Source of the DNA: an uncultured Bacilli bacterium
GTDB taxonomy: Bacteria; Bacillota_I; Bacilli_A; RF39; UBA660
Direction of reading: 5' to 3'
Length of the DNA: 64,000 nt
Assembly (NCBI GenBank): GCA_910579535.1
Contig: CAJTUR010000003.1
Coordinates: forward strand, 111 to 64,110
Position numbers and translations under genes: made by a program. Of this stretch, positions 1-64,000 are shown piece after piece. The notes beneath the pieces were generated by a model. The model saw only the letters and a program-made list of their open reading frames with translations, ran no database searches and had not been told where the DNA came from. Each line of letters opens with the position of its first letter. Position 1 is the first letter of the stretch.

Positions 1-552
1 TTGCAATAGGATTCCTAAAAAATAATACCCTATAATATAGGAGAAAAAAGTTTCGTAAAAATAAATAGAAATATTAATTCTCAAACTATTCATTAAAGCT
101 GGAATTATAAGAGTTAAACTAATTAAAATAATAATATCTAAATTTTTTAAATTTTTAGCCATTTTATTTAAGAACGGCACAAATAAATATAATCCTATCA
201 ACATATATAAATACCAATATGGCTCTACAATCGGATCATAGAGTAATGAAGAAAAAAAAGAAATATGGATGGCTTTATCTCTTAAAAAAGTAATAAAGAA
301 TGTTATCAAAATTAAAGGTAGAAACACTCTCCAAATTTTTTTCATACTATATTTAAAATCTACTTTTTTTCTTCCTATAAGAAAGCCTGTACTCATAATA
401 AATAATGGAACGGCGATTCGACATAAGACGTATTCTGCTTTATAAAAATAATTAAAATAATTATTCTCTGCTAAATAAAAACAAGTGTGATTAAGAAGAA
501 CTAAAAAACATGCTATAATTTTAATTAAATTTATATTTGCATTTTGCCTCAT
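1..552 (-). CDS. Acyltransferase family 3 (OatA-like) membrane protein, N-terminal 184 aa. The C-terminus lies beyond the window start.
   Basis: Not in the ORF track because there is no stop in the window. My translation from ATG 552..550 (RBS GAGGAGG upstream) gives MRQNANINLIKIIACFLVLLNHTCFYL..CRIAVPLFIMSTGFL..EPYWYLYMLIGLYLFVPFL. The frame is open to position 1 and the protein is multi-TM and Acyl_transf_3-like. Confidence 0.6.
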   Translation of the reverse strand, partial: MRQNANINLIKIIACFLVLLNHTCFYLAENNYFNYFYKAEYVLCRIAVPLFIMSTGFLIGRKKVDFKYSMKKIWRVFLPLILITFFITFLRDKAIHISFFSSLLYDPIVEPYWYLYMLIGLYLFVPFLNKMAKNLKNLDIIILISLTLIIPALMNSLRINISIYFYETFFSYIIGYYFLGILLQ

Positions 553-608
553 TATATACCTCCTCGAAATAAAAAAGGAACGAAAACTCATTCCTCAAAA
601 AATTCAGA

Positions 609-1259
609 TTACTTTAAAAAGGAAAAACTTTTATAACTTTTAGTTTTAACATCGAAAATTGTACCATCTTTTTGGCTTATCATGCCATAATTATCAGCTA
701 CAACAATAAACTCGCCAGTTTTTTCATCATAATTTAGGAATAAGATTCTTTCTTTATTTTCTTTCAAAGATTTATCTCCTATATCTTCTAAACTAAATTT
801 TATTTTTTTTCTTTCTAATTCTTCCTCAGTCAATCCTTCCAAATTTACTTTCTTTTTTAAACTTTCACTATTAGAATTAGACACATCTTTCAGTGAGACA
901 ACTCCACCAATGTAACGAGCACTTAATGTTTCATTCAAATAAATATCTTTTTTATTTTTTAAAACTTTCGTGATTTTAAAATCACTTGTAGTAAATGCTT
1001 GACCACTAGAAGAAATTTTAGTTGCTTTATCTTTTTCATAATTTGCTAACACTACTATATCAGAGTAATTGTAAAGATCTTTAGGATCAATTACAGCATA
1101 ATCAGCCATAATATTAACTTCCATATAAATTTCATCTTGATGCTTTTCTCCTATCTCATTTGAATTTAAATTATCGTTAAACTCTTTTTGGCTATGAATT
1201 GTTATAATACCAACACCTATTAAAGTAATGGCAAAAATAAATATAATTGCTTTTTTCAT
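609..1259 (-). CDS. Membrane-anchored or secreted hypothetical protein, immediately downstream of the metzincin gene
   Basis: 216-aa ORF with an N-terminal hydrophobic anchor (MKKAIIFIFAITLIGVGIITI). A 14-nt gap separates it from the upstream gene, so they likely form an operon. Confidence 0.55.
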   Translation of the reverse strand: MKKAIIFIFAITLIGVGIITIHSQKEFNDNLNSNEIGEKHQDEIYMEVNIMADYAVIDPKDLYNYSDIVVLANYEKDKATKISSSGQAFTTSDFKITKVLKNKKDIYLNETLSARYIGGVVSLKDVSNSNSESLKKKVNLEGLTEEELERKKIKFSLEDIGDKSLKENKERILFLNYDEKTGEFIVVADNYGMISQKDGTIFDVKTKSYKSFSFLK

Positions 1260-1273
1260 TAAATATCTCCTTA

Positions 1274-1888
1274 CTATTTATATAACCTATTAAATGCATC
1301 GTTATCTGCTTGTTGAACAGTTTGTGCCGTCCTATAGTAACCAGTTTGACACATAATACTATTTGGATTTTCATTATTATGTCCTAATCCAAAAGCATGT
1401 CCCATTTCATGTGCTATCGTTCCTTGCTGTTCAGTAAAATTAAACTGAGCAAATACTGGATTATTAATTCGAATTTCTGCAAATAGCCAATTTTCTGTTG
1501 GCACTGCCGAATCTAATCTATTTATTGAAATCCAAGGAACAATTATTGGATCTCCACCATTAATTCTTTTAAAAGTTGAAGTATAAGCTAATCCTCCATT
1601 GTCGCCTTCATCTACAGCATAAATATCTACTGCACTCCATTTTTTATCAGCAACAGCTGTAAAAGGATATAATTTATTTCTTCCATAACCTGTTTTTACC
1701 CAGTTTCTTGCGGCTCCAGCAATTAAACCTGAATACCCTGGAGCTGACTGGTCAACATAATAATGAATATTCTCAACGTTCCAAGTAATATGGTATCCAT
1801 TAGGAGATGTTGGTGTAATTGTTTCCGCATTTACAATGCCTGGAATTATCATGCTAACTAATATTGCTAATAATAATCTTTTTTTCAT
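1274..1888 (-). CDS. Secreted zinc metalloprotease, metzincin (matrixin/snapalysin-like)
   Basis: Signal peptide MKKRLLLAILVSMIIPGIVNA. HEMGHAFGLGHN matches the HExxHxxGxxH zinc site, followed by NSIMC as a candidate Met-turn. Confidence 0.8.
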   Translation of the reverse strand: MKKRLLLAILVSMIIPGIVNAETITPTSPNGYHITWNVENIHYYVDQSAPGYSGLIAGAARNWVKTGYGRNKLYPFTAVADKKWSAVDIYAVDEGDNGGLAYTSTFKRINGGDPIIVPWISINRLDSAVPTENWLFAEIRINNPVFAQFNFTEQQGTIAHEMGHAFGLGHNNENPNSIMCQTGYYRTAQTVQQADNDAFNRLYK

Positions 1889-2054
1889 TTTCTAAAACTC
1901 TTTCTTTTGTTTTAATTTTATAAAATTTATTAAATTCTTTTCTATTATCACATCCATTCATTAATAAAGTCCATACTACAGAAAAAATTCACAAGCAACA
2001 TAAATATAATAATTAACTTTATTAAAATAATTTTAATAATAATTTTTTTAAAAT

Positions 2055-2073
2055 TACACTACTTATTAGGCGA
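2055..2073 (-). promoter_or_regulatory. Conserved 19-mer TACACTACTTATTAGGCGA (copy 1), upstream of the metzincin gene
   Basis: 18/19 identical to 5274-5292. Both copies sit 130-170 nt upstream of a minus-strand cargo gene and just after the preceding gene's end. Confidence 0.4.
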
Positions 2074-2082
2074 TATTTCCCT

Positions 2083-2125
2083 AAAAAAAAACTATAGTAA
2101 ATTTTCAAATATCTACTATAGTTTT
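2083..2125 (-). terminator. Rho-independent terminator after the lipoprotein gene
   Basis: Perfect inverted repeat ACTATAGTA (2091-2099) / TACTATAGT (2114-2122). On the minus strand it is followed by a T8-9 run (A-run 2083-2090 on plus). Confidence 0.65.
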
Positions 2126-2183
2126 AAAATTAGTATTTTATGCATAAAAGTTTTAATTAATTACTTTTCATAAAATAAATGCA

Positions 2184-2771
2184 TTAATCTTTATTTATTT
2201 CACATTTATAATCATCTAAAGAACACTTTATACTTGAAAAATTTTCATGTTCTCCATCGATTGTTGTTTGATGATAGTCATTAATATACATTATATTATT
2301 TTCAATTTTTTCAATACAAGAATATGAAATATCTTTATACTCAGTATTTTTTCTATATAATGAATCAATATTTAAATAATTTTCTTTCTTTTCAAATTTT
2401 TCTCCGTTTAAATTATATTCAGTTAAACGAAATCCATAATCACTTAAAATATAATACTTTCTATCATAAAAAATATTTCTACAAGCTTTATTTCCCTCTT
2501 TGGGAAGTTCATTTGCATGCGGATATTCAGTATCTAATAATATATAATCATTATCTGTAATTTTGTAAAATAAACCATTTGTGGGTTCAAATTCGTCATC
2601 TAATGAAGCCACTTGATATTCGTGTATACGTCTATTATCATCCATGTAATTAAAAGAAATATGATTTTTTTCTATTAAGTCATAGTGCTTATAATCTTTG
2701 TATTTATCTTCCTTTTTACATCCACATAACACTACACAAGCCAAGACTATAACTAAAACTTTAAATTTCAT
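2184..2771 (-). CDS. Lipoprotein, function unknown
   Basis: 195 aa. Signal peptide with a lipobox (VVLCGC). Confidence 0.65.
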   Translation of the reverse strand: MKFKVLVIVLACVVLCGCKKEDKYKDYKHYDLIEKNHISFNYMDDNRRIHEYQVASLDDEFEPTNGLFYKITDNDYILLDTEYPHANELPKEGNKACRNIFYDRKYYILSDYGFRLTEYNLNGEKFEKKENYLNIDSLYRKNTEYKDISYSCIEKIENNIMYINDYHQTTIDGEHENFSSIKCSLDDYKCEINKD

Positions 2772-2823
2772 TTAAATTCACCCAAATAAATTGTATCATT
2801 AAAAGGTCTATTTATAAAGATTT

Positions 2824-5115
2824 TTAATACCAAGCCCTATCTGCACCAGAACTAGCATATTCTAAACCAACACTAACAAAACAATTAAAATTCTCAAATG
2901 TTTCTTGACCATTCCATTTTATCTGATCTACAAACATAGTCCACGGTCTTGAAGCACCTGGTTTTTTCTTATTACCTGCATTTATTTTTATTTTGTCACC
3001 TGGATTAAGCATTCCTTGATAATCAGCACCTTTGAAATATGGAACTGGTTTGTTTATAGTAAATTCAATAGGAGTAGACCATGCACAAAATTCATAACTA
3101 TTATTATTTGGAATATAATTTACACTTGTAAAAAGGTCTTGATCAATTGGAACTTGACTCCAATTTGCATTATTTATATTTGTATCATCATAACCTGGAC
3201 CGCCCGAAACGTAACCCACTTTAACATCCACTCCATCATTATACATAATTTTATGAATATAATCTGAAATATCAGGATCTGTTAAACCGAAAAATATATA
3301 AAAATCATTAACTTTTATTTCGCCAATTTTATTTCCAGTGGTTACATAGCGCAAGCCTTCGGCGGTATCAGTAACTTTTTTGCCTTCATATACAGGAATA
3401 GATGAACTTCCACGATTTATTAATATGAATGAGTTTGCCAAAGTATTAAATTCATTTAACTCAGAGGTTTCAATGGTAGAATATTCTTGAGATATGCCTT
3501 TATACCTTCCTGAAAAACCATCTTTATCTATTTCTATTGATTTTCCATTTGATGATATAGTTGTTGTAGCAAATTGGTCAAAAGCCCAATTATTTGGAAT
3601 TGTAAATCCTAAATTTCCACTAAAGCCTGTTGACATATCACTTACAAAACTACTACAAGCATATCCTGCATTACAAACCCTAGTACATACATTTCTACTT
3701 CCGTATATTCCTAAGCGATACTTACCACCACATTTAGACATAAAAGTACTATATAAAGTTTTAAAATAAGGTATTATATTACTTGTAATTTGTGCATCAG
3801 TAGCATCAAAATCAACTGCAAAATAAATAATTGTTCCAAATTGTAAATAGAATTTATTAGCATCATTTACTGCATTAATCGCATCATTTACTGCATTTAA
3901 ATTATTAAAATAATTTAAAGCATTTGCTCCCTTTTGAAATATAGGAAATAATCTTATTCCATTAGAGAAAATAGTTTTAATCTCTACCAAACTCATTTCT
4001 TTATCTAAACTACTTCCTTCAACATTTGATAAGTATCTACCAATATATAAATAACCATTATTTTTTAATACATCAACGTTATTTCCAGTTATTTTTGTTA
4101 TACAATCGCATGCAACTGCTTTTCTATCTTTATTTCCACAACTGATTAATAAAGAAAGCCATGTATTAAAATCAATTGTTCCTGTTTCTGATAAAGCATA
4201 CATTTTTTGAAATTCTTTAATAACATTTGCTTCTAAATCTCCAACTATTTGTCCTGAACCATACCCATTAAAATATAAGGCTATTTTGGCTAATCTTTTA
4301 AACATTGTTATATTTGAATCTGAATATTTAACTCCTTTATAACTTAGTCCATACGTTTGACCATTCATCTGATAACCGCCATTATATGGAATATTTGGTA
4401 AAGATTTCTGAGTAGCTGGACCGCAATTGCCATTAGCGGTTCCCACTGGCATACCTTCTTCGGCTTGTATAGCATAAATTAAACCTTGACTTGTTCTTCT
4501 ACCATAAACTCCGTCACAAGGACGTATTCCTATATAATTTTCATAATTTCCATTTAAATATCTTTGCATTAATATTATATTTTGCGTTCTTTCTGATGTA
4601 TTATAAGAAGTAAAATAATCCATTGATAGTAATGCTTTCATAATATTTAATGTTACTGTTGATGTTTCTGCTAAAACACCAGCATCTTCTTTTAATCTTT
4701 TTATTGCCTTTCCAGTATTAGTTAAAAAATTACAAGTAATTGAACTTGAACCATAACTATACCCTTTACAATTTAAAGCACCCTGAATTATTCCATAAAT
4801 ATTATGCATTGTTTGATCATTAAGTTGATTATTTAAACCATGTTGAGGAATTGTATTTTGATCTGGTTGTTCTAATATTCCATTGGGAAAATTATTTTTA
4901 AAAGCGGTTTCAGTTCCAGGACCAAAATTATTAGCTGGAGATGATAAACCTAAACATATTTGAAATGCTCTAGTAAGTGCATAAATAGTATCCCAACCAG
5001 TTTTACCATTTTCCGTTACATTATTGTAACCATTTTTACCACCAAATGTATCATTTAACCATTTTTGGGTATTTAATACATAGGGATCTCCATCTCTAGT
5101 ATTTTTATCTACCAT
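2824..5115 (-). CDS. Peptidoglycan-binding repeat / DUF1906 (Rv2525c-like glycoside-hydrolase-like) lysin-like protein with no signal peptide
   Basis: Repeated PG_binding_1-like segments (GWDTIYALTRAFQICLGL; GRRTSQGLIYAIQAEEGM). The DUF1906-like core has NNGYLYIGRYL, IIYFAVDFD, LGIYGSRNVC and NNWAFDQF. The likely start is ATG 5115 (RBS AGAGAGGTGA) rather than the track's TTG at 5142. Confidence 0.6.
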   Translation of the reverse strand: MVDKNTRDGDPYVLNTQKWLNDTFGGKNGYNNVTENGKTGWDTIYALTRAFQICLGLSSPANNFGPGTETAFKNNFPNGILEQPDQNTIPQHGLNNQLNDQTMHNIYGIIQGALNCKGYSYGSSSITCNFLTNTGKAIKRLKEDAGVLAETSTVTLNIMKALLSMDYFTSYNTSERTQNIILMQRYLNGNYENYIGIRPCDGVYGRRTSQGLIYAIQAEEGMPVGTANGNCGPATQKSLPNIPYNGGYQMNGQTYGLSYKGVKYSDSNITMFKRLAKIALYFNGYGSGQIVGDLEANVIKEFQKMYALSETGTIDFNTWLSLLISCGNKDRKAVACDCITKITGNNVDVLKNNGYLYIGRYLSNVEGSSLDKEMSLVEIKTIFSNGIRLFPIFQKGANALNYFNNLNAVNDAINAVNDANKFYLQFGTIIYFAVDFDATDAQITSNIIPYFKTLYSTFMSKCGGKYRLGIYGSRNVCTRVCNAGYACSSFVSDMSTGFSGNLGFTIPNNWAFDQFATTTISSNGKSIEIDKDGFSGRYKGISQEYSTIETSELNEFNTLANSFILINRGSSSIPVYEGKKVTDTAEGLRYVTTGNKIGEIKVNDFYIFFGLTDPDISDYIHKIMYNDGVDVKVGYVSGGPGYDDTNINNANWSQVPIDQDLFTSVNYIPNNNSYEFCAWSTPIEFTINKPVPYFKGADYQGMLNPGDKIKINAGNKKKPGASRPWTMFVDQIKWNGQETFENFNCFVSVGLEYASSGADRAWY

Positions 5116-5273
5116 TTTAATCACCTCTCTATTTAATAGCAAATTTCTGTGAAATAAAATTTAAAAATGACTACTTCTAAAAATTAAATTTAAAATTTTT
5201 TGTCTTAATTTCTTAAAAATTAAATAAATTATTTATTTCACTAAAAAAATCTTAACAAATTTTAATAATTTAC

Positions 5274-5292
5274 TACACTACTTGTTAGGCGA
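5274..5292 (-). promoter_or_regulatory. Conserved 19-mer TACACTACTTGTTAGGCGA (copy 2), upstream of the lysin-like gene
   Basis: 18/19 identical to 2055-2073. Lies between the XRE gene at 5322..5540 and the lysin-like gene start. Confidence 0.4.
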
Positions 5293-5321
5293 AAAAAAAG
5301 AACATTTCATAATATCCTTTT

Positions 5322-5540
5322 TTAATTATTTAAATATATAAGAGATAATAAAACTTCTAGACGAACATTAAATATTTTGCTTATGTTCACGAGAGTATTG
5401 ATACTTGGGTTTGTAATACCCCTTTCCCACTTTGATACGGATTTACCATTTATTTCTAATAACTCTCCTAATTTTTCTTGAGTTAAATGTTCGTTTTTTC
5501 TTAATTGGAAAATATAATCTCCAAAACTGTTTTTAACCAT
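5322..5540 (-). CDS. XRE-family HTH transcriptional regulator (small)
   Basis: 72 aa. LTQEKLGELLEINGKSVSKWERG is a classic HTH_3 signature. Confidence 0.8.
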   Translation of the reverse strand: MVKNSFGDYIFQLRKNEHLTQEKLGELLEINGKSVSKWERGITNPSINTLVNISKIFNVRLEVLLSLIYLNN

Positions 5541-5562
5541 ATACTGCCTCCTTATTTAAGGA

Positions 5563-6297
5563 TTAAATAGTTATATCTACACCAGCCATCTTATCAAATA
5601 AATTATTATTTCCAAATGCAAATACGCTACCAAGTCCATTATCAGAAATACTAAAATTAGTACTATCTGCTAAAGAAATATTTCTAATAGCATGTTGATA
5701 ACTTGCATATACTCTTCCACCTGGAGCTACTTTAAATGATTGTTGAAGTAAAATTGTAGAGCAATTATCAGGTATTTTAATAGAAGCACCATATCCATTT
5801 GAAAATTGTTTTGAACCATCTATTGTTTTATTAACACCATCAAATAACATTAAATTACTAATAGAACTTTGAAATGAAGTATTATAAAGCCTCACACCCA
5901 TAACATCATAACTTTTAACATTTGGAATTGCTTTCCATTCTAATCTAACTACTATCATTTTTGAGGATGTCTGAGAAGTAATTGTTGATATTTTTAACTT
6001 TTTATAATTCGTATCATGAGTTTGTGAATAAGGTATTAAATCGTAAAAATTATCATTACTAATAGTCTCTATTTTTAAATTGGGAGAAGAATAAAAATCT
6101 AAATATTCATCAAACATATCTTGAGTTAAATTATCTAATGCTTCCAAACCATTAATTTTAAGAACATTTTTATATTCTGTTTCATTCATTTCAACACCAT
6201 TGTGATTAGTATAATATGGCTTTTCTTTTGCACTCACATTAACAGTTATTAACAGCAAACCAATCAAAAGTCCAAAATATTTTAATTTAGTTTTCAT
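5563..6297 (-). CDS. Secreted beta-rich hypothetical protein
   Basis: Likely start is MKTKLKYFGLLIGLLLITVNVSA (RBS GGAGGA before ATG 6297). Signal peptide present, no recognisable catalytic motif. Confidence 0.6.
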   Translation of the reverse strand: MKTKLKYFGLLIGLLLITVNVSAKEKPYYTNHNGVEMNETEYKNVLKINGLEALDNLTQDMFDEYLDFYSSPNLKIETISNDNFYDLIPYSQTHDTNYKKLKISTITSQTSSKMIVVRLEWKAIPNVKSYDVMGVRLYNTSFQSSISNLMLFDGVNKTIDGSKQFSNGYGASIKIPDNCSTILLQQSFKVAPGGRVYASYQHAIRNISLADSTNFSISDNGLGSVFAFGNNNLFDKMAGVDITI

Positions 6298-6398
6298 GAA
6301 ATCCTCCTTTCTGAAAACAACATAACAATTTTGAAGAAAATGTTCAAGCAACGATTCATTTCTTTAACTCCCATTTAAAAAAAATCATCTCTGATTTT

Positions 6399-7520
6399 CT
6401 ATTTTAAATAAACATCCACATAATTTTTTTTATAATAATCATATTTATTTTTATGATTTTTACAATCACCACTATTACATACAATATTTCCGTTGGTATA
6501 TAAAGACTCGGCTAATTCATTTGATTTATTATTAAAATGATATTCGTAATTCTCTTCTCCCCAATAATAAAATTCTTCAATACTATTTTTATTTTGTTCA
6601 GAAACTATAAAAGAATTTAATTCTTGATTATAAACAATATTTACCTTTTTGTTATTTTTATCTGTATAATTTAATACATATTCATTATTTTCATTAAGGG
6701 TAAAATTTTTCTTTATTTTAGATAAAGGATCATCTTCCGCAATGCCATTTTTGTTAGAATTGTTATTTGATATTTTATCTTCTTCATTAAATAATAGTTT
6801 GCTATTTGCATATACTCTTTCACATTTTAAATCAATTGTAGAAGTTTTTAAAGAACCATTTTCTTTATAAGAAATTTCTAACATCATATTTTTAATTATT
6901 AAATTAATGTCTTTAAAATCAAAATATTCATTATAACCTTTATTTTGAATTAATAATGCCTCTCCTTTTTCAGAAGAATAAATTTTCTTTTTTTCATTTT
7001 CTTTTATATAGTAATATTCAATATTTTCTATTTCATAATTTAAAGATTTTACTCCTCCAAATTTTATATAAGCGTTTTCGTTAGAAAATACTGCCAATGT
7101 TTCTAACATTTCAAAATTCTCATTATTCCCACTTATTTTATAAATTCTAAATTGGTTATATGTTGAAATAAAATAATAAATTAAAAATGAAATTATTAAA
7201 GAAAAAATAATGAGACTAGAAAATATTATAATTCTTTTAATCTTTTTAGTATTATCTTTCAAAATATCTATTAAAATATTGTCTACATATTTGCTATTTT
7301 TTTCTTTTTTTCTTTCACCAGCCATTATTTCATTAGGAGTAATCTTAAAAACTTCACATAACTTTGATAACAATTCATAATCTGGGATGCCCACTCCACG
7401 CTCCCATCTACTTATTGCTTGTCTAGTAACATATAATTTACTTGCTAATTGCTCTTGAGTTAAACCACTTTTTTCACGCTCATGAGCAATCAACTTTCCT
7501 ATCTTTTTAGAATCAATCAT
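6399..7520 (-). CDS. Membrane-anchored XRE-family regulator (N-terminal HTH, one TM, about 250-aa extracytoplasmic domain)
   Basis: LTQEQLASKLYVTRQAISRWERG is the HTH. The TM segment is IIIFSSLIIFSLIISFLIYYFI, followed by a long Asn/Lys-rich C-terminal domain. Confidence 0.7.
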   Translation of the reverse strand: MIDSKKIGKLIAHEREKSGLTQEQLASKLYVTRQAISRWERGVGIPDYELLSKLCEVFKITPNEIMAGERKKEKNSKYVDNILIDILKDNTKKIKRIIIFSSLIIFSLIISFLIYYFISTYNQFRIYKISGNNENFEMLETLAVFSNENAYIKFGGVKSLNYEIENIEYYYIKENEKKKIYSSEKGEALLIQNKGYNEYFDFKDINLIIKNMMLEISYKENGSLKTSTIDLKCERVYANSKLLFNEEDKISNNNSNKNGIAEDDPLSKIKKNFTLNENNEYVLNYTDKNNKKVNIVYNQELNSFIVSEQNKNSIEEFYYWGEENYEYHFNNKSNELAESLYTNGNIVCNSGDCKNHKNKYDYYKKNYVDVYLK

Positions 7521-7537
7521 ACCTCTTCACCCTATAA

Positions 7538-7786
7538 TTAATTATATACTTTTTCGTTGTCTTTACAATCTTCTAAAAGTTGTAAATAATCAATATTTAA
7601 AATATTAGCAAATTTTTCAACATTAGTCAAAGTTGTATTGTATCTCCCACTTTCTAATAAACTTAAATGAGTAACACTCATATTTGCAAGTTCAACAAAT
7701 TGTTCTTGTGTATAATTACATTCTTTTCGATATTTTTTCAAGTTTTTACCAAAATTTTTCAATATTTTTTTCATATTACTAATCAC
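7538..7786 (-). CDS. XRE-family HTH transcriptional regulator (small)
   Basis: 82 aa. YTQEQFVELANMSVTHLSLLESG is HTH_3-like. Confidence 0.7.
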   Translation of the reverse strand: MISNMKKILKNFGKNLKKYRKECNYTQEQFVELANMSVTHLSLLESGRYNTTLTNVEKFANILNIDYLQLLEDCKDNEKVYN

Positions 7787-7873
7787 TAGAAAAATTTTAC
7801 CGATAAATTATTAAAACCACCATTAAATGACATATAAAGTTCCAAATAAATGTTTTAGAAAATAAAAGGAAAA

Positions 7874-9493
7874 TTAAGTTTCATCAATTTCAAAATAATT
7901 AAACTGTGAAGTTTTACTGAACTCATAAGCACTCCACATATCAGTATGATTAGTTGCTGGATCAACCATAACAATATTATTGCCATTAATACCAATAATC
8001 GCTACCCAATGTTGACTTCCCTCAGTCGCACCTTTCACTTCCACAGTTAGAAAATAGCCCTCACTAACATATTGTGAAATAAGAGACAATTTTTCTGCTC
8101 GTGTTTTGTCTCTAAGATTTATAGTATTAACGTATTTAAAATTTGGAATAACTTTATTAATTGAATCGTATCTTAAATTTCCTTTTTCATCAAATCCATT
8201 TTTTTGATTTAATGCTTCTACAAATGTACCTGGATTAAATGGATTTATGTTATTTCTATTGACACTAGACTTTTCAATAAGAATAGCAATAGAAGTCACT
8301 AAGCAACCTATATCGCCTATAGTATTGCTTGTATTTCCTATTCTTATATTTGACCATGGAGCGTTTTTTTGTCTCCAATTAATATATTCTCCAGAATCTA
8401 TTCCATAAACTACACTATTCCATAGTGATGCATATTCATTACTAGACAATTCATTATATTGTTTTAATTGATGAAGATTAAAATTATACTCATTTTTCAT
8501 TTCTTCAGCTGACTTAGAATTAATTTGAATATGTAATACTTTTTTTTGCACATCTTTAGGTAATTCTTCGTTATTTACTCCTTGTACTGTTATAAATTCG
8601 TCTTTAACTTCTGAAGTAATAGTATTCATACCCCAATAAATTTCTTTTAAAACTTTTTTCTTATTTTCATCCATAGTGACAACTTCTTGCTCATTAAAGC
8701 CATTCGACTGCTTTATAGTATAAATAATTAGTATATCTCTCCAACTAGCAACTTGACCATCTAAAACATATTCATCATGAGGATTAGAATTTTGAATTTC
8801 TCCCAATTTATCAGAAAATTCTTGGTTGCATTCAGCAATAGCATCTTGCATGGTCATAGCACTAGAACTCGTTTTTTCTCCAGAAAAGAAAATTCCAAAA
8901 ACAGAACTACATAATAATCCTACTAAACAAATAATAAGAATGACTACAAGTGCAACCCATCCTCCTGCCATTATAAGAGATATTAATGCTTTTGTTCCCA
9001 CTATAATTGCTTTTACGGATGAAATTGTTGCTTTTACTGCTACCTTTACTCCTCTATAAGTTTTTCTAGCCAAATTCATTACCCTTTTAGAAGTCTTAAC
9101 GGTTTCTTTAGCAATTTTCGATGCTTCTTTTTTTGCTAATTTACTACTTGTTTTAATTCCTTTTGTTACAGGCTTAATATTCTTTTTTTCAGTTAGTTTA
9201 GTTTTAATCATTTTTACTTTTTGTCTTGCTCTTATAAAATTTTCTTTTGTTATTTTAACTGCTACATTTCCTTTTTGCTTAATTTTTCCAGTATTATTAA
9301 CAATAACTTTACTAGTATTAATAATTCTATTTGTAGCATAATCATTTGCATTATTTTCTTCTGAATAAGTAGCACTTTCATTCTTATTTTTAGAATTAAT
9401 TACACTGCCTCGTATTTTTTCTGTTCCCTCTAAACTTTTATTAATAGTTTTTATCGTCCCTTTTACAACATTTCTTTTTTTAATTTCTGCCAT
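7874..9493 (-). CDS. T4SS-associated membrane-anchored cell-wall hydrolase (C-terminal Cys/His peptidase-like domain)
   Basis: Lys-rich N-terminus, then TM LISLIMAGGWVALVVILIICLVGLL. The C-terminus has GDIGCLVTSIA .. SQHWVAIIG, a papain/NlpC-CHAP-like Cys...His pair. It sits directly downstream of VirB4, as in Gram-positive T4SS loci. Confidence 0.6.
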   Translation of the reverse strand: MAEIKKRNVVKGTIKTINKSLEGTEKIRGSVINSKNKNESATYSEENNANDYATNRIINTSKVIVNNTGKIKQKGNVAVKITKENFIRARQKVKMIKTKLTEKKNIKPVTKGIKTSSKLAKKEASKIAKETVKTSKRVMNLARKTYRGVKVAVKATISSVKAIIVGTKALISLIMAGGWVALVVILIICLVGLLCSSVFGIFFSGEKTSSSAMTMQDAIAECNQEFSDKLGEIQNSNPHDEYVLDGQVASWRDILIIYTIKQSNGFNEQEVVTMDENKKKVLKEIYWGMNTITSEVKDEFITVQGVNNEELPKDVQKKVLHIQINSKSAEEMKNEYNFNLHQLKQYNELSSNEYASLWNSVVYGIDSGEYINWRQKNAPWSNIRIGNTSNTIGDIGCLVTSIAILIEKSSVNRNNINPFNPGTFVEALNQKNGFDEKGNLRYDSINKVIPNFKYVNTINLRDKTRAEKLSLISQYVSEGYFLTVEVKGATEGSQHWVAIIGINGNNIVMVDPATNHTDMWSAYEFSKTSQFNYFEIDET

Positions 9494-9494
9494 T

Positions 9495-11804
9495 TCATTC
9501 TCCTGGTTTTGTAGTCATAAGTTTATATAATTTTGTATTTTTAGGAAATCTATTGATAAAGGGTACTAAAGAACTACTATATTTAATAAGTCCACATCCT
9601 GCGTCTGAGTTTGTTATATAACTCATTTGTTCATCAGAAATATTTAATAATTTTGCAAGTTCTTTTCTATCACTTGCTGCTTGATTAAGCATAACAATAA
9701 ACTCGCTATTTGATAGCATTGTAGAAGCATCGACCGAAGATAAAAGATACTCAACATTCTGTGTTATTGCGGTAGGATAAGCATTTCTCTTTCTAAATTG
9801 TCGCCATGCTGAATTAAAAAAAGTTGCTGAATACTCATTTTCAAATAAAACATGAATTTCGTCAATAAAGATATGAGTTCTTTTACCTTTCTTATAATTT
9901 TCTGATACTCTGTTTATCATAGCATCTGTAATAACTAATAATCCCATAGTCTTCAATTGTTTTCCTAATTTATAAATATCATAAGAAATAATTCTACTGT
10001 TTGTATCAACATTTGTTTCATGAGCAAAGACATTTAAAGAACCATTGGTAAATAATTCTAAAGATAAAGCAAGTTCTTTTGCTTCAATTTCTGGTTGTTC
10101 TAATAGTTTTTCTCTTAAAGTCATTAAGGTTGGTATTTGATTTGTATTTTCTTCATAAACAAGTGCAACACATCTATCTATTATTGACTTTTGTTTTGCT
10201 CCTAATCCCTTTTTATCTAATTGCTCAAACAAAGATAAAATAAATTCTGATTTATCAATCACAGGGTTTGCTCCGTCGCCATACCCCTCTAACATGTCCA
10301 TAGCATTGATATGATCTTTACTACTTGCTGATATTCCGATTACTTCACCCCCCATTGCTTTAACAAGAGTTGAATATTCTCCTTCAGGATCACATATCAA
10401 AATATCATCCGTTGTTGATAGGGCTAAAAAGACAATTAATTCTTTAGCACTAAATGATTTCCCAGAACCTGGTACACCAAGTAAAAAGGAAGATTGATTT
10501 AATAAATTTGCCTTATTAACCATAATAAGATTATGACTTATAGCATTTTCTCCATAATAAATTCCACCCTTATCTATTATTTCTTGTACTCTAAATGGAT
10601 TTAATACGGCTAAACTTTCAGTAGTCAATGTTCTTAAATTTTTAATCTTTCTAACTCCAATGGGCAAAGCGGTATTTAATCCATTCATTTGTTGATATTT
10701 AAGTGGAACAATTTGACACAAATGTTTTCTTCCGGTCATTAAAACTGTTTCCGTATCTGCTTCTAATTGTTCTTTTGTATCAGCAATGATGACTAAAGTT
10801 AAATTTGCAAACATCATTCGTTGATCCCTCGTTGTTAAATCATCTAAAAATTCTTTGCTTTCTTTTCTTTGTTGTTCCATGTCGTACGGAATAACTGCAC
10901 TAAAATTATTATTTGCATTTTGTTTTCGTTGCCAATTAGTGATATTTGTTTCTACACCTAATAATCTATTTTCTACTTCTCTTACTGCTTCATCAGTTGG
11001 AATAGGAATAACATCAATACTCATCATCATATTATTACTCATATCAGTCAATTCTGCTATAAAACTATCTTTGATATAACTTGCATAATCTTTTAGAAAG
11101 AAAACTCTACCAAACTTGTTTCCCATTTCAAAATAGTCATTTTTAAACGAGAAACCGTCAGGACAAATATAATCTTTAAAGTTATGTCCTTTTTTCATCA
11201 TATCTTGTATATTTAGGTTGTAATTTACTTCTTCGCCAATTCTATAAAAATCATGAAGTATTCTTAATTTTTCTATAGCATCTAACTCGATGCATTTGCT
11301 GCCTAGTTTGGCCAAATGCGATACAATATCATTTCCTATTCTTCTAAAATAATTCTTGGCTTCTTCATAATTTTTCTTAACTACTGAAACAGTAAGATAT
11401 ATTTCTCTTACCATACCATTGCTACCTATTGCTTTATCAAGTAACATTTGATTATATTCTTGTCTATAAATATCTAAGCCATCATTTTTAAAAGGTAATA
11501 ATATTTCTTTTTCAAAATCTTTTTTATTTATTCTTCTTAAAGCAACCGTAATTTTTGTTGTTGCTCCACTATCAAAGGAATTTAACAACTCTGAGTAATC
11601 TAAGAACATTGCTTCCTTATCTTCTTTTGAAGCTACAGCATAATTAATATCACTAAATTTATAAGTTAATGAATATTTATTTTTACCAACTAAAAAAATA
11701 CCATTCGTCCATAATTTTTGAATAGGTATTACTTTTTGAATATTTTTAGGAATACTAAAATCTTCCTTTTCTTGCTTTTGTATATTATTAAGTGCTTTTA
11801 TCAT
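9495..11804 (-). CDS. virB4: VirB4-like conjugal transfer ATPase
   Basis: 769 aa. Walker A is GVPGSGKS and Walker B is HIFIDEIH. Size and context match TcpF/PrgJ/VirB4-type ATPases. Confidence 0.9.
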   Translation of the reverse strand: MIKALNNIQKQEKEDFSIPKNIQKVIPIQKLWTNGIFLVGKNKYSLTYKFSDINYAVASKEDKEAMFLDYSELLNSFDSGATTKITVALRRINKKDFEKEILLPFKNDGLDIYRQEYNQMLLDKAIGSNGMVREIYLTVSVVKKNYEEAKNYFRRIGNDIVSHLAKLGSKCIELDAIEKLRILHDFYRIGEEVNYNLNIQDMMKKGHNFKDYICPDGFSFKNDYFEMGNKFGRVFFLKDYASYIKDSFIAELTDMSNNMMMSIDVIPIPTDEAVREVENRLLGVETNITNWQRKQNANNNFSAVIPYDMEQQRKESKEFLDDLTTRDQRMMFANLTLVIIADTKEQLEADTETVLMTGRKHLCQIVPLKYQQMNGLNTALPIGVRKIKNLRTLTTESLAVLNPFRVQEIIDKGGIYYGENAISHNLIMVNKANLLNQSSFLLGVPGSGKSFSAKELIVFLALSTTDDILICDPEGEYSTLVKAMGGEVIGISASSKDHINAMDMLEGYGDGANPVIDKSEFILSLFEQLDKKGLGAKQKSIIDRCVALVYEENTNQIPTLMTLREKLLEQPEIEAKELALSLELFTNGSLNVFAHETNVDTNSRIISYDIYKLGKQLKTMGLLVITDAMINRVSENYKKGKRTHIFIDEIHVLFENEYSATFFNSAWRQFRKRNAYPTAITQNVEYLLSSVDASTMLSNSEFIVMLNQAASDRKELAKLLNISDEQMSYITNSDAGCGLIKYSSSLVPFINRFPKNTKLYKLMTTKPGE

Positions 11805-12163
11805 TTTCTATTCACTTCCTCCTTTTCTTTTTGTACTAAACTCGACTTTATTGCTTCATAGTAAATATTTTCTGATTCAAATTTTAATTCTCTAGGTGTT
11901 AATACTTCTGATATTAAAAAGGCTTTAATAAACTGTTCTAAAGGCATTCCATTATATTTAAAAAAACCTAAACCTGCAAAAGGTAATGCTACTAAAATAC
12001 AAAGCCATGATGTTATTTCTTTATTAAGATACTTACTGGAAATAAAATATAATAATACTGCCACAATACACGCTAAGAGAGAAAAAATGAACTGCCTTAA
12101 TGACAGTCCAAAAAACACACTCTCCGTATAGTCTCTTATTTCTCTATTAATTTTAACTTCCAT
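11801..12163 (-). CDS. PrgI/TcpE-like small T4SS membrane protein
   Basis: 120 aa with two TM helices. Its stop overlaps the VirB4 start, the typical position of PrgI/TcpE family proteins. Confidence 0.5.
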   Translation of the reverse strand: MEVKINREIRDYTESVFFGLSLRQFIFSLLACIVAVLLYFISSKYLNKEITSWLCILVALPFAGLGFFKYNGMPLEQFIKAFLISEVLTPRELKFESENIYYEAIKSSLVQKEKEEVNRK

Positions 12164-12165
12164 TA

Positions 12166-12453
12166 TTACCTATTCCTTTCCTGCTTTTTTTGTTCTTTTA
12201 CATCTTGATAAACAAAATTACACAAATCGTTTAAACTTAAACTACACATTTCTTTCGCAATATTTAATGCTGAAAACATATAATCATCTGTAATCATATT
12301 ATTTTTTGCATTTTCTTTTTTTGTTCGTATTTTAACTATAGAATAAATATTTTCATCTTGTAAATTTATTCTTCCATACTCGTACAAAAAACAAAGGGCA
12401 AGATGATTTAAAACTCTATCATTTTTCTTTAATTTGTTTAAAATATTATTCAT
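12166..12453 (-). CDS. Hypothetical protein
   Basis: 95-aa ORF tightly packed in the T4SS operon. No motif recognised. Confidence 0.45.
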   Translation of the reverse strand: MNNILNKLKKNDRVLNHLALCFLYEYGRINLQDENIYSIVKIRTKKENAKNNMITDDYMFSALNIAKEMCSLSLNDLCNFVYQDVKEQKKQERNR

Positions 12454-12457
12454 TTTC

Positions 12458-12901
12458 TTACCTTTCTTTCTCTTTGAATTTAATCATATGAGTATCATAA
12501 AAAGAAGAGATATACTTTTTTATATCTTCTTCTACAATTTCATACTCATTATTAGCTAATTCTTTTTCTCTTTCAGTCTTGACTGATAAATATTTCCTAA
12601 AAGTCTCATTTTCATTGGTTTTTAATTGCATAAAATTTGTATCTTCCCATAATAAATTAGCAATATAATTTAATCTTTGTAAAATCTTATTACTATCACT
12701 TAACACTTTGATATTTCCTGTCATTAGTCCATTAGTGATAAACCATTTTTCAAAATCTTTTTGCCCTAATTCATTATATTTTTTTGTTAAACCAATATTT
12801 TCTTCACTATAATAATCTTTTGGAAAAACATTATTACTACATTGTCTAGTATAAATCTTACCATTTTTATAAGTCATACTTTTAAAAAGTTCTCTACTCA
12901 T
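12458..12901 (-). CDS. Hypothetical protein
   Basis: 147-aa ORF with a 4-nt overlap with the upstream gene. No motif recognised. Confidence 0.45.
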   Translation of the reverse strand: MSRELFKSMTYKNGKIYTRQCSNNVFPKDYYSEENIGLTKKYNELGQKDFEKWFITNGLMTGNIKVLSDSNKILQRLNYIANLLWEDTNFMQLKTNENETFRKYLSVKTEREKELANNEYEIVEEDIKKYISSFYDTHMIKFKEKER

Positions 12902-14097
12902 ATTTCCTTATCACTCTTATCTGAGTCCTTATCAAAAGTATGAGCTAAATTACCTCCATTGATTACTTTATCAAAGTCTTGTTTTGCCTTTTCAAAATTA
13001 TTGTAATAATAATGTCCATAACCCCAAGAAATTTCATTATTAGTAATCTTATAACTAAAGGCAATGACATATTCCTTTGCAAATATTTGACTTTTCCTTT
13101 TTCTTTCTACTAATGCAATAGGTTCTTTTTTTCTATAACCTACATCAAGCACAATAGCATTATTTAATTCTCTTGTTTTTTTAGATCTTTTTACTTCTAC
13201 AAATTCTTTATATTTTTTCTTTATCTCAATTTTGTTCTTATCAAACCATTGCTCTAGCATTTCAAAGTCTGAATGCTTTTCATTTTTGTATTCTTCACTT
13301 TTTAAGAATTCTCCTGCAATCATATCACAGAAGTCATAACTTATATCATTTTCTGGTGTTGCTGACTTTGAAAGCATATTATTTAATAAGTCATACCCTA
13401 GCACAAAAGTAAAATAGGCTTTTTCTCTTTCCAAAAATTGTTCTTTAAAATAAACTTCATCAATATAATTTTTAATATTTTGTTTTAAGCCTATTGTTTT
13501 TAAAGAAACTGTTTCTCGTTCTTCCTTGTTTCTATAATCTTCCTCATTATCATAAATATAAACTAAATTTTCTTGAGGTTTATCATTGTTCAAATCCTCT
13601 ACTTCAATAATATAGCCTCTATATTCAATTTTTTCATTTTTTGCTAATCCCTCAAAATATTTCATAATATTTGGAGTATCAAAACCTGTTTTATTATCTA
13701 AATATTCTTTTGTAATTCCATTTTCTGCACAATATTGCAAATAATTTTGAACTCCATCTTTGTAATCAATATCCGTAGGATATAATTCGTTAATAGAGTT
13801 CCATATATTATAATGAACATTATCTGTCATATAAGCAATTTGTTTACCTTCTTCTAAATAATTATAAATATAATAATCAAAATTAAATTCCCATTCAGGA
13901 ACATTTGAATAACCTTTATTATTATTTTGAGTAAAAGGTGTGAATTCTATCGTCTCATTTTCATCACTTGCCAATGTATAAGTTTCTTTACTTTCAGGAT
14001 CAACTAATATATAGTCAATTTGTTTATTTTGATGTTCTGGATTTTTCATTAATTTTTTTTCAATTTCTTCTTTTATTTTTTTTATATTTTCGTACAA
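12898..14097 (-). CDS. Hypothetical acidic cytoplasmic protein
   Basis: 399 aa, Glu/Asp/Tyr-rich, with no TM and no recognised motif. Confidence 0.5.
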   Translation of the reverse strand: MYENIKKIKEEIEKKLMKNPEHQNKQIDYILVDPESKETYTLASDENETIEFTPFTQNNNKGYSNVPEWEFNFDYYIYNYLEEGKQIAYMTDNVHYNIWNSINELYPTDIDYKDGVQNYLQYCAENGITKEYLDNKTGFDTPNIMKYFEGLAKNEKIEYRGYIIEVEDLNNDKPQENLVYIYDNEEDYRNKEERETVSLKTIGLKQNIKNYIDEVYFKEQFLEREKAYFTFVLGYDLLNNMLSKSATPENDISYDFCDMIAGEFLKSEEYKNEKHSDFEMLEQWFDKNKIEIKKKYKEFVEVKRSKKTRELNNAIVLDVGYRKKEPIALVERKRKSQIFAKEYVIAFSYKITNNEISWGYGHYYYNNFEKAKQDFDKVINGGNLAHTFDKDSDKSDKEI

Positions 14098-14107
14098 AAA
14101 TATCGCC

Positions 14108-14953
14108 TTATAATCCCATCATTTCTCGAACGACTCTATCGGACATTTTTACTGTACCCACTAAAACGAGCATATTAAATATTAGTTCTCCGATATATTT
14201 CCATACTTGAGTGACTGCCGCCGCATTTACATCTACAATTGGTGGAGATGAAGCAAACAAAGAAAATATAATACAAGACAAAACTATAATTGCTCCCTCT
14301 AAACAAACCGCTGTAAAAGATTTAAGAAAACTTTTTGCAACATTTTGTGTTGGTTCTCCTGCCACAGTTGAAAGTGGTATAGGTGCAATAGCGGTATATA
14401 AATACAATTTAAAAAATCTTCCATACACAGTTAAAATCATGATAAAAGATAAAACGGTAATAAATAGTCCTCCTATTAAAGTGACTGCCCAAAGTGGGAT
14501 ACTTTCAAAAAAACCGCAATCTTCTATTGCTTCTATTATTTGTTGTGGCAATACAGTATTAGTGACATTTCCAATTTTTGAGGTAGTCATTATTGTTGAT
14601 AATAAACCCTGAACTATTTTAAATATAGATAACATTAATTCAAGACCATAAGTTACTATTCCTTTTGCAATGGCAAATCTTACAAATAATTTTAAAATAT
14701 GTTCTGGTTTTTTAACTTCTGTAAAAGAACCACATGTTTTTATAATGCCTACAACAAAAAATAAAACTAGTAATGCAAGTCCTATAGCTTGTACTGCACC
14801 ATTAATTTTTAATATTACTTGCCATATAGTTCCACCTTTAAAAGTTTCTGGAGATTGAGTAATTAAAGACCATATTTCTCCTAATTTACTATTCCAAGTA
14901 TTTAAAGCATTTTCTAAATTTTGCACAATCCAACTTTCATTTAGTATTAACAA
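14108..14953 (-). CDS. Polytopic T4SS membrane protein (VirB6/TrbL-like)
   Basis: 281 aa with at least 5 predicted TM helices. Lies between the VirB2/Maff2-like gene and the VirB4 region, and resembles the CD0415/CD1112-type family from clostridial ICEs (from memory). Confidence 0.55.
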   Translation of the reverse strand: MLILNESWIVQNLENALNTWNSKLGEIWSLITQSPETFKGGTIWQVILKINGAVQAIGLALLVLFFVVGIIKTCGSFTEVKKPEHILKLFVRFAIAKGIVTYGLELMLSIFKIVQGLLSTIMTTSKIGNVTNTVLPQQIIEAIEDCGFFESIPLWAVTLIGGLFITVLSFIMILTVYGRFFKLYLYTAIAPIPLSTVAGEPTQNVAKSFLKSFTAVCLEGAIIVLSCIIFSLFASSPPIVDVNAAAVTQVWKYIGELIFNMLVLVGTVKMSDRVVREMMGL

Positions 14954-15018
14954 TTGTTACACCTCCTATAAATAGTGACGAAAGGTAAAATTTTATCTAC
15001 CTTTTTTATGAAATTAGA

Positions 15019-15366
15019 TTAGCCGGAAATTATATTTAAAATTGTTTTAGAACACATAATGATTACTCCGCCTGCAAAAAATAAAAAGCCATTGGCTCTT
15101 TGTGAAGCATCATGACTTGTAAACGATAAACCAATTTGGACTATTGCATAGCCTACAATAATTCCGCCAATAACTTTGGTTAACTGAAATATAAAATCTG
15201 ACAAGTTATTAACAACACTAATCGGATCGTCTTCTGCTGCAAAAACATTAGGAATTAAAATAAACATTAATCCTAAACTTATTAAAATAAACAAATAAAT
15301 CTTAAAACTTTTTTTTGATTTTTTTTCAATTTCTTCTTTTTTAATTCTTTTTTTCACCTTTATCAT
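15019..15366 (-). CDS. Small secreted 2-TM protein (Maff2/VirB2-like)
   Basis: 115 aa. Signal-like segment FILISLGLMFILIPNVFA followed by two hydrophobic helices. It starts inside the last 26 nt of virD4. Confidence 0.45.
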   Translation of the reverse strand: MIKVKKRIKKEEIEKKSKKSFKIYLFILISLGLMFILIPNVFAAEDDPISVVNNLSDFIFQLTKVIGGIIVGYAIVQIGLSFTSHDASQRANGFLFFAGGVIIMCSKTILNIISG

Positions 15367-17161
15367 TCCTTTCTTTTAAATATTCGTCCATATCTTCACT
15401 AGATATAATTTCCAAAAATTCTTCTATATTTTCCATATTTTTAAATTCATAATCATGAATATCAAAATCAATATTAACAGTTGCAATGGCATTATCGGTT
15501 CTACCATGTTCATAAGGTTTTGCTTTTCCATCAGTAGTAAATGCCACATTAGGATGTTTCAAAATATTATATTTTAAATCTTTAATAGGTCTTTCTCCTC
15601 GAACAAATAAAATAGCATATTTGTTATCTAACATTCTAACTTCGTCTGGTGTTAACAAATCTCTTCCTGTCTGCTGATAATTTGTGGAATAGTTTCCATT
15701 TCTTCCATGACTTTTTCCATACGTGTTTAAATCCAAATTTTCTTTTCCCATAAGTTCACTGACATACTTATGTGTGGACTGTTCATTTCCACCAAGATAA
15801 AGAAATGAATCACAATTTCCTACGATGCTCTCCCACTGTTTTTCAAACAATGCTTTTAATTGTGCAAGATTTTGTAAAATGATTGATACTGATACCTCTC
15901 TACTTCGCATAACTGACAAAATTTTATCGAAATCATCTGGTAAACTAACATTTGCAAATTCATCCATAACAAAATGAACATGTACAGGCAATCTTCCTCC
16001 GTATTTATGATCTGCAATATAAAAAAGTTGCTGAAATAATTGTGTATATAAAATACTAACTATAAAATTGAATGATGTATCATTGTCTGGAATAAGTGCA
16101 AATAAAGCGGTTTTCTTTTCGCCAAGTGTTTCCAATTGTAACTCGTCTGTCATAGTTAACATAGATAAACTTTCTAAATTAAATTTTTCTAATCGAGAAG
16201 CAAGTGTGATTTGAATTGATTTTAAAGTTTTAGCCGAGCCACTATGATAATCTCTATAATATTTAAGTGCAATATGTTCTGGATTTCTTTTTTCTAATTT
16301 TTCGAATAAGACATCAAGAGGACTCATATACATATCATCGTCCTCTTTAACATCTCCCGCTCTTAACATTTCCATTACCATAGTAAAATTTTGTTCTTCT
16401 TCAGGTGCTTCATAGAAAAGATAAAAAATTAGAGCAAGTAAAAGCATAGAGGCTGCGGTGTCCCAAAATGGATCATTCGATTGGCTTCCTTTTGGAGTTG
16501 TCGATTTAAATAGATTAGTAACTAATTTTTGTACATCATTATCATTCTTTAAGTAAACAAAAGGGTTATAACAATGTGATTTGTGCATATTAATTAAATC
16601 TAATACTTTAACTGTATAGCCCTTTTTTTCTAACAACACTCCTGTATCTCGAACAATTTCTCCTTTTGGATCAAGGATGACAAAGGAACAATTACATTGC
16701 ATTATATTTGGTTTTGCAAAAAATCTAGTTTTGCCTGCTCCACTACCTCCACAAATGAGTAGATTTAAATTTCTTCTATGTTTTCTTCCGTCTAAGCCTA
16801 TACAAAAATTCTGTGTTAAAATTTTATTGTTATTACTTTTAGGCTCTTCATACTTTTTACTAATGCTTTTTGCACTTCCCCATTTTGCACTTCCATATTC
16901 TTCATTTCTTCTATAATTCTTTCTAGAAGAAAAATAAATGCCTATACCTATTCCATAAGTAAGCAACAAAAAAAGAACAGTTTTAATGCTATTCTTACAA
17001 AATTCAATTTTAAAGGGACTATCTAATGCTTTAGTTACATTTTTTAACAAATTAGTTATTCCTGTATCTACATAAGGAGCGACTAGAAGTGCAAACCATA
17101 CAACAGGTATAATTCCTACTAAACTTAATATAATCTTTTGTTTTTTAAAATCTTCTCTCAT
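15341..17161 (-). CDS. virD4: VirD4/TraG-like type IV coupling protein
   Basis: 606 aa with two N-terminal TM helices. Walker A is GGSGAGKT and Walker B is HFVMDEFAN. Confidence 0.9.
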   Translation of the reverse strand: MREDFKKQKIILSLVGIIPVVWFALLVAPYVDTGITNLLKNVTKALDSPFKIEFCKNSIKTVLFLLLTYGIGIGIYFSSRKNYRRNEEYGSAKWGSAKSISKKYEEPKSNNNKILTQNFCIGLDGRKHRRNLNLLICGGSGAGKTRFFAKPNIMQCNCSFVILDPKGEIVRDTGVLLEKKGYTVKVLDLINMHKSHCYNPFVYLKNDNDVQKLVTNLFKSTTPKGSQSNDPFWDTAASMLLLALIFYLFYEAPEEEQNFTMVMEMLRAGDVKEDDDMYMSPLDVLFEKLEKRNPEHIALKYYRDYHSGSAKTLKSIQITLASRLEKFNLESLSMLTMTDELQLETLGEKKTALFALIPDNDTSFNFIVSILYTQLFQQLFYIADHKYGGRLPVHVHFVMDEFANVSLPDDFDKILSVMRSREVSVSIILQNLAQLKALFEKQWESIVGNCDSFLYLGGNEQSTHKYVSELMGKENLDLNTYGKSHGRNGNYSTNYQQTGRDLLTPDEVRMLDNKYAILFVRGERPIKDLKYNILKHPNVAFTTDGKAKPYEHGRTDNAIATVNIDFDIHDYEFKNMENIEEFLEIISSEDMDEYLKERNDKGEKKN

Positions 17162-17480
17162 TACCTCTCCCAGTTTTCCTTAAAATTAGTTTTTTTTTAC
17201 CAGTTTCATCAATCATTTTCAATAAAATATCATTGACATCAGTTCTAGGCTGATTTTCGCTTTTTAATTTGTAACGCATAGCATTTAAAGCATTAATAAC
17301 TATACCTGTATCAAAAGTATCTAATTCTATTTTGCTTTTATCACTTATTTTAAGAATAATTTCATCAATAGAATCGGTTGACCTATCTTGAGCAAATAGA
17401 TAATTTTTAAACATTGTGAGAGATGAAAGAATTAATTTCCTTTCAGTATCACACAATTCTAACTTTATTTTATCTTTCAT
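17145..17480 (-). CDS. Hypothetical protein
   Basis: 111-aa ORF that overlaps the virD4 start by 17 nt. Confidence 0.45.
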   Translation of the reverse strand: MKDKIKLELCDTERKLILSSLTMFKNYLFAQDRSTDSIDEIILKISDKSKIELDTFDTGIVINALNAMRYKLKSENQPRTDVNDILLKMIDETGKKKLILRKTGRGNERRF

Positions 17481-17483
17481 GCT

Positions 17484-18356
17484 TTATCTCTCTTGTTCTT
17501 TGTTTGTTACTTCTCTTCTTTTCTCGTCTAAATAATTGCTCATTCGGTTATTAATATCTAGTAATACTTCCTTCATAGAAGTTAAATCATTCGCAATATC
17601 TGGATTTTCCATATTAGAATATTTTGAACAAAGGTTATCAATGCTATTTATTGAAGCATCAATTCCATACTTTTTACAAATCATATAACTTACACAATCA
17701 GCCTTTTCATTATCAATATCAATATCAATATCATGATTATTCTCCACAAATCCTACTTTCGCAAGTTCAGTAGCTACTGATTTAATAATCAAATCTGCAT
17801 CATCATTTCTACAAATATAGAGAACATTATCTTCTTTATTCCATTCACATACTTTATTATTTTCTAAACTATCTACTGCTTTTATTGTAACAGGACATTC
17901 ATGTAATAATGCTTGTAAAATAAATTTTTTATCATAACTTTTTATATTAGGTTTACTATTTGTTTCAGAAATATCGATTACTTCTTTCGCATTAATGGGT
18001 GTAATTTCTTCCCCATTTTTATTAATATAAGTTTCTCCTGGTTCAATTATAATCATGGTTTTTGGTTTTAAAGTTTTAAAAGAAACTTTTAATTCTCTCC
18101 AATCATTTCTAGTTTTTAGTTGTTTGGCTTCTGGCATTTGTTTTGTGATTAATAAAGCATTTCTAGGAGTATACATATCAAATCGACTTTGCACATCCAT
18201 ATACTTTTTGAAAAAAGATGGATTGTTTTTTAATTCTTCTAAAGCCTCATCTATTATTTTGTATGCTTTATCTTTTTGTTCTTTTTTCTTTAATTTATAG
18301 GCTTCTTTATCATAACTTTTATTAGAAGCATTATTTGAAATAATCTCATCAATCAT
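17484..18356 (-). CDS. Hypothetical protein, possibly ArdC-N-like ssDNA-binding
   Basis: 290 aa. The region YMDVQSRFDMYTPRNALLITKQMPEAKQLKTRNDW loosely recalls the ArdC N-terminal domain. This is a weak call. Confidence 0.3.
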   Translation of the reverse strand: MIDEIISNNASNKSYDKEAYKLKKKEQKDKAYKIIDEALEELKNNPSFFKKYMDVQSRFDMYTPRNALLITKQMPEAKQLKTRNDWRELKVSFKTLKPKTMIIIEPGETYINKNGEEITPINAKEVIDISETNSKPNIKSYDKKFILQALLHECPVTIKAVDSLENNKVCEWNKEDNVLYICRNDDADLIIKSVATELAKVGFVENNHDIDIDIDNEKADCVSYMICKKYGIDASINSIDNLCSKYSNMENPDIANDLTSMKEVLLDINNRMSNYLDEKRREVTNKEQER

Positions 18357-18357
18357 A

Positions 18358-19176
18358 CTATCTCTCCTTACCTTTCTTTATTGTTTTCGATTTAGAAGCA
18401 TTGCTCGTGGTTTCTTTAATTTTACTCTCTGTTTTTTTATTGTTCTTTTTCTCTCGAACTGCTCTGGACTTACCATTTTTCTTTTGTTCCTCTTTTATTT
18501 TTTTTAAATCTTCACGAACAGAAGGCTTTTTTTGATTAGTAGCCACCCCTGAGTTTTTTTTGTTCTTTGATGAAGTCTCTGACAGAGGGCTTTTTTCTGT
18601 CGTGGTTAAATTGGGGTTTGGCATCTCATTTTCCTCCTTTTTAATAGGTTTTGACATTATGTCATCAACAAGTTTTTCTTCATCAGACTTGACTTCTACT
18701 CCTCTTTCCTTAGCATCTTTAATCATTTCTTCAATTTTTTCTTGTTCAATTTCACTTTTTATAGACGCCATATCAACTGTCGATAATTTAAATCTGTCTA
18801 CAATACGATTTACTTTAGGTGCATCTTCTGCCCTAACCATAATATCAACCATTCCATCATAATCTGGGTGTTTTTTATCTATTAAAGCACTATAAAGTAC
18901 TCCATACTTTTTTGATTCTTCGTGAAATTTTTCTAACTCATTTTCTTTTAAAGAAAATATTTGCAATGGACTACCAGATTTTAACATATTGTTTAATTTA
19001 GTTTTTCCTTTTGTCATTTGTTTATCTTTGGCGATTGTATAAAGTAAAACTGCTATTTTCTCTGCACCTATTCCTGTAATTTTTGCTGCAACCTCGAAAC
19101 CCTCGAGCGACATTTTTACAATCGATTCTGCTGCTTCACTAGAGTTCATTCTATCCCTCCTTTCTTTTTTTATCAA
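18358..19176 (-). CDS. PcfB/DUF3801-family conjugation protein
   Basis: N-terminus AAESIVKMSLEGFEVAAKITGIGAEKIAVLLYTIAK..LKSGSPLQIFSL..KKYGVLYSAL, followed by a Lys/Glu-rich tail. Confidence 0.6.
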   Translation of the reverse strand: MIKKERRDRMNSSEAAESIVKMSLEGFEVAAKITGIGAEKIAVLLYTIAKDKQMTKGKTKLNNMLKSGSPLQIFSLKENELEKFHEESKKYGVLYSALIDKKHPDYDGMVDIMVRAEDAPKVNRIVDRFKLSTVDMASIKSEIEQEKIEEMIKDAKERGVEVKSDEEKLVDDIMSKPIKKEENEMPNPNLTTTEKSPLSETSSKNKKNSGVATNQKKPSVREDLKKIKEEQKKNGKSRAVREKKNNKKTESKIKETTSNASKSKTIKKGKER

Positions 19177-19402
19177 AACGAACTCAAAATTTTAATATTA
19201 CATTTGTACCACCTCCTTTAATTTTTGACAAAAAAAAATGCTTCAACGAGAAATTCGTAGAAACATAAATTACTTGATTAATATATGCTTTAAAATTTTT
19301 TTAATTATGTGATCTCCTATCTCTATAATCATGAACTGTTGTTCGTTTTTCTGATTTTAATTAAAAGAAAACTTTTTTGAAATTTAAAGACAAAAGATTT
19401 TA

Positions 19403-21418
19403 TCATTCATCAATTTTATTGTTATGAATAAATTGTTTTACTTCTTCTATAGAATTTGTAATTTTTTTTATGGGTAAAGTTCTTCTGACGATACTTTCGT
19501 ACTTTGGCAACCTAGAGTCTAGTATGCAAACTATGCCTTTATCGGTTTCACTTCTTATTAGCCTTCCTACCCCCTGTTTTAATTTAATAAGCATTTCTGG
19601 AATGTAAACTTTTTCAAATCCCTTATTTCCATATAAACTTTTTTTGTATTCCATAATTGGATCAACAACAGGAAAAGGTAATCTTGCAATAATTAAGTTA
19701 GATAATGATTTTCCTTTTATATCAATTCCCTCCCAAAATATTCCAGTACTAAATAAAACCGAGCTAATCTCATTTTTAAACTTATCTTTTACTGTATCTT
19801 GAGAAGAACCATCATTTTGAATATAAATATTAATATCGTCAATTTTATTTCCTATTTTTTCATATACGTATTTCATATCATTTTTTGAAGTAAATAAAAC
19901 TAATGTTTTTCCATGAGTAAGAATAATTAATTCTTTAATTTTTTCAACTAATTGTTCCAAATATTTATTTTTATGTTTTGGATTAACTAAATTACTGCAA
20001 CTATATAATAAAGCATTTTGATTATAATCATAAGGTGACTCGTAAGAATTTTCTATTGTGAGTCCTTTTTTTAATTTATTTGCTCCAATATTATTTAAAA
20101 AATAACTAAAATCTTCTTTGCCTACACTTAAAGTCGCTGAGGTAAAAATAAAGGTTTTATTGGGTGCATTTACAAATTGCATTAATTCATCTTTATAAAA
20201 AAACAAACGATAAGCAATTTCATCAATATTTTTTGGTGCATAAAAAATTCTATTTCTTTTTTTAACTCTTTCAATCCAAAATAAATAATTTCCATTTTCC
20301 CCTAATGCTAAAATTTGAAACATTTGGCTATATTCGTATAATTGTTCTTCTAAGTCTTCCGTATCTTTATTTGAAAATATCTGAACTGAACTATTTATCT
20401 CATTTATTATGGTTGCAATTTTTGTAGATAAATTTATAACATTTTCATCAAAATGAAATTCTAAACCATTACAATCTTCAATTTCAATTCCATTATCTTT
20501 TAATTCTTTTATTTTAATTAAAACATTATGATTAATAGTCTCTAATAAATTTTCTAATGTTGAAATAATGTCTCCATAATTGTAATCATAAATATTTTTC
20601 TTTTCTAATATACTTATAGCAATTTTCAACGGTTCTTTTACTGAATTAATTTTAATTTCTTTTGTTTTAGCACTACGAATTTTATTTTCAAGATTATGTG
20701 CTTCATCACAAACAATAAAGGCAACATTTTTAAATAGATTTCTGCCATAAAGTCCTGAACTCCTTGATAAGTCTTCTATTAATAAATCATGGTTACAAAT
20801 AATTGCACCATTAACATTTTTCATCAAAATTCTTCTTTTATAAAATTCACAGTTATCGCAATTTTTGCACTTTAAATATTGACACTGTTCAACATTAATT
20901 TCTTTCCAAATATTATCTTTAATTTTAGGGTAATCTTTTCTATCTTGTTTTTCTGAATCAAATTCTTTTAAATACTTGCTTTTATTTATAGGATTATTTA
21001 AAAACTTTTCTAATCTATTAAGACAAATAAAATTTGACATTCCCTTTGCTATTACCACATCTAAATTTATATCTAATTGTTGAGATAACTTGGCTATATC
21101 TTTTTCTAATTGTTCTTGAAGTGCAATTGTTGATGTAGAAATTATAAAAGATCTATTTGTTAAAGAAAAATAGTATAAAAGTGGGATCAAATAAGCATAA
21201 GATTTTCCAATTCCTACTCCTGCCTCAATAACTAAATTATCTCCTGACTCAATAGCATCAAATACACTTAATGCCATATTAACTTGACCTTCTCGTACTT
21301 GCAAATCATATTTTTTACAATTACTAAAGTATTCATCAATATTGGAATATAATGTTTCTAAATTTTCTTTGCTTAGACGATTTTCTTTTTTGGGGTTAGT
21401 AAAATAACTTTCAAACAT
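19403..21418 (-). CDS. DinG/Rad3-family (XPD-like) DEAH helicase
   Basis: Walker A is GVGIGKSYAY and the DEAH box is VCDEAHNL. A Cys cluster (CQYLKCKNCDNCEF plus upstream C) sits between them as a candidate FeS site. The C-terminal motif is GVGRLIRS. Confidence 0.8.
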   Translation of the reverse strand: MFESYFTNPKKENRLSKENLETLYSNIDEYFSNCKKYDLQVREGQVNMALSVFDAIESGDNLVIEAGVGIGKSYAYLIPLLYYFSLTNRSFIISTSTIALQEQLEKDIAKLSQQLDINLDVVIAKGMSNFICLNRLEKFLNNPINKSKYLKEFDSEKQDRKDYPKIKDNIWKEINVEQCQYLKCKNCDNCEFYKRRILMKNVNGAIICNHDLLIEDLSRSSGLYGRNLFKNVAFIVCDEAHNLENKIRSAKTKEIKINSVKEPLKIAISILEKKNIYDYNYGDIISTLENLLETINHNVLIKIKELKDNGIEIEDCNGLEFHFDENVINLSTKIATIINEINSSVQIFSNKDTEDLEEQLYEYSQMFQILALGENGNYLFWIERVKKRNRIFYAPKNIDEIAYRLFFYKDELMQFVNAPNKTFIFTSATLSVGKEDFSYFLNNIGANKLKKGLTIENSYESPYDYNQNALLYSCSNLVNPKHKNKYLEQLVEKIKELIILTHGKTLVLFTSKNDMKYVYEKIGNKIDDINIYIQNDGSSQDTVKDKFKNEISSVLFSTGIFWEGIDIKGKSLSNLIIARLPFPVVDPIMEYKKSLYGNKGFEKVYIPEMLIKLKQGVGRLIRSETDKGIVCILDSRLPKYESIVRRTLPIKKITNSIEEVKQFIHNNKIDE

Positions 21419-21463
21419 ATTTTTCTCCTTTAAATTGTTTTCTATTATACCATATTTTAATTG

Positions 21464-22801
21464 TCATTTTTGTTTTTTATCTCCTTTATCTTTCTCTTTT
21501 TCTTCATCAAAGTCTTTTATATTTTCTTTTACAGTATCTAGTCTTTTTTCTATTTCCTCACACAACTTAAATTTTTCATTTTGAGAATTTAATTTTTTGG
21601 TTATCTCATCAATTTCATAACGTATGGATGTTTTCTCTTCCTCACTTTTGACTCTTTTAATTTTTTTCCATAAATTGGCTTTTTTACTTGTTAAATCAGC
21701 TATTTCTATATATAAATTTTCCTTATAAAATAAAAGTTGTTCAGTTGTTTCTATTTTATTGGTAACCAATAATCTTGTTTGTTTAGATATTTCATTCATT
21801 TTATTCAATTCAACACGAAGAGCTGGCGACAAAATTTTTCTAGGATAATGTCTAGGATAAACTTTTAAAATATAACAATAATATTTATATAAACCATAAA
21901 TGCCATGTGCTTTTGCCTCTTTGGCTTTCTTATAAGATTTTATTTTATTATTAGGATTACAACTTTCGATAAAAGGTAGCCTTGGAGAAGACTCTGTTTC
22001 AATTCTACTTTCTATTTTTTCTATGGAATAATTATTTCCAAAAGACCTTTCTATGCGAATGTTTTTTTTAAAAGGTTCTCTTCTAATGCTTAATTTTCCA
22101 TAACGATTAATAACTTCATAACCCATTTTTTCCAAAATATTCTCAAAATCTTTATAAGAATATGCCATTCCGATTGCACGATCAACATCTTGTTTTGCAA
22201 CTCTATGATAATTATTTTTTAATGTATATCCTTTGTAATAATTATCATAATTTACCTTTCCTTTTTTCATTTTATTTTTATCAACAATACTTAAACCATA
22301 CTCTTGACATAACGCATCTGACAAATGTCTTAACTGTGCATAAGTTTCATGACAATCATGATACTTTTTACCATCTTTAAATGAAACTGAGTTAATTACA
22401 AAATGATTGTGAATATGATTTGTATTTGTATGAGTAGTCACAATAACTTCAAAACGATCTCCCCACATTTCTTCTGCTAATTTTAAACCAATTAGATGAG
22501 CTTTTTCTGGGGTGATTTCTCCCTCTTTAAACGATTGAAAAGCATGATAGCCTAATATTCCGTCTTTCTTTTTCCAAATATCTTTCGTCTCCATCATATC
22601 TTGATAAGCTCTTTCTGATAAACAATTTATTCCAGACACAAAACAACTTTCTTCAGTATTATAAGAAAGAGAATCATACTCAGTTAATTTATGCAATTCT
22701 TGATAATCACTTCCATTATTTGATGTCTTCTCTGGATTTATTACATAATCAATAACGTGATCTAATCTTTTTTCAATTTTCCAAATTCCTGTAGTAGCCA
22801 T
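21464..22801 (-). CDS. Relaxase (MobA/VirD2 family)
   Basis: HTNTNHIHNHFVINS is the histidine-triad motif. Likely start is MATTGIWKI (RBS GGAAGAGGAAAG) at 22801. Coiled-coil C-terminus. Confidence 0.85.
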   Translation of the reverse strand: MATTGIWKIEKRLDHVIDYVINPEKTSNNGSDYQELHKLTEYDSLSYNTEESCFVSGINCLSERAYQDMMETKDIWKKKDGILGYHAFQSFKEGEITPEKAHLIGLKLAEEMWGDRFEVIVTTHTNTNHIHNHFVINSVSFKDGKKYHDCHETYAQLRHLSDALCQEYGLSIVDKNKMKKGKVNYDNYYKGYTLKNNYHRVAKQDVDRAIGMAYSYKDFENILEKMGYEVINRYGKLSIRREPFKKNIRIERSFGNNYSIEKIESRIETESSPRLPFIESCNPNNKIKSYKKAKEAKAHGIYGLYKYYCYILKVYPRHYPRKILSPALRVELNKMNEISKQTRLLVTNKIETTEQLLFYKENLYIEIADLTSKKANLWKKIKRVKSEEEKTSIRYEIDEITKKLNSQNEKFKLCEEIEKRLDTVKENIKDFDEEKEKDKGDKKQK

Positions 22802-22898
22802 TTTTTCTCTCTTTCCTCTTCCTCTCTTCTTGAACATTTACTAGATATTTTTATAAATGGATATATGAATAACAATGAAAATATAATAAAAATTAATA

Positions 22899-23234
22899 TC
22901 ATTTATTTACACCTCTTCTTTCTTTTAAATATTCGTTTTTTATTTCTTCAATAAATCTAATAACCATATCAGCATTTTTCTTATAAGCAAGTTCATCTAT
23001 AAAACCTAATGAGTGGGCTTTCTTACTAATTTGATTCATGTTATTAGCCAGTGAACGAAACACTTTAAGATTTTCATAAAATCGATCATCTGGTTTTTCT
23101 TTTAATTTATAGCCTAATAGTAATTCTCTTATATACTCACTTTCATTCATACCTGCTTTAGTAGAATTAATAGATAAAATATGACATTCTTCTTCATTAA
23201 ACCAAAATTGTTTTTTCTTATTTCTAATTCTCAT
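22899..23234 (-). CDS. mobC: MobC-family relaxosome accessory protein
   Basis: ANNMNQISKKAH matches the MobC NLNQIA-type motif. The gene lies directly upstream of the relaxase. Likely start is ATG 23234 (RBS AGGAAAGGAAAGAG). Confidence 0.7.
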   Translation of the reverse strand: MRIRNKKKQFWFNEEECHILSINSTKAGMNESEYIRELLLGYKLKEKPDDRFYENLKVFRSLANNMNQISKKAHSLGFIDELAYKKNADMVIRFIEEIKNEYLKERRGVNK

Positions 23235-23263
23235 ATCACTCTTTCCTTTCCTAAATAAAGGCA

Positions 23264-23295
23264 TAAAAAAAGATTAGTATATTTCTACACTAATC
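23264..23295 (-). terminator. Rho-independent terminator after hup
   Basis: Stem GATTAGT (23272-78) / ACTAATC (23289-95), followed on the minus strand by T7. Confidence 0.6.
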
Positions 23296-23313
23296 ATTTC
23301 TTATAAAAAATAT

Positions 23314-23589
23314 TTATTTATTAACAACTTCTTTTAATGCATTACCGGCTTTAAAAGCAACATTTTTACTTGCTTTAATTTGAATAGTTTCACCAGTTTG
23401 AGGATTTCTTCCCTCTCTAGCTGCTCTATTTGAAATTTTAAAAGTTCCAAAACCAGAAACAGCAACACTATTTCCTTTAGCAAGTTCATCTTTAAATAAT
23501 TCAAAAGTTCCATTAAAAACTTTTTCTACCTCAGCCTTAGTCAAACCTGTATTTTGAGCTAATGCTTCAATCATTTCAGATTTTTTCAT
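23314..23589 (-). CDS. hup: HU-family DNA-binding protein
   Basis: MKKSEMIEALAQNTGLTKAEVEKV..GFGTFKISNRAAREGRNPQTGETIQIKASK is a canonical HU/IHF signature. The RBS GGAGGTGG precedes ATG 23589. Confidence 0.85.
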   Translation of the reverse strand: MKKSEMIEALAQNTGLTKAEVEKVFNGTFELFKDELAKGNSVAVSGFGTFKISNRAAREGRNPQTGETIQIKASKNVAFKAGNALKEVVNK

Positions 23590-23655
23590 TGTTCCACCTC
23601 CTACTTTCTCAATTCCAATTATAACACACAATTAATAATCATTTAACTTTTAAAA

Positions 23656-24270
23656 TTATGGAATTAATTCTTGTGTTTGTTCTAAACCAATTTTATTAGT
23701 TTCTTTAATTTCTAAAATCTTACTATTATTAAATATAGATAATAAATTATCTTCAACTCTAAAATTTGGTTTTATTGTAAATTCATAATTTTTATCTTTT
23801 GTAATATTGGGACATAATTTTTTCTCTACTTTTATTGTTTGAACTTCCTCTTCTTGAAATTGTCTTATAGTTAAATAAATATATTTTTCATCATTACTTC
23901 CAGCAACATTAAGAATATTATACGTCCTAATAAATGGATTTAAATCAATTGTATTTTTATTTTCAACATCGACAGAGGCTTCTCCTTTTACAAATTTAAT
24001 TAAATTTGAGTCAACAATTGTTTTCTTAAATTTTTCTTGCTCTTCCTCACTATTATCTAATAATCCTACAACTACCACTCTATTTTCTTCATCAACATAA
24101 TTAAAAGCCAAATTTTTATAATCTTTACTTCCATTTGCTTGAAAATAAGAAATGATTTGATTATTTACATTTACCAATTCTTCCTTTGTTACTTTTATTT
24201 TATTTCCACATCCTGTAAGTCCTAAAACCAAAACGCTACTTACTAAAATAGTTAAAATTCTCTTTTTCAT
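23656..24270 (-). CDS. Lipoprotein, function unknown
   Basis: 204 aa. Signal peptide with lipobox LTGCGN. Confidence 0.65.
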   Translation of the reverse strand: MKKRILTILVSSVLVLGLTGCGNKIKVTKEELVNVNNQIISYFQANGSKDYKNLAFNYVDEENRVVVVGLLDNSEEEQEKFKKTIVDSNLIKFVKGEASVDVENKNTIDLNPFIRTYNILNVAGSNDEKYIYLTIRQFQEEEVQTIKVEKKLCPNITKDKNYEFTIKPNFRVEDNLLSIFNNSKILEIKETNKIGLEQTQELIP

Positions 24271-24509
24271 TTTCTTTTCTCCATTTTAAAAACAAATATA
24301 AAATCATTTTTTTGTTCTCATTTCAATTATATCAAAAAAACGACAATTATTGTCTTTAATTTTTAATCTAATAAATATATTTTTTTATGGTATATTAAAA
24401 TTCTTTTTACTAAATGATTATTTCTGTCATATATTTTATAACAATTGCCCCAAAATAATTTCCATTTCCAAAAAAACATAATTTCATTCCTCCTATTTTT
24501 TCTTTTGCT

Positions 24510-24610
24510 AGGGTTTGGGGTTTCCCCATAAATTTGGCATGTGGCGGGAGGACACATGCAGTGCTGGCTAAGACACAGTTTTCTATGAATAGAAAACTTC
24601 CCTTTTTTGA
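24510..24610. other. GC-rich island with three stem-loops (candidate oriT, single-strand origin or small RNA)
   Basis: Hairpins are GGGGTTTCCCC (24517-27), GCATGTG-N9-CACATGC (24537-59) and GTTTTCTAT-GA-ATAGAAAAC (24578-97). On the plus strand the last one is followed by TTCCCTTTTTT. The island is far more GC-rich than its surroundings. Confidence 0.4.
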
Positions 24611-24618
24611 CTTGAAAA

Positions 24619-25584
24619 TTATCTATAATTTTCATTACCATTTTTAATAGGAATTCCCAAATATTTTTTTAAAACATCATTAACATCTTTTAAATTTTTA
24701 GGAGATTTATCTATAATTTTATAACTATCTGACAAAGAATTTTGTATTGATTTTGTTGCTATTTTACCTGCAACGTCATTATCAAGATGTAAAACTATTG
24801 TATCAATTTGAGGATTATTTTTTAAAAAAGTTGTTAAAGTTTCAGGAATTTTAATGTCCATAGTATCTTTTTTTGGCTTATAAACTCCTGCCAAAGACAA
24901 CAAATTTTCTTCATCCCAGTGTTCATTATTTAACTCTTTTAAAGTTGCATAAGACAATAAATCAATGGCACTTTCAAACAAATGAACATCATTTTTATTC
25001 AAAATAGATTTTAATTTAAAAGAAAAGGCTTTATCACTTCCAGAAGCCTCTCCCATAAAACGACTTGAATTTGTACCTCTATAACCAGCATATCTTATAA
25101 TATTTTGTTCATCATAACCAACAAATACAACATTGTTTCTAACTTTTTCTTGATAAATTAGTCCCTTATTTATACATTCTTCAATGATACTTTTACTTAT
25201 ACCTCGACTCATTAAATAAGATATAACCTTATTATTGTTAGGGGCTTTTTGAGGTAAAAAGAAACGAGCAATTTTTTCTTTTTCAGTCAGTTTTTGCTTA
25301 AACAAAGATTTTTTTTCTAAACCCTTTTGATTAAGAAGATGCCCTACTGCTTGTGTAAAACTATATTCTTCAACTCGAATCAAATATTCTAACGCTGTTT
25401 TTCCTCCTATTCCTCTTGAAAACCAATACCACATTCCATTATTAATCTTCAAACTGTCATGAGTTCTAGTATGAAAAGTATTTCTCGAATCATAAACTAG
25501 TTCATCTGGATTATAATTTTGCAAATAAGTTAAGAGATCTATTTCTTTAGCTTTAGCAATTTGTTCTGGTGTAAAATATACCAT
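24619..25584 (-). CDS. Toprim/DUF3991 primase-like protein
   Basis: N-terminus FTPEQIAKAKEIDLLTYLQ..WYWFSRGIGGKTALEYL is DUF3991-like. Toprim motifs are LFESAIDLLS (E) and HLDNDVAG (DxD). Confidence 0.75.
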   Translation of the reverse strand: MVYFTPEQIAKAKEIDLLTYLQNYNPDELVYDSRNTFHTRTHDSLKINNGMWYWFSRGIGGKTALEYLIRVEEYSFTQAVGHLLNQKGLEKKSLFKQKLTEKEKIARFFLPQKAPNNNKVISYLMSRGISKSIIEECINKGLIYQEKVRNNVVFVGYDEQNIIRYAGYRGTNSSRFMGEASGSDKAFSFKLKSILNKNDVHLFESAIDLLSYATLKELNNEHWDEENLLSLAGVYKPKKDTMDIKIPETLTTFLKNNPQIDTIVLHLDNDVAGKIATKSIQNSLSDSYKIIDKSPKNLKDVNDVLKKYLGIPIKNGNENYR

Positions 25585-25928
25585 TATCGCCCTCGGTCAT
25601 TAAGATTTTTATCTTTGATAATATTTTGGATTAATTCTAAATCTTTTATAGTTAATGGATTTTTTTCATACCAATCTTTCGCTTCTTCTATCGTATAACC
25701 AAATGATAGTCCTTTGTAATTATCATATTCAAATATAATATAATTAGTAGGATAACCATTTATTTTTGCTAAGACTTGCCAATTATAAAATTCAGTTTCC
25801 TTATTTAAAATATCTATCATGCCTAAATGTTGTAAAAATTTTTTGAATTGATTAAATTCTTTTTCATTGTTAATTAATAAAGTATTATTTCTTGATAAAA
25901 AATCTACCCATTTAAATTTACCATTCAT
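25584..25928 (-). CDS. Hypothetical protein
   Basis: 114-aa ORF whose stop overlaps the next gene's start. Confidence 0.45.
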   Translation of the reverse strand: MNGKFKWVDFLSRNNTLLINNEKEFNQFKKFLQHLGMIDILNKETEFYNWQVLAKINGYPTNYIIFEYDNYKGLSFGYTIEEAKDWYEKNPLTIKDLELIQNIIKDKNLNDRGR

Positions 25929-26278
25929 CGCTCTTCTTGACCTTTCGCTTTTGATTTTTTTTCTTGTTCATCTATAATTTTTTTTAAATTCGGTAAGATT
26001 TTAAAATTAATATTGTCAATAATTTCTGAATTAATTACCATTATTTCCTGTAAATATAATAACTGTTGATCATGCCTTATTGTACTAAAAAACTCATATA
26101 AACTTTTGACTCCATCTTTTACCTTTAAAATATTATAAACATCAATATTATTTAAATCTTTTACACTAAAATTTTGTTGAATAGAATGACAAAATTCATA
26201 TCTATCTAACTCTTTTAAAGCTTCACTAATGTCTTTAATGAATTGTGAATTTTTATTTAATTCTATTGCTTCACTCAT
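25925..26278 (-). CDS. Hypothetical protein
   Basis: 117-aa ORF with a 4-nt overlap with the next gene. Confidence 0.45.
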   Translation of the reverse strand: MSEAIELNKNSQFIKDISEALKELDRYEFCHSIQQNFSVKDLNNIDVYNILKVKDGVKSLYEFFSTIRHDQQLLYLQEIMVINSEIIDNINFKILPNLKKIIDEQEKKSKAKGQEER

Positions 26279-26312
26279 AAATTTTAATCCCCTTTCTTTT
26301 TTGATTTTTTAA

Positions 26313-29300
26313 TTATCTTTCATATTCTTTTTTCGATATTTGATTTCTATCTTCAATTTCCTCCGAGTCTTCTTCATCTAAAATATCATGATTTTTTTCT
26401 TCTAAATTTAATTTTTTATTAAGTTTTTTTAATCTTGCCAATTTCTCTTTTAATTCTTGTTCTTGTAAAAAAGGTTTTTCAAGTTCCAATTTTGCATTTT
26501 CTAAATTACTTTTTGCACTTATCAATTCTTTTTCTATACAATTAATTCTAAAATTAATATCATTAATTATATTATTAATCCTAGCTATATTGCCTGTAGC
26601 ACTTTCTCCAAGTTCAACAAAATAAGTTGCATTATTTTTTAAATATAGTTTATATGTTTTTGTAAAACTATCAAATTTTACTTCTAATTTAAATCCTTTA
26701 TATTCAGCAAACTCTTTGCTTTCCTGCATAGTACATCTTTTACATTCTTCTAATAATAATTCTCCAGCCTCTTGCACATTCTTAATTTCTGTATTATTAA
26801 TAATCATAGAAAAAAACTCATCTTCATTAGATGGGTATTTTTCTTGTAGATATTCTAAATCTTTTTTATAATTTTTTAACTCATTTTCATATCGTATAAT
26901 ATCACTGGGAAATACTTTTTTTACTTTATTTTCCAAATCATAATGTTCACTTAAATAATTTTGTTTTAAAATTTTCAACTTAGATACTTCAGTGTCAAGT
27001 TCAGTTTTTTCAATAATTTCTGGATTACCTGTTGCAAGAGCTTTAATTTCAGCATAAGATAAAACACTTTCATCTATATCTTCAGCATCTCTAACAGGCG
27101 TTTTAGATGTCATTATTTGTGAGATAAATTTTTGTTTACTTTCAACCAAATGATATAAATAGGAATCAAATGTCTTTTCGGTAACATAACGATAAATATA
27201 TACTTTATTATTTTGATTACCCTGTCTTACAATTCTCCCTAAACGTTGCTGCAAATCACTAGGTCTCCAGGGGCAATCTAAATCATGTAATGCAATTAAT
27301 TTATCTTGGCAATTAGTTCCAGCTCCCATTTTTTGAGTACTTCCCATTAAAACTCTTATTTTTCCCTGCCTTACTTTTGAAAATAATTCTTTCTTTTGAA
27401 TTTCGGTACTTGCATTATGAATAAATTCTATCTCATTTTCTGGAATACCTTTATTAATCAATTTCATTTTAATATCATGATAAACATCAAAACTCCCATC
27501 ATCTTTTGGAGTAGATAAATCACAAAAAATTAATTGTGCTAATCTTTTATCTTTATATTTTTCCCAAATATTATAGACATTTTCACAACACATATTTACT
27601 TTACTATTTTCAAAATCTGGTAAAAAACTATTAATTATTCTTTGATCTAAGGCTAACTTTCTGCCCTCATTAGTAATTTTGAGCATATTATCTTCTTCTG
27701 GTTTCACTTCACGATTTCTAACATTTTCGGCTCTCTGGGCATAAGATTGAACTAAATCTAATTGAACATCACTCGGCGGACTTACAACTGTTTCAAATTT
27801 TGTCTCTGGTACTGGCAACTTTAATGTATCGGAAGTTTGAATATCAGCAAAATTTTTAAACATTTGCATTAACTCTGGTATATTATGAAATTTCGCAAAC
27901 CTAGTTTTCGCTCTAAAGCCTGTACCCTCTGGAGCAATTTCTATGGCGGTAACTGTTTCTCCAAAAGTTGACGCCCAAGCATCAAAATGTTGTAATCCTG
28001 CTTTTAATAATTCGTCATATTGCAAGTATCTTTGTAAAGTATAAAGTTCTGTCATAGAATTTGATATAGGTGTTCCAGTTGCAAATATAACCCCTTTATT
28101 TTCTGTTATCTCATCTAAATATCTACATTTCATAAATAAATCAGAACTTTTTTGAGCTTCTGTTGTAGCCACTCCAGATACATTTCTCATTTTAGTATAT
28201 AAATATAGATTTTTGTAGTAGTGTGCTTCGTCCACAAACAATCTGTCAACACCTAACTCTTCAAAATAAACAACGTCATCTTTTTTTTCTCTACTATTTA
28301 ATTTTTCTAATTTTCTTTCAATAGATTTTTGAGTTTTAACAAGCATTTTTATAGTAAATCTTTCTCCATTATGCATTTTTAAATCTGCAATCCCTTTTAT
28401 TGTATCTTCTAATTGTGCTTCTAAAATATTAATTTGTCTTTCTGCTGACATTGGAATTTTTTCAAATTGAGAATGACCTATAATAACAGCATCATAATCT
28501 CCAGTAGCAATCCTAGAACAAAACTTTTTACGATTTTTGGTTTCAAAATCTTTTTTTGTTGAAACTAATATATTGGCGGAAGGGTATAATTGTAAGAACT
28601 CACTTGCAAATTGTGCTATGATATGATTAGGTACAACAAATAAACTTTTATTACAAAGTCCTAATCTTTTTGACTCCATGGCGGCTGCAACCATTTCAAA
28701 TGTCTTACCTGCCCCAACTTCATGAGCTAATAAAGTATTGCCACCATATAAAATTCGAGCAATGGCATTCACTTGATGTTTTCTTAATTTTATTTCTGGG
28801 TTCATTCCTAGAAAAGAAATATTAGAGCCATCATATTCTCTTAATCGAATAGAGTTAAATTTTCGATTATATAATTCTGTTAGTTTCTCTCTACGATCCA
28901 TATCTCTCCATAACCATTCATCAAAAGCTTCTCTTATCTTGTCCTGTTTAGACTGTGCAATAGCGGTCTCTTTTTTATTAAGAATTGCTCTAACTTTTCC
29001 ATTTTCATCTTCTTTATAATCAAATATTTTTGTATCTCTTAAATTTAAAGCATCTTCTAATAATCTATAAGCATTGGCTTTAATCGTTCCATAAGTAGAT
29101 ATAACTGGTATAGAATTTCTATCATAAAATCTTCCTTCAATATTCCATTGTCCAGTTAATTCTGAATAATGAACATCCATATTCTCCACAGCATCAGTAG
29201 AGGAGTCTAACAATTCAAACATAAATTCTTTTATATAATGTGTAGGTATCCATGTTGCTCCCAATCTAACGACAATATCTTCTGTGGGAATAAAAGATGG

Positions 29301-32300
29301 TATTACTTTCTTTAAGGCTTCAACATTTTCAATAAAAGACTCATCTTCTTTGGCATATCTTTCTGCAACTTCTAATTTTTCTCTAACATTTCCAGTCAAA
29401 TATTCATCAGCGGTAACCCAATGATTAGGATTTTCAAAGTCTGGTATTCTATATATTTCGCCTTTTAATTCTTCCAAAATTTTATCCATCTCCATATTAG
29501 TAATACTTTGAATATAGTTTAAATCAACTCTTGCTTTATCAGTTATAGATACTAATAATGCATCTTTTGCATTTTCTACTTTTCGTTTTTCAAATAAAGG
29601 TTTAATTGTTCTTTTAGTAAACATGTCTGCTTTTTTTTCTAAATTACCGTTTTCATCTAATATTTCTAACGAGCATAAAAGGAAATAACTACTATCATCT
29701 GAAAAAGCAATAGAGTTGCCTCTACTATTTATTAATCCATATTTTTTAATAAATTTGTCATATAAATTATTTAATTTTATTTGAGCATTTTTTATCTCTT
29801 CATCAGGAAAATTTTCTAATTGCATCTCTATTATTTCTCTTGTTATATCTCTTAATTCAATTAAGCCCCTTACTCTTTCTTCTGTGATTTTAGGAAAATT
29901 CATTTCAAACATTCGACTATTTTCTCTATAATAAATTTTATCATCCACAATAGCATAAGAGAAATTTTTTATAGTAGGATCTGCTTCAATAGATACTAAT
30001 TCTTCTTCCTCATCATCAATATTATAATCTTCAATAGTTGCATGAATATTATTAATAGCATTATTCAATAGATTTTCTAAATTTTTATCTTCGTATGGAA
30101 CGCATATTGAAGAATAACCTCCATATTGGTTTGGTTTCATTTCCATTTTACCTAAAATCATATTTGGATTATCTATAAAGTATTGATTCATAGAAATTCC
30201 CTCTTCATTAGTTCCTAAATTAACCCATTTGGGAAGTACATCTGTAATTCCATCTCTTTTTTGTAAGAAAAGAATATCAGAAGTTACTTCAGTACCAGCA
30301 TTTTTTTTAAAAGTATTATTAGGTAATCGAATTGCACCTACTAAGTTTGTTCTTTGGGCTAAATATTTTCTAAAGTTGCTATTTTCTTTATCTAGGGTTC
30401 CTTTACTTGTGATTAAAGCAATTATTCCACCTGCTCGAACCTTATCAATTGCTTTAGCAAAAAAATAATCATGTATAACAAAATGGTATTTATCATATTT
30501 TTTGTCATTTAAATAATCTGTTCCAAAAGGAACATTTCCTATAACTACATCAAAAAAGGAATCTGAAAAATTTGTTTTTTCAAATCCCTGTATAGCAATA
30601 GAGGATTTTTGATATAACTGTCTTGCAATACTTCCACTGATACTATCATTTTCAACACCATATATTTTAAGTTTATCATTGTTTGGAAGTAAACCAATAA
30701 AATTTCCAATTCCACATGATGGTTCTAAAATATTTCCTTTTTCTAGTCCCATATTTGATAGTGCTTTATAAATTGCTTTTATAACAACTGGTGGAGTATA
30801 AAAGGCATTCGTAACAGTATATCTTGCATTTTTATATTCCTCTTGACTAATAATCCCTTCATCTAATAACATTTCCATTTCCATGTTTTCAAAAGTTTCT
30901 TTTTCAAATGCTTTCTGTAGACCGCCCCATCCCACATATTTTGACAACACCTCTTGTTCATTAGGAGTTGCATAGCGATTTTCGCTTTCTATTTTTTTTA
31001 ATAGTCGGATTGCCGTAATGTTATTTCTAAACTTTTCTGAATTTGTTCCAACGCCCAAATCGTCATCAACAATTTTATAATTAATTCTTTCCTCATAAGG
31101 TATTTCTGGATGTAATACAAAATCGATAATTCTTTTTTTAGTTTTTCTCTCCACTTTAACTTCATTATCAGGATTATCAATAATTTCAATATTATCATTA
31201 TCATTTATACTAGATAAAACTTCTGTTCTTCCAACACTTAAATCTATTTGTTTTTCATCAAACTTATTATAAAAAATAAATATTGTATCTGGTGTAAGAT
31301 TAATAGAGAAATCTTTATCTTGACTCAAATATTTTAAAAAAGGATCTATGTTTACACTTTCCCTTAATACTATTTCATCTGTTTTATCAATGTTAAAACA
31401 GGTTAAAGAGGTTTCTTTATCATTATAATTTTTACATTTTGTACTTTTTAAACATATTGTTAAATTTCTCTTATTAGATTTAATATGATCCCAAACTTCT
31501 AAACTGATATCTTCTACATAAAAGGTCCCCTTATATTTTGTATCTAAAGAATTGAATATATCAACGAGTCGGTCAGCTAATTCTTTTTCTCTTGGTGCGA
31601 ACAAAGTCATTTGTGATAATTTATTTTTAACTTTGATAGCACTATTTTCTTTTTCAGATTGTTTAAAGTTGTTATTTGTATCAAAATTTTCACTATTTTT
31701 TATTTCAATTTTTTTTAGTTCTTCTTTTAATCTATTTATTTCATTTTCATTTAATTCATTATAACTTTCTGTTAATAATAGATTATAAAATTTTGTTATA
31801 TCAACTTTCTCACCATCAGCATATTCGATACTCTGAAGATTATTGTTAGTATCAAAATTATATTTAACCTTTTCAATATGGACTTTTTCTATAATATTAT
31901 CAAGAAACCGAGTTATATTTTCACTTTGATTGTTGTATTTCTTACGATATTCTTTTAATCGTGCTAAATCCCTATTGTCAATTAAATTGACAGTTCCATC
32001 TTCATTATAATTGAATAATTCATCAAATAAAAATTTATAGAATTCTTCTCCAAACCAAACATATTCATCATCTGTGGCTACAAGATTTTCATTATTATCA
32101 AAATGAAGAACAATGTCATCAATTTTATATTGATATAATATATGCTCTATCAAATCAATTTCATCATTATATTCTCCATAATAAATTTCACTTTCTTTTT
32201 GACTTTTGAATTTTTCAGTGTAAATTTCATATAACTTATCTAAAATATCTTTTTCGCTCAATTTTTTATGAAACCAAGTAACATCTTCTAATTCATTTTG

Positions 32301-33887
32301 CCATTCACCATTTACTTTTGTACCTATTTCAATTTTGACATTTTTTTTGTTGGAATATAACTCGACACAATGATTGTCGCTCATAACTCTTGCAATCGTA
32401 CAATATTTTTCATCATTTATTTCGTCTATTTTTGTGATAATTGCAAAGTCAATCCCATCATGTGAATAATCTGCTTTAAGATGGCTATTAAGATTGTCTT
32501 TTTTTAAATGATTTTCTAGCTCTATTATACTTAAATTCATACTGTTCGATGGACTAGAAGGATTATATAATAATACATTAAAATTTTCAATACTTTGGAT
32601 TATATATTCTTCGTCCTCTATGAAAACATGGTCGCCAAGTCGATATAAATATTTTTCATCATTTGAAAAAAGAATACCTCTATCAGTATTCTCATTTTCT
32701 CCTAATTGTAAATTAGTTCTTTCATCACTATTTCTTCCGCTTGACTCTTGATATTGTTCATTAGTCCAACCCATTTCATTTGATTGGTTTCTTTCAATTC
32801 CTCTGTTACTTGGAGTTCTAACATCATTTGATTCGTTATTAATGCTACCCTCTCTTGTGATGTCTGCTCGATTTCTTTCAAATGAGGAATTAAGGTTCCT
32901 TTCATCATCATAGCTTGATAAGTTCCAGTTTTCTGTGTCTTCAGATAATCTAGCCTCATCATTGAGTATTTGCCCATCTCCAATTGTTCTTCTGATGCTA
33001 TCAAATTCGGTAAAAGATATTCTCCTATTTTCTTGTAAGTTATGTTCGTAGTTATCACTCCTCTCTTTTATATTATCATCATAAACCAAACTTTCTTTTG
33101 TCGCAAATGTACGAATTTTGTCGATTTCAGCAATTCGTATATTTTTTAAAGATTGATATATTTCTTTAATTCCTATTTCTGATATGGTACTGATTGCTGT
33201 TCCTAGCCTAGCAATATTATCTAAATCTTGAAATATAGAAATTTCTTTAAAATCGTTATAATTAAAATATGGAAATGGATCTATACCACTTCTATTTAAT
33301 ATCATAAATAAAACACTATTTTTTAGTAATTCTTTATAACTTTTTTCTATTATATCACTTGCTACGTTTTCTAATTTAGTATAATTTCTATTTTCTAATA
33401 AATCAATTAAATAATCAGAATAATAATTTTCTATTAAAACATCAGCTAATGATTTTATAGCTTCTGTAAAATTGCTTTTATTATTGATTTTTTTAAATTT
33501 ATTATCTAATGACTCAATTATTTGATACTCATATATCTGTGGAACTTTCCATATTTTTAATTTTTTGCCTTTTCTACCATAAATACTGTGAGTATCATTA
33601 ATTCCCCAAACGTATCTAATTCCACTTCTGTATCCATAATCTGTTAAGAGTCCAATACCAGGAGTTCCACTATTAATGAACCTTTTATAAGTATTATTCC
33701 AAGTTTCAATATCTGTACAAGCCACTGCATCTGGTCTTTGAGCAAATATGAGTAATTGTTCACTAAAACTATTAGTATAATTCATAGAAGCGGTCTTTAA
33801 AAATGATTGCCAATGTTCAGCATCTTGCGTCACATTTAAAACAGTTTCTTCAAATAATGTATTAATTAATTTTACGGTTGTAGCCAT
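26313..33887 (-). CDS. Giant N6-adenine DNA methyltransferase / SNF2-family helicase fusion (DarB-like conjugative anti-restriction type)
   Basis: 2524 aa. Methylase motif I is [11 protein letters not shown] and motif IV is GNVPFG. SNF2 motifs are HEVGAGKT (I), VDEAHYYKN (II), ATGTPISNS (III) and LGRIVRQGN (VI). Confidence 0.9.
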
Positions 33888-33917
33888 TTTTCACCTCTCT
33901 TTCTAATTAAACACAAT

Positions 33918-34235
33918 TTATTTAATTTCTCTATTTTTAATTAATAAGGAAAAGAAATCTTCTTTCATTTCTTTTTTATCTATTCTCAATAATAATTGTT
34001 CAATCATATTGCCAGCTTCATTTGGAAAAAAACGTACATCTACAAAATCAATATTTTCTTCATTTTTTCTAGGTACACTATATTTTAGAAGTTTATTTTT
34101 TAATTTTTCAGCGACCATAGAAAAATCACCTTCAACTTCTAATTTCATATTGAAATCTAATACATTTATTAATAAATTAAATAATTCTTTTCCTAATGTT
34201 AGTTTAACCGATGGCATTCTAGTTTGATGCGTCAT
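33918..34235 (-). CDS. Hypothetical protein
   Basis: 105-aa ORF with no motif recognised. Confidence 0.45.
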   Translation of the reverse strand: MTHQTRMPSVKLTLGKELFNLLINVLDFNMKLEVEGDFSMVAEKLKNKLLKYSVPRKNEENIDFVDVRFFPNEAGNMIEQLLLRIDKKEMKEDFFSLLIKNREIK

Positions 34236-34243
34236 TGTTTAAC

Positions 34244-34606
34244 CTACCTTTCATCTTTCTCTTGACTTTTTTTATTTTGTGAATGACATTCTTTAGAAGA
34301 TAAAAAGGTAACTTTCTCTGCAATGACTTCCATTATAAATTGTTTATTTTTTTCTTCATCTTCATAATTACTAGTTTGTAATCTTCCTTTAATTCCTACG
34401 ACATCGCCAACACGACAATATTCACAAGTATTTTTGGCAATATTATTCCATAATACGCAACGAATTAAATCGCTTTCATAAATACCATCACTATTTTTAA
34501 AAGGGCGATTTATAGAAATCGTTACTATACTTTTTTGTTGTCCTCCATCCGTAGTCACTACTTCAGGATTTTCACAAATCCTTCCTACTAACATAACTTG
34601 ATTCAT
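34244..34606 (-). CDS. ssb: Single-stranded DNA-binding protein
   Basis: MNQVMLVGRICENPEV..RCVLWNNIAKN..GDVVGIKGRLQTSNYED is an OB-fold SSB signature. Confidence 0.8.
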   Translation of the reverse strand: MNQVMLVGRICENPEVVTTDGGQQKSIVTISINRPFKNSDGIYESDLIRCVLWNNIAKNTCEYCRVGDVVGIKGRLQTSNYEDEEKNKQFIMEVIAEKVTFLSSKECHSQNKKSQEKDER

Positions 34607-34660
34607 AATTTTTTACCTTACCTTTCCATTTTTTTAAACCTACAACTTATTTTGTTTGCT

Positions 34661-34975
34661 TTAATTTATATTTTTTATTCCTTTTGTTATTGTTTTAGGA
34701 ACAATAGTTAAATCTCTTTTATTTTTTCCGTTTTCATTACTATTTCCAACTATTTGCCCACTAATTTTTATTAGATTACCTTTTTTTAATTCAGCACATT
34801 GCTCTTGATTTACTCCTAACAATGCTAAAGAAACATAATTATACATTTGTTTAAATGTCCCATTATGATAAACTTTCATGTTTAAAGGTAATGCAATAAT
34901 TATATTAACTAAGGCATCTTTTTTTCTTTGTCTTTCTTTTTTTATAATTTCTCCTGTAATTTTAATTGTATTCAT
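34661..34975 (-). CDS. Hypothetical protein, possibly a second OB-fold/SSB-like protein
   Basis: 104 aa. MNTIKITGEII..LIKISGQIVGN loosely recalls OB-fold SSB layout. This is a weak call. Confidence 0.35.
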   Translation of the reverse strand: MNTIKITGEIIKKERQRKKDALVNIIIALPLNMKVYHNGTFKQMYNYVSLALLGVNQEQCAELKKGNLIKISGQIVGNSNENGKNKRDLTIVPKTITKGIKNIN

Positions 34976-35193
34976 TATCTTTCAACCTCTCTTTCCATAT
35001 TTTTCTTTCTTAATTCAGTAATAATGTTACTATTATTAATTTCTACTTCGCTTCTATTACTTATTTTTTCTCGAATCTCTTTGACAGTAATACTATCGAG
35101 TGTATCGTTTAATATTCTTTTGGCTTCCTCTTCATTTTCAGCAACTACTGTTACCCCCATATTTCCTACTAAATTAACATTAAATTTAAACAT
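34975..35193 (-). CDS. Hypothetical protein
   Basis: Likely starts at MFKFNVNLVG (35193), which removes the overlap with the upstream ORF. Confidence 0.4.
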   Translation of the reverse strand: MFKFNVNLVGNMGVTVVAENEEEAKRILNDTLDSITVKEIREKISNRSEVEINNSNIITELRKKNMEREVER

Positions 35194-35422
35194 TTTTTTT
35201 CTCCTCCTTTTTTTCTTCACCACTACTTAAAAAAGCAATTATTTTTTTATTTCTAATTGCTTTTTTTAATTCCAAAATAATTGTTATATCTGTGGATGAT
35301 ATATCTGGTATTTTTTCTAAATCTTCTAATCCTATATTTATAATACTTTTTTCATCTTTAAAGCCTATTTTAAATAACTTTTCTAATAATTTTGTTATTT
35401 GTAAAAAATTATATTTAACCAT
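35186..35422 (-). CDS. Hypothetical protein
   Basis: 78-aa ORF that overlaps the sortase gene's end by 8 nt. Confidence 0.4.
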   Translation of the reverse strand: MVKYNFLQITKLLEKLFKIGFKDEKSIINIGLEDLEKIPDISSTDITIILELKKAIRNKKIIAFLSSGEEKKEEKKNV

Positions 35423-36053
35423 TAAACTTTGTCCTTTCTATTAATTCACTAATCACTATAATTTGATTATCGGTTTTTTGCCGACAAGTTATAAGAGTTA
35501 AAGTGTTTTTTTCTTTATTTCTTATAATATTAGTACTTCCTGTTTTTTCAACATCATAAATATTAACAATTTTATACTTATATTCGTATCCATTATAAAT
35601 TAAACTAATTAGATTATCTTTTTCTAATTTATAAACATTTTTAAAATAAGAAATTCCGGCATTTCCTGAATGTGCTGCTAACATAAAATTACCATTTTTA
35701 ACATCTGGATAATCAGATTCATTTAGTATTTGAATGTTCCTATCTACATGATTACAGGAACTTTCTTTTTGACAAAGTCCTTTTTCTACACCAATTTTAG
35801 GTATTTTTATAACTGCAATATAATTAAACTTTTTTTCTTGGGTTGTTTCCAATTTTTCATTTAATATTGTATTTTCATTATTGGTATCTATATGTTCTTG
35901 TTTTCTATAAAATTCTTCAATTTTAACTTCCTCTTTTTTATCTATAATATAATTATAGATGTTTTTATTACTTATTATAATTATTCCTAGTAGAACAAAC
36001 ATAACACCGACAGTTACTAATCTTTTTTTACTATCTTTTATTTTTTTTATCAT
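35415..36053 (-). CDS. Sortase (ICE-encoded)
   Basis: N-terminal TM. Catalytic-type motifs are LAAHSG (His) and TLTLITCRQ (TLxTC). Confidence 0.8.
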   Translation of the reverse strand: MIKKIKDSKKRLVTVGVMFVLLGIIIISNKNIYNYIIDKKEEVKIEEFYRKQEHIDTNNENTILNEKLETTQEKKFNYIAVIKIPKIGVEKGLCQKESSCNHVDRNIQILNESDYPDVKNGNFMLAAHSGNAGISYFKNVYKLEKDNLISLIYNGYEYKYKIVNIYDVEKTGSTNIIRNKEKNTLTLITCRQKTDNQIIVISELIERTKFNG

Positions 36054-38829
36054 AAGTGATCACTCCAATTCCAATAATTATAAAAAAAGCTCCTGTCATA
36101 TTTAAAATAAAATGTGAAGTATCATCAATTCCTGTATTAGGAAGTGAAATAGGTGCTAGTTCATTAACCATAGTACACTTGACTATTTCTCCATTTTCTT
36201 TAATTTCAAAATACAACTTTTCATTATTTAAAATATAATCTGGAGTTGCTGTTTCTTTTTCAATTATAAAATATTTACCATATCTCAATTCGTTTATGAT
36301 AATTTGCCCATTTTCATCTGTTCTTCCTGCAAATATTGGATTTTCTTCATCATCTACTGAAAAAATCTCAATAAAGGTATTAGGAATTGGTTGATTATTA
36401 GAAAAATCAATTTTTGTAAATTCTAACTTACCAGTAATAGGTTTATTTGTCATCTCAGCTTTGACTATTTCTCCGTCTTCTTTAATTTCAAAGAAAACTT
36501 TTTCATCAGTAATAAGATAGCCTGTGGCTGCTTCTTTTTCTAAAATATAATATTTTTGACCTACACTTAGATTTTTTATAACAATCATTCCATTTTCATC
36601 TGTAGCACCTTCAAAAATTTTTTGATTTTTTTCTGTATAGACTGAAATAATAGTTTTTGGAATCGGTTCTCCATTTACTAAATCTCTTTTAGTAAATTCC
36701 AAGATTCCTTTCTTTAAATAATTAATCATTTCATTTGAACTATATACAATTTCTGATTTATTATCTTTTTGAGTAAGATCAATCAAATATTCTGTTTTAT
36801 CTAAAATATAAAAATCATTGGTTTTTACTTCCACTACTTTATATTTTCCCAGTGGTAATAAAGAACTTATTGCATAACCATTTTTATCGGTAGTCATTGT
36901 TCCTACTAAAGTACCTTTTTCATAAAATAAATGATTACCGTCAACAGATTTAATATCTTCATTCGCATAAATATTGTAAACAATTCCTTCTAATGTAATT
37001 CTATTATTATAATTAAAGGTTCCACTGTCTGAAACAAATAACTCTCCTTTTTTATATATTTCTATTTTACCTTTTATAGGTTTATTTTTCACATACATCG
37101 TTACAACTGTTCCATAAGATGTATAAGAAAAATGCGTATCATTTCCTATTGTAAAATCGATACCATTTTCATCTAAAACATAACCAAAAGGACTCGCTAC
37201 TTCAATTAATTTATAGTTGCCACTTTCCAATTTTAAGTAAGTCATAAATTTACCAGTTTCATCAGTTTTAAATTCATCATAAACTTTACCACCAACAAAT
37301 TGACTTACGTATTGTTTTTTGTCTTTATTGTAGATTTTAAATGTTGTATCTGCAATAGCAATCGCTTTTCCTGTTTCGCTATCAACCTTAATGACTTGTA
37401 GAAAAGCACTCAAACTATTATTAAGAATATTATAAAATTGTTTATTCTCACTATCATAATCAATAGTTACATAAAAATCATAAATCTTTTCGTAGCCAGT
37501 TGTTGTGTTTACTTGATGGATTTTCCAAACTCCATAAGGTAAATTAATGGTAGCATAACCATTTTTATCAGTAGTGACTTGATCATATTTAGTTCCATCT
37601 AAATCATAAATTTCAAATGTAATATTTGATTCGGCATTTAAAAAGGTTGTATTTCCCTCTATATGTTCATACTGTTTTAAAATGGAAACATAATTCTTAA
37701 TTACATCTTCTTTCACGATTAAATCTATCTCATGTTGTTCTTCAGAAAAATGTACTTCATATCTTGTTGAATTTAATAAATAACCCTCCGATGGAGCAAT
37801 TTCTTGTACATAATAATTGCCAATAGGTAATTTATCAATAGTAGCACTGCAATTAGAATCAATAACCAATTCACGCACTAATTCTCCAGTTTCCTCTTTA
37901 TATAATCCGAAAATTGCTCCTTCTAAAGTTGCTCGACCTTGTGAAAGGCATTGATTATTTTCGCTATCATATTTTTTTAAATTTAATGTTGCACTCACAA
38001 CAGTAAAATTAACTCTTGTTTGAACTGGATCTAAATTTCCTGCAACCATTACGTCTTGTCCTTTATCACTGTGATAAACAATAAATTCCTCAGACCAAGA
38101 ATTATTTTCTTTAGTCAAAGTAATAGAGCCGTTTGAAGATGAAGTAGGAGTAACAATTAAATCATTTCCCTCAATCGTTGCATTACAATTCTCACAATTT
38201 TTAATAGTATATTTATTTAATTGACTTGCTTGATCATGAAAAGAATAGTTTGAACCATAGGAAATTGTTGCATTATAAGTTTGAAATGTTGGTTGATTAT
38301 AATGTTCATTAACAAGTCTTTCTATTTCTGCCATTGCTGCTTTAATTTCTGGTGGAGTATCAATTACATAACGATTTGGATTTGTTGGATCTGGTAAATA
38401 TTGACTGGTAAAATTGAACTCTCTTCCTGCCACTTTCCATATTAATGCTTGAGTAGCTACAATCCATTGAATACTATTATGATTTTGATAACCATAACCA
38501 TAATATGCAATTAAACTCATATCTATAAGATTTTGAGTGGTTAAATTTACTTTGCTTGCTAATTCGTCATTTGATAAACCATAATAACCAGCATAATCTG
38601 TATTCTTTGCTAAAGAAACACCTGGTTGAATACAATAAGCGGTCGCGTCGTCACTTGCTCTCGTGAAATGCTCAAAATTTCCATATTTTCCTCTAGAATC
38701 GATAAAACTGTAACTACCAATAAATTTTTCTTTAAATCTATCTGTTCTACTACCTGCTTCTACATCGAAAGTACAGAACATAAAGCAAATAGCAATTAAA
38801 AAATTTTTCATTAAATTAAATTTTTTCAT
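36031..38829 (-). CDS. LPxTG-anchored surface adhesin with a thioester-type N-terminal domain and Cna-B/isopeptide repeats
   Basis: Signal peptide present. AYCIQPGV is a thioester-domain Cys motif. Multiple Cna-B-like repeats are present (KVDSETGKAI, GNYKLIEV, GKYKVVEV). The C-terminus is LPNTG, a hydrophobic helix and a KKNKR tail. Confidence 0.85.
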   Translation of the reverse strand: MKKFNLMKNFLIAICFMFCTFDVEAGSRTDRFKEKFIGSYSFIDSRGKYGNFEHFTRASDDATAYCIQPGVSLAKNTDYAGYYGLSNDELASKVNLTTQNLIDMSLIAYYGYGYQNHNSIQWIVATQALIWKVAGREFNFTSQYLPDPTNPNRYVIDTPPEIKAAMAEIERLVNEHYNQPTFQTYNATISYGSNYSFHDQASQLNKYTIKNCENCNATIEGNDLIVTPTSSSNGSITLTKENNSWSEEFIVYHSDKGQDVMVAGNLDPVQTRVNFTVVSATLNLKKYDSENNQCLSQGRATLEGAIFGLYKEETGELVRELVIDSNCSATIDKLPIGNYYVQEIAPSEGYLLNSTRYEVHFSEEQHEIDLIVKEDVIKNYVSILKQYEHIEGNTTFLNAESNITFEIYDLDGTKYDQVTTDKNGYATINLPYGVWKIHQVNTTTGYEKIYDFYVTIDYDSENKQFYNILNNSLSAFLQVIKVDSETGKAIAIADTTFKIYNKDKKQYVSQFVGGKVYDEFKTDETGKFMTYLKLESGNYKLIEVASPFGYVLDENGIDFTIGNDTHFSYTSYGTVVTMYVKNKPIKGKIEIYKKGELFVSDSGTFNYNNRITLEGIVYNIYANEDIKSVDGNHLFYEKGTLVGTMTTDKNGYAISSLLPLGKYKVVEVKTNDFYILDKTEYLIDLTQKDNKSEIVYSSNEMINYLKKGILEFTKRDLVNGEPIPKTIISVYTEKNQKIFEGATDENGMIVIKNLSVGQKYYILEKEAATGYLITDEKVFFEIKEDGEIVKAEMTNKPITGKLEFTKIDFSNNQPIPNTFIEIFSVDDEENPIFAGRTDENGQIIINELRYGKYFIIEKETATPDYILNNEKLYFEIKENGEIVKCTMVNELAPISLPNTGIDDTSHFILNMTGAFFIIIGIGVITYDKKNKR

Positions 38830-38951
38830 TATCTTCCTCCTTATATTTTTCTCATAAAAAAAAGCCCCATTAATAAGGCTTATAATGTATTTGTTTGTTC
38901 TAAAAAATATATATAATCTATTATTTAATATTTTAAGATTTATTTATATTT

Positions 38952-39140
38952 TTAGTTATTTTTCAAATCAGTAAATCTAAACTTTTCACCATTATCAGCA
39001 ATTAGATAATGACCATTGATTAAAAAACTTTTAAAACCAAACATCTCTAAAAATGATACATCTAAAATTTCTTCATCAATTTCAATAGAATACCTTTCTA
39101 AAAATTGTTTGATTTCTCCTTCATTTAATTTTTTTAACAT
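38952..39140 (-). CDS. Hypothetical small protein
   Basis: Likely start is MLKKLNEGE (RBS GAGGGGGA) at 39140. Confidence 0.45.
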   Translation of the reverse strand: MLKKLNEGEIKQFLERYSIEIDEEILDVSFLEMFGFKSFLINGHYLIADNGEKFRFTDLKNN

Positions 39141-39234
39141 TAAAAATCCCCCTCTCATTAACAATATAGCATAATCCATTTAAGAATTTTGTCGTTTTAT
39201 GTCTGATGATGAATAAAAAAAGAAAATAAAGGGT

Positions 39235-39939
39235 TTAATTTAATCCTTCAATATTTTCACAAGGGTAACCAAGTTCTCGTAAATAAGAAATGCTACTAAT
39301 TTTTGGTTTATGCCAATCATATCTTTCGTTTTTTGTATACTTTCCATCACAAAAGAATTTTCCTGTAGATATTACTAGCATCACTGGCTGAATATCACTA
39401 TTAGGAACAGATATACTTGTGCAATTATAAAACCAACCATAAATTAACCATTTATCTCCCTCAATTTGACAATCGTGTTTTGAATCAAAATCATATCGAA
39501 AGTCTGAAACGTTTTTTTTCAAATACTCTTCTACTTCGCTTTTTGATAATTTTTTATTTTCTTGAGTTGTTTCCAATTTTTCATTTAATGTCTTATTTTC
39601 AGTTTTTGATTCTTTCTTTGTATTTTCGATATTACTATTTTTTGGTTGTTCTTGTTTTTTAGTTGATACTTCTTTTTTTGGACTTTCAACTTTTTGTTTT
39701 TTAGATTTAATAATTTCTTCTTGAACTAAACTTTTTTCTTCATATTTTTCCTCCTTTTCAATTTTTTCTTCATTTACATTTGTTTCGAAATTAATTTTAT
39801 CACTTTGAAAAGTAAAATAAGACTCTTCATGTAATATTTCCATTTTTTTCTCACTAAAGAATTTTTTTGTTCCAACTAAGCCTCCAATGAATATCATTAC
39901 AAAAGTAATAATAATCTTTTTCTTCATTTGCAATCTCAT
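39235..39939 (-). CDS. Membrane-anchored hypothetical protein with a Lys/Glu-rich linker and a Cys-containing C-terminal domain
   Basis: N-terminal TM is KKIIITFVMIFIGGLVG. It shares the decapeptide LNEKLETTQE with the sortase linker. Confidence 0.5.
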   Translation of the reverse strand: MRLQMKKKIIITFVMIFIGGLVGTKKFFSEKKMEILHEESYFTFQSDKINFETNVNEEKIEKEEKYEEKSLVQEEIIKSKKQKVESPKKEVSTKKQEQPKNSNIENTKKESKTENKTLNEKLETTQENKKLSKSEVEEYLKKNVSDFRYDFDSKHDCQIEGDKWLIYGWFYNCTSISVPNSDIQPVMLVISTGKFFCDGKYTKNERYDWHKPKISSISYLRELGYPCENIEGLN

Positions 39940-40082
39940 TCCTTTCTTTTGCTTGTAGAATATACTAAAGTTTTTATTTTGTCATATCTACAAAATATTT
40001 TTTTATATTTTTTTCAGTTAGTAATAATAGTTAGTATTAGGGTAGATTGTAAGAAGGGACTTTTTTGGCAAACATACTCCCT

Positions 40083-41051
40083 TTATCTTTCTTGTAACTG
40101 TTTTTCTTTTAATTTTTTCTGATATTTGTCATACCACTCTACTGCTTTAATAACATACTCCTCTCGCTCTCTATCATTTTTCAAAGTAGTTGGGAGTATA
40201 TGGCTTAACCGATTCATACTTACTTTTAGTTTAGGAGTTTCATTAGGTTTACTTACATCTAATACATCTTTCATTTTTTCTACCGAAAATGTTTTATCTA
40301 AACTCATATCTTTTAACTCTATTGCTTGAGCATGCGAGGGTGTTATTTGGTAGCAATCAATATAATCTAATAAATGCTTTTGTTCTTCTAATGTCAAAAA
40401 TGATATTTCTACAGCTGGAGTTAAAGCAATACTCAATAAATCTTTATCTTTTAAAACCGAATTATCTACCAGTTTTAATAATTCCGGTATTAAAAAAGTT
40501 AGTCTTATAAACCTAAATACGGTTCTTTCACTATCTCCAAAATCTTTGCCTAATTCTTTTGCTGTTATTGACTTTGTGCCAAGTTGGCACAAAGTTAAAT
40601 CTGTTCGCTTTCCCTGATGAACCATTGCATCATATTTTAATTTATAAGCAAATGCTTTTTCACTTGGTAATATTCTTTCTCTTTGATAATTACTGTCAAC
40701 CATAAGAATTGTTGCTTCATCATCTGTTAGTTCTCGAATGATACAAGGTAAAGTATCAAGATTTAATTTTTCACTGGCTTTCTTTCTTCTATGACCAGAA
40801 ATTAATTCATATTTTCCATTATTTTTAGGTCTAACTATAACTGGATGTATAATTCCTTTTTCTTTAATGCTTTCAAGAATTTCTTCATTTAATTCAACTT
40901 TAAATGGATGATTAGGAAAATTCTCAATATCTTTAATCGAAATTCGAACAATTTTTTCTGCATTAGCGTTATCTCTTTCTTCTTGTGTTGAAAATAAGTC
41001 ATCTAATGGTTTTAGATTTATCTTTAATTTTGTTCTTTCCATTGTTATCAA
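40083..41051 (-). CDS. parB: ParB/Noc-family partition protein
   Basis: GIIHPVIVRP..YELISGHRRKKA is the ParB N-terminal GxRR box. The gene overlaps the parA end. Confidence 0.85.
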   Translation of the reverse strand: MITMERTKLKINLKPLDDLFSTQEERDNANAEKIVRISIKDIENFPNHPFKVELNEEILESIKEKGIIHPVIVRPKNNGKYELISGHRRKKASEKLNLDTLPCIIRELTDDEATILMVDSNYQRERILPSEKAFAYKLKYDAMVHQGKRTDLTLCQLGTKSITAKELGKDFGDSERTVFRFIRLTFLIPELLKLVDNSVLKDKDLLSIALTPAVEISFLTLEEQKHLLDYIDCYQITPSHAQAIELKDMSLDKTFSVEKMKDVLDVSKPNETPKLKVSMNRLSHILPTTLKNDREREEYVIKAVEWYDKYQKKLKEKQLQER

Positions 41052-41817
41052 CCTCTAATGCAAAATTGTAATAAGCATTTGCTACTTTATTATTTTTACT
41101 ATAATTAAAAATGCTTTTTCCAACGATTGTCGATTCAGCCGCTTTAACTGCTCGAGGTATTTTAGAATTATAAATCTTTAAAATACCAGCATATTTATCT
41201 TCTAAAGTAGTTATAACTTCTTTTGTAAGATTTGTTCTTTCATCTGTTAATGTAATTAAAACACCATCTACTGATAAATTAGGATTAATTTGTGTTCTTA
41301 CTTTTCCTATTGTCATCAATAATTCTTCCATATTTTTTAATGCTAGAAATTCTGCTTGAACAGGAATAATAACACTATCTGCTGTTGATAAAGCATTTAT
41401 AGGAAGCATTTCTAAACTAGGCATACAGTCAATTAGGATATAATCATAATCTTTTTTTATTTCTTTCAAACAATTCTTTAAAATGTTTTCTCTATTCATT
41501 GCGTTTACTAATGTATTGGCTATTTGAGACAAATCTAAACTTGAAGGAATTAAATCAACATTTTCACCATGATGAAAAACTGCACTTTGAGTATCGGCGA
41601 CACCATTTTGAATTATAGAGTGCATCAAATGAGCAATGGTTGGTATTTCCTTGGTATCACATCCCATACAAACAGTTAAATCTGCTTGAGGATCCGTATC
41701 TACCAATAATACCTTTTTTCCTAATTTTGATAATGCTACTCCAAGATTAAATGTGGTAGTAGTTTTCCCAACCCCACCTTTTTGATTGGCAACTGCTATG
41801 ACTTTGCAATTAGACAT
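40999..41817 (-). CDS. parA: ParA/Soj-family ATPase
   Basis: KVIAVANQKGGVGKTTT is a deviant Walker A. Likely start is MSNCKV at 41817 (RBS AAGGAGGAAA). Confidence 0.85.
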   Translation of the reverse strand: MSNCKVIAVANQKGGVGKTTTTFNLGVALSKLGKKVLLVDTDPQADLTVCMGCDTKEIPTIAHLMHSIIQNGVADTQSAVFHHGENVDLIPSSLDLSQIANTLVNAMNRENILKNCLKEIKKDYDYILIDCMPSLEMLPINALSTADSVIIPVQAEFLALKNMEELLMTIGKVRTQINPNLSVDGVLITLTDERTNLTKEVITTLEDKYAGILKIYNSKIPRAVKAAESTIVGKSIFNYSKNNKVANAYYNFALEVDNNGKNKIKDKSKTIR

Positions 41818-41871
41818 TTTTTTCCTCCTTTCCTTATAAACTTTAACCATCTTAAGTGTCAGATGGCTATG

Positions 41872-41903
41872 TAAAAAAAAGAACTGATGTATTTATCAGT
41901 TCT
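41872..41903 (-). terminator. Rho-independent terminator
   Basis: Stem AGAACTGAT (41880-88) / ATCAGTTCT (41895-903), followed on the minus strand by T8. Confidence 0.65.
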
Positions 41904-41932
41904 AAAATATGTTTAATATGTTTTATTTAAAA

Positions 41933-42178
41933 TTAATCTTCTTCTGTTTCATTCATTACTATGAAAACCCAACTATCTAAATTGTTTTTAATAAATTCAT
42001 TCATATCATCTGGTTTATCTTTTACATTTATTCCAACACAATGATATAAGTTAGCATAATTTTCCCTCTCAATATAGAATTCTAACAAATCATCTTTTGG
42101 AAAAACATAAATATTAAAATTACCCTCTTCTAAATTATAAGTATATTGTTCAATTTGAATTATTTTATTCATACCCAA
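41933..42178 (-). CDS. Hypothetical small acidic protein, the last ICE gene before the junction
   Basis: 81-aa ORF with no motif recognised. Confidence 0.45.
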   Translation of the reverse strand: MGMNKIIQIEQYTYNLEEGNFNIYVFPKDDLLEFYIERENYANLYHCVGINVKDKPDDMNEFIKNNLDSWVFIVMNETEED

Positions 42179-42240
42179 TACCTTCCTTTCTAATTATTTT
42201 ATCATATATTTATTTTAATGTCATTTTACTGAAATAATTA

Positions 42241-42260
42241 GGACACGAATGGACACGAAT
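42241..42260 (+). repeat. Perfect tandem duplication GGACACGAAT GGACACGAAT
   Basis: Read directly. Lies 63-82 nt upstream of the 81-aa ICE gene and about 115 nt inside the ICE/uvrB junction. An inverted exact copy is at 42901-42910. Confidence 0.8.
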
Positions 42261-42334
42261 GTTGGCCACAAATTTTATTTGTTCATTTAATATCAAGTAG
42301 TGTTATTTAGTTCTTTTTTGCGGATTAAATGATA

Positions 42335-42643
42335 CTAAATAGCCCTAAATATAAGGCTTTTAAATGTGTCGCTATAATAAGAAACAAAATACTCTACGTG
42401 ATTTTCGGGGAATATCTCCTTGAGTTCCGCATATAACTGACCAGCTAGGGTTTTATTGTGTGCCAAAACGAGTGTAGGTTTGTTCGTTTTTGCGATTACA
42501 TTTGCTATCGTAAAAGTCTTCCCAGTTCCTGTAGCACCCAGTAAAACCTGTTCTTTTCGGCCATTTTTAATTCCTTCCACTAACTTTTCAATGGCAAGTG
42601 GCTGGTCTCCACTTGGTTCATATTTTGATATTAATTTAAACAT
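42335..42643 (-). pseudogene. uvrB: uvrB 5-prime fragment (codons 1-90), truncated by the ICE insertion
   Basis: [69 protein letters not shown] matches the UvrB N-terminus (Walker A, helicase motif Ia). Homology ends after YY (42374), where YYDYYQPEAY is expected, and 12 unrelated codons then run to a stop. Confidence 0.85.
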
Positions 42644-42683
42644 ATTTTTCCTCCTTTTTGCATTATGATTATTATCAACCAGA

Positions 42684-42737
42684 AAATTCGTGTAATTTAA
42701 ACCACCACTTGTTTAAAAAATAGCCTTACACGAATTT
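42684..42737. promoter_or_regulatory. Perfect 12-bp inverted repeat AAATTCGTGTAA-N30-TTACACGAATTT upstream of the uvrB remnant
   Basis: Read directly, 41-94 nt upstream of the uvrB ATG. It shares the ACACGAAT core with the repeats at 42241-60 and 42901-10. Confidence 0.45.
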
Positions 42738-42944
42738 ACACAAATAAAAGTCACAAATTTATTTTTTTACACAAAGCAAAATTATTTAGTTTACTTATTC
42801 TAGCATTTATTTTTCCAAAAAACAAGGAAACACCTATATGTTCCCTCGTAATTATTTTTATCATTTTTACTAGTTTTTATACAAATCTATTAATCATTAA
42901 ATTCGTGTCCAAATTTTTAACTATTTTTATTAAATTTTAATTAA

Positions 42945-44339
42945 TTATTTCATAACTTCTTTTAAGGGGATAGCTAATTTATGTAACTTTTTAAAACATT
43001 CTTTAGCTTTGATAATTTCTTTTTTATTCATAGTTACATATCCTCTAGATGTTCCATCACTAGGCAAATCTACTAAAAGTGCATAATCATCTATACCTAT
43101 CCACCCTTCTTTTACAACTTTCAAAAGCTCTGGATATTTTTCCCGTACTAAATCTAAATCTACAAAGTTTGTTATAATTTTATAACAAGATAAGTATCTT
43201 TGAATATATTTATTTTTCTTATATTCGTTTAAATTCTTTTTGCTAAAAAGAAAAATACGTTCCATTTTAACTCCCCGATCAACTGCATCAAAATTACTTT
43301 GAATAAATTTTCTTTCAGCCGGGTCTTCATTCCATTCATTGTCCATCATTGTCGAAATAATCCACATTGTAGACCCCTTTTTTGTTTCTGTAAAAAACCT
43401 ATCTAATATACGATAAAATTTTCCTGAATCTAAATCTTCTGTTTTAGATTGTTCATCAAATGATAAATAACCGCCATCAGACACTAATGATGTTCCATTA
43501 GAATATTTATGTCTTGTTAACATTAAATATATATCATCTGCTATTTCATGTGGATAACCTAGCCTTTTCATTGGAATAGACTCTTTTGCTTTATTAAATG
43601 TATCATCAGTTTCCATTACTCCACCAATCCAGCCTGCAACAACAGAATTAACTCTTACTCCATACATTTCTGTATAAATATTAGCAAATGTTTTTATTAA
43701 ATTTTCTTTGGCAGCCTGAGCAGAGGCATAAGCACTTGCTCCAAAAGAACCACGATAAGCTTCAATACTATTAACAAGAACTATACTTGATTCAAAGTTC
43801 ATTTTTTTAACAATTTCGCGAACTAATAGATTAACAGAAAATAAATTAACTTGATAACTTTTTTCAAACTGATCATAATCAAAATCCAAAGAATCCTCAA
43901 GCTCAAAGAAGATTTCCATAAAGATAAAGCCATAAACATCTTTTTTTATCTCATTTACTGCATGCATAAGAGTTTCTCGTTTAAAATAATCTACAGTTTG
44001 TAATTTGATATTTTCTTTTTGTAAAGCTTTATCAACAAAACTTCCTTTTTGATATAAGCCTATAATATAAAAACCCTTTTCAAGTAATATTTTAGAAAGT
44101 TCAACACCAATCTCAGAATTTATACCAGCAATCACAACAATTTTTCTATCATCTTGTTCTTTAGCATAATTTGTTCTTTTATCAATAGGTTTACTTGCAT
44201 CTTTAGGAATATTCCACCTTCTACCTGTTTTAAAGGCTCCAGATATGCGGTTGTTATTTAAAAGATTAACTATTCTTCTTTCACTAATATTCCATAATAT
44301 AGATGCCTCTTTTACTGTTAAATAATCCATTCTAATCAC
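42945..44339 (-). CDS. Fusion protein: MerR/excisionase-type HTH, an SDR-like Rossmann domain with an altered catalytic motif, and an unknown C-terminal domain
   Basis: The HTH is LTVKEASILWNISERRIVNLL..GRRWNIP. The Rossmann segment is VVIAGINSEIGVELSK. The SDR active-site region reads AYASAQAAK, so the Lys of YxxxK is replaced by Gln. About 170 aa at the C-terminus are unassigned. Confidence 0.6.
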   Translation of the reverse strand: MIRMDYLTVKEASILWNISERRIVNLLNNNRISGAFKTGRRWNIPKDASKPIDKRTNYAKEQDDRKIVVIAGINSEIGVELSKILLEKGFYIIGLYQKGSFVDKALQKENIKLQTVDYFKRETLMHAVNEIKKDVYGFIFMEIFFELEDSLDFDYDQFEKSYQVNLFSVNLLVREIVKKMNFESSIVLVNSIEAYRGSFGASAYASAQAAKENLIKTFANIYTEMYGVRVNSVVAGWIGGVMETDDTFNKAKESIPMKRLGYPHEIADDIYLMLTRHKYSNGTSLVSDGGYLSFDEQSKTEDLDSGKFYRILDRFFTETKKGSTMWIISTMMDNEWNEDPAERKFIQSNFDAVDRGVKMERIFLFSKKNLNEYKKNKYIQRYLSCYKIITNFVDLDLVREKYPELLKVVKEGWIGIDDYALLVDLPSDGTSRGYVTMNKKEIIKAKECFKKLHKLAIPLKEVMK

Positions 44340-44605
44340 CTATTGATATATTATACCGAATTAAGAACGATGTCAACATACGTAATGTTTAGTTTAAAGT
44401 GTTGTTTCTCAATTTTTCATTAAAAACTATTCTTTAGAATTTTAAAGTTTATGTTCTATTATTGGTTAGACGTATCCTATCTTATTTTTTTGCTTTAACA
44501 ATTAATATCACTATTTAAATTATCACAAATTGTTTCCAATCCTAAAATCTTTCTAAAACTTTCACTTTTAAATAAACAAGCAAACTATCCTCTGTAAATT
44601 CTTCC

Positions 44606-45502
44606 TTAAGCCTTTTTCAGATGTTTTTTATATTCTAAAAATGTTTTATAACCAGCAAGTTTATAATCGCCCATTTCTGGTTTTAATTCTTTAAAAGGAA
44701 TAAATTCTTCACTAATAACTTCCAAAGTACCACAATATTCGTTATTTAAATTCACTAACATATACTTATTTCCCACTTGTGTTGTATTAAAAGAATACTT
44801 TCTTTTTAGAATATAATCTTTTTGATTATTCAAATATGCTTCTGCCATTCCTTTTTTCTCCGTATAAAGAGGATAGTAAGCACTATATAGCAAAGCTTTT
44901 TCATTAGCATATCTTTTCAGATTTTCATTTTCTCTTAATTTTTCCCATCTTTTTTGATAATTAAGAAGAAAAAATCTATCTTTTAAACTTTTTTTCTTTT
45001 TATGATCTATTTCTTGCCATTTCTCATTTAAAGCTGTCATTTCTTTACTTTCCTTTTCATCTGGTAAACCAATCGCTTTTAAATAACTTTGCATTTTCTT
45101 TAAACAGAGTAATTCCTGTTTGCTATACTCTTCTAAACAATCTTCTGGTATATGAAATGTTTCTGGATGTCTATAAACACACCTTACTATTTCATCAAAA
45201 GAATGACAATGGCTCTCTATCATTTGATATTTCGCTTCTTTTTCTTCTGAATTTTTTCGTCCATACATGAAAGCTTCATAATGATAAGTTACTCCACTAC
45301 TAGAAACATTTCCTAGCGCCTCATATAAGCTTGACTGTATGTCATATCCACCTTGTTTATATTCATCATAATATACCCACTCAAAGGTTTCTCTTCTTTT
45401 ATCCCAAAAAGGGTAAGGTAAACTACAATTTTTAAATTTTTTATATCTTTTTTTCTGTTTCCAAAAATAATATTTATTTTTTAAATTTCTCATAATTATC
45501 AC
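44606..45502 (-). CDS. Hypothetical protein (the C-terminus faintly resembles an ASCH domain)
   Basis: 298-aa ORF, Lys/Tyr-rich. The domain call is weak. Confidence 0.45.
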   Translation of the reverse strand: MIIMRNLKNKYYFWKQKKRYKKFKNCSLPYPFWDKRRETFEWVYYDEYKQGGYDIQSSLYEALGNVSSSGVTYHYEAFMYGRKNSEEKEAKYQMIESHCHSFDEIVRCVYRHPETFHIPEDCLEEYSKQELLCLKKMQSYLKAIGLPDEKESKEMTALNEKWQEIDHKKKKSLKDRFFLLNYQKRWEKLRENENLKRYANEKALLYSAYYPLYTEKKGMAEAYLNNQKDYILKRKYSFNTTQVGNKYMLVNLNNEYCGTLEVISEEFIPFKELKPEMGDYKLAGYKTFLEYKKHLKKA

Positions 45503-45597
45503 TATCCTTAATCCATTTCTATTTGAAAGATTATAACTTAATTTTCCATAAAAAAAAACTATAAGAAATGATTATATTTCATTATAGCTTTTTAATA

Positions 45598-48500
45598 TTA
45601 ATTCTTTTTCTTTTTTACTAAATAAATGGTTCCACCTAATGTTAAAATAGATACAGTTGCGACTAGATAGACAAAATAATTTGATTTTTTCTCAACTGTC
45701 TCTTCTACTTTTGGTGTATCATTATTATTTTTATTGGTATCATCAGAATCTGATTCATACGATTTATAAGATACAAGGTATTTTCCAAGTCCATTATTTT
45801 CAAAGATAATTTCATTATTTACTCTTCTAGAATTTAATTTGACAACACTTCCATCTTCTCTAATAACGTAAATGGCTTCAAACGTTTTATTAGGGTTTAA
45901 TTTTACAATTTGCTCAATTTTTTCGTTAGACAAGTTCACTTTTTTATTTTCTTTTGTTTCTAAAGCTAGTTCAAAAATTTCACTTTCTTCACCATAACGG
46001 TTTATTTGAGCATCGTTTAGGTTATGTTTTTTATACTCTAAAGTCACGTCATTATAATTTGATAAAATGGAATTTGGAATTTTTACTGTTACATTACCAC
46101 TTGTCAATTCTTTATAAGTGTTTTCATCAGGTTTTGTTGTCTCTTCAGTATTTGGCTTGCTCGATGTTCCAGGCTTATCTTGTGGTTTGCTATCTGGCTT
46201 GGTTCCTGTATTATTGTCTCCAGGTTTATTATTTGTTTGTTTCTTTATCCAAGTTACTACTGCTGTTGCGTATCCTTTATTACCCGCTCTATCTATAAAT
46301 TCAAAGGTAAATTCAGCGTTTTCATGGAAAGTATACGTTGATGCCCCTTTTCCTAAAATGGTTACTTGTTCACTTGGTTTTAGTGTAGCAACAACTGGCC
46401 CTTCTGTGGATTCTTTTGTACTGTACTCAATTGTGGCGGTTGGAGCGTCTTTGTCAATCCAATCCACTTTTACGGTGCTACTTCCTTTATTTCCAACTTT
46501 ATCTACAAATTCGAAGGTAAATTCGCCATTTTTTGTAAAGGTATAAGTTGTTTTTCCTTCATTATTGGTTACGGTTACTTCTTCATTTGGTTTTAATGTT
46601 ACCATTACGTCTTTGTTTGTCCATTCTTTTGTACTAAATTCAAATTCGGCGGTTGGAGCGTCTTTGTCAATCCAATCAACCGTTACAGGAATAATACCAT
46701 CGTAGCCATTTTGGTCTTTAAATTGGAAATTGAATGTTTCATTATTTGTAAATGTGTATTCATTACTAGCGTTATTATTAAATATTCTATAGCCTGCTTC
46801 TAATTCTAGTGTTGCTTTAACATCTTGATTGGTCCATGTAGTCGTTGAATATTTAATTTCGTATTTCGGCATTTTTGCTATCCAATTGACAACAACGGTT
46901 GCGGTATTCGCGTTTCCAGCTTTATCCACAAATTCAAAGGTAAATTCACCGTTATCTTTAAATGTATAGGTGTCTTTTCCACCATTATTGGTTACGGTCA
47001 CTTCTTCACTTGGTATTAAGGTAGCAATAACTTCACCATCTGTTAGATGAATGGTATTAAATTCAAATTCGGCGGTTGGAGCTTCTGTATCAATCCAATC
47101 GACTGTGATTATTTTTGTACCTATGTTTCCTAATGCATCTTGAAATTTTAATTCTACACTTTTATTTTCTAAGAAAGTAATTGTTTTGCTTCCATCTACG
47201 GGATTGGTTGCTAATTCTATGTCAGTGGATAAAATGGTAATGCTTTCTTTATCAAACGAAATGGTTGCCACTACGTTTTCATTTGTTGTTTCTGTAGTAC
47301 TAAATTGTACGTTTGCATTCGGAGCCACTTTATCTATCCAGTCTACTTTTGCTGTTGCTGTGCCTTTTTTCCCGTTTCGATCTACAAATTCAAAAGTAAA
47401 TTCGCCATTTTCAGTAAAAGTATACGTTGTTTTACCATCATTATTTGTTACAGTGATGGGTCTATTTTCATCTACTAATTCAGCTACGACATCTTTATTT
47501 GTGTTTTTAATAATGTTGTAGTTTATTTCCGCTGTTGGCACTTCACTGGCTGATGGATCTTCATATAAGTTGATAAGTGCGATTGAAAAGTAGTATTGAA
47601 GGCCTTGTTCATGAACAGATGGACAATTGATTCTTACATATTTTGCAAGGATTGGCTCATCAAAAGTAATTTTTTTCAAATTTCCATTATTTTCTAAATT
47701 ACTTTTTGTTGCTGCCAGTTCCCAATTGGTTCCATCCATACTGACATAAATGTCTAAACGACTCGCTTTTCCTGTTGGGTAATTCCCAAGTGCTGATGTA
47801 GCTCTAGCGTCCGGAACATAATCTAATTCGGATACGTATCTAGGTTTATCTAATTCTATAGTTGCATAAGCGGGAATGTATTTTTGTCCTATACTATTTT
47901 TATTGTAATAACTGTGCCATGCTGTATTGATGTTTCCATCTCTTATATTATCTTTATTTCCACCACTGGTTCCTGAAACGGCAATGACATTTAAATTATT
48001 TCTAGTTATATAACGACGTGATTCAGATGTTGTATTTGTTGTAAAGGTAAAATAAACGGGTTCACTCATTGTATTCATGCCTGTTGCAAGCATTCTTACA
48101 TAAACTCTTACGTCTCCTTTAAAGGTCGGATTCGTATCAGCAAAAGAATTCCATTCCCCATTTGGGTCTAAGGTCCATTCCATTTTATCGGTTGCACCCA
48201 TAATACGATTTTCTAAATCATCTATAGAAACTGTATTACTTGGGAATACGCCTTTTTTAATATCGATTGTATAAATATTTTCAGCTGTCATAGGCAATCC
48301 AGTAATATGTATTTTAATATCGTTTTCTTCTGTGATACTGTCTAATTGGTCTTTTGTTAACTGTGCTAAATGTTCATAACTCGGTATCCAAGTTGAACCG
48401 CCATCTAAACTATAAGTCCAAGTAACTTGAGCACTTTGTAATTGTTTTGATAACACAATTTTACCAGCGTTTGCTCCATCAAAAGAGAACGTTGCAACTC

Positions 48501-50595
48501 TTGAATCGACGACTCCTAAAATAGCATTCGCAATTACGGGTACTTCTTTAGTATAAATGGTGTTGGTGCTTGTTGCTTTTGTTGCTTGATGAAGTGTTTC
48601 ATCTTGTAGCATCATTAGTCTACTTCGATACCCTGGAGAAGTAATTTTAGAACCAAGCCTTCTTGTCATGTCATACATAGGTAAGGGATAATAAGTATAG
48701 GTTTCAGCAATTTCTTCAGCTAAGCTAATTAAATCGGCTTCAGATTTTGTACTATCGTTTAGGTATAAATTTACTAATCCAATCCATGCATCTAAATTTA
48801 TTCTTTCTTCTTTTAAAGCGTCTCTATAAATTTGTTCAAGTTTTTTTGAATCATTTTTATATACCTCTTCTAATAATAAAATTAATTCCGCTTTTTCATA
48901 TTTTTCATATTCATTTTGTGCATCTTGTGAAAGTAATAAATAGGAACCGGATTGAATCGTACCATTATTAGTTGCGTATTTACTTCCCCAACCATTGATT
49001 CCACCTCCAGTAGTATTTGCCCAACCAGTTGTAACCACACTGTTGGCTAATTGCCAAGCGTATTTTCCACCACCAGCGTGATACAAATAAACATAAGCGG
49101 CATGGCCTGGTTGCCCTACAACTCGCGCTGGGTATCCCCATACACCGTATAAATTAGCGGCTGTTTTCGATAATCCTCCACAAACGGCTCCTTCTTCAAA
49201 TACAATCCATAGTTTTGGTTTACCCGCTTGATAAGTTATATGGTATTTTGAAAGATTGTATTTTTGATCCCATTGGGCATAATTATTCTGGCTATAATAT
49301 TGTGGTCTATAATAACCATAATTTAAAGTATAATTTATATATTTATAAGGATTAAAACGTTCTGCGGTGGTTGAAAATTTTTTCGAATAATCATGAAGCC
49401 ATACAATTTCTTCATCATCAATATTAGTAATCATTACTCCACGCATTTCATCTATTGTATAACTTTCAAACATGGCGTTATCTAATTGTCCATTTAAATG
49501 CATATCTTTATAGATTTGATAACGAGTTACTGCATCAGAAAATTGGTTTCCACCAATCCATAATCCAACATTAGTTGAGTGTGTTAGAGATAAAGATAAC
49601 ATCATTTTTAAATATAAATCTTTATATTTTGTTCCTAAAGAGGTTACGTTTTCATTTTCTAAATCTTCTTTATAAGTATGATATAAATCACTTAATACTT
49701 GCAAAGCTCTTTCATAAGAGCCGTTTGGTCGTCCACCTATTGTCCATAATCGAAGGGCTTCTTCATTATTTAAAAACCAATCTAATGTTTCAGAATTTTT
49801 AGAATCCTTTTCTAAGAAGGAACGAAGTTGATATTGTCCTACTCTTTTAATAAAGGTTCTTTGTAGTAAAGTAAGTTTTAAGTCACCTTCAATCGTTCCA
49901 GAAGTATAGTTCGCTTTAATTTGCTCATCAAACTCTTCAACGGTTTTCATGACATTATCGTTGTAACCTTCTTTTACTAATTTAGCGTCTCCCCATACAG
50001 CATGGTCGCTTGCATTACTCCCATTATCACTTGCATAAAGTCTGATGTAATTCGCGTCTCTTATATCAATCTTTATGTGTACAGCACTATTTATTACTTT
50101 TAATGGTGTTGGATTTTCTTCAGTACGTAACGTCCAATTTTTTCCATCAGTTGAAGTATATATATAAAATTTCACACCATTACCATTATTACCAGCTGTT
50201 GTATTTAAGCCATAATAAGTCATAAAATAATCATACTCTTTATATTGGCTAATATCATACTCTACTGTAGAAGTAGCGTGGGCAAATATTCCTTTTTTAA
50301 CAACAACGGATGCTCCATCAATGTTTAGAACTAAAGAAGCATTCGAGTTTGTTTTATCTAATCCAAGTGTTCCCCATCCTACTTGAGCTTTTTGATAAGG
50401 AATATCTGATAAATAAAGGGCATCGTTTGTTTTAATTGTGTTGTAGGCTAAAACATTTCCATTTTCTGTTCTTATTGTTTTCCTAGACTCAAAAAAATGA
50501 CAAAAGGCTAAACTCCAATAAATAGCTATGGCAAAAAATAAAATCAATAAACTTTTTGCATGCCCTATTTTAAATAAAAAAAATTTCTTTTTCAT
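45598..50595 (-). CDS. Very large membrane-anchored surface protein with NPCBM, discoidin (F5/8-C)-like and transglutaminase-like modules plus six Ig-like repeats
   Basis: The NPCBM-like segment is LYLSDIPYQKAQVGWGTLGLDK. The Cys/His core is AVCGGLSKTA..GQPGHAAYVY. F5/8-C-like is DGNINTAWHS. Six repeats of 70-80 aa end in VDWIDK. C-terminal TM, no LPxTG. Likely start is MKKKFF at 50595. Confidence 0.7.
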   Translation of the reverse strand: MKKKFFLFKIGHAKSLLILFFAIAIYWSLAFCHFFESRKTIRTENGNVLAYNTIKTNDALYLSDIPYQKAQVGWGTLGLDKTNSNASLVLNIDGASVVVKKGIFAHATSTVEYDISQYKEYDYFMTYYGLNTTAGNNGNGVKFYIYTSTDGKNWTLRTEENPTPLKVINSAVHIKIDIRDANYIRLYASDNGSNASDHAVWGDAKLVKEGYNDNVMKTVEEFDEQIKANYTSGTIEGDLKLTLLQRTFIKRVGQYQLRSFLEKDSKNSETLDWFLNNEEALRLWTIGGRPNGSYERALQVLSDLYHTYKEDLENENVTSLGTKYKDLYLKMMLSLSLTHSTNVGLWIGGNQFSDAVTRYQIYKDMHLNGQLDNAMFESYTIDEMRGVMITNIDDEEIVWLHDYSKKFSTTAERFNPYKYINYTLNYGYYRPQYYSQNNYAQWDQKYNLSKYHITYQAGKPKLWIVFEEGAVCGGLSKTAANLYGVWGYPARVVGQPGHAAYVYLYHAGGGKYAWQLANSVVTTGWANTTGGGINGWGSKYATNNGTIQSGSYLLLSQDAQNEYEKYEKAELILLLEEVYKNDSKKLEQIYRDALKEERINLDAWIGLVNLYLNDSTKSEADLISLAEEIAETYTYYPLPMYDMTRRLGSKITSPGYRSRLMMLQDETLHQATKATSTNTIYTKEVPVIANAILGVVDSRVATFSFDGANAGKIVLSKQLQSAQVTWTYSLDGGSTWIPSYEHLAQLTKDQLDSITEENDIKIHITGLPMTAENIYTIDIKKGVFPSNTVSIDDLENRIMGATDKMEWTLDPNGEWNSFADTNPTFKGDVRVYVRMLATGMNTMSEPVYFTFTTNTTSESRRYITRNNLNVIAVSGTSGGNKDNIRDGNINTAWHSYYNKNSIGQKYIPAYATIELDKPRYVSELDYVPDARATSALGNYPTGKASRLDIYVSMDGTNWELAATKSNLENNGNLKKITFDEPILAKYVRINCPSVHEQGLQYYFSIALINLYEDPSASEVPTAEINYNIIKNTNKDVVAELVDENRPITVTNNDGKTTYTFTENGEFTFEFVDRNGKKGTATAKVDWIDKVAPNANVQFSTTETTNENVVATISFDKESITILSTDIELATNPVDGSKTITFLENKSVELKFQDALGNIGTKIITVDWIDTEAPTAEFEFNTIHLTDGEVIATLIPSEEVTVTNNGGKDTYTFKDNGEFTFEFVDKAGNANTATVVVNWIAKMPKYEIKYSTTTWTNQDVKATLELEAGYRIFNNNASNEYTFTNNETFNFQFKDQNGYDGIIPVTVDWIDKDAPTAEFEFSTKEWTNKDVMVTLKPNEEVTVTNNEGKTTYTFTKNGEFTFEFVDKVGNKGSSTVKVDWIDKDAPTATIEYSTKESTEGPVVATLKPSEQVTILGKGASTYTFHENAEFTFEFIDRAGNKGYATAVVTWIKKQTNNKPGDNNTGTKPDSKPQDKPGTSSKPNTEETTKPDENTYKELTSGNVTVKIPNSILSNYNDVTLEYKKHNLNDAQINRYGEESEIFELALETKENKKVNLSNEKIEQIVKLNPNKTFEAIYVIREDGSVVKLNSRRVNNEIIFENNGLGKYLVSYKSYESDSDDTNKNNNDTPKVEETVEKKSNYFVYLVATVSILTLGGTIYLVKKKKN
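46245..47545 (-). repeat. Six tandem coding repeats (about 210-240 nt each) encoding Ig-like modules
   Basis: The protein repeat (A)PTAEFEFST..VTVTNN.GK.TYTF..NGEFTFEFVDK.GN...A.V.VDWIDK occurs six times. DNA segments such as GGCGGTTGGAGCGTCTTTGTCAATCCAATC recur at about 46437 and about 46648. Confidence 0.75.
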
Positions 50596-51018
50596 AAAAA
50601 ACTCCTCCACATCTTAAATTTATATCTTTTATCTATCTATTAAAATTATGGAATTATGCTTGTTCATAACTACATAATCTATTCTTCTTATACATTATCA
50701 TATATTATTTTAATATACAACACACTTTACATATAGAAATACAACGTTATTCAATCTATTATATGATGGAATTTAAAAAAATTTCAAAATCAAGATAGAG
50801 TTTTTTTATAAAAATTGTTGTTTATAACTTTTTATAAGAAATAAAGACCTTTAAGAATCCTTCTTCATTTTAATACGATTCTAATTGGGTCTTTTTATCA
50901 TTTTTGAAAATCATTTCCGATAAAAAGTTGATGACCCTTTCTTTTTGTTCACATTCTTTTAAGTCAACGAGTATCATTTTTTCTAGTAAAATACAAATTA
51001 AGTAAAACTTTTTTTACC

Positions 51019-51043
51019 TAAAAAAAAGAACTTTGAAGTTCTT
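51019..51043 (-). terminator. Rho-independent terminator after the 875-aa gene
   Basis: Stem AAGAACTT / AAGTTCTT (51026-51043), followed on the minus strand by T7-8. Confidence 0.65.
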
Positions 51044-51050
51044 AATTTTA

Positions 51051-53678
51051 TTAATTTGTAATTTCTATTGTTTTTGTTAGTCTAACGGTTTTGTTGTTTT
51101 TGTCTGTTGCCATTATGGCAATTTCATATTCACCCACTGGTAAAACATAATTTTGAATTTCAATGGTTACTTTTTTAGCTTCCATGTTGTTTATCATAAA
51201 CATGAGTTTAGCTGGTAAAGACCCACCATTTACAATTGAAATGGTTACATCGTCTTGAGTTATATTGTATAAAAGTTCTTCATTAAATTCTATTTTAAAA
51301 GATTTGTTTGTGTAGTCTATGTTTGTTATTTGTAAAGAGCTTTCTGATGGTGGAGCTGGTTTTTCATATTCAGGAATTTTGTAATGATCCACAAAACCAA
51401 CTCGATAATTTCCTACAGTGTCGACAAATAATGCCCAAACGCGAGTATTTTTTGTAACTTCGCTTTTACTTAAATCAAGATGAATGGTATTTGATCCCGT
51501 GTTTAGAGTTTGTTTTTGACTTTTTATTTTTCCTGTTAAGACATCGCTTGCAAAAGGCGTTGTGGAATTATAGTCATAAATACCACCATTCCATTCGTAT
51601 AGACCATAATAAACGGTTCCAGCTTCATCCGAATTAAATTTAAATTCTGCTTCGGTTTCTGATACTCTTTTTACATTATCTACCGCTCCTGTAATCACTG
51701 GTGGATTTAAATGGGTTGCGAATTCTTTTTCGATGGCTTTTTCATTTTCGTCTATTTTAATTCTTACTGTGTATTCATTATCTTTGTGACCATAATTATC
51801 TGGAATAACAATGATATAGGTTAATAAGTCAGGACTGACATAAAAAGTGGCTTCTTTGATAGTTAAACTACTATCACTTGGACAATCGATTTGAAAATCT
51901 TCTAAAGTTAATTCTCTTTCTGGAACACGATTTAATTTAAAGACAAAACGATTGCTTATTTCTTCTTTAGCGTAAATGATTTCATAGTCGCTTGGGTTTT
52001 CTTCTTTTGGTTGACTAGGTATGGTAATGGGTCCTTTTACTTTTGATAAATTTTCAAAATAACCTTCAATGACATAATACAATTGATAGCTTTCAGAAGA
52101 AACTAATCCGTTTATTGGAAGGCTATTAAAGCCAACTTTTACATTTGCAACTTGACCATTTTTCTTAATGGTTTCTTCATCTAGAGTTATTCTTTCTTTT
52201 GCGTTATCTAAAATATAATAGATTTTTCCTCCTTCATCTACGCCATAGAGTTTTAAAACAGCTTCTGTTTCAGTCAATCTTTCTATTTTAACGTTTTCTA
52301 CGGTTGGGTTAGCGTAATCGGTGTCAAACTCTTTACTGATGATGTTTCCATTTGGTAAGGTAAGATAAAGGGCGTAGGAATCATTTTTATAATAAGAGGT
52401 TGAGAGGGTGTATGTTTTTTTATCTTTTGTTGTTAGATTAAATAAAGTAATACTTTTTCCCGCATTACAAATGACTGAAAGATCTTTTAATGTTAATTCA
52501 ATTTCTTCACTTAATGTGAAAGTTACACTTCCTTGAGCATTAGAGTAAGCCTCAACAATACGTACTGATTCTTCTTGACGAATTAAAAGTTGTTCTACTT
52601 GATCGCTCACGTTTTTGTTGGTTACATTGGTATAAATTCTTGTATTATTCGCTTCAATGGTTGCATTTGTGATTGTTCCTGTTCCCGCAATAATCGTATT
52701 TTCTCCTTTATTATTTAAGTTCGTAATTTTATTTTCACCATTGATTCTTATCGTACTTTCTTCATGATTTGTAAATGTTTCTATGGGTGCGTTTACTACA
52801 ATAGTGGCCTTCTTTTGGTTAATAAGTGTGTCGATATTCTGATTTAAGGCCACATGGCCTGTTGTGTTTAGTAATACGTTTTGACTTTTAATGTTTAAGA
52901 TTACTTCAGAGCTATTATTGACTTCAATGTTGGTAACTGGATTGGTTCCATTTATTTCAACATTGCTGTTAATAGAAAGATTTTTTATTTCACTGTCAGT
53001 AACGTTAATGGTTGCTCCTTCTAAAGTTTTATTTATATTTTTAACGGTTCGGAAAAAACTAAATAGGTTGTTTCTTTTTATATTTGCTACGACCATATTT
53101 GGAATACTTGAGTTCAAAATGTCTATTTGGTATTTTCCAGGATTTTCAATTATTAATTCTTGTTTTATTTCTACTTTGTCTAAAACAATTTTGGCATGAC
53201 TTTCTATATCGGATGCTATGGATACTGTATTGTATTTTTTATTACTTAAATAATACGTTCCGTTCGTTATTAAAGTATTATCAATGATTAAATCTTCTAG
53301 TTTTTCTTCAGGCTTTGTTGGTTCTTCTGGCTTTACTGATGGTTTATCATCAGGCTTTACTGGTACAGTAGGAACACTAGGTTTTTGTTGATTGTTTGGT
53401 TTTGCTTGAGTCGTATTAGAAGGTTCTACTGGTTTTTCAGGTTCTTTTTTTTCTTCATCTGGTTTATTCTCTTCACTTGGTTCCTCATCGGTTTTAATTT
53501 CTTCCTCGTTGTTTTCTTTATTAGTGTCTTTGTCATTGTAAATTGGATTTTCTTTCTTTTCCTCTGGTTCTTGTGACGTGACCCTCTCTTTTTCTTTTCG
53601 ATTGGAGAATACTTTCATTCCTCCTGTTATTCCTAAGGCAATGACCAAAAGAATAATGATTATTTTTATTTTTTTCAT
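51051..53678 (-). CDS. Large membrane-anchored surface protein with a Pro/Glu/Lys-rich stalk
   Basis: 875 aa. N-terminal TM is IKIIIILLVIALGITGG. The stalk has low-complexity PEEKKE/KPEEPTKPEE repeats, followed by beta-rich repeats. Confidence 0.6.
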   Translation of the reverse strand: MKKIKIIIILLVIALGITGGMKVFSNRKEKERVTSQEPEEKKENPIYNDKDTNKENNEEEIKTDEEPSEENKPDEEKKEPEKPVEPSNTTQAKPNNQQKPSVPTVPVKPDDKPSVKPEEPTKPEEKLEDLIIDNTLITNGTYYLSNKKYNTVSIASDIESHAKIVLDKVEIKQELIIENPGKYQIDILNSSIPNMVVANIKRNNLFSFFRTVKNINKTLEGATINVTDSEIKNLSINSNVEINGTNPVTNIEVNNSSEVILNIKSQNVLLNTTGHVALNQNIDTLINQKKATIVVNAPIETFTNHEESTIRINGENKITNLNNKGENTIIAGTGTITNATIEANNTRIYTNVTNKNVSDQVEQLLIRQEESVRIVEAYSNAQGSVTFTLSEEIELTLKDLSVICNAGKSITLFNLTTKDKKTYTLSTSYYKNDSYALYLTLPNGNIISKEFDTDYANPTVENVKIERLTETEAVLKLYGVDEGGKIYYILDNAKERITLDEETIKKNGQVANVKVGFNSLPINGLVSSESYQLYYVIEGYFENLSKVKGPITIPSQPKEENPSDYEIIYAKEEISNRFVFKLNRVPERELTLEDFQIDCPSDSSLTIKEATFYVSPDLLTYIIVIPDNYGHKDNEYTVRIKIDENEKAIEKEFATHLNPPVITGAVDNVKRVSETEAEFKFNSDEAGTVYYGLYEWNGGIYDYNSTTPFASDVLTGKIKSQKQTLNTGSNTIHLDLSKSEVTKNTRVWALFVDTVGNYRVGFVDHYKIPEYEKPAPPSESSLQITNIDYTNKSFKIEFNEELLYNITQDDVTISIVNGGSLPAKLMFMINNMEAKKVTIEIQNYVLPVGEYEIAIMATDKNNKTVRLTKTIEITN

Positions 53679-53877
53679 AAAACTTCCTTTCCCCCATATT
53701 TATAGGACTACTTCTATTATATTTAAGCCTATTTTTTTAGTCAACACTAAAAAGGCTTTTCTAATTAAATTATATGATTTATTTAAAATAATGTATCGAG
53801 TTAATAAAATGATTAAAAGAAAGAAAAATTGGAAAAAAATTTTTCAAATCTGAAAATATAGTTATTTGCCTGTTTTT

Positions 53878-54438
53878 TTATTTTTCAGAAAAGCGTTGTG
53901 TTAATAAGTCAAATAGTTTTTTATGTTCTTCACCGTAAGGGACATATTCAGGGTCTTTGTTTTTCAATTTTGTTTGTAAATGTTCATAATTTATGTATTT
54001 TATATCGGTGACTTCTTCAACTTGTAATTTGGTATGTTCTATGTCTACATTTAAAGGAAGTAAATAAACATCATCAAAAACTTTTAATGTTGAATATTCA
54101 CATATTTGTTCTCTTTTTAGAGTGAATAAGTATTCTAATTCCTGTTCTTTTACGTTCAAATCTAACTCTTCTTTTAATTCTCGTACAGCGGTTTGTTTAC
54201 TTGTTTCTCCTTTTAATACATGACCAGCACAAGATAAGGCCCATAGATTTGGAAAGGTCTTTTTGTTAGGGTTTCTTTTTTGCATTAGAAGTTCTTTATT
54301 CTCATTTATAATCCAAATGTGAACAGTACGATACCAATACCCTTTTTGATAAATTTCTTCTTTGGTTGCGGATAAGCCAGAACTGGTTCCATCTTCATTT
54401 AAAATATCTAGTCTTTCATTCATTTCATCTGTCATCAT
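53878..54438 (-). CDS. NUDIX hydrolase (Idi-like)
   Basis: The Nudix box GHVLKGETSKQTAVRELKEELDL fits Gx5Ex7REUxEE. Confidence 0.8.
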   Translation of the reverse strand: MMTDEMNERLDILNEDGTSSGLSATKEEIYQKGYWYRTVHIWIINENKELLMQKRNPNKKTFPNLWALSCAGHVLKGETSKQTAVRELKEELDLNVKEQELEYLFTLKREQICEYSTLKVFDDVYLLPLNVDIEHTKLQVEEVTDIKYINYEHLQTKLKNKDPEYVPYGEEHKKLFDLLTQRFSEK

Positions 54439-54514
54439 TTCACCTAATATTATTATAGCATAAAAGTTAAGTGAGTCAGTTTAATGTTCATTTAAACAGG
54501 ATTCATAAATTTAT

Positions 54515-54826
54515 CTAAATTGAATTTTTTAATAACAAAAGTTTATAATCTTTTAACATAGTTTTTAATTTTTTTATTTTTAACTCATTATTTTTTTGAG
54601 CTGAATATAAATTAAAAATTTTAATGTAATGTTCATTTCTTTTTTTATAGTATTCTTTTAATTTTTTCTTTTGAAAGAAAAAGGGTTTTGCATTATTCAA
54701 ATATTCTATTTGTTGAAAAGAAAATTTTAATTGTTCTTTTATAATTTTTAAATATAGTTCTGTTTCTTTTATATCAATTTCTACAAATATTTTGATTAAT
54801 TGTACATTTAATTCGTTTTCTTTCAT
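54515..54826 (-). CDS. Hypothetical coiled-coil protein
   Basis: 103-aa ORF with no motif recognised. Confidence 0.4.
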   Translation of the reverse strand: MKENELNVQLIKIFVEIDIKETELYLKIIKEQLKFSFQQIEYLNNAKPFFFQKKKLKEYYKKRNEHYIKIFNLYSAQKNNELKIKKLKTMLKDYKLLLLKNSI

Positions 54827-54932
54827 AATTGTCCTTCTTATCTTTAAATAATTATATCACATAATATCGTAATTTTGCATAAAAAAGGAATAATAGCTTT
54901 TTGAATGGGAAAATTACACTTGGTGGTAAACT

Positions 54933-55364
54933 ATGACTTTTGAAAGATTGCTAGATATTAGAGAAGACGCTGATATGAAACAAGATGAAATGGCTGAGCT
55001 ATTAAAAACGACACAATCTAATTATTCGAGATGGGAAAACGGAAAAGAATTAATTCCATTAAAAAAACTAAATTTATTATGTAATTATTTTAATGTTAGT
55101 ATGGATTATGTTATAGGATTCACTAGAAAAAATATTCCAAATGGTAAACACGAAATAAATTTAAAAATCATTGGCAAAAATATAAAAACATTAAGAGAAA
55201 AAAATAATATCACACAGATTCAATTAGCTAAGTTATTAAATACTTCTCAATCAACTATTAGTGGAGCTGAAAATGGAAAAAATATATTGTTGATGGCTTT
55301 TGCTTTGCAAATTGTACAAGAATATCATGTTTCTCTTGATTGGCTATGTGGTAGAATAAAATAA
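54933..55364 (+). CDS. XRE-family regulator with two HTH_3 domains
   Basis: First HTH is MKQDEMAELLKTTQSNYSRWENG and the second is ITQIQLAKLLNTSQSTISGAENG. Confidence 0.8.
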   Translation: MTFERLLDIREDADMKQDEMAELLKTTQSNYSRWENGKELIPLKKLNLLCNYFNVSMDYVIGFTRKNIPNGKHEINLKIIGKNIKTLREKNNITQIQLAKLLNTSQSTISGAENGKNILLMAFALQIVQEYHVSLDWLCGRIK

Positions 55365-55386
55365 ATCGCGAAAAGGCGATTTTTTG
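55364..55386 (+). terminator. Rho-independent terminator after the XRE gene
   Basis: AATCGC-GAAAAG-GCGATT followed by TTTTTG. Confidence 0.6.
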
Positions 55387-55440
55387 TTGTTTTAAATTAA
55401 AGATTAGTTTATTAAAGGAAAAAATTTCCACCTATTTCAA

Positions 55441-55480
55441 CAAACAAATGTTTGATTTGTTATTTTTTTTCATATATAAT
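55441..55480 (+). promoter_or_regulatory. Sigma-A-type promoter of the radical SAM operon, with an overlapping palindrome CAAACAAATGTTTG
   Basis: -35 TTGATT (55452-57), a 17-nt spacer, then -10 TATAAT (55475-80). The 6+2+6 palindrome at 55441-54 overlaps the -35. Confidence 0.5.
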
Positions 55481-55499
55481 AAGTTTTGGTGATGTGCTT

Positions 55500-56714
55500 A
55501 TGGAATTAAAAGAAAAGTTGCAAATTTTAGCCGATAGTGCCAAATACGATGCTTCCTGTTCTTCTAGTGGAAGTCACCGAAAAACAACTCATGGCATTGG
55601 TAATGTAGCGGTGAGTGGTATTTGTCATTCTTTTTCTTCTGATGGAAGATGCATTTCTCTTTTAAAAATATTACTTACTAATTGTTGTATTTTTAATTGT
55701 AAGTATTGCTTAAATCGAAAAAGCAACACGATTAAAAGAGCGATTTTTACTCCAGAAGAGATTTGTGAAGTTACCATAAATTTTTATCGTCGAAATTATA
55801 TTGAAGGTTTGTTTTTAAGTTCTGGAATTGTAAAAAGTCCTGATTATACAATGGAACTTTTAATAGAAACACTACGACTTTTGAGAAAAAAATATCATTT
55901 TGGAGGCTATATTCATGCAAAAGCGATTCCTGGTGCTAGTGAAAAACTTTTAAAAGAACTGGGAAGTTTAGTTGATCGTTTAAGTGCCAATATTGAACTT
56001 CCAACCGAAAATGGGCTCAAGTTACTAGCTCCTAATAAAGATTCTTCTAAGGTTCATAAAATTATGCATTATGTTAAAACCAATCAAAACAATCAGTATG
56101 TTCCGGCGGGACAAAGTACACAAATGATTATTGGAGCGACAAAGGAAAGCGATTTAGAGATTATGGAAAAAAGTAGTCATCTTTACGATACTTATCATTT
56201 AAAAAGGGTTTTTTATTCAGCCTATATTCCAGTAAATAAAGACAGTTTACTTCCTAGTTTAGAAAAACCTCCTCTAAAAAGAGAAAATCGACTTTATCAA
56301 GCGGATTTTTTACTTCGTTTTTATCATTTTAAAGTCAAAGATTTATTAAATCCTGACAATCCAAATTTTAATATTTTGGTGGACCCAAAAGCGGATTGGG
56401 CATTAAGACATTTAGATGAATTTCCTAAAGAAGTGAATACGAGTTCCTATAATGATTTACTAAAAATACCTGGTATTGGGGTAAAATCAGCCAAAAGAAT
56501 CATTTATTCAAGACGTATTTTTAAATTGTGTTTTGATGATTTAAAGAAAATGGGTGTTGTGTTAAAAAGGGCTAAATATTTTATTACTTGTGGAGGAAAA
56601 TATTTTCTTGATTCAAGTTTGTTTAAAAAAGAATTTATCGAAAAAAATTTAGTTTTAGAAGAGTTTATTCCTGAGAAAAAAGAATTTGAACAGTTGAGGC
56701 TATTTAATGAATAA
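55500..56714 (+). CDS. Radical SAM protein of the putative DNA modification/repair type (TIGR03916-like) with a C-terminal helix-hairpin-helix
   Basis: LADSAKYDASCSSSG is a typical N-terminus for this family. The CxxxCxxC motif is CIFNCKYC. The HhH is LLKIPGIGVKSAKRII. The start at ATG 55500 (RBS GGTGAT) is preferred to the track's TTG 55452, which lies inside the promoter. Confidence 0.75.
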   Translation: MELKEKLQILADSAKYDASCSSSGSHRKTTHGIGNVAVSGICHSFSSDGRCISLLKILLTNCCIFNCKYCLNRKSNTIKRAIFTPEEICEVTINFYRRNYIEGLFLSSGIVKSPDYTMELLIETLRLLRKKYHFGGYIHAKAIPGASEKLLKELGSLVDRLSANIELPTENGLKLLAPNKDSSKVHKIMHYVKTNQNNQYVPAGQSTQMIIGATKESDLEIMEKSSHLYDTYHLKRVFYSAYIPVNKDSLLPSLEKPPLKRENRLYQADFLLRFYHFKVKDLLNPDNPNFNILVDPKADWALRHLDEFPKEVNTSSYNDLLKIPGIGVKSAKRIIYSRRIFKLCFDDLKKMGVVLKRAKYFITCGGKYFLDSSLFKKEFIEKNLVLEEFIPEKKEFEQLRLFNE

Positions 56715-57456
56715 TGGGTGTTTTATTTATGAAGATACGTTTTTAAGTCTTTTAAATTTAATTCATTATTTGTTAAAAAATGCTATTAAACCCGATAAGA
56801 TTAAAAATACTTCTTATTCTCCTAATTTGTTTGATGAAGTGGTTCATTTAACTATTTTAGAAGAAAAAGAGATTTTTAATAAAGTGATTCAATTAATCGG
56901 GTCTTATGCTGCACGAGCGCTTTATTATGTTTTTTTATCCAATGAAGAAAATAAAGAGCTCATTCTTTATTATCTTTTATTAAATGGTCAAAAGTATAAG
57001 GAAAAGATTTTGTTTCATCGCCATTTGCGTTGTGTAAGTGAAACAATCCGAATTTCAAATTACGTTGTTCATGAAGTGCATAAATATAAAGGATTTGTTC
57101 GTTTTCAAGAACTGGAAAACCATATTTTATATGCGGAGATTGAACCTGTTAATGACGTCTTGGAATTCATTTCTCTTCATTTTAAGAAAAGATTAAAAAA
57201 TGACTACTGGATTATAAAAGACGTGGGAAGAAATAGATTGAGTCTTTATGATAAAAAGAATTATTATTTGGTTTCAAGTCATGAATTTAGTCTCGAAACA
57301 ACCCTTAAAAGTCATGAAGAACAAAAGGTGGAAGAATTATGGAAAGCCTTTTATAAAACGATTGGTATACAAGAAAGAAAAAACGAACGCTGTCGGATGA
57401 ATTTTATGCCTAAAAAATATTGGAAATATATGTTAGAGATGGAGGATGAATTATGA
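56707..57456 (+). CDS. DUF4130 / TIGR03915-like putative DNA-metabolism protein, partner of the radical SAM protein
   Basis: 249 aa with an 8-nt overlap with the radical SAM gene. The size, the obligate pairing and the C-terminal KAFYKTIGIQERKNERCRMNFMPKKYWKYM segment fit the family (from memory). Confidence 0.65.
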   Translation: MNNGCFIYEDTFLSLLNLIHYLLKNAIKPDKIKNTSYSPNLFDEVVHLTILEEKEIFNKVIQLIGSYAARALYYVFLSNEENKELILYYLLLNGQKYKEKILFHRHLRCVSETIRISNYVVHEVHKYKGFVRFQELENHILYAEIEPVNDVLEFISLHFKKRLKNDYWIIKDVGRNRLSLYDKKNYYLVSSHEFSLETTLKSHEEQKVEELWKAFYKTIGIQERKNERCRMNFMPKKYWKYMLEMEDEL

Positions 57457-59006
57457 AAAAAGTGATGACAGGACTTTCTTTACAGGAAAAAATGTTAGAA
57501 AGTGTTGATTATTTAGTTGATATTGTAAAAACAACTTTGGGACCTCAAGGAAGAAATGTGTTGATTGACCATTCAATGTTTAGTCCTTTTGTGACTAATG
57601 ATGGGGCGACTATTGCCCAAAATATTGAGAGTGAAGATGCGGTTATTAATACCATTTTAGAAATAACAAAAGAAGCTTCTTTAAAAACGGATGAAATTGT
57701 AGGAGATGGAACGACGACGACTTTAGTGCTTTTGCAAAGTCTTTTTCATTCTTGTTTAAAACAAATTCAAGCCGGAAAGTCTCCGATGATTTTAAAAAAA
57801 GAGATGAATCATGATTTACAAGTTCTTATTGATAAATTAGCAAGAGATAAAAGTGTTCCTAATCAAAAGCATTTGCTTTCTATTGCTCGTATTGCTGCAA
57901 AAGATGAAGAAATCGGAACAATGGTGGCTTCAGTTTTTGAAAGAGTAAAGCATCAAAATGCGATTACTATAAAAGAAGTTTCTAATACTACTTTAAAAGT
58001 TCTTTATCTAACGGGTTACCAATGCGCTATCGAACTTGCAAGTGATTATTTTTTAAGAGAACAAAAAAGTCTTTCTCTTTCTCAGGCTCACGTTTTAATT
58101 GTTCAAGATTTAGTAAGTGATTTAGAACCTCTTCATTTTATTTTAAATGATTGTATGGCCAATCAAAAAAGTTTGGTTCTTTTAGCTCATGATTTTGATG
58201 AGCAAGTTGTAAAAGAAATGGTTTCTTTAAATTTAGAAAAGGCTTTAACCTGTGTTCTATTTAAAGTGGCGGATTATGGTCTACATCAAAGAAAAATTGA
58301 AAAAGACCTTGAAGTATTAACGAATGCTAAGATTGTTTTAGATTATCCCTCTCTTTCTTTAGAAAATTTGGGAAGGATTGAAGAGATTACTTTTACTCAA
58401 AATGAGGCAATTTTAAAATTTGAGAAAACACCAAAGATAAATCATTATTTTTCTTTATTAAAAGAAGAAAGTAAGAATTTAAAGAGTGATTTTGAAATTG
58501 ACTTTTATCAAAAAAGAATGGCGATGATTCAAAATGGTTTAGCGGAGATATGGGTTGGTGCTCCAACAAAAACAGAAGGTCATGAAAAGAAAATGCGCAT
58601 TATGGACGCACTTGGAGCTATTAATAGTGCCAATGAAGGAGTATTACTCGGTGGTGGTGTTGCCCTTATAAAAGTCGCTCATGAATTAGAAGGACTGAGT
58701 CCTGTTTCTATTACTTTTAAAGAGGCACTCGAAGCTCCTTTTAAACAAATATTACTGAATGCGGGACTTGATGTGTCATCTATTCAAAAAGAAATTGAAA
58801 ATTCTAATTTTGAAAAAGTATACAATGTTAATTTAGAAAAAATGGAAGAGAAAGAGTCAACTACGGTTTTAGATCCATTTTCAGTTCTTGTAAATTCTTT
58901 AATACACGCCACTTCTATTGCTACTATGCTTTTTACTACTAGTAGTTTAGTCATTAATGAACACGATAATCATTTAAATAAAACGAACGAATATACAGAA
59001 ATTTAA
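57453..59006 (+). CDS. Divergent GroEL/Cpn60-family chaperonin paralog (no GroES gene, no Gly-Met tail)
   Basis: Matches to GroEL include TLGPQGRNVLID, TNDGATIAQNIE, VGDGTTTTLVL, VGAPTKTEGHEKKMRIMDALGAINSANEGVLLGGGVAL and VLDPFSVLVNSLIHATSIATMLFTT. The start codon overlaps the upstream stop (ATGA). Confidence 0.8.
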   Translation: MKKVMTGLSLQEKMLESVDYLVDIVKTTLGPQGRNVLIDHSMFSPFVTNDGATIAQNIESEDAVINTILEITKEASLKTDEIVGDGTTTTLVLLQSLFHSCLKQIQAGKSPMILKKEMNHDLQVLIDKLARDKSVPNQKHLLSIARIAAKDEEIGTMVASVFERVKHQNAITIKEVSNTTLKVLYLTGYQCAIELASDYFLREQKSLSLSQAHVLIVQDLVSDLEPLHFILNDCMANQKSLVLLAHDFDEQVVKEMVSLNLEKALTCVLFKVADYGLHQRKIEKDLEVLTNAKIVLDYPSLSLENLGRIEEITFTQNEAILKFEKTPKINHYFSLLKEESKNLKSDFEIDFYQKRMAMIQNGLAEIWVGAPTKTEGHEKKMRIMDALGAINSANEGVLLGGGVALIKVAHELEGLSPVSITFKEALEAPFKQILLNAGLDVSSIQKEIENSNFEKVYNVNLEKMEEKESTTVLDPFSVLVNSLIHATSIATMLFTTSSLVINEHDNHLNKTNEYTEI

Positions 59007-59035
59007 AAAAGATAAAGTGGTCTTTATCTTTTTAT
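59007..59035 (+). terminator. Rho-independent terminator of the radical SAM/DUF4130/GroEL-like operon
   Basis: AAGATAAAG-TGGT-CTTTATCTT followed by TTTAT. Confidence 0.65.
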
Positions 59036-59213
59036 ATCTTCTGTATTTTTTTTAGAATAAATTATTTCAAAGTTGGCAGAATAACCTTCTTTTACAGAAA
59101 TCTCTTCAACAGAAAATGGGGCGTGCATCAAATAAAAACAAAGTGTTTTATAATTTGTATTTACTTTCTTAAAAATTTTCTCGAGTATATGATTTATTTC
59201 TTTTTTACATTTT

Positions 59214-59987
59214 TTAATCGTAATCGTATTTGTAATAGGTATTTCTTTCTTTATGAAAAGTAAAACTTCTTTGTAATTTTCTAATATTTAAATGATTGGT
59301 ATTGAGGAGGTTTTTATAAGCTTCAAAAAATTCATAAATTTTTTTGTAATCTCTGTAAATCGTAGCATTATATAAATTGAAAAGTTCTATATTATCGATA
59401 ATTAATAATTGATCATCTTTAACTTTAAAAATTGTTTCTAAAATTGTTTTTAGTATTTTTGTGCTGTTCCACGCTCTTAAATCTTTTTTAGAACTTTCAA
59501 AAAGACCAAAGTCTAAATCAATGACATAATAATAACCATTAAACAAAATATTACGATTATGAACATCTCCTAAAAGAAAATTTTTGCTACTGATTAAATA
59601 AGTGTCTTCTATTAGTTTTTCGATATGAGTCACTAAAGATTCTACTTTGGTATCCAAACTTATTTTCTCTACTGTATGAGCTCGCTTATAATCCATTAGA
59701 TAACCTAGGACTCCCTTTTGATAAAGAATTATACCTTTTGGAGCTATGAAGGTATCATTATTTAATGTACTTAAATTCAGAATATGTTCTTTCATATCAA
59801 ATTGATTAAATAATTCGTTTCTTTTATTTGTTTGGCGATAAATTTTTAATAATAAACCATTCGGAAGTTTAAAACAATAACTTGTTTTTCCATAACCTAT
59901 AAATTGACTTCTTTTTAATAATTGAAAAAGCTCCATTTTGCTATCTAAATTAATTGTTGTAAATTGATTATTTTGAGTTATTTTCAT
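59214..59987 (-). CDS. Protein-kinase-like fold protein (small, stand-alone)
   Basis: Candidate motifs are the Gly-rich loop IGYGKTSYCF, a Lys in LLLKIY, the catalytic loop GDVHNRNILF and the DFG-like IDLDFG. Confidence 0.5.
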   Translation of the reverse strand: MKITQNNQFTTINLDSKMELFQLLKRSQFIGYGKTSYCFKLPNGLLLKIYRQTNKRNELFNQFDMKEHILNLSTLNNDTFIAPKGIILYQKGVLGYLMDYKRAHTVEKISLDTKVESLVTHIEKLIEDTYLISSKNFLLGDVHNRNILFNGYYYVIDLDFGLFESSKKDLRAWNSTKILKTILETIFKVKDDQLLIIDNIELFNLYNATIYRDYKKIYEFFEAYKNLLNTNHLNIRKLQRSFTFHKERNTYYKYDYD

Positions 59988-60021
59988 TTGTTGCCTCTTT
60001 TCAAAGAATTATTATAGCATT

Positions 60022-61136
60022 TTAATATATAGTTTCACAAATTTTTTCTAATATTTGTTCTGTTCCTTTTTTTCTTTCGTCTCGACTTAATCTTGTATTA
60101 TGCATAACATTACACATTATGATTATGATTATTTTCTTGTCAAAATCCATCATATATAAAGGGCCTGTAAAACCAGTGAAAACAATCGTGTTTTTACTAC
60201 AAACGAAAGGGACATCGTTTAGTTCTTCTATATTATTAAAATAACGTGCTCCCATATAATTATAAGTTTTAACACAAGTGACTTTATCCTTTACTTGTTG
60301 ATAAGTAGTGTTTACTTGGCCTTTTATTAAAAAGGGAGATAAGACGTTTCATTGTATTCATTTCTCTTATCATGTTTTAACATCCATTTAATGGTTTCTT
60401 TTTTTAGCAATCTACCATCGAAAAAAGATTTTAAAAATAATAGTAAATCTTTTCCTGTTGTAAAGATTGATGCATGGCCTGTTATTATTCCTAATTCCTT
60501 GGCTTTTCTTGCTTTTTGATCGTGAACTAATCCTGGTTCATTTGTTTTTATTATTGTACCATCTTTCATTTCATAGTTATTGGAAGCAATGTTGTTTCCT
60601 CTAGGATTGACAGTGGTTTCTTTCATTTTAAGCTTTTCAACTATTTTTTCTTTTAATAATTTATCAAAAGTTTTATTATATATTTTTTCTAAAATTGTAG
60701 ATAAGATAATGTAATGCACATCTACATAAGTTGGTGTTTTGCTTTTCACTTGTGATGAGAATAATATTTCATAAAATTCTTGTTTATTCTTAGCGTTACC
60801 TAAGTAACCATTTGTCCAAATTTCTTGATTATGACTTAGTAAATCTAATAAAGTGACTTCTTTTAAATGAGAAAAACGACTGTCTATTTTAAAAACAGTA
60901 TCGTAAATATCGAGTTTATTTTCTTCGTATGCTAGATAAATTAAAGTCGCTGTAAATGTTTTAGTGAGTGATGCAATATCGTAAAGTGTATTGCTATTGC
61001 ATGGCAAAAGATTCGGTTTTGTTTCACGATTTCCAAAAGTTATTTCTTCTTCTTTTCCATGATTATAAATTTCTATTACATATCCAGATGAATGAAATTT
61101 AGTATAGTCTTCTAAAAAGGAAGTAAGGTTTTCCAT
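60022..61136 (-). pseudogene. Serine hydrolase (beta-lactamase/PBP4*-like family) split by a -1 frameshift
   Basis: The upstream ORF carries SxxK (ASLTKTF). The downstream ORF carries the C-terminal FTGFTG-type motif. The two frames overlap only across 60330-60348, which contains CCCTTTTT. Confidence 0.65.
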
Positions 61137-61387
61137 TTATTCTACCCTTTCTTTTTTTAAATATTTAAATTATAAAGCTTAACAATTTCTTAAATTCTTT
61201 ATAGCCGTATTTTTCATTAAAAATTCATTTGCAAATGAATTATTTCCTTATAATTACAAATCATTTTTGAATCAAGATTATTTATTTTTATGAATTCTTT
61301 TTTAAATGAAATGAATTGTATAACTATATATCGTCATTCTGTGTAATAAAATAGTTTTATTCCATTCTTTAGCCTATATTTTAATAT

Positions 61388-62161
61388 TTATTTTTTAATA
61401 AATAATTCTCTTTTTATTGCATTAATATCTTTATTTTTATAGTTTAAAGCCATGATTTCATCAATTTTTTGACAATCTAAGGTTAAACCATAAGCTTCAT
61501 TAAATTCTTTTATAAAGCATTTAATTCTAGGATAAGCATAAATAGGAAGTGTATTTTCTGAGTAAAGCATTTTTAAAGCGGTAAGTTCAAGGATTTTCTT
61601 TCTTATAAGATTTGTGAAATGTTTTTCATCTAAAAGTCTTTTTAGAGCACTATAATCCATTTCTATATTCGATTGTTCTAAAATAGCATAAAATTCTTCA
61701 GGCGTTATTTTTTTCTTTTTTAAAGGAATATATTTTTTTATAGAGTCCAAATCATAAACATTTAAAATTCCCTGTTCAATATGAATCAAAGTAAAAAAAG
61801 GATAAATATCAGTATCTCGATTGATTTCAATTTTAAAATAATCCTCATAATCATTTACTAACACGGTTCTTGCATCATGATGAATACGAAATTCTAATTG
61901 TTTTACATCCATTAATTTTGTAATTTCTAACATTTGTTTATATTCTTCAGTATATTCTGGTGTACCATCAAACATCTCATTAGGGTATTTAAATTCATAA
62001 AAGCGAACAATGTCTTCCATAAAACATTTTATTTTTCCTTTATTAAAGTCCCTATTGTAATTTCTAAATTTTTCAAAAAGAGCAATAAATTCTTGATTTT
62101 GATCTATATTATATTCTTTTGTATCTAATGCATAAAAATTTTCTATTTCTAATCCTGTCAT
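61388..62161 (-). CDS. Hypothetical protein
   Basis: 257-aa ORF with no motif recognised. Confidence 0.45.
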   Translation of the reverse strand: MTGLEIENFYALDTKEYNIDQNQEFIALFEKFRNYNRDFNKGKIKCFMEDIVRFYEFKYPNEMFDGTPEYTEEYKQMLEITKLMDVKQLEFRIHHDARTVLVNDYEDYFKIEINRDTDIYPFFTLIHIEQGILNVYDLDSIKKYIPLKKKKITPEEFYAILEQSNIEMDYSALKRLLDEKHFTNLIRKKILELTALKMLYSENTLPIYAYPRIKCFIKEFNEAYGLTLDCQKIDEIMALNYKNKDINAIKRELFIKK

Positions 62162-62493
62162 GGTATTCCTTTTTCCTTTCGTTTTACTTATTTTATATTT
62201 TTTTTAGGTTATTGTCTATAAAAAGTAAAGCTATTATTTTTCTTAATTTACGGAAAATCCAAATCCTATCGAAGGAAAAGAAAACAAATAAAATAATTAA
62301 ATTTTCTTAAACTTTGAGAAAATTTTGGTACGATAGTAAAAAACAAATTCAAGAAGAAACTTATTTTTTGTAAAGTATTAAAAGTGCTCTTTACTTTTTC
62401 ATAAAAAAATATTGCATTTTATAAGTATGTTTTTATAAGTTCTTAAATGCCTTTATAGCCTTTATTTATAAGCGTTTATAGTATTTGTGCTTT

Positions 62494-62522
62494 TTGATGG
62501 TATTCTTATAAAATGTTATAAT
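62494..62522 (+). promoter_or_regulatory. Near-consensus extended -10 sigma-A promoter with no downstream ORF
   Basis: TTGATG (62494-99), a 17-nt spacer ending in TGT, then TATAAT (62517-22). Confidence 0.45.
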
Positions 62523-62529
62523 TTCTTAT

Positions 62530-62737
62530 GTTTTTACTTTCAAAAGTAGTAAATTAGTAGTAAAAATTTAGAAATCTTCTAAAGTATTAATTTTAAATAT
62601 TAAAAAAATACTATGACATTGCACAGTATAAGAGTATCTATTGATAAAGGCGAGACTAGTGGCGTAGCCACTTAAGTCTTCGCCATAATAAGGTATAGTA
62701 TTACCCTTATTATGTAGCATGAAGCATAATAGTTTTT
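62530..62737 (+). ncRNA. Candidate small structured RNA of about 200 nt (alternatively, bidirectional terminator structures)
   Basis: Lies downstream of the promoter. The long GC-rich hairpin is GGCGAGACTAGTGGC-GTA-GCCACTTAAGTCTTCGCC (62649-84). The 10-bp hairpin is CATAATAAGG-N11-CCTTATTATG (62684-714). A competing hairpin TTATTATG-N10-CATAATAG is followed by TTTTT (62707-37). Confidence 0.3.
62543..62566 (+). repeat. Box AAAGTAGTAAATTAGTAGTAA (copy 1), with an internal 8-mer direct repeat at 11-bp period
   Basis: 20/21 identical to 63678-63698. The two copies flank the small radical SAM gene. Confidence 0.6.
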
Positions 62738-62810
62738 ACAAATATATTTTAATATCATTTAATACTATAAAATTTGATAAAAATAAATTTACAATAAATA
62801 TTTATATTTT

Positions 62811-63566
62811 TTAAAATTTTGTCAATTTCTTTGATAAGCCTTTTATATAAATTTCTTCAATGCACTGTTTTTGCACATTTCCTAATGCATATTTGTCCAT
62901 TAAGTCGTAGGATTGACATCCATCGTTTACTACATTACCATTTGCTGATATATATTGATATTCAATTAATAAATAAGTAGAACCCTCATATTCTTTTCTT
63001 TTATAGTTTTTTTTATAATTTATTAATTCACTTAAATCAGGTTGCTGTTTACTTAATCCATTTTCATATGCTCTACCATAAGGTAAAATATTTTCTTCCC
63101 TCATTATATGTTTATCAATGAGAGAAAAATAAGATAAATGTTTTAGGCTTTCTATTACTTCATTATTTGCCTCTTTATGAAATTGATCTTGAGACACCAT
63201 AAGAAGTCCAGGACAATATCTTGCTCTTTCACTTTTTTGAATAATATAATCTCGTAATTTATTTAATCCTTTTACTAGTTCTTCACTATAAGATAAACCA
63301 TTGATTCCAAGCATAAACATATCTACAGTAATTTCTTTTTCTATTATTTTATCTACAATATATTCTAGCATTTTACCGTTTAGGGTTGGTTCTCCTCCAG
63401 AAAATAGCAAAGTTCCTATATTATAGATGTCATTTTTCCCAAAAAAACTATCAACGATTTCTTTGCTTATATCTACATTTTGTGATTCGCCTCTACAACA
63501 ATGAGCACAATTTTGATTACATTTGCGAGTTAGTTCGAATTGTAACCGAGAATAATACAATTTCAC
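62811..63566 (-). CDS. Small radical SAM protein with a Cys-containing C-terminal (twitch/SPASM-like) region
   Basis: The CxxxCxxC motif is CNQNCAHC and the SAM-binding-like segment is LLFSGGEPTL. The C-terminus is SANGNVVNDGCQSY..GNVQKQC. Confidence 0.7.
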   Translation of the reverse strand: MKLYYSRLQFELTRKCNQNCAHCCRGESQNVDISKEIVDSFFGKNDIYNIGTLLFSGGEPTLNGKMLEYIVDKIIEKEITVDMFMLGINGLSYSEELVKGLNKLRDYIIQKSERARYCPGLLMVSQDQFHKEANNEVIESLKHLSYFSLIDKHIMREENILPYGRAYENGLSKQQPDLSELINYKKNYKRKEYEGSTYLLIEYQYISANGNVVNDGCQSYDLMDKYALGNVQKQCIEEIYIKGLSKKLTKF

Positions 63567-63677
63567 TTAAAATCCCCCTCGTATAATTAATTGTTTATAA
63601 TATACTATTTTTTAGAAAAAATCAACTAACTTTGATATCTCTAACAAAAAGATAACTTTATAATCAAAACTCATTAT

Positions 63678-63700
63678 AAAGTAGAAAATTAGTAGTAATT
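63678..63700 (+). repeat. Box AAAGTAGAAAATTAGTAGTAA (copy 2)
   Basis: 112-134 nt upstream of the radical SAM ATG when read on the minus strand. 20/21 identical to copy 1. Confidence 0.6.
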
Positions 63701-64000
63701 TTAACTTGAATTTTTGAATTCATGTCCAGAAAATAAGCTTTAATCTAAATAACTAATATTTTTTAATATTTCATCCATATTTTTCCTTCTTTCTTAAAAA
63801 TGTAGGCTTATTAGTATAAGTGAAGGCTTTGGAATCGTCCATTAAATTACAAAATAAAAAAATCTATCTATCTTATTATTCCTATAGATTCTAAATAAGT
63901 AAATGCCATTTTTTGAATTTTAATAGTATTGTTATTAAGAATAATAATCATTAAATAGAGGTTCAAAATGCTTTTTTAATTTTTCTATTTTTTCCAATGT

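What the first reader, a model, noticed from the sequence alone, without database searches (positions are those of the whole stretch)
54933..59035. Divergent GroEL-like chaperonin translationally coupled to the radical SAM / DUF4130 'DNA modification-repair' gene pair
**Locus layout.** A self-contained plus-strand locus lies in an otherwise minus-strand region. A double-HTH XRE regulator comes first, followed by its own terminator. A near-consensus promoter then drives three tightly coupled genes.

**The three genes.** The first is a TIGR03916-like radical SAM protein with a C-terminal helix-hairpin-helix. The second is its obligate partner, a TIGR03915/DUF4130-like protein (8-nt overlap). The third is a 517-aa Cpn60/GroEL-family protein whose ATG overlaps the DUF4130 stop (ATGA). 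A terminator follows.

**State of the GroEL-like protein.** It keeps the equatorial ATP-site signatures (TNDG, GDGTTT, IMDAL, GGGVAL). It is strongly diverged elsewhere, lacks the C-terminal Gly-Met tail, and has no GroES partner in the operon.

**Why it matters.** The radical SAM/DUF4130 pair is a long-standing function-unknown pair inferred to act on DNA. To my knowledge a dedicated chaperonin-like ATPase as a third subunit has not been described. It could be a specialised folding or assembly factor for the FeS enzyme, or a co-opted ring ATPase.
Basis: partly seen in the sequence, partly recalled or inferred. Interest (0 to 1): 0.7.

Follow-up and report, generated by a model that had tools for sequence, protein, structure and literature searches.

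The report
SOS-operon GroEL paralog beside radical-SAM pair
A strongly diverged copy of the protein-folding machine GroEL, with no GroES helper gene nearby, is always encoded directly after a function-unknown, probably DNA-damage-induced radical-SAM/DUF4130 gene pair in a group of mostly uncultured gut Firmicutes, so it looks like a dedicated ATP-driven helper of that enzyme and not a housekeeping chaperonin.

Summary
Window 55500-59006 (+) holds three overlapping genes:
- a TIGR03916 radical SAM protein (608 bits, cutoff 343);
- a TIGR03915/DUF4130 protein (205 bits, cutoff 112);
- a 517-aa Cpn60-fold protein that fails every NCBIfam GroEL cutoff (312 vs 582 bits).

The linkage is not incidental.
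- All 13 context look-ups of relatives (28-54% identical) put the Cpn60 gene directly after DUF4130.
- So do all 27 informative loci whose DUF4130 is at least 40% identical to the window's.
- More distant rSAM/DUF4130 pairs end without a third gene.

The paralog keeps every ATP-site and hinge residue. Its apical domain is remodelled (17% identity to E. coli). It has lost the inter-ring contacts, the R197-E386 switch and the Gly-Met tail. It carries a conserved ...NEYxE[L/I] C-terminus instead. No GroES is encoded nearby.

A conserved LexA-type box (CAAAC-N4-GTTTG) overlaps the -35 hexamer, so the operon is probably SOS-controlled. The upstream XRE gene is not conserved.

The best reading is a client-specific, GroES-independent chaperonin for the rSAM-DUF4130 complex. 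I found no published description. Whether these genomes also carry a canonical groESL could not be tested.

The parts
54933..55364 (+). Double-HTH XRE-family regulator. It lies inside the finding's coordinates but is NOT part of the conserved unit.
   Evidence: PF01381 x2. It is absent from all other Cpn60-linked loci. In the 97%-identical relative L005 an unrelated 129-aa ORF replaces it, ahead of the same terminator.
55363..55382 (+). Intrinsic-terminator-like hairpin that closes the upstream variable gene
   Evidence: The same hairpin sequence is retained in L005.
55441..55454 (.). LexA-type (Cheo-box-like) palindrome CAAACAAATGTTTG overlapping the -35 hexamer; putative SOS operator
   Evidence: RAAC-N4-GTTY occurs in the 100 nt upstream of the rSAM gene in 35 of 67 loci. 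That is 5.37 per kb, against 0.075 per kb in the rest of the same loci. All 25 Cpn60-linked upstream regions examined contain a 7-8 of 8 match, at -55 to -58 in 20 of them. These are the invariant columns in alignment A3.
55452..55480 (+). Sigma-70-type promoter: TTGATT, 17 nt, TATAAT
   Evidence: 10 of 12 matches. The -10 hexamer, the spacing and the downstream GGTGAT Shine-Dalgarno sequence (55488-55493) are conserved across divergent loci.
55500..56714 (+). [quoted passage not shown]
   Evidence: 608 bits against a cutoff of 343.5; PF04055 and a weak HHH_3; dN/dS 0.06-0.09.
56707..57456 (+). DUF4130 / TIGR03915 partner protein, stand-alone (no UDG fusion)
   Evidence: 204.7 bits against a cutoff of 112; PF13566 at 5.9e-42; 8-nt overlap with the rSAM gene; dN/dS 0.11-0.16.
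57453..59006 (+). Diverged group I chaperonin (GroEL) paralog, 517 aa, translationally coupled (ATGA) to DUF4130
   Evidence: PF00118; GroEL models below their cutoffs; AF2 model with pLDDT 90.4 and a full GroEL fold, TM 0.83-0.84; ATP site and hinges conserved; apical domain, inter-ring contacts and tail changed; dN/dS 0.12-0.28.
59006..59033 (+). AT-rich hairpin followed by a U-run; operon terminator
   Evidence: dG -10.9 kcal/mol, z -4.2, 0 of 200 shuffles fold as well. The consensus scan missed it because it has fewer than 3 G-C pairs.

Best explanation
**What it is**
- A three-gene operon, rSAM (TIGR03916), then DUF4130 (TIGR03915), then a Cpn60 paralog.
- It is read from a promoter whose -35 hexamer is overlapped by a LexA-type operator.
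- This is a lineage-specific elaboration of a widespread two-gene pair. The published two-gene UDG-COG4277 operon appears to be the same pair, and it is SOS-regulated in other phyla.

**How it probably arose (inferred)**
- In an ancestor within the Firmicutes, a duplicated GroEL was captured directly downstream of DUF4130.
- It then became a dedicated partner of the pair.

**What the sequence shows**
- The ATP-hydrolysis engine and the hinges were kept.
- The apical domain, which binds client and GroES, was remodelled.
- The back-to-back ring contacts and the R197-E386 allosteric switch were lost.
- The Gly-Met tail was replaced by a short conserved ...NEYxE[L/I]-COOH tail.

**Most likely mechanism (inferred)**
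- After DNA damage the three proteins are made together.
- The paralog works without GroES, probably as a single ring or a lower oligomer.
- It uses ATP to fold, hold or assemble the Fe-S radical SAM/DUF4130 complex.
- That complex acts on damaged DNA.
For: **Family calls**
-.

**Linkage**
- 13 of 13 context look-ups of Cpn60 relatives, down to 28% identity, have DUF4130 immediately upstream and usually overlapping (+67, 44-46, 65, 66).
- 27 of 27 informative loci with DUF4130 at least 40% identical to the window's carry the Cpn60 gene.
- About 45 more distant pairs lack it and have no conserved third gene.
- All linked Cpn60 proteins fall in one NJ clade.

**Evolution**
- Identities to the window co-vary across loci: Spearman 0.87 for rSAM-CPN and 0.85 for DUF-CPN, n=22.
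- All three genes are under purifying selection.

**Engine kept**
- D52, D87, T89-91, D398, G414, G416 and D495, and hinges G192, G375 and G410, are kept in 94-103 of 103 sequences.
- The AF2 model has the full three-domain GroEL fold.

**Specialisation**
- Apical-domain identity to E. coli is 17%, against 37% for the equatorial domain.
- L234 and V264 are S or A in most members. R197 and E386 are T/I and K. A109 and V464 are charged in most members.
- 0 of 54 representatives have a Gly-Met tail. The NEYxE[L/I] tail is conserved instead.
- No GroES is present in any locus.

**SOS control**
- The operator is enriched about 70-fold and its position is conserved.
- SOS regulation of the UDG-COG4277 operon is published (PMC8565304).

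**Not mobile or defence**
- No family member and no DUF4130 occur in IMG/VR.
- There are no PADLOC hits.

**Precedent (my own knowledge, not tested here)**
- E. coli GroEL is needed for UmuC function.
- GroEL is needed for nitrogenase metallocluster insertion.
- Client-specific GroEL paralogs exist in Myxococcus, Mycobacterium and rhizobia.
Against: - No physical or biochemical evidence exists. Interaction, oligomeric state and ATPase activity are all inferred.
- The rSAM proteins of Cpn60-linked loci are not visibly different from unlinked ones: identity to the window's rSAM is 58-83% (up to 99% in the window's closest relatives) against 50-63%. So there is no obvious reason why only this lineage would need a private chaperonin.
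- Single acquisition is only moderately supported on the rSAM+DUF4130 tree. The linked set is a clean or near-clean bipartition in 51 of 100 bootstraps.
- Whether a canonical groESL co-exists in these genomes is unknown.
- LexA binding to the box is not demonstrated.
Confidence: 0.55

Rival explanations
1. The paralog is a co-opted ATPase that is an integral working subunit of the repair machine and not a folding helper. It might be a ring or platform that holds or shields the oxygen-sensitive radical SAM enzyme on DNA. It might instead remodel DNA or nucleoprotein, docking through its conserved C-terminal peptide.
For: - Translational coupling (ATGA) to DUF4130 is seen in most loci, which implies co-production.
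- The disordered C-terminal ...NEYxE[L/I] motif looks like a docking peptide.
- The apical domain is remodelled while the engine is kept.
- DNA-repair genes often lie nearby: Ku/LigD, AddAB, RecD2, PriA and UDG.
- From my own knowledge, M. tuberculosis GroEL1 has been reported to bind DNA.
Against: - The family is acidic like GroEL: mean pI 5.2, apical net charge -7. That argues against direct DNA binding.
- The hydrophobic apical positions Y203, F204, L237, L259 and V263 mostly stay hydrophobic, as expected for binding polypeptide.
- No complex model could be computed.
Confidence: 0.22
2. It is a general SOS-induced stress chaperonin serving many damage-response proteins, as GroEL serves UmuC in E. 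coli. It is merely parked in this operon to share the LexA-controlled promoter.
For: - A LexA-type box lies upstream.
- The E. coli GroEL-UmuC precedent (my own knowledge).
- Part of the apical groove stays hydrophobic.
Against: - It sits strictly after DUF4130 in every locus examined and is never seen under another SOS promoter.
- It co-varies with the pair.
- The apical domain evolves fast, which is unlike a broad-specificity chaperone.
Confidence: 0.13
3. It is the organism's housekeeping GroEL and the adjacency is incidental.
For: - No other groEL or groES is present in the 64-kb window.
- The co-existence of a canonical groESL in these MAGs could not be checked.
Against: - It fails all GroEL cutoffs and is 24-36% identical to E. 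coli GroEL.
- It has no GroES partner and no Gly-Met tail. The inter-ring and allosteric residues are lost.
- It evolves faster than its rSAM neighbour: dN/dS is 0.12-0.28 against 0.06-0.09, and mean identity to the window is 45% against 75%.
- The adjacency is conserved across the whole clade.
- Some linked lineages are spore formers: CotJ and GerA genes occur in L014 and L175. From general knowledge, spore-forming Firmicutes carry groESL.
Confidence: 0.04
4. It is a phage, mobile-element or defence-system chaperonin carried as cargo.
For: - It scores 327 bits to PHROG 5725 'chaperonin groEL'.
- An ICE-like region occupies window 1-45 kb.
- IS21 helper (IstB) and Mob genes lie next to the trio in L009.
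Against: - The best IMG/VR Cpn60 hits are only 29-33% identical. They lie mostly at contig ends, which I take to be host groEL at prophage edges.
- No DUF4130 occurs in IMG/VR.
- There are no PADLOC hits for the three genes.
- The flanks are different housekeeping genes in each lineage.
Confidence: 0.02

Closest known systems
Canonical group I chaperonin GroEL/GroES (E. coli GroEL; TIGR02348)
   Same: - Full three-domain fold: TM 0.83-0.84 to GroES-bound GroEL subunits.
- All nucleotide-site residues and hinge glycines are kept.
- Acidic overall.
- The N49 'TNDG' variant is the Firmicutes GroEL form. This rests, whose pattern TNDG[VA]TIA matched many chaperonin genes in viral contigs that I take to be host groEL, and on my own knowledge of B. 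subtilis GroEL.
   Different: - 312 bits against a cutoff of 582; 24-36% identity.
- No groES.
- No Gly-Met tail.
- L234 and V264 are no longer hydrophobic in most members. The R197-E386 pair and the A109/R452/E461/V464 ring-ring contacts are lost.
- Always encoded after DUF4130.
Client-specialised GroEL paralogs: Myxococcus GroEL2, M. tuberculosis Cpn60.1/GroEL1, rhizobial nif/nod-linked GroELs, Chlamydia GroEL2/3 (NF038370, NF038369)
   Same: - A duplicated GroEL with an altered C-terminus and an altered apical domain.
- Often no adjacent groES.
- Presumed narrow client range.
- PMC11978752 discusses paralogs with non-canonical C-termini.
   Different: - Those paralogs are much closer to housekeeping GroEL.
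- None is an obligate member of a radical SAM/DUF4130 operon.
- This protein scores only 83 and 71 bits to the chlamydial variant models.
- The NEYxE[L/I] tail is, as far as I could find, undescribed.
Phage-encoded, co-chaperonin-independent single-ring GroEL homologs (phiEL gp146, PDB 6tmt; AR9)
   Same: - No GroES partner.
- Probably a narrow client range.
- Diverged apical domain.
   Different: - Only 68.6 bits to 6tmt, against 216-243 bits to cellular GroELs.
- Not found in viral contigs.
- Chromosomal and SOS-linked.
TIGR03916/TIGR03915 (rSAM + DUF4130, often fused to family-4 UDG) pair, and the SOS-regulated COG1573-COG4277 operon
   Same: - The first two genes are bona fide members.
- A LexA-type box lies upstream. 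This matches the published SOS regulation in Verrucomicrobia, Alphaproteobacteria and Bacteroidetes (PMC8565304).
- A heterodimer is predicted by AF3 (bioRxiv 10.64898/2026.08.19.745780).
   Different: - Here DUF4130 is stand-alone, with no UDG fusion.
- The operon has a third gene, a chaperonin paralog, which neither paper mentions.
- That COG4277 equals TIGR03916 is my own knowledge and was not tested here.
Spore photoproduct lyase SplB (radical SAM DNA repair)
   Same: - A radical SAM enzyme acting on DNA.
- SOS-linked in several phyla (PMC3765255, PMC8565304).
   Different: - A different family. The window's protein matches TIGR03916, not an SplB model.
- The substrate of TIGR03916 is unknown.

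Membership tests
GroEL (group I chaperonin, TIGR02348 / NF000592) | Scores above the curated family cutoff | tested here: not met
   TIGR02348 312.5 against 582.1; NF000592 329.5 against 397; NF009487 333.4 against 352.
GroEL (group I chaperonin) | Cpn60/TCP-1 three-domain fold, closer to group I than to group II or III | tested here: met
   PF00118 at 150 bits. GroEL models score 283-333 bits against 57-59 bits for thermosome models. PDB GroELs score 216-243 bits against no more than 65 bits for group II. Foldseek TM 0.83-0.84.
GroEL (group I chaperonin) | ATP/Mg site (D52, D87, T89-91, D398, G414-416, D495) and hinge glycines | tested here: met
   94-103 of 103 family sequences keep each residue. 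G415 is the exception and is variable.
GroEL (group I chaperonin) | Adjacent groES co-chaperonin gene | tested here: not met
   No GroES-like sequence in the window or in 94 loci. The gene upstream is always DUF4130.
GroEL (group I chaperonin) | Gly-Met-rich C-terminal tail | tested here: not met
   0 of 54 representatives. The conserved tail is INE[YH]xNNxNKxN[ED][YF]x[EDN][LIW] instead.
GroEL (group I chaperonin) | Apical hydrophobic residues for client and GroES binding (Y199, Y203, F204, L234, L237, L259, V263, V264) | tested here: inconclusive
   Y203, F204, L237, L259 and V263 stay hydrophobic. L234 becomes S/A/N and V264 becomes S/A. Y199 becomes L/I/V.
GroEL (group I chaperonin) | Double-ring contacts (A109, R452, E461, S463, V464) and the R197-E386 allosteric salt bridge | tested here: not met
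   These positions are variable or charged in the family. R197 becomes T/I/S and E386 becomes K.
GroEL (group I chaperonin) | Heptameric ring or tetradecamer assembly, and ATP-dependent folding activity | not testable with these tools
   Only a monomer model was possible. The hydrophobic character of the stem-loop and terminal strands is conserved.
[quoted passage not shown] | Above the cutoff, CX3CX2C motif, C-terminal HhH, paired with TIGR03915 | tested here: met
   608.3 against 343.5, covering profile positions 1-414 of 415. The motif C-IFN-C-KY-C is in the translation. HHH_3 is weak at 2.8e-4. The next gene is TIGR03915.
TIGR03915 / DUF4130 | Above the cutoff and adjacent to TIGR03916 | tested here: met
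   204.7 against 112.25; PF13566 at 143.6 bits; 8-nt overlap with the rSAM gene.
LexA (SOS) regulon of Firmicutes | Cheo-type operator (CGAAC-N4-GTTCG-like) in the promoter | tested here: met
   CAAACAAATGTTTG at 55441-55454 overlaps the -35 hexamer. It is enriched about 70-fold upstream of rSAM genes, and its position is conserved.
LexA (SOS) regulon of Firmicutes | LexA binding and damage induction | not testable with these tools
   No lexA gene was examined and no expression data were available.
Known anti-phage defence systems (PADLOC) | Match to a defence-system protein model | tested here: not met
   No hits for the rSAM, DUF4130 or Cpn60 proteins.

The most novel reading that the evidence does not exclude
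A GroEL-derived ATPase has been recruited as a stoichiometric, working subunit of an SOS-induced radical-SAM DNA repair or modification machine. It would dock through its new C-terminal peptide. Its chamber or its ATP cycle would present the substrate to the Fe-S enzyme, or protect or reset that enzyme. That would be a chaperonin scaffold repurposed for nucleic-acid enzymology and not for protein folding.
Probability: 0.15. Interest if true: 0.85.

Novelty: new variant of a known kind. Interest (0 to 1): 0.62.

Why it matters
**For the rSAM/DUF4130 pair**
- The TIGR03916/TIGR03915 pair is widespread. From my own knowledge of the model description, it occurs in roughly a fifth of prokaryotic genomes.
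- Reports of SOS regulation in several phyla appear to concern this pair, if COG4277 is TIGR03916.
- It still has no known substrate.
- A lineage in which the pair has acquired its own ATP-driven chaperonin paralog suggests that producing or operating this complex is limiting.
- It also offers a practical route: co-expressing the natural three-gene cassette may yield soluble, cluster-loaded enzyme for biochemistry.

**For chaperonin biology**
- This is a large natural family: at least 120 clusters at 90% identity and about 60 at 50% identity.
- It probably works without GroES and probably as a single ring.
- It has an intact engine, a rewritten client-binding domain and a new conserved tail.
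- It comes with a built-in candidate client, which is rare.
- Genome annotation currently calls these proteins 'hypothetical protein' or, wrongly, 'chaperonin GroEL'.

Tried and rejected
1. **XRE gene as the operon's regulator: rejected.**
   - It is absent from all other Cpn60-linked loci.
   - In the 97%-identical relative an unrelated ORF takes its place.
2. **Phage or defence origin: rejected**.
3. **Genome-collection scan.** It used the single protein as query and returned only three close relatives, all Tenericutes or Bacilli MAGs.
4. **Canonical groESL in the same genomes: not testable.**
   - Only flanks of 10 kb or less can be read.
   - The top-120 listing of the protein search cannot be steered to a given MAG.
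   - NCBI titles of named proteins carry no locus tags.
   - I therefore left the two remaining large protein searches unused.
5. **A conserved alternative third gene in Cpn60-less pairs: none found.** By my reading of their sequences, the downstream ORFs are unrelated: uronate isomerase-like, NUDIX, GalE-like, an epimerase and NlpC/P60.
6. **A basic, DNA-binding surface: not supported.** The family is as acidic as GroEL.
7. **Single acquisition on the rSAM+DUF4130 tree: only moderate support**.
8. **Literature.**
   - There are no hits for TIGR03916.
   - No paper combines 'GroEL paralog' with radical SAM, or chaperonin with the 'repair radical SAM protein' name.
   - RF39 plus GroEL returned one irrelevant paper.

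Full report
**1. The observation**

- One search lists four plus-strand ORFs in a region that is otherwise on the minus strand.
- The first ORF (54933-55364) has two HTH_3 domains. A terminator-like hairpin follows at 55363-55382.
[quoted passage not shown] It scores 608 bits against a cutoff of 343.5 over the whole profile.
- The rSAM protein carries the CX3CX2C motif. Its C-terminal helix-hairpin-helix is only a weak Pfam hit.
- The third ORF matches TIGR03915 (204.7 against 112) and PF13566/DUF4130 at 5.9e-42.
- The fourth ORF (517 aa) matches PF00118. It scores 283-333 bits to the main NCBIfam GroEL models and 215 bits to a sixth (NF010704). All of these are below their cutoffs; TIGR02348 needs 582.
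- The gene junctions are ATGAATAA (8-nt overlap) and ATGA, the latter with a GGAGG 8 nt upstream.
- A hairpin with a U-tract follows the last gene: 59006-59033, -10.9 kcal/mol, z -4.2.

One correction applies. The rSAM ORF opens at a TTG (55452) that lies inside the -35 hexamer. The real start is almost certainly ATG 55500, which is preceded by GGTGAT.

**2. The Cpn60-like protein defines a family**

- A search of 5.8 billion proteins returned at least 120 clusters that are 41-74% identical, nearly all 500-528 aa long.
- Where named, they come from uncultured 'Bacilli bacterium' MAGs. NCBI calls them 'hypothetical protein' and JGI calls them 'chaperonin GroEL'.
- The closest species-representative genomes are 'uncultured Tenericutes' and 'uncultured Bacilli' MAGs.
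- An exhaustive HMMER scan of 1.84 billion representatives found about 60 family representatives at 50% clustering, scoring 495 down to about 250 bits.
- Those scores grade into ordinary GroELs at about 240-200 bits.
- Family members are 24-36% identical to E. coli GroEL (mean 28.5%). None has a Gly-Met tail.

**3. The linkage is conserved, which is the key result**

- I looked up the genomic context of 13 relatives, from 54% down to 28% identity to the window's protein.
- In all 13 the gene sits immediately after a DUF4130 gene, usually overlapping it.
- The radical SAM gene lies upstream wherever the contig reaches that far.
- For P0198 the 72-nt upstream remnant encodes the DUF4130 hallmark MNFMPKKYWK.

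I then ran the reverse test.

- A metagenome scan with a DUF4130 alignment gave 80 loci. I searched them locally with the three window proteins.
- Every locus with DUF4130 at least 40% identical to the window's and at least 500 nt of downstream sequence carries the Cpn60 gene. That is 27 of 27, counting the loci fetched earlier.
- Below 40% identity only L014, L032, L034 and L035 carry it.
- About 45 other informative pairs end the operon with no conserved third gene.
- One truncated contig (L090) is ambiguous.
- This sample is the best 80 of 404 matches. It therefore shows where the association stops, not how common it is overall.

Evolutionary pattern:

- All linked Cpn60 proteins fall in one neighbour-joining clade.
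- That clade includes less diverged members. L032 is 40% and P0263 is 37% identical to E. coli GroEL. These look like early-branching forms.
- On a concatenated rSAM+DUF4130 tree the linked loci group together with one extra locus. Bootstrap support is only moderate.
- Identities to the window co-vary across loci (Spearman 0.85-0.90). Mean identity is 75% for rSAM, 53% for DUF4130 and 45% for Cpn60.
- dN/dS is 0.06-0.09 for rSAM, 0.11-0.16 for DUF4130 and 0.12-0.28 for Cpn60.
- The Cpn60 gene is therefore under purifying selection. It evolves faster than its radical SAM neighbour, and a protein that diverges this fast is, by general knowledge, unlike a housekeeping GroEL.

**4. What is kept and what is changed in the protein**

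I mapped 103 family sequences onto E. coli GroEL numbering.

Kept:
- The nucleotide and Mg site is essentially invariant: T30, G32, P33, D52, G53, D87, G88, T89-91, D398, G414, G416, N479 and D495.
- The hinge glycines G192, G375 and G410 are kept.
- The stem-loop and the terminal strands that knit a ring together stay hydrophobic.

Changed:
- The apical domain is 17% identical to E. coli, against 37% for the equatorial domain. It is also the least conserved domain within the family.
- Of the classical client and GroES contact residues, Y203, F204, L237, L259 and V263 remain hydrophobic. L234 and V264 are mostly S or A.
- The R197-E386 allosteric salt bridge is gone (T/I/S and K).
- The ring-ring contacts A109, R452, E461, S463 and V464 are variable or charged.
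- The Gly-Met repeats are replaced by a roughly 15-residue tail with the conserved pattern INE[YH]xNNxNKxN[ED][YF]x[EDN][LIW]-COOH. This tail is disordered in the model.

Other properties:
- The family is as acidic as GroEL, with pI about 5.2.
- The AlphaFold model (pLDDT 90.4) has the full GroEL fold. It is closest to GroES-bound subunits, with TM 0.83-0.84.
- No GroES-like gene is present in the window or in any fetched locus.

**5. Regulation**

- The palindrome CAAACAAATGTTTG (55441-55454) overlaps the -35 hexamer.
- In an alignment with divergent loci, the invariant columns are this box, the -10 hexamer, the Shine-Dalgarno sequence and the ATG.
- The pattern RAAC-N4-GTTY occurs within 100 nt upstream of the rSAM gene in 35 of 67 loci. 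That is 5.37 per kb, against 0.075 per kb elsewhere in the same loci.
- All 25 Cpn60-linked upstream regions examined contain a 7-8 of 8 match. In 20 of them it lies at -55 to -58. Several carry a second copy near the -10 hexamer.
- Unlinked pairs often carry the textbook Firmicutes Cheo box CGAACATATGTTCG.
- This agrees with published work on other phyla. A two-gene UDG-COG4277 operon is SOS-regulated in Verrucomicrobia, Alphaproteobacteria and Bacteroidetes (PMC8565304).
- That COG4277 corresponds to TIGR03916 is my own knowledge and was not tested here.
- The XRE gene, by contrast, is strain-specific. In L005, whose Cpn60 is 97% identical, an unrelated 129-aa ORF takes its place ahead of the same terminator.

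**6. What is known**

- Only two papers in the library mention DUF4130.
- Aravind and colleagues (PMC3765255) called it a predicted mutagenesis-related enzyme associated with SplB-like radical SAM proteins and UDGs.
- A 2026 preprint (10.64898/2026.08.19.745780) predicts a confident DUF4130-rSAM heterodimer. In that model DUF4130 has a RecJ/DHH-like fold without catalytic residues, and the authors suggest that it binds nucleic acid.
- Neither paper mentions a chaperonin, and no other search linked the two.
- NCBIfam has no model for this Cpn60 clade.

**7. Explanation**

Shown:
- A conserved, co-transcribed, translationally coupled three-gene unit.
- A conserved LexA-type box in the promoter.
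- An intact ATPase engine with hinges.
- A rewritten apical domain and tail.
- Loss of the double-ring and allosteric residues.
- No GroES gene nearby.
- No mobile or viral association.

Inferred:
- After DNA damage the three proteins are made together.
- The paralog acts without GroES, probably as a single ring or a lower oligomer.
- It serves as an ATP-driven folding, holding or assembly factor for the Fe-S radical SAM/DUF4130 complex.

Rivals, in order of my estimate:
- It is a working subunit of the repair machine (0.22).
- It is a general SOS chaperone (0.13).
- It is an incidental housekeeping GroEL (0.04).
- It is mobile-element cargo (0.02).

The main weakness is that nothing physical has been tested. 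In addition, the co-existence of a canonical groESL in the same genomes could not be checked with the tools at hand.

**8. Verdict**

- The finding is real and the linkage is robust.
- I found no published description.
- It is a new variant of a known kind: a specialised GroEL paralog joined to a known but uncharacterised SOS repair pair.
- It gives both research fields a testable handle.

Noticed in passing
window 55441-55454 (and -55 to -58 upstream of the rSAM genes in L001, L005-L008, L016, L018, L019, L022, L023 and others): A LexA/Cheo-box-like palindrome, CAAAC-N4-GTTTG, overlaps the -35 hexamer of the operon promoter. It is enriched about 70-fold upstream of rSAM genes. Some loci carry a second copy near the -10 hexamer.
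   Followed up: yes
window about 54450-55390, compared with L005 3320-3990: The segment between the NUDIX gene and the operon promoter is a swap region. The window has a 103-aa ORF (-) plus the XRE gene. The 97%-identical relative L005 has an unrelated 129-aa ORF instead, yet both end with the identical terminator hairpin.
   Followed up: partly
window 1-45000: The minus-strand block looks like an integrative conjugative element. It holds a DUF3801 protein, a 2524-aa SNF2/ResIII helicase-domain giant protein, a sortase, a SpaA/TED thioester adhesin (932 aa) and a DinG-like helicase (671 aa).
   Followed up: partly
L002 11759-14822; L009 1918-4927; L001 1-2781; L008 8832-11036; L004 3024-4188; L012 3998-6187: DNA-repair genes recur next to the trio in different lineages: Ku + LigD twice, AddAB-like, RecD2, UDG + NUDIX and PriA. 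A NUDIX gene also flanks the operon in the window (53878-54438, -) and in L001.
   Followed up: partly
L032 3042-4091; L176 1337-2953 (P0263): Some DUF4130-linked Cpn60 genes are much less diverged (40% and 37% identical to E. coli GroEL; P0263 is 538 aa). They may be evolutionary intermediates between housekeeping GroEL and the window's family.
   Followed up: partly
P0220, P0223: Two proteins of about 1080 aa each contain two Cpn60-like stretches (27-28% identical to the query). These would be tandem-fused chaperonin subunits.
   Followed up: no
window 59214-59987 (-): A 257-aa ORF downstream of the operon has no Pfam hit at 1e-4. Its ...GDVHNRNILF...VIDLDFG... stretch resembles the catalytic and Mg-binding loops of APH/choline-kinase-like kinases. 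That is my own reading and was not tested.
   Followed up: no
window 45598-53678 (-): Two large predicted surface proteins. One is 1670 aa with NPCBM and F5/8 type C (glycan-binding) domains. The other is 875 aa, has an N-terminal hydrophobic segment and a low-complexity P/E/K-rich linker, and has no Pfam match.
   Followed up: no
L013 2808-4694: In one lineage an HSP90 (HtpG) gene lies directly downstream of the Cpn60 paralog. It was seen only once.
   Followed up: no
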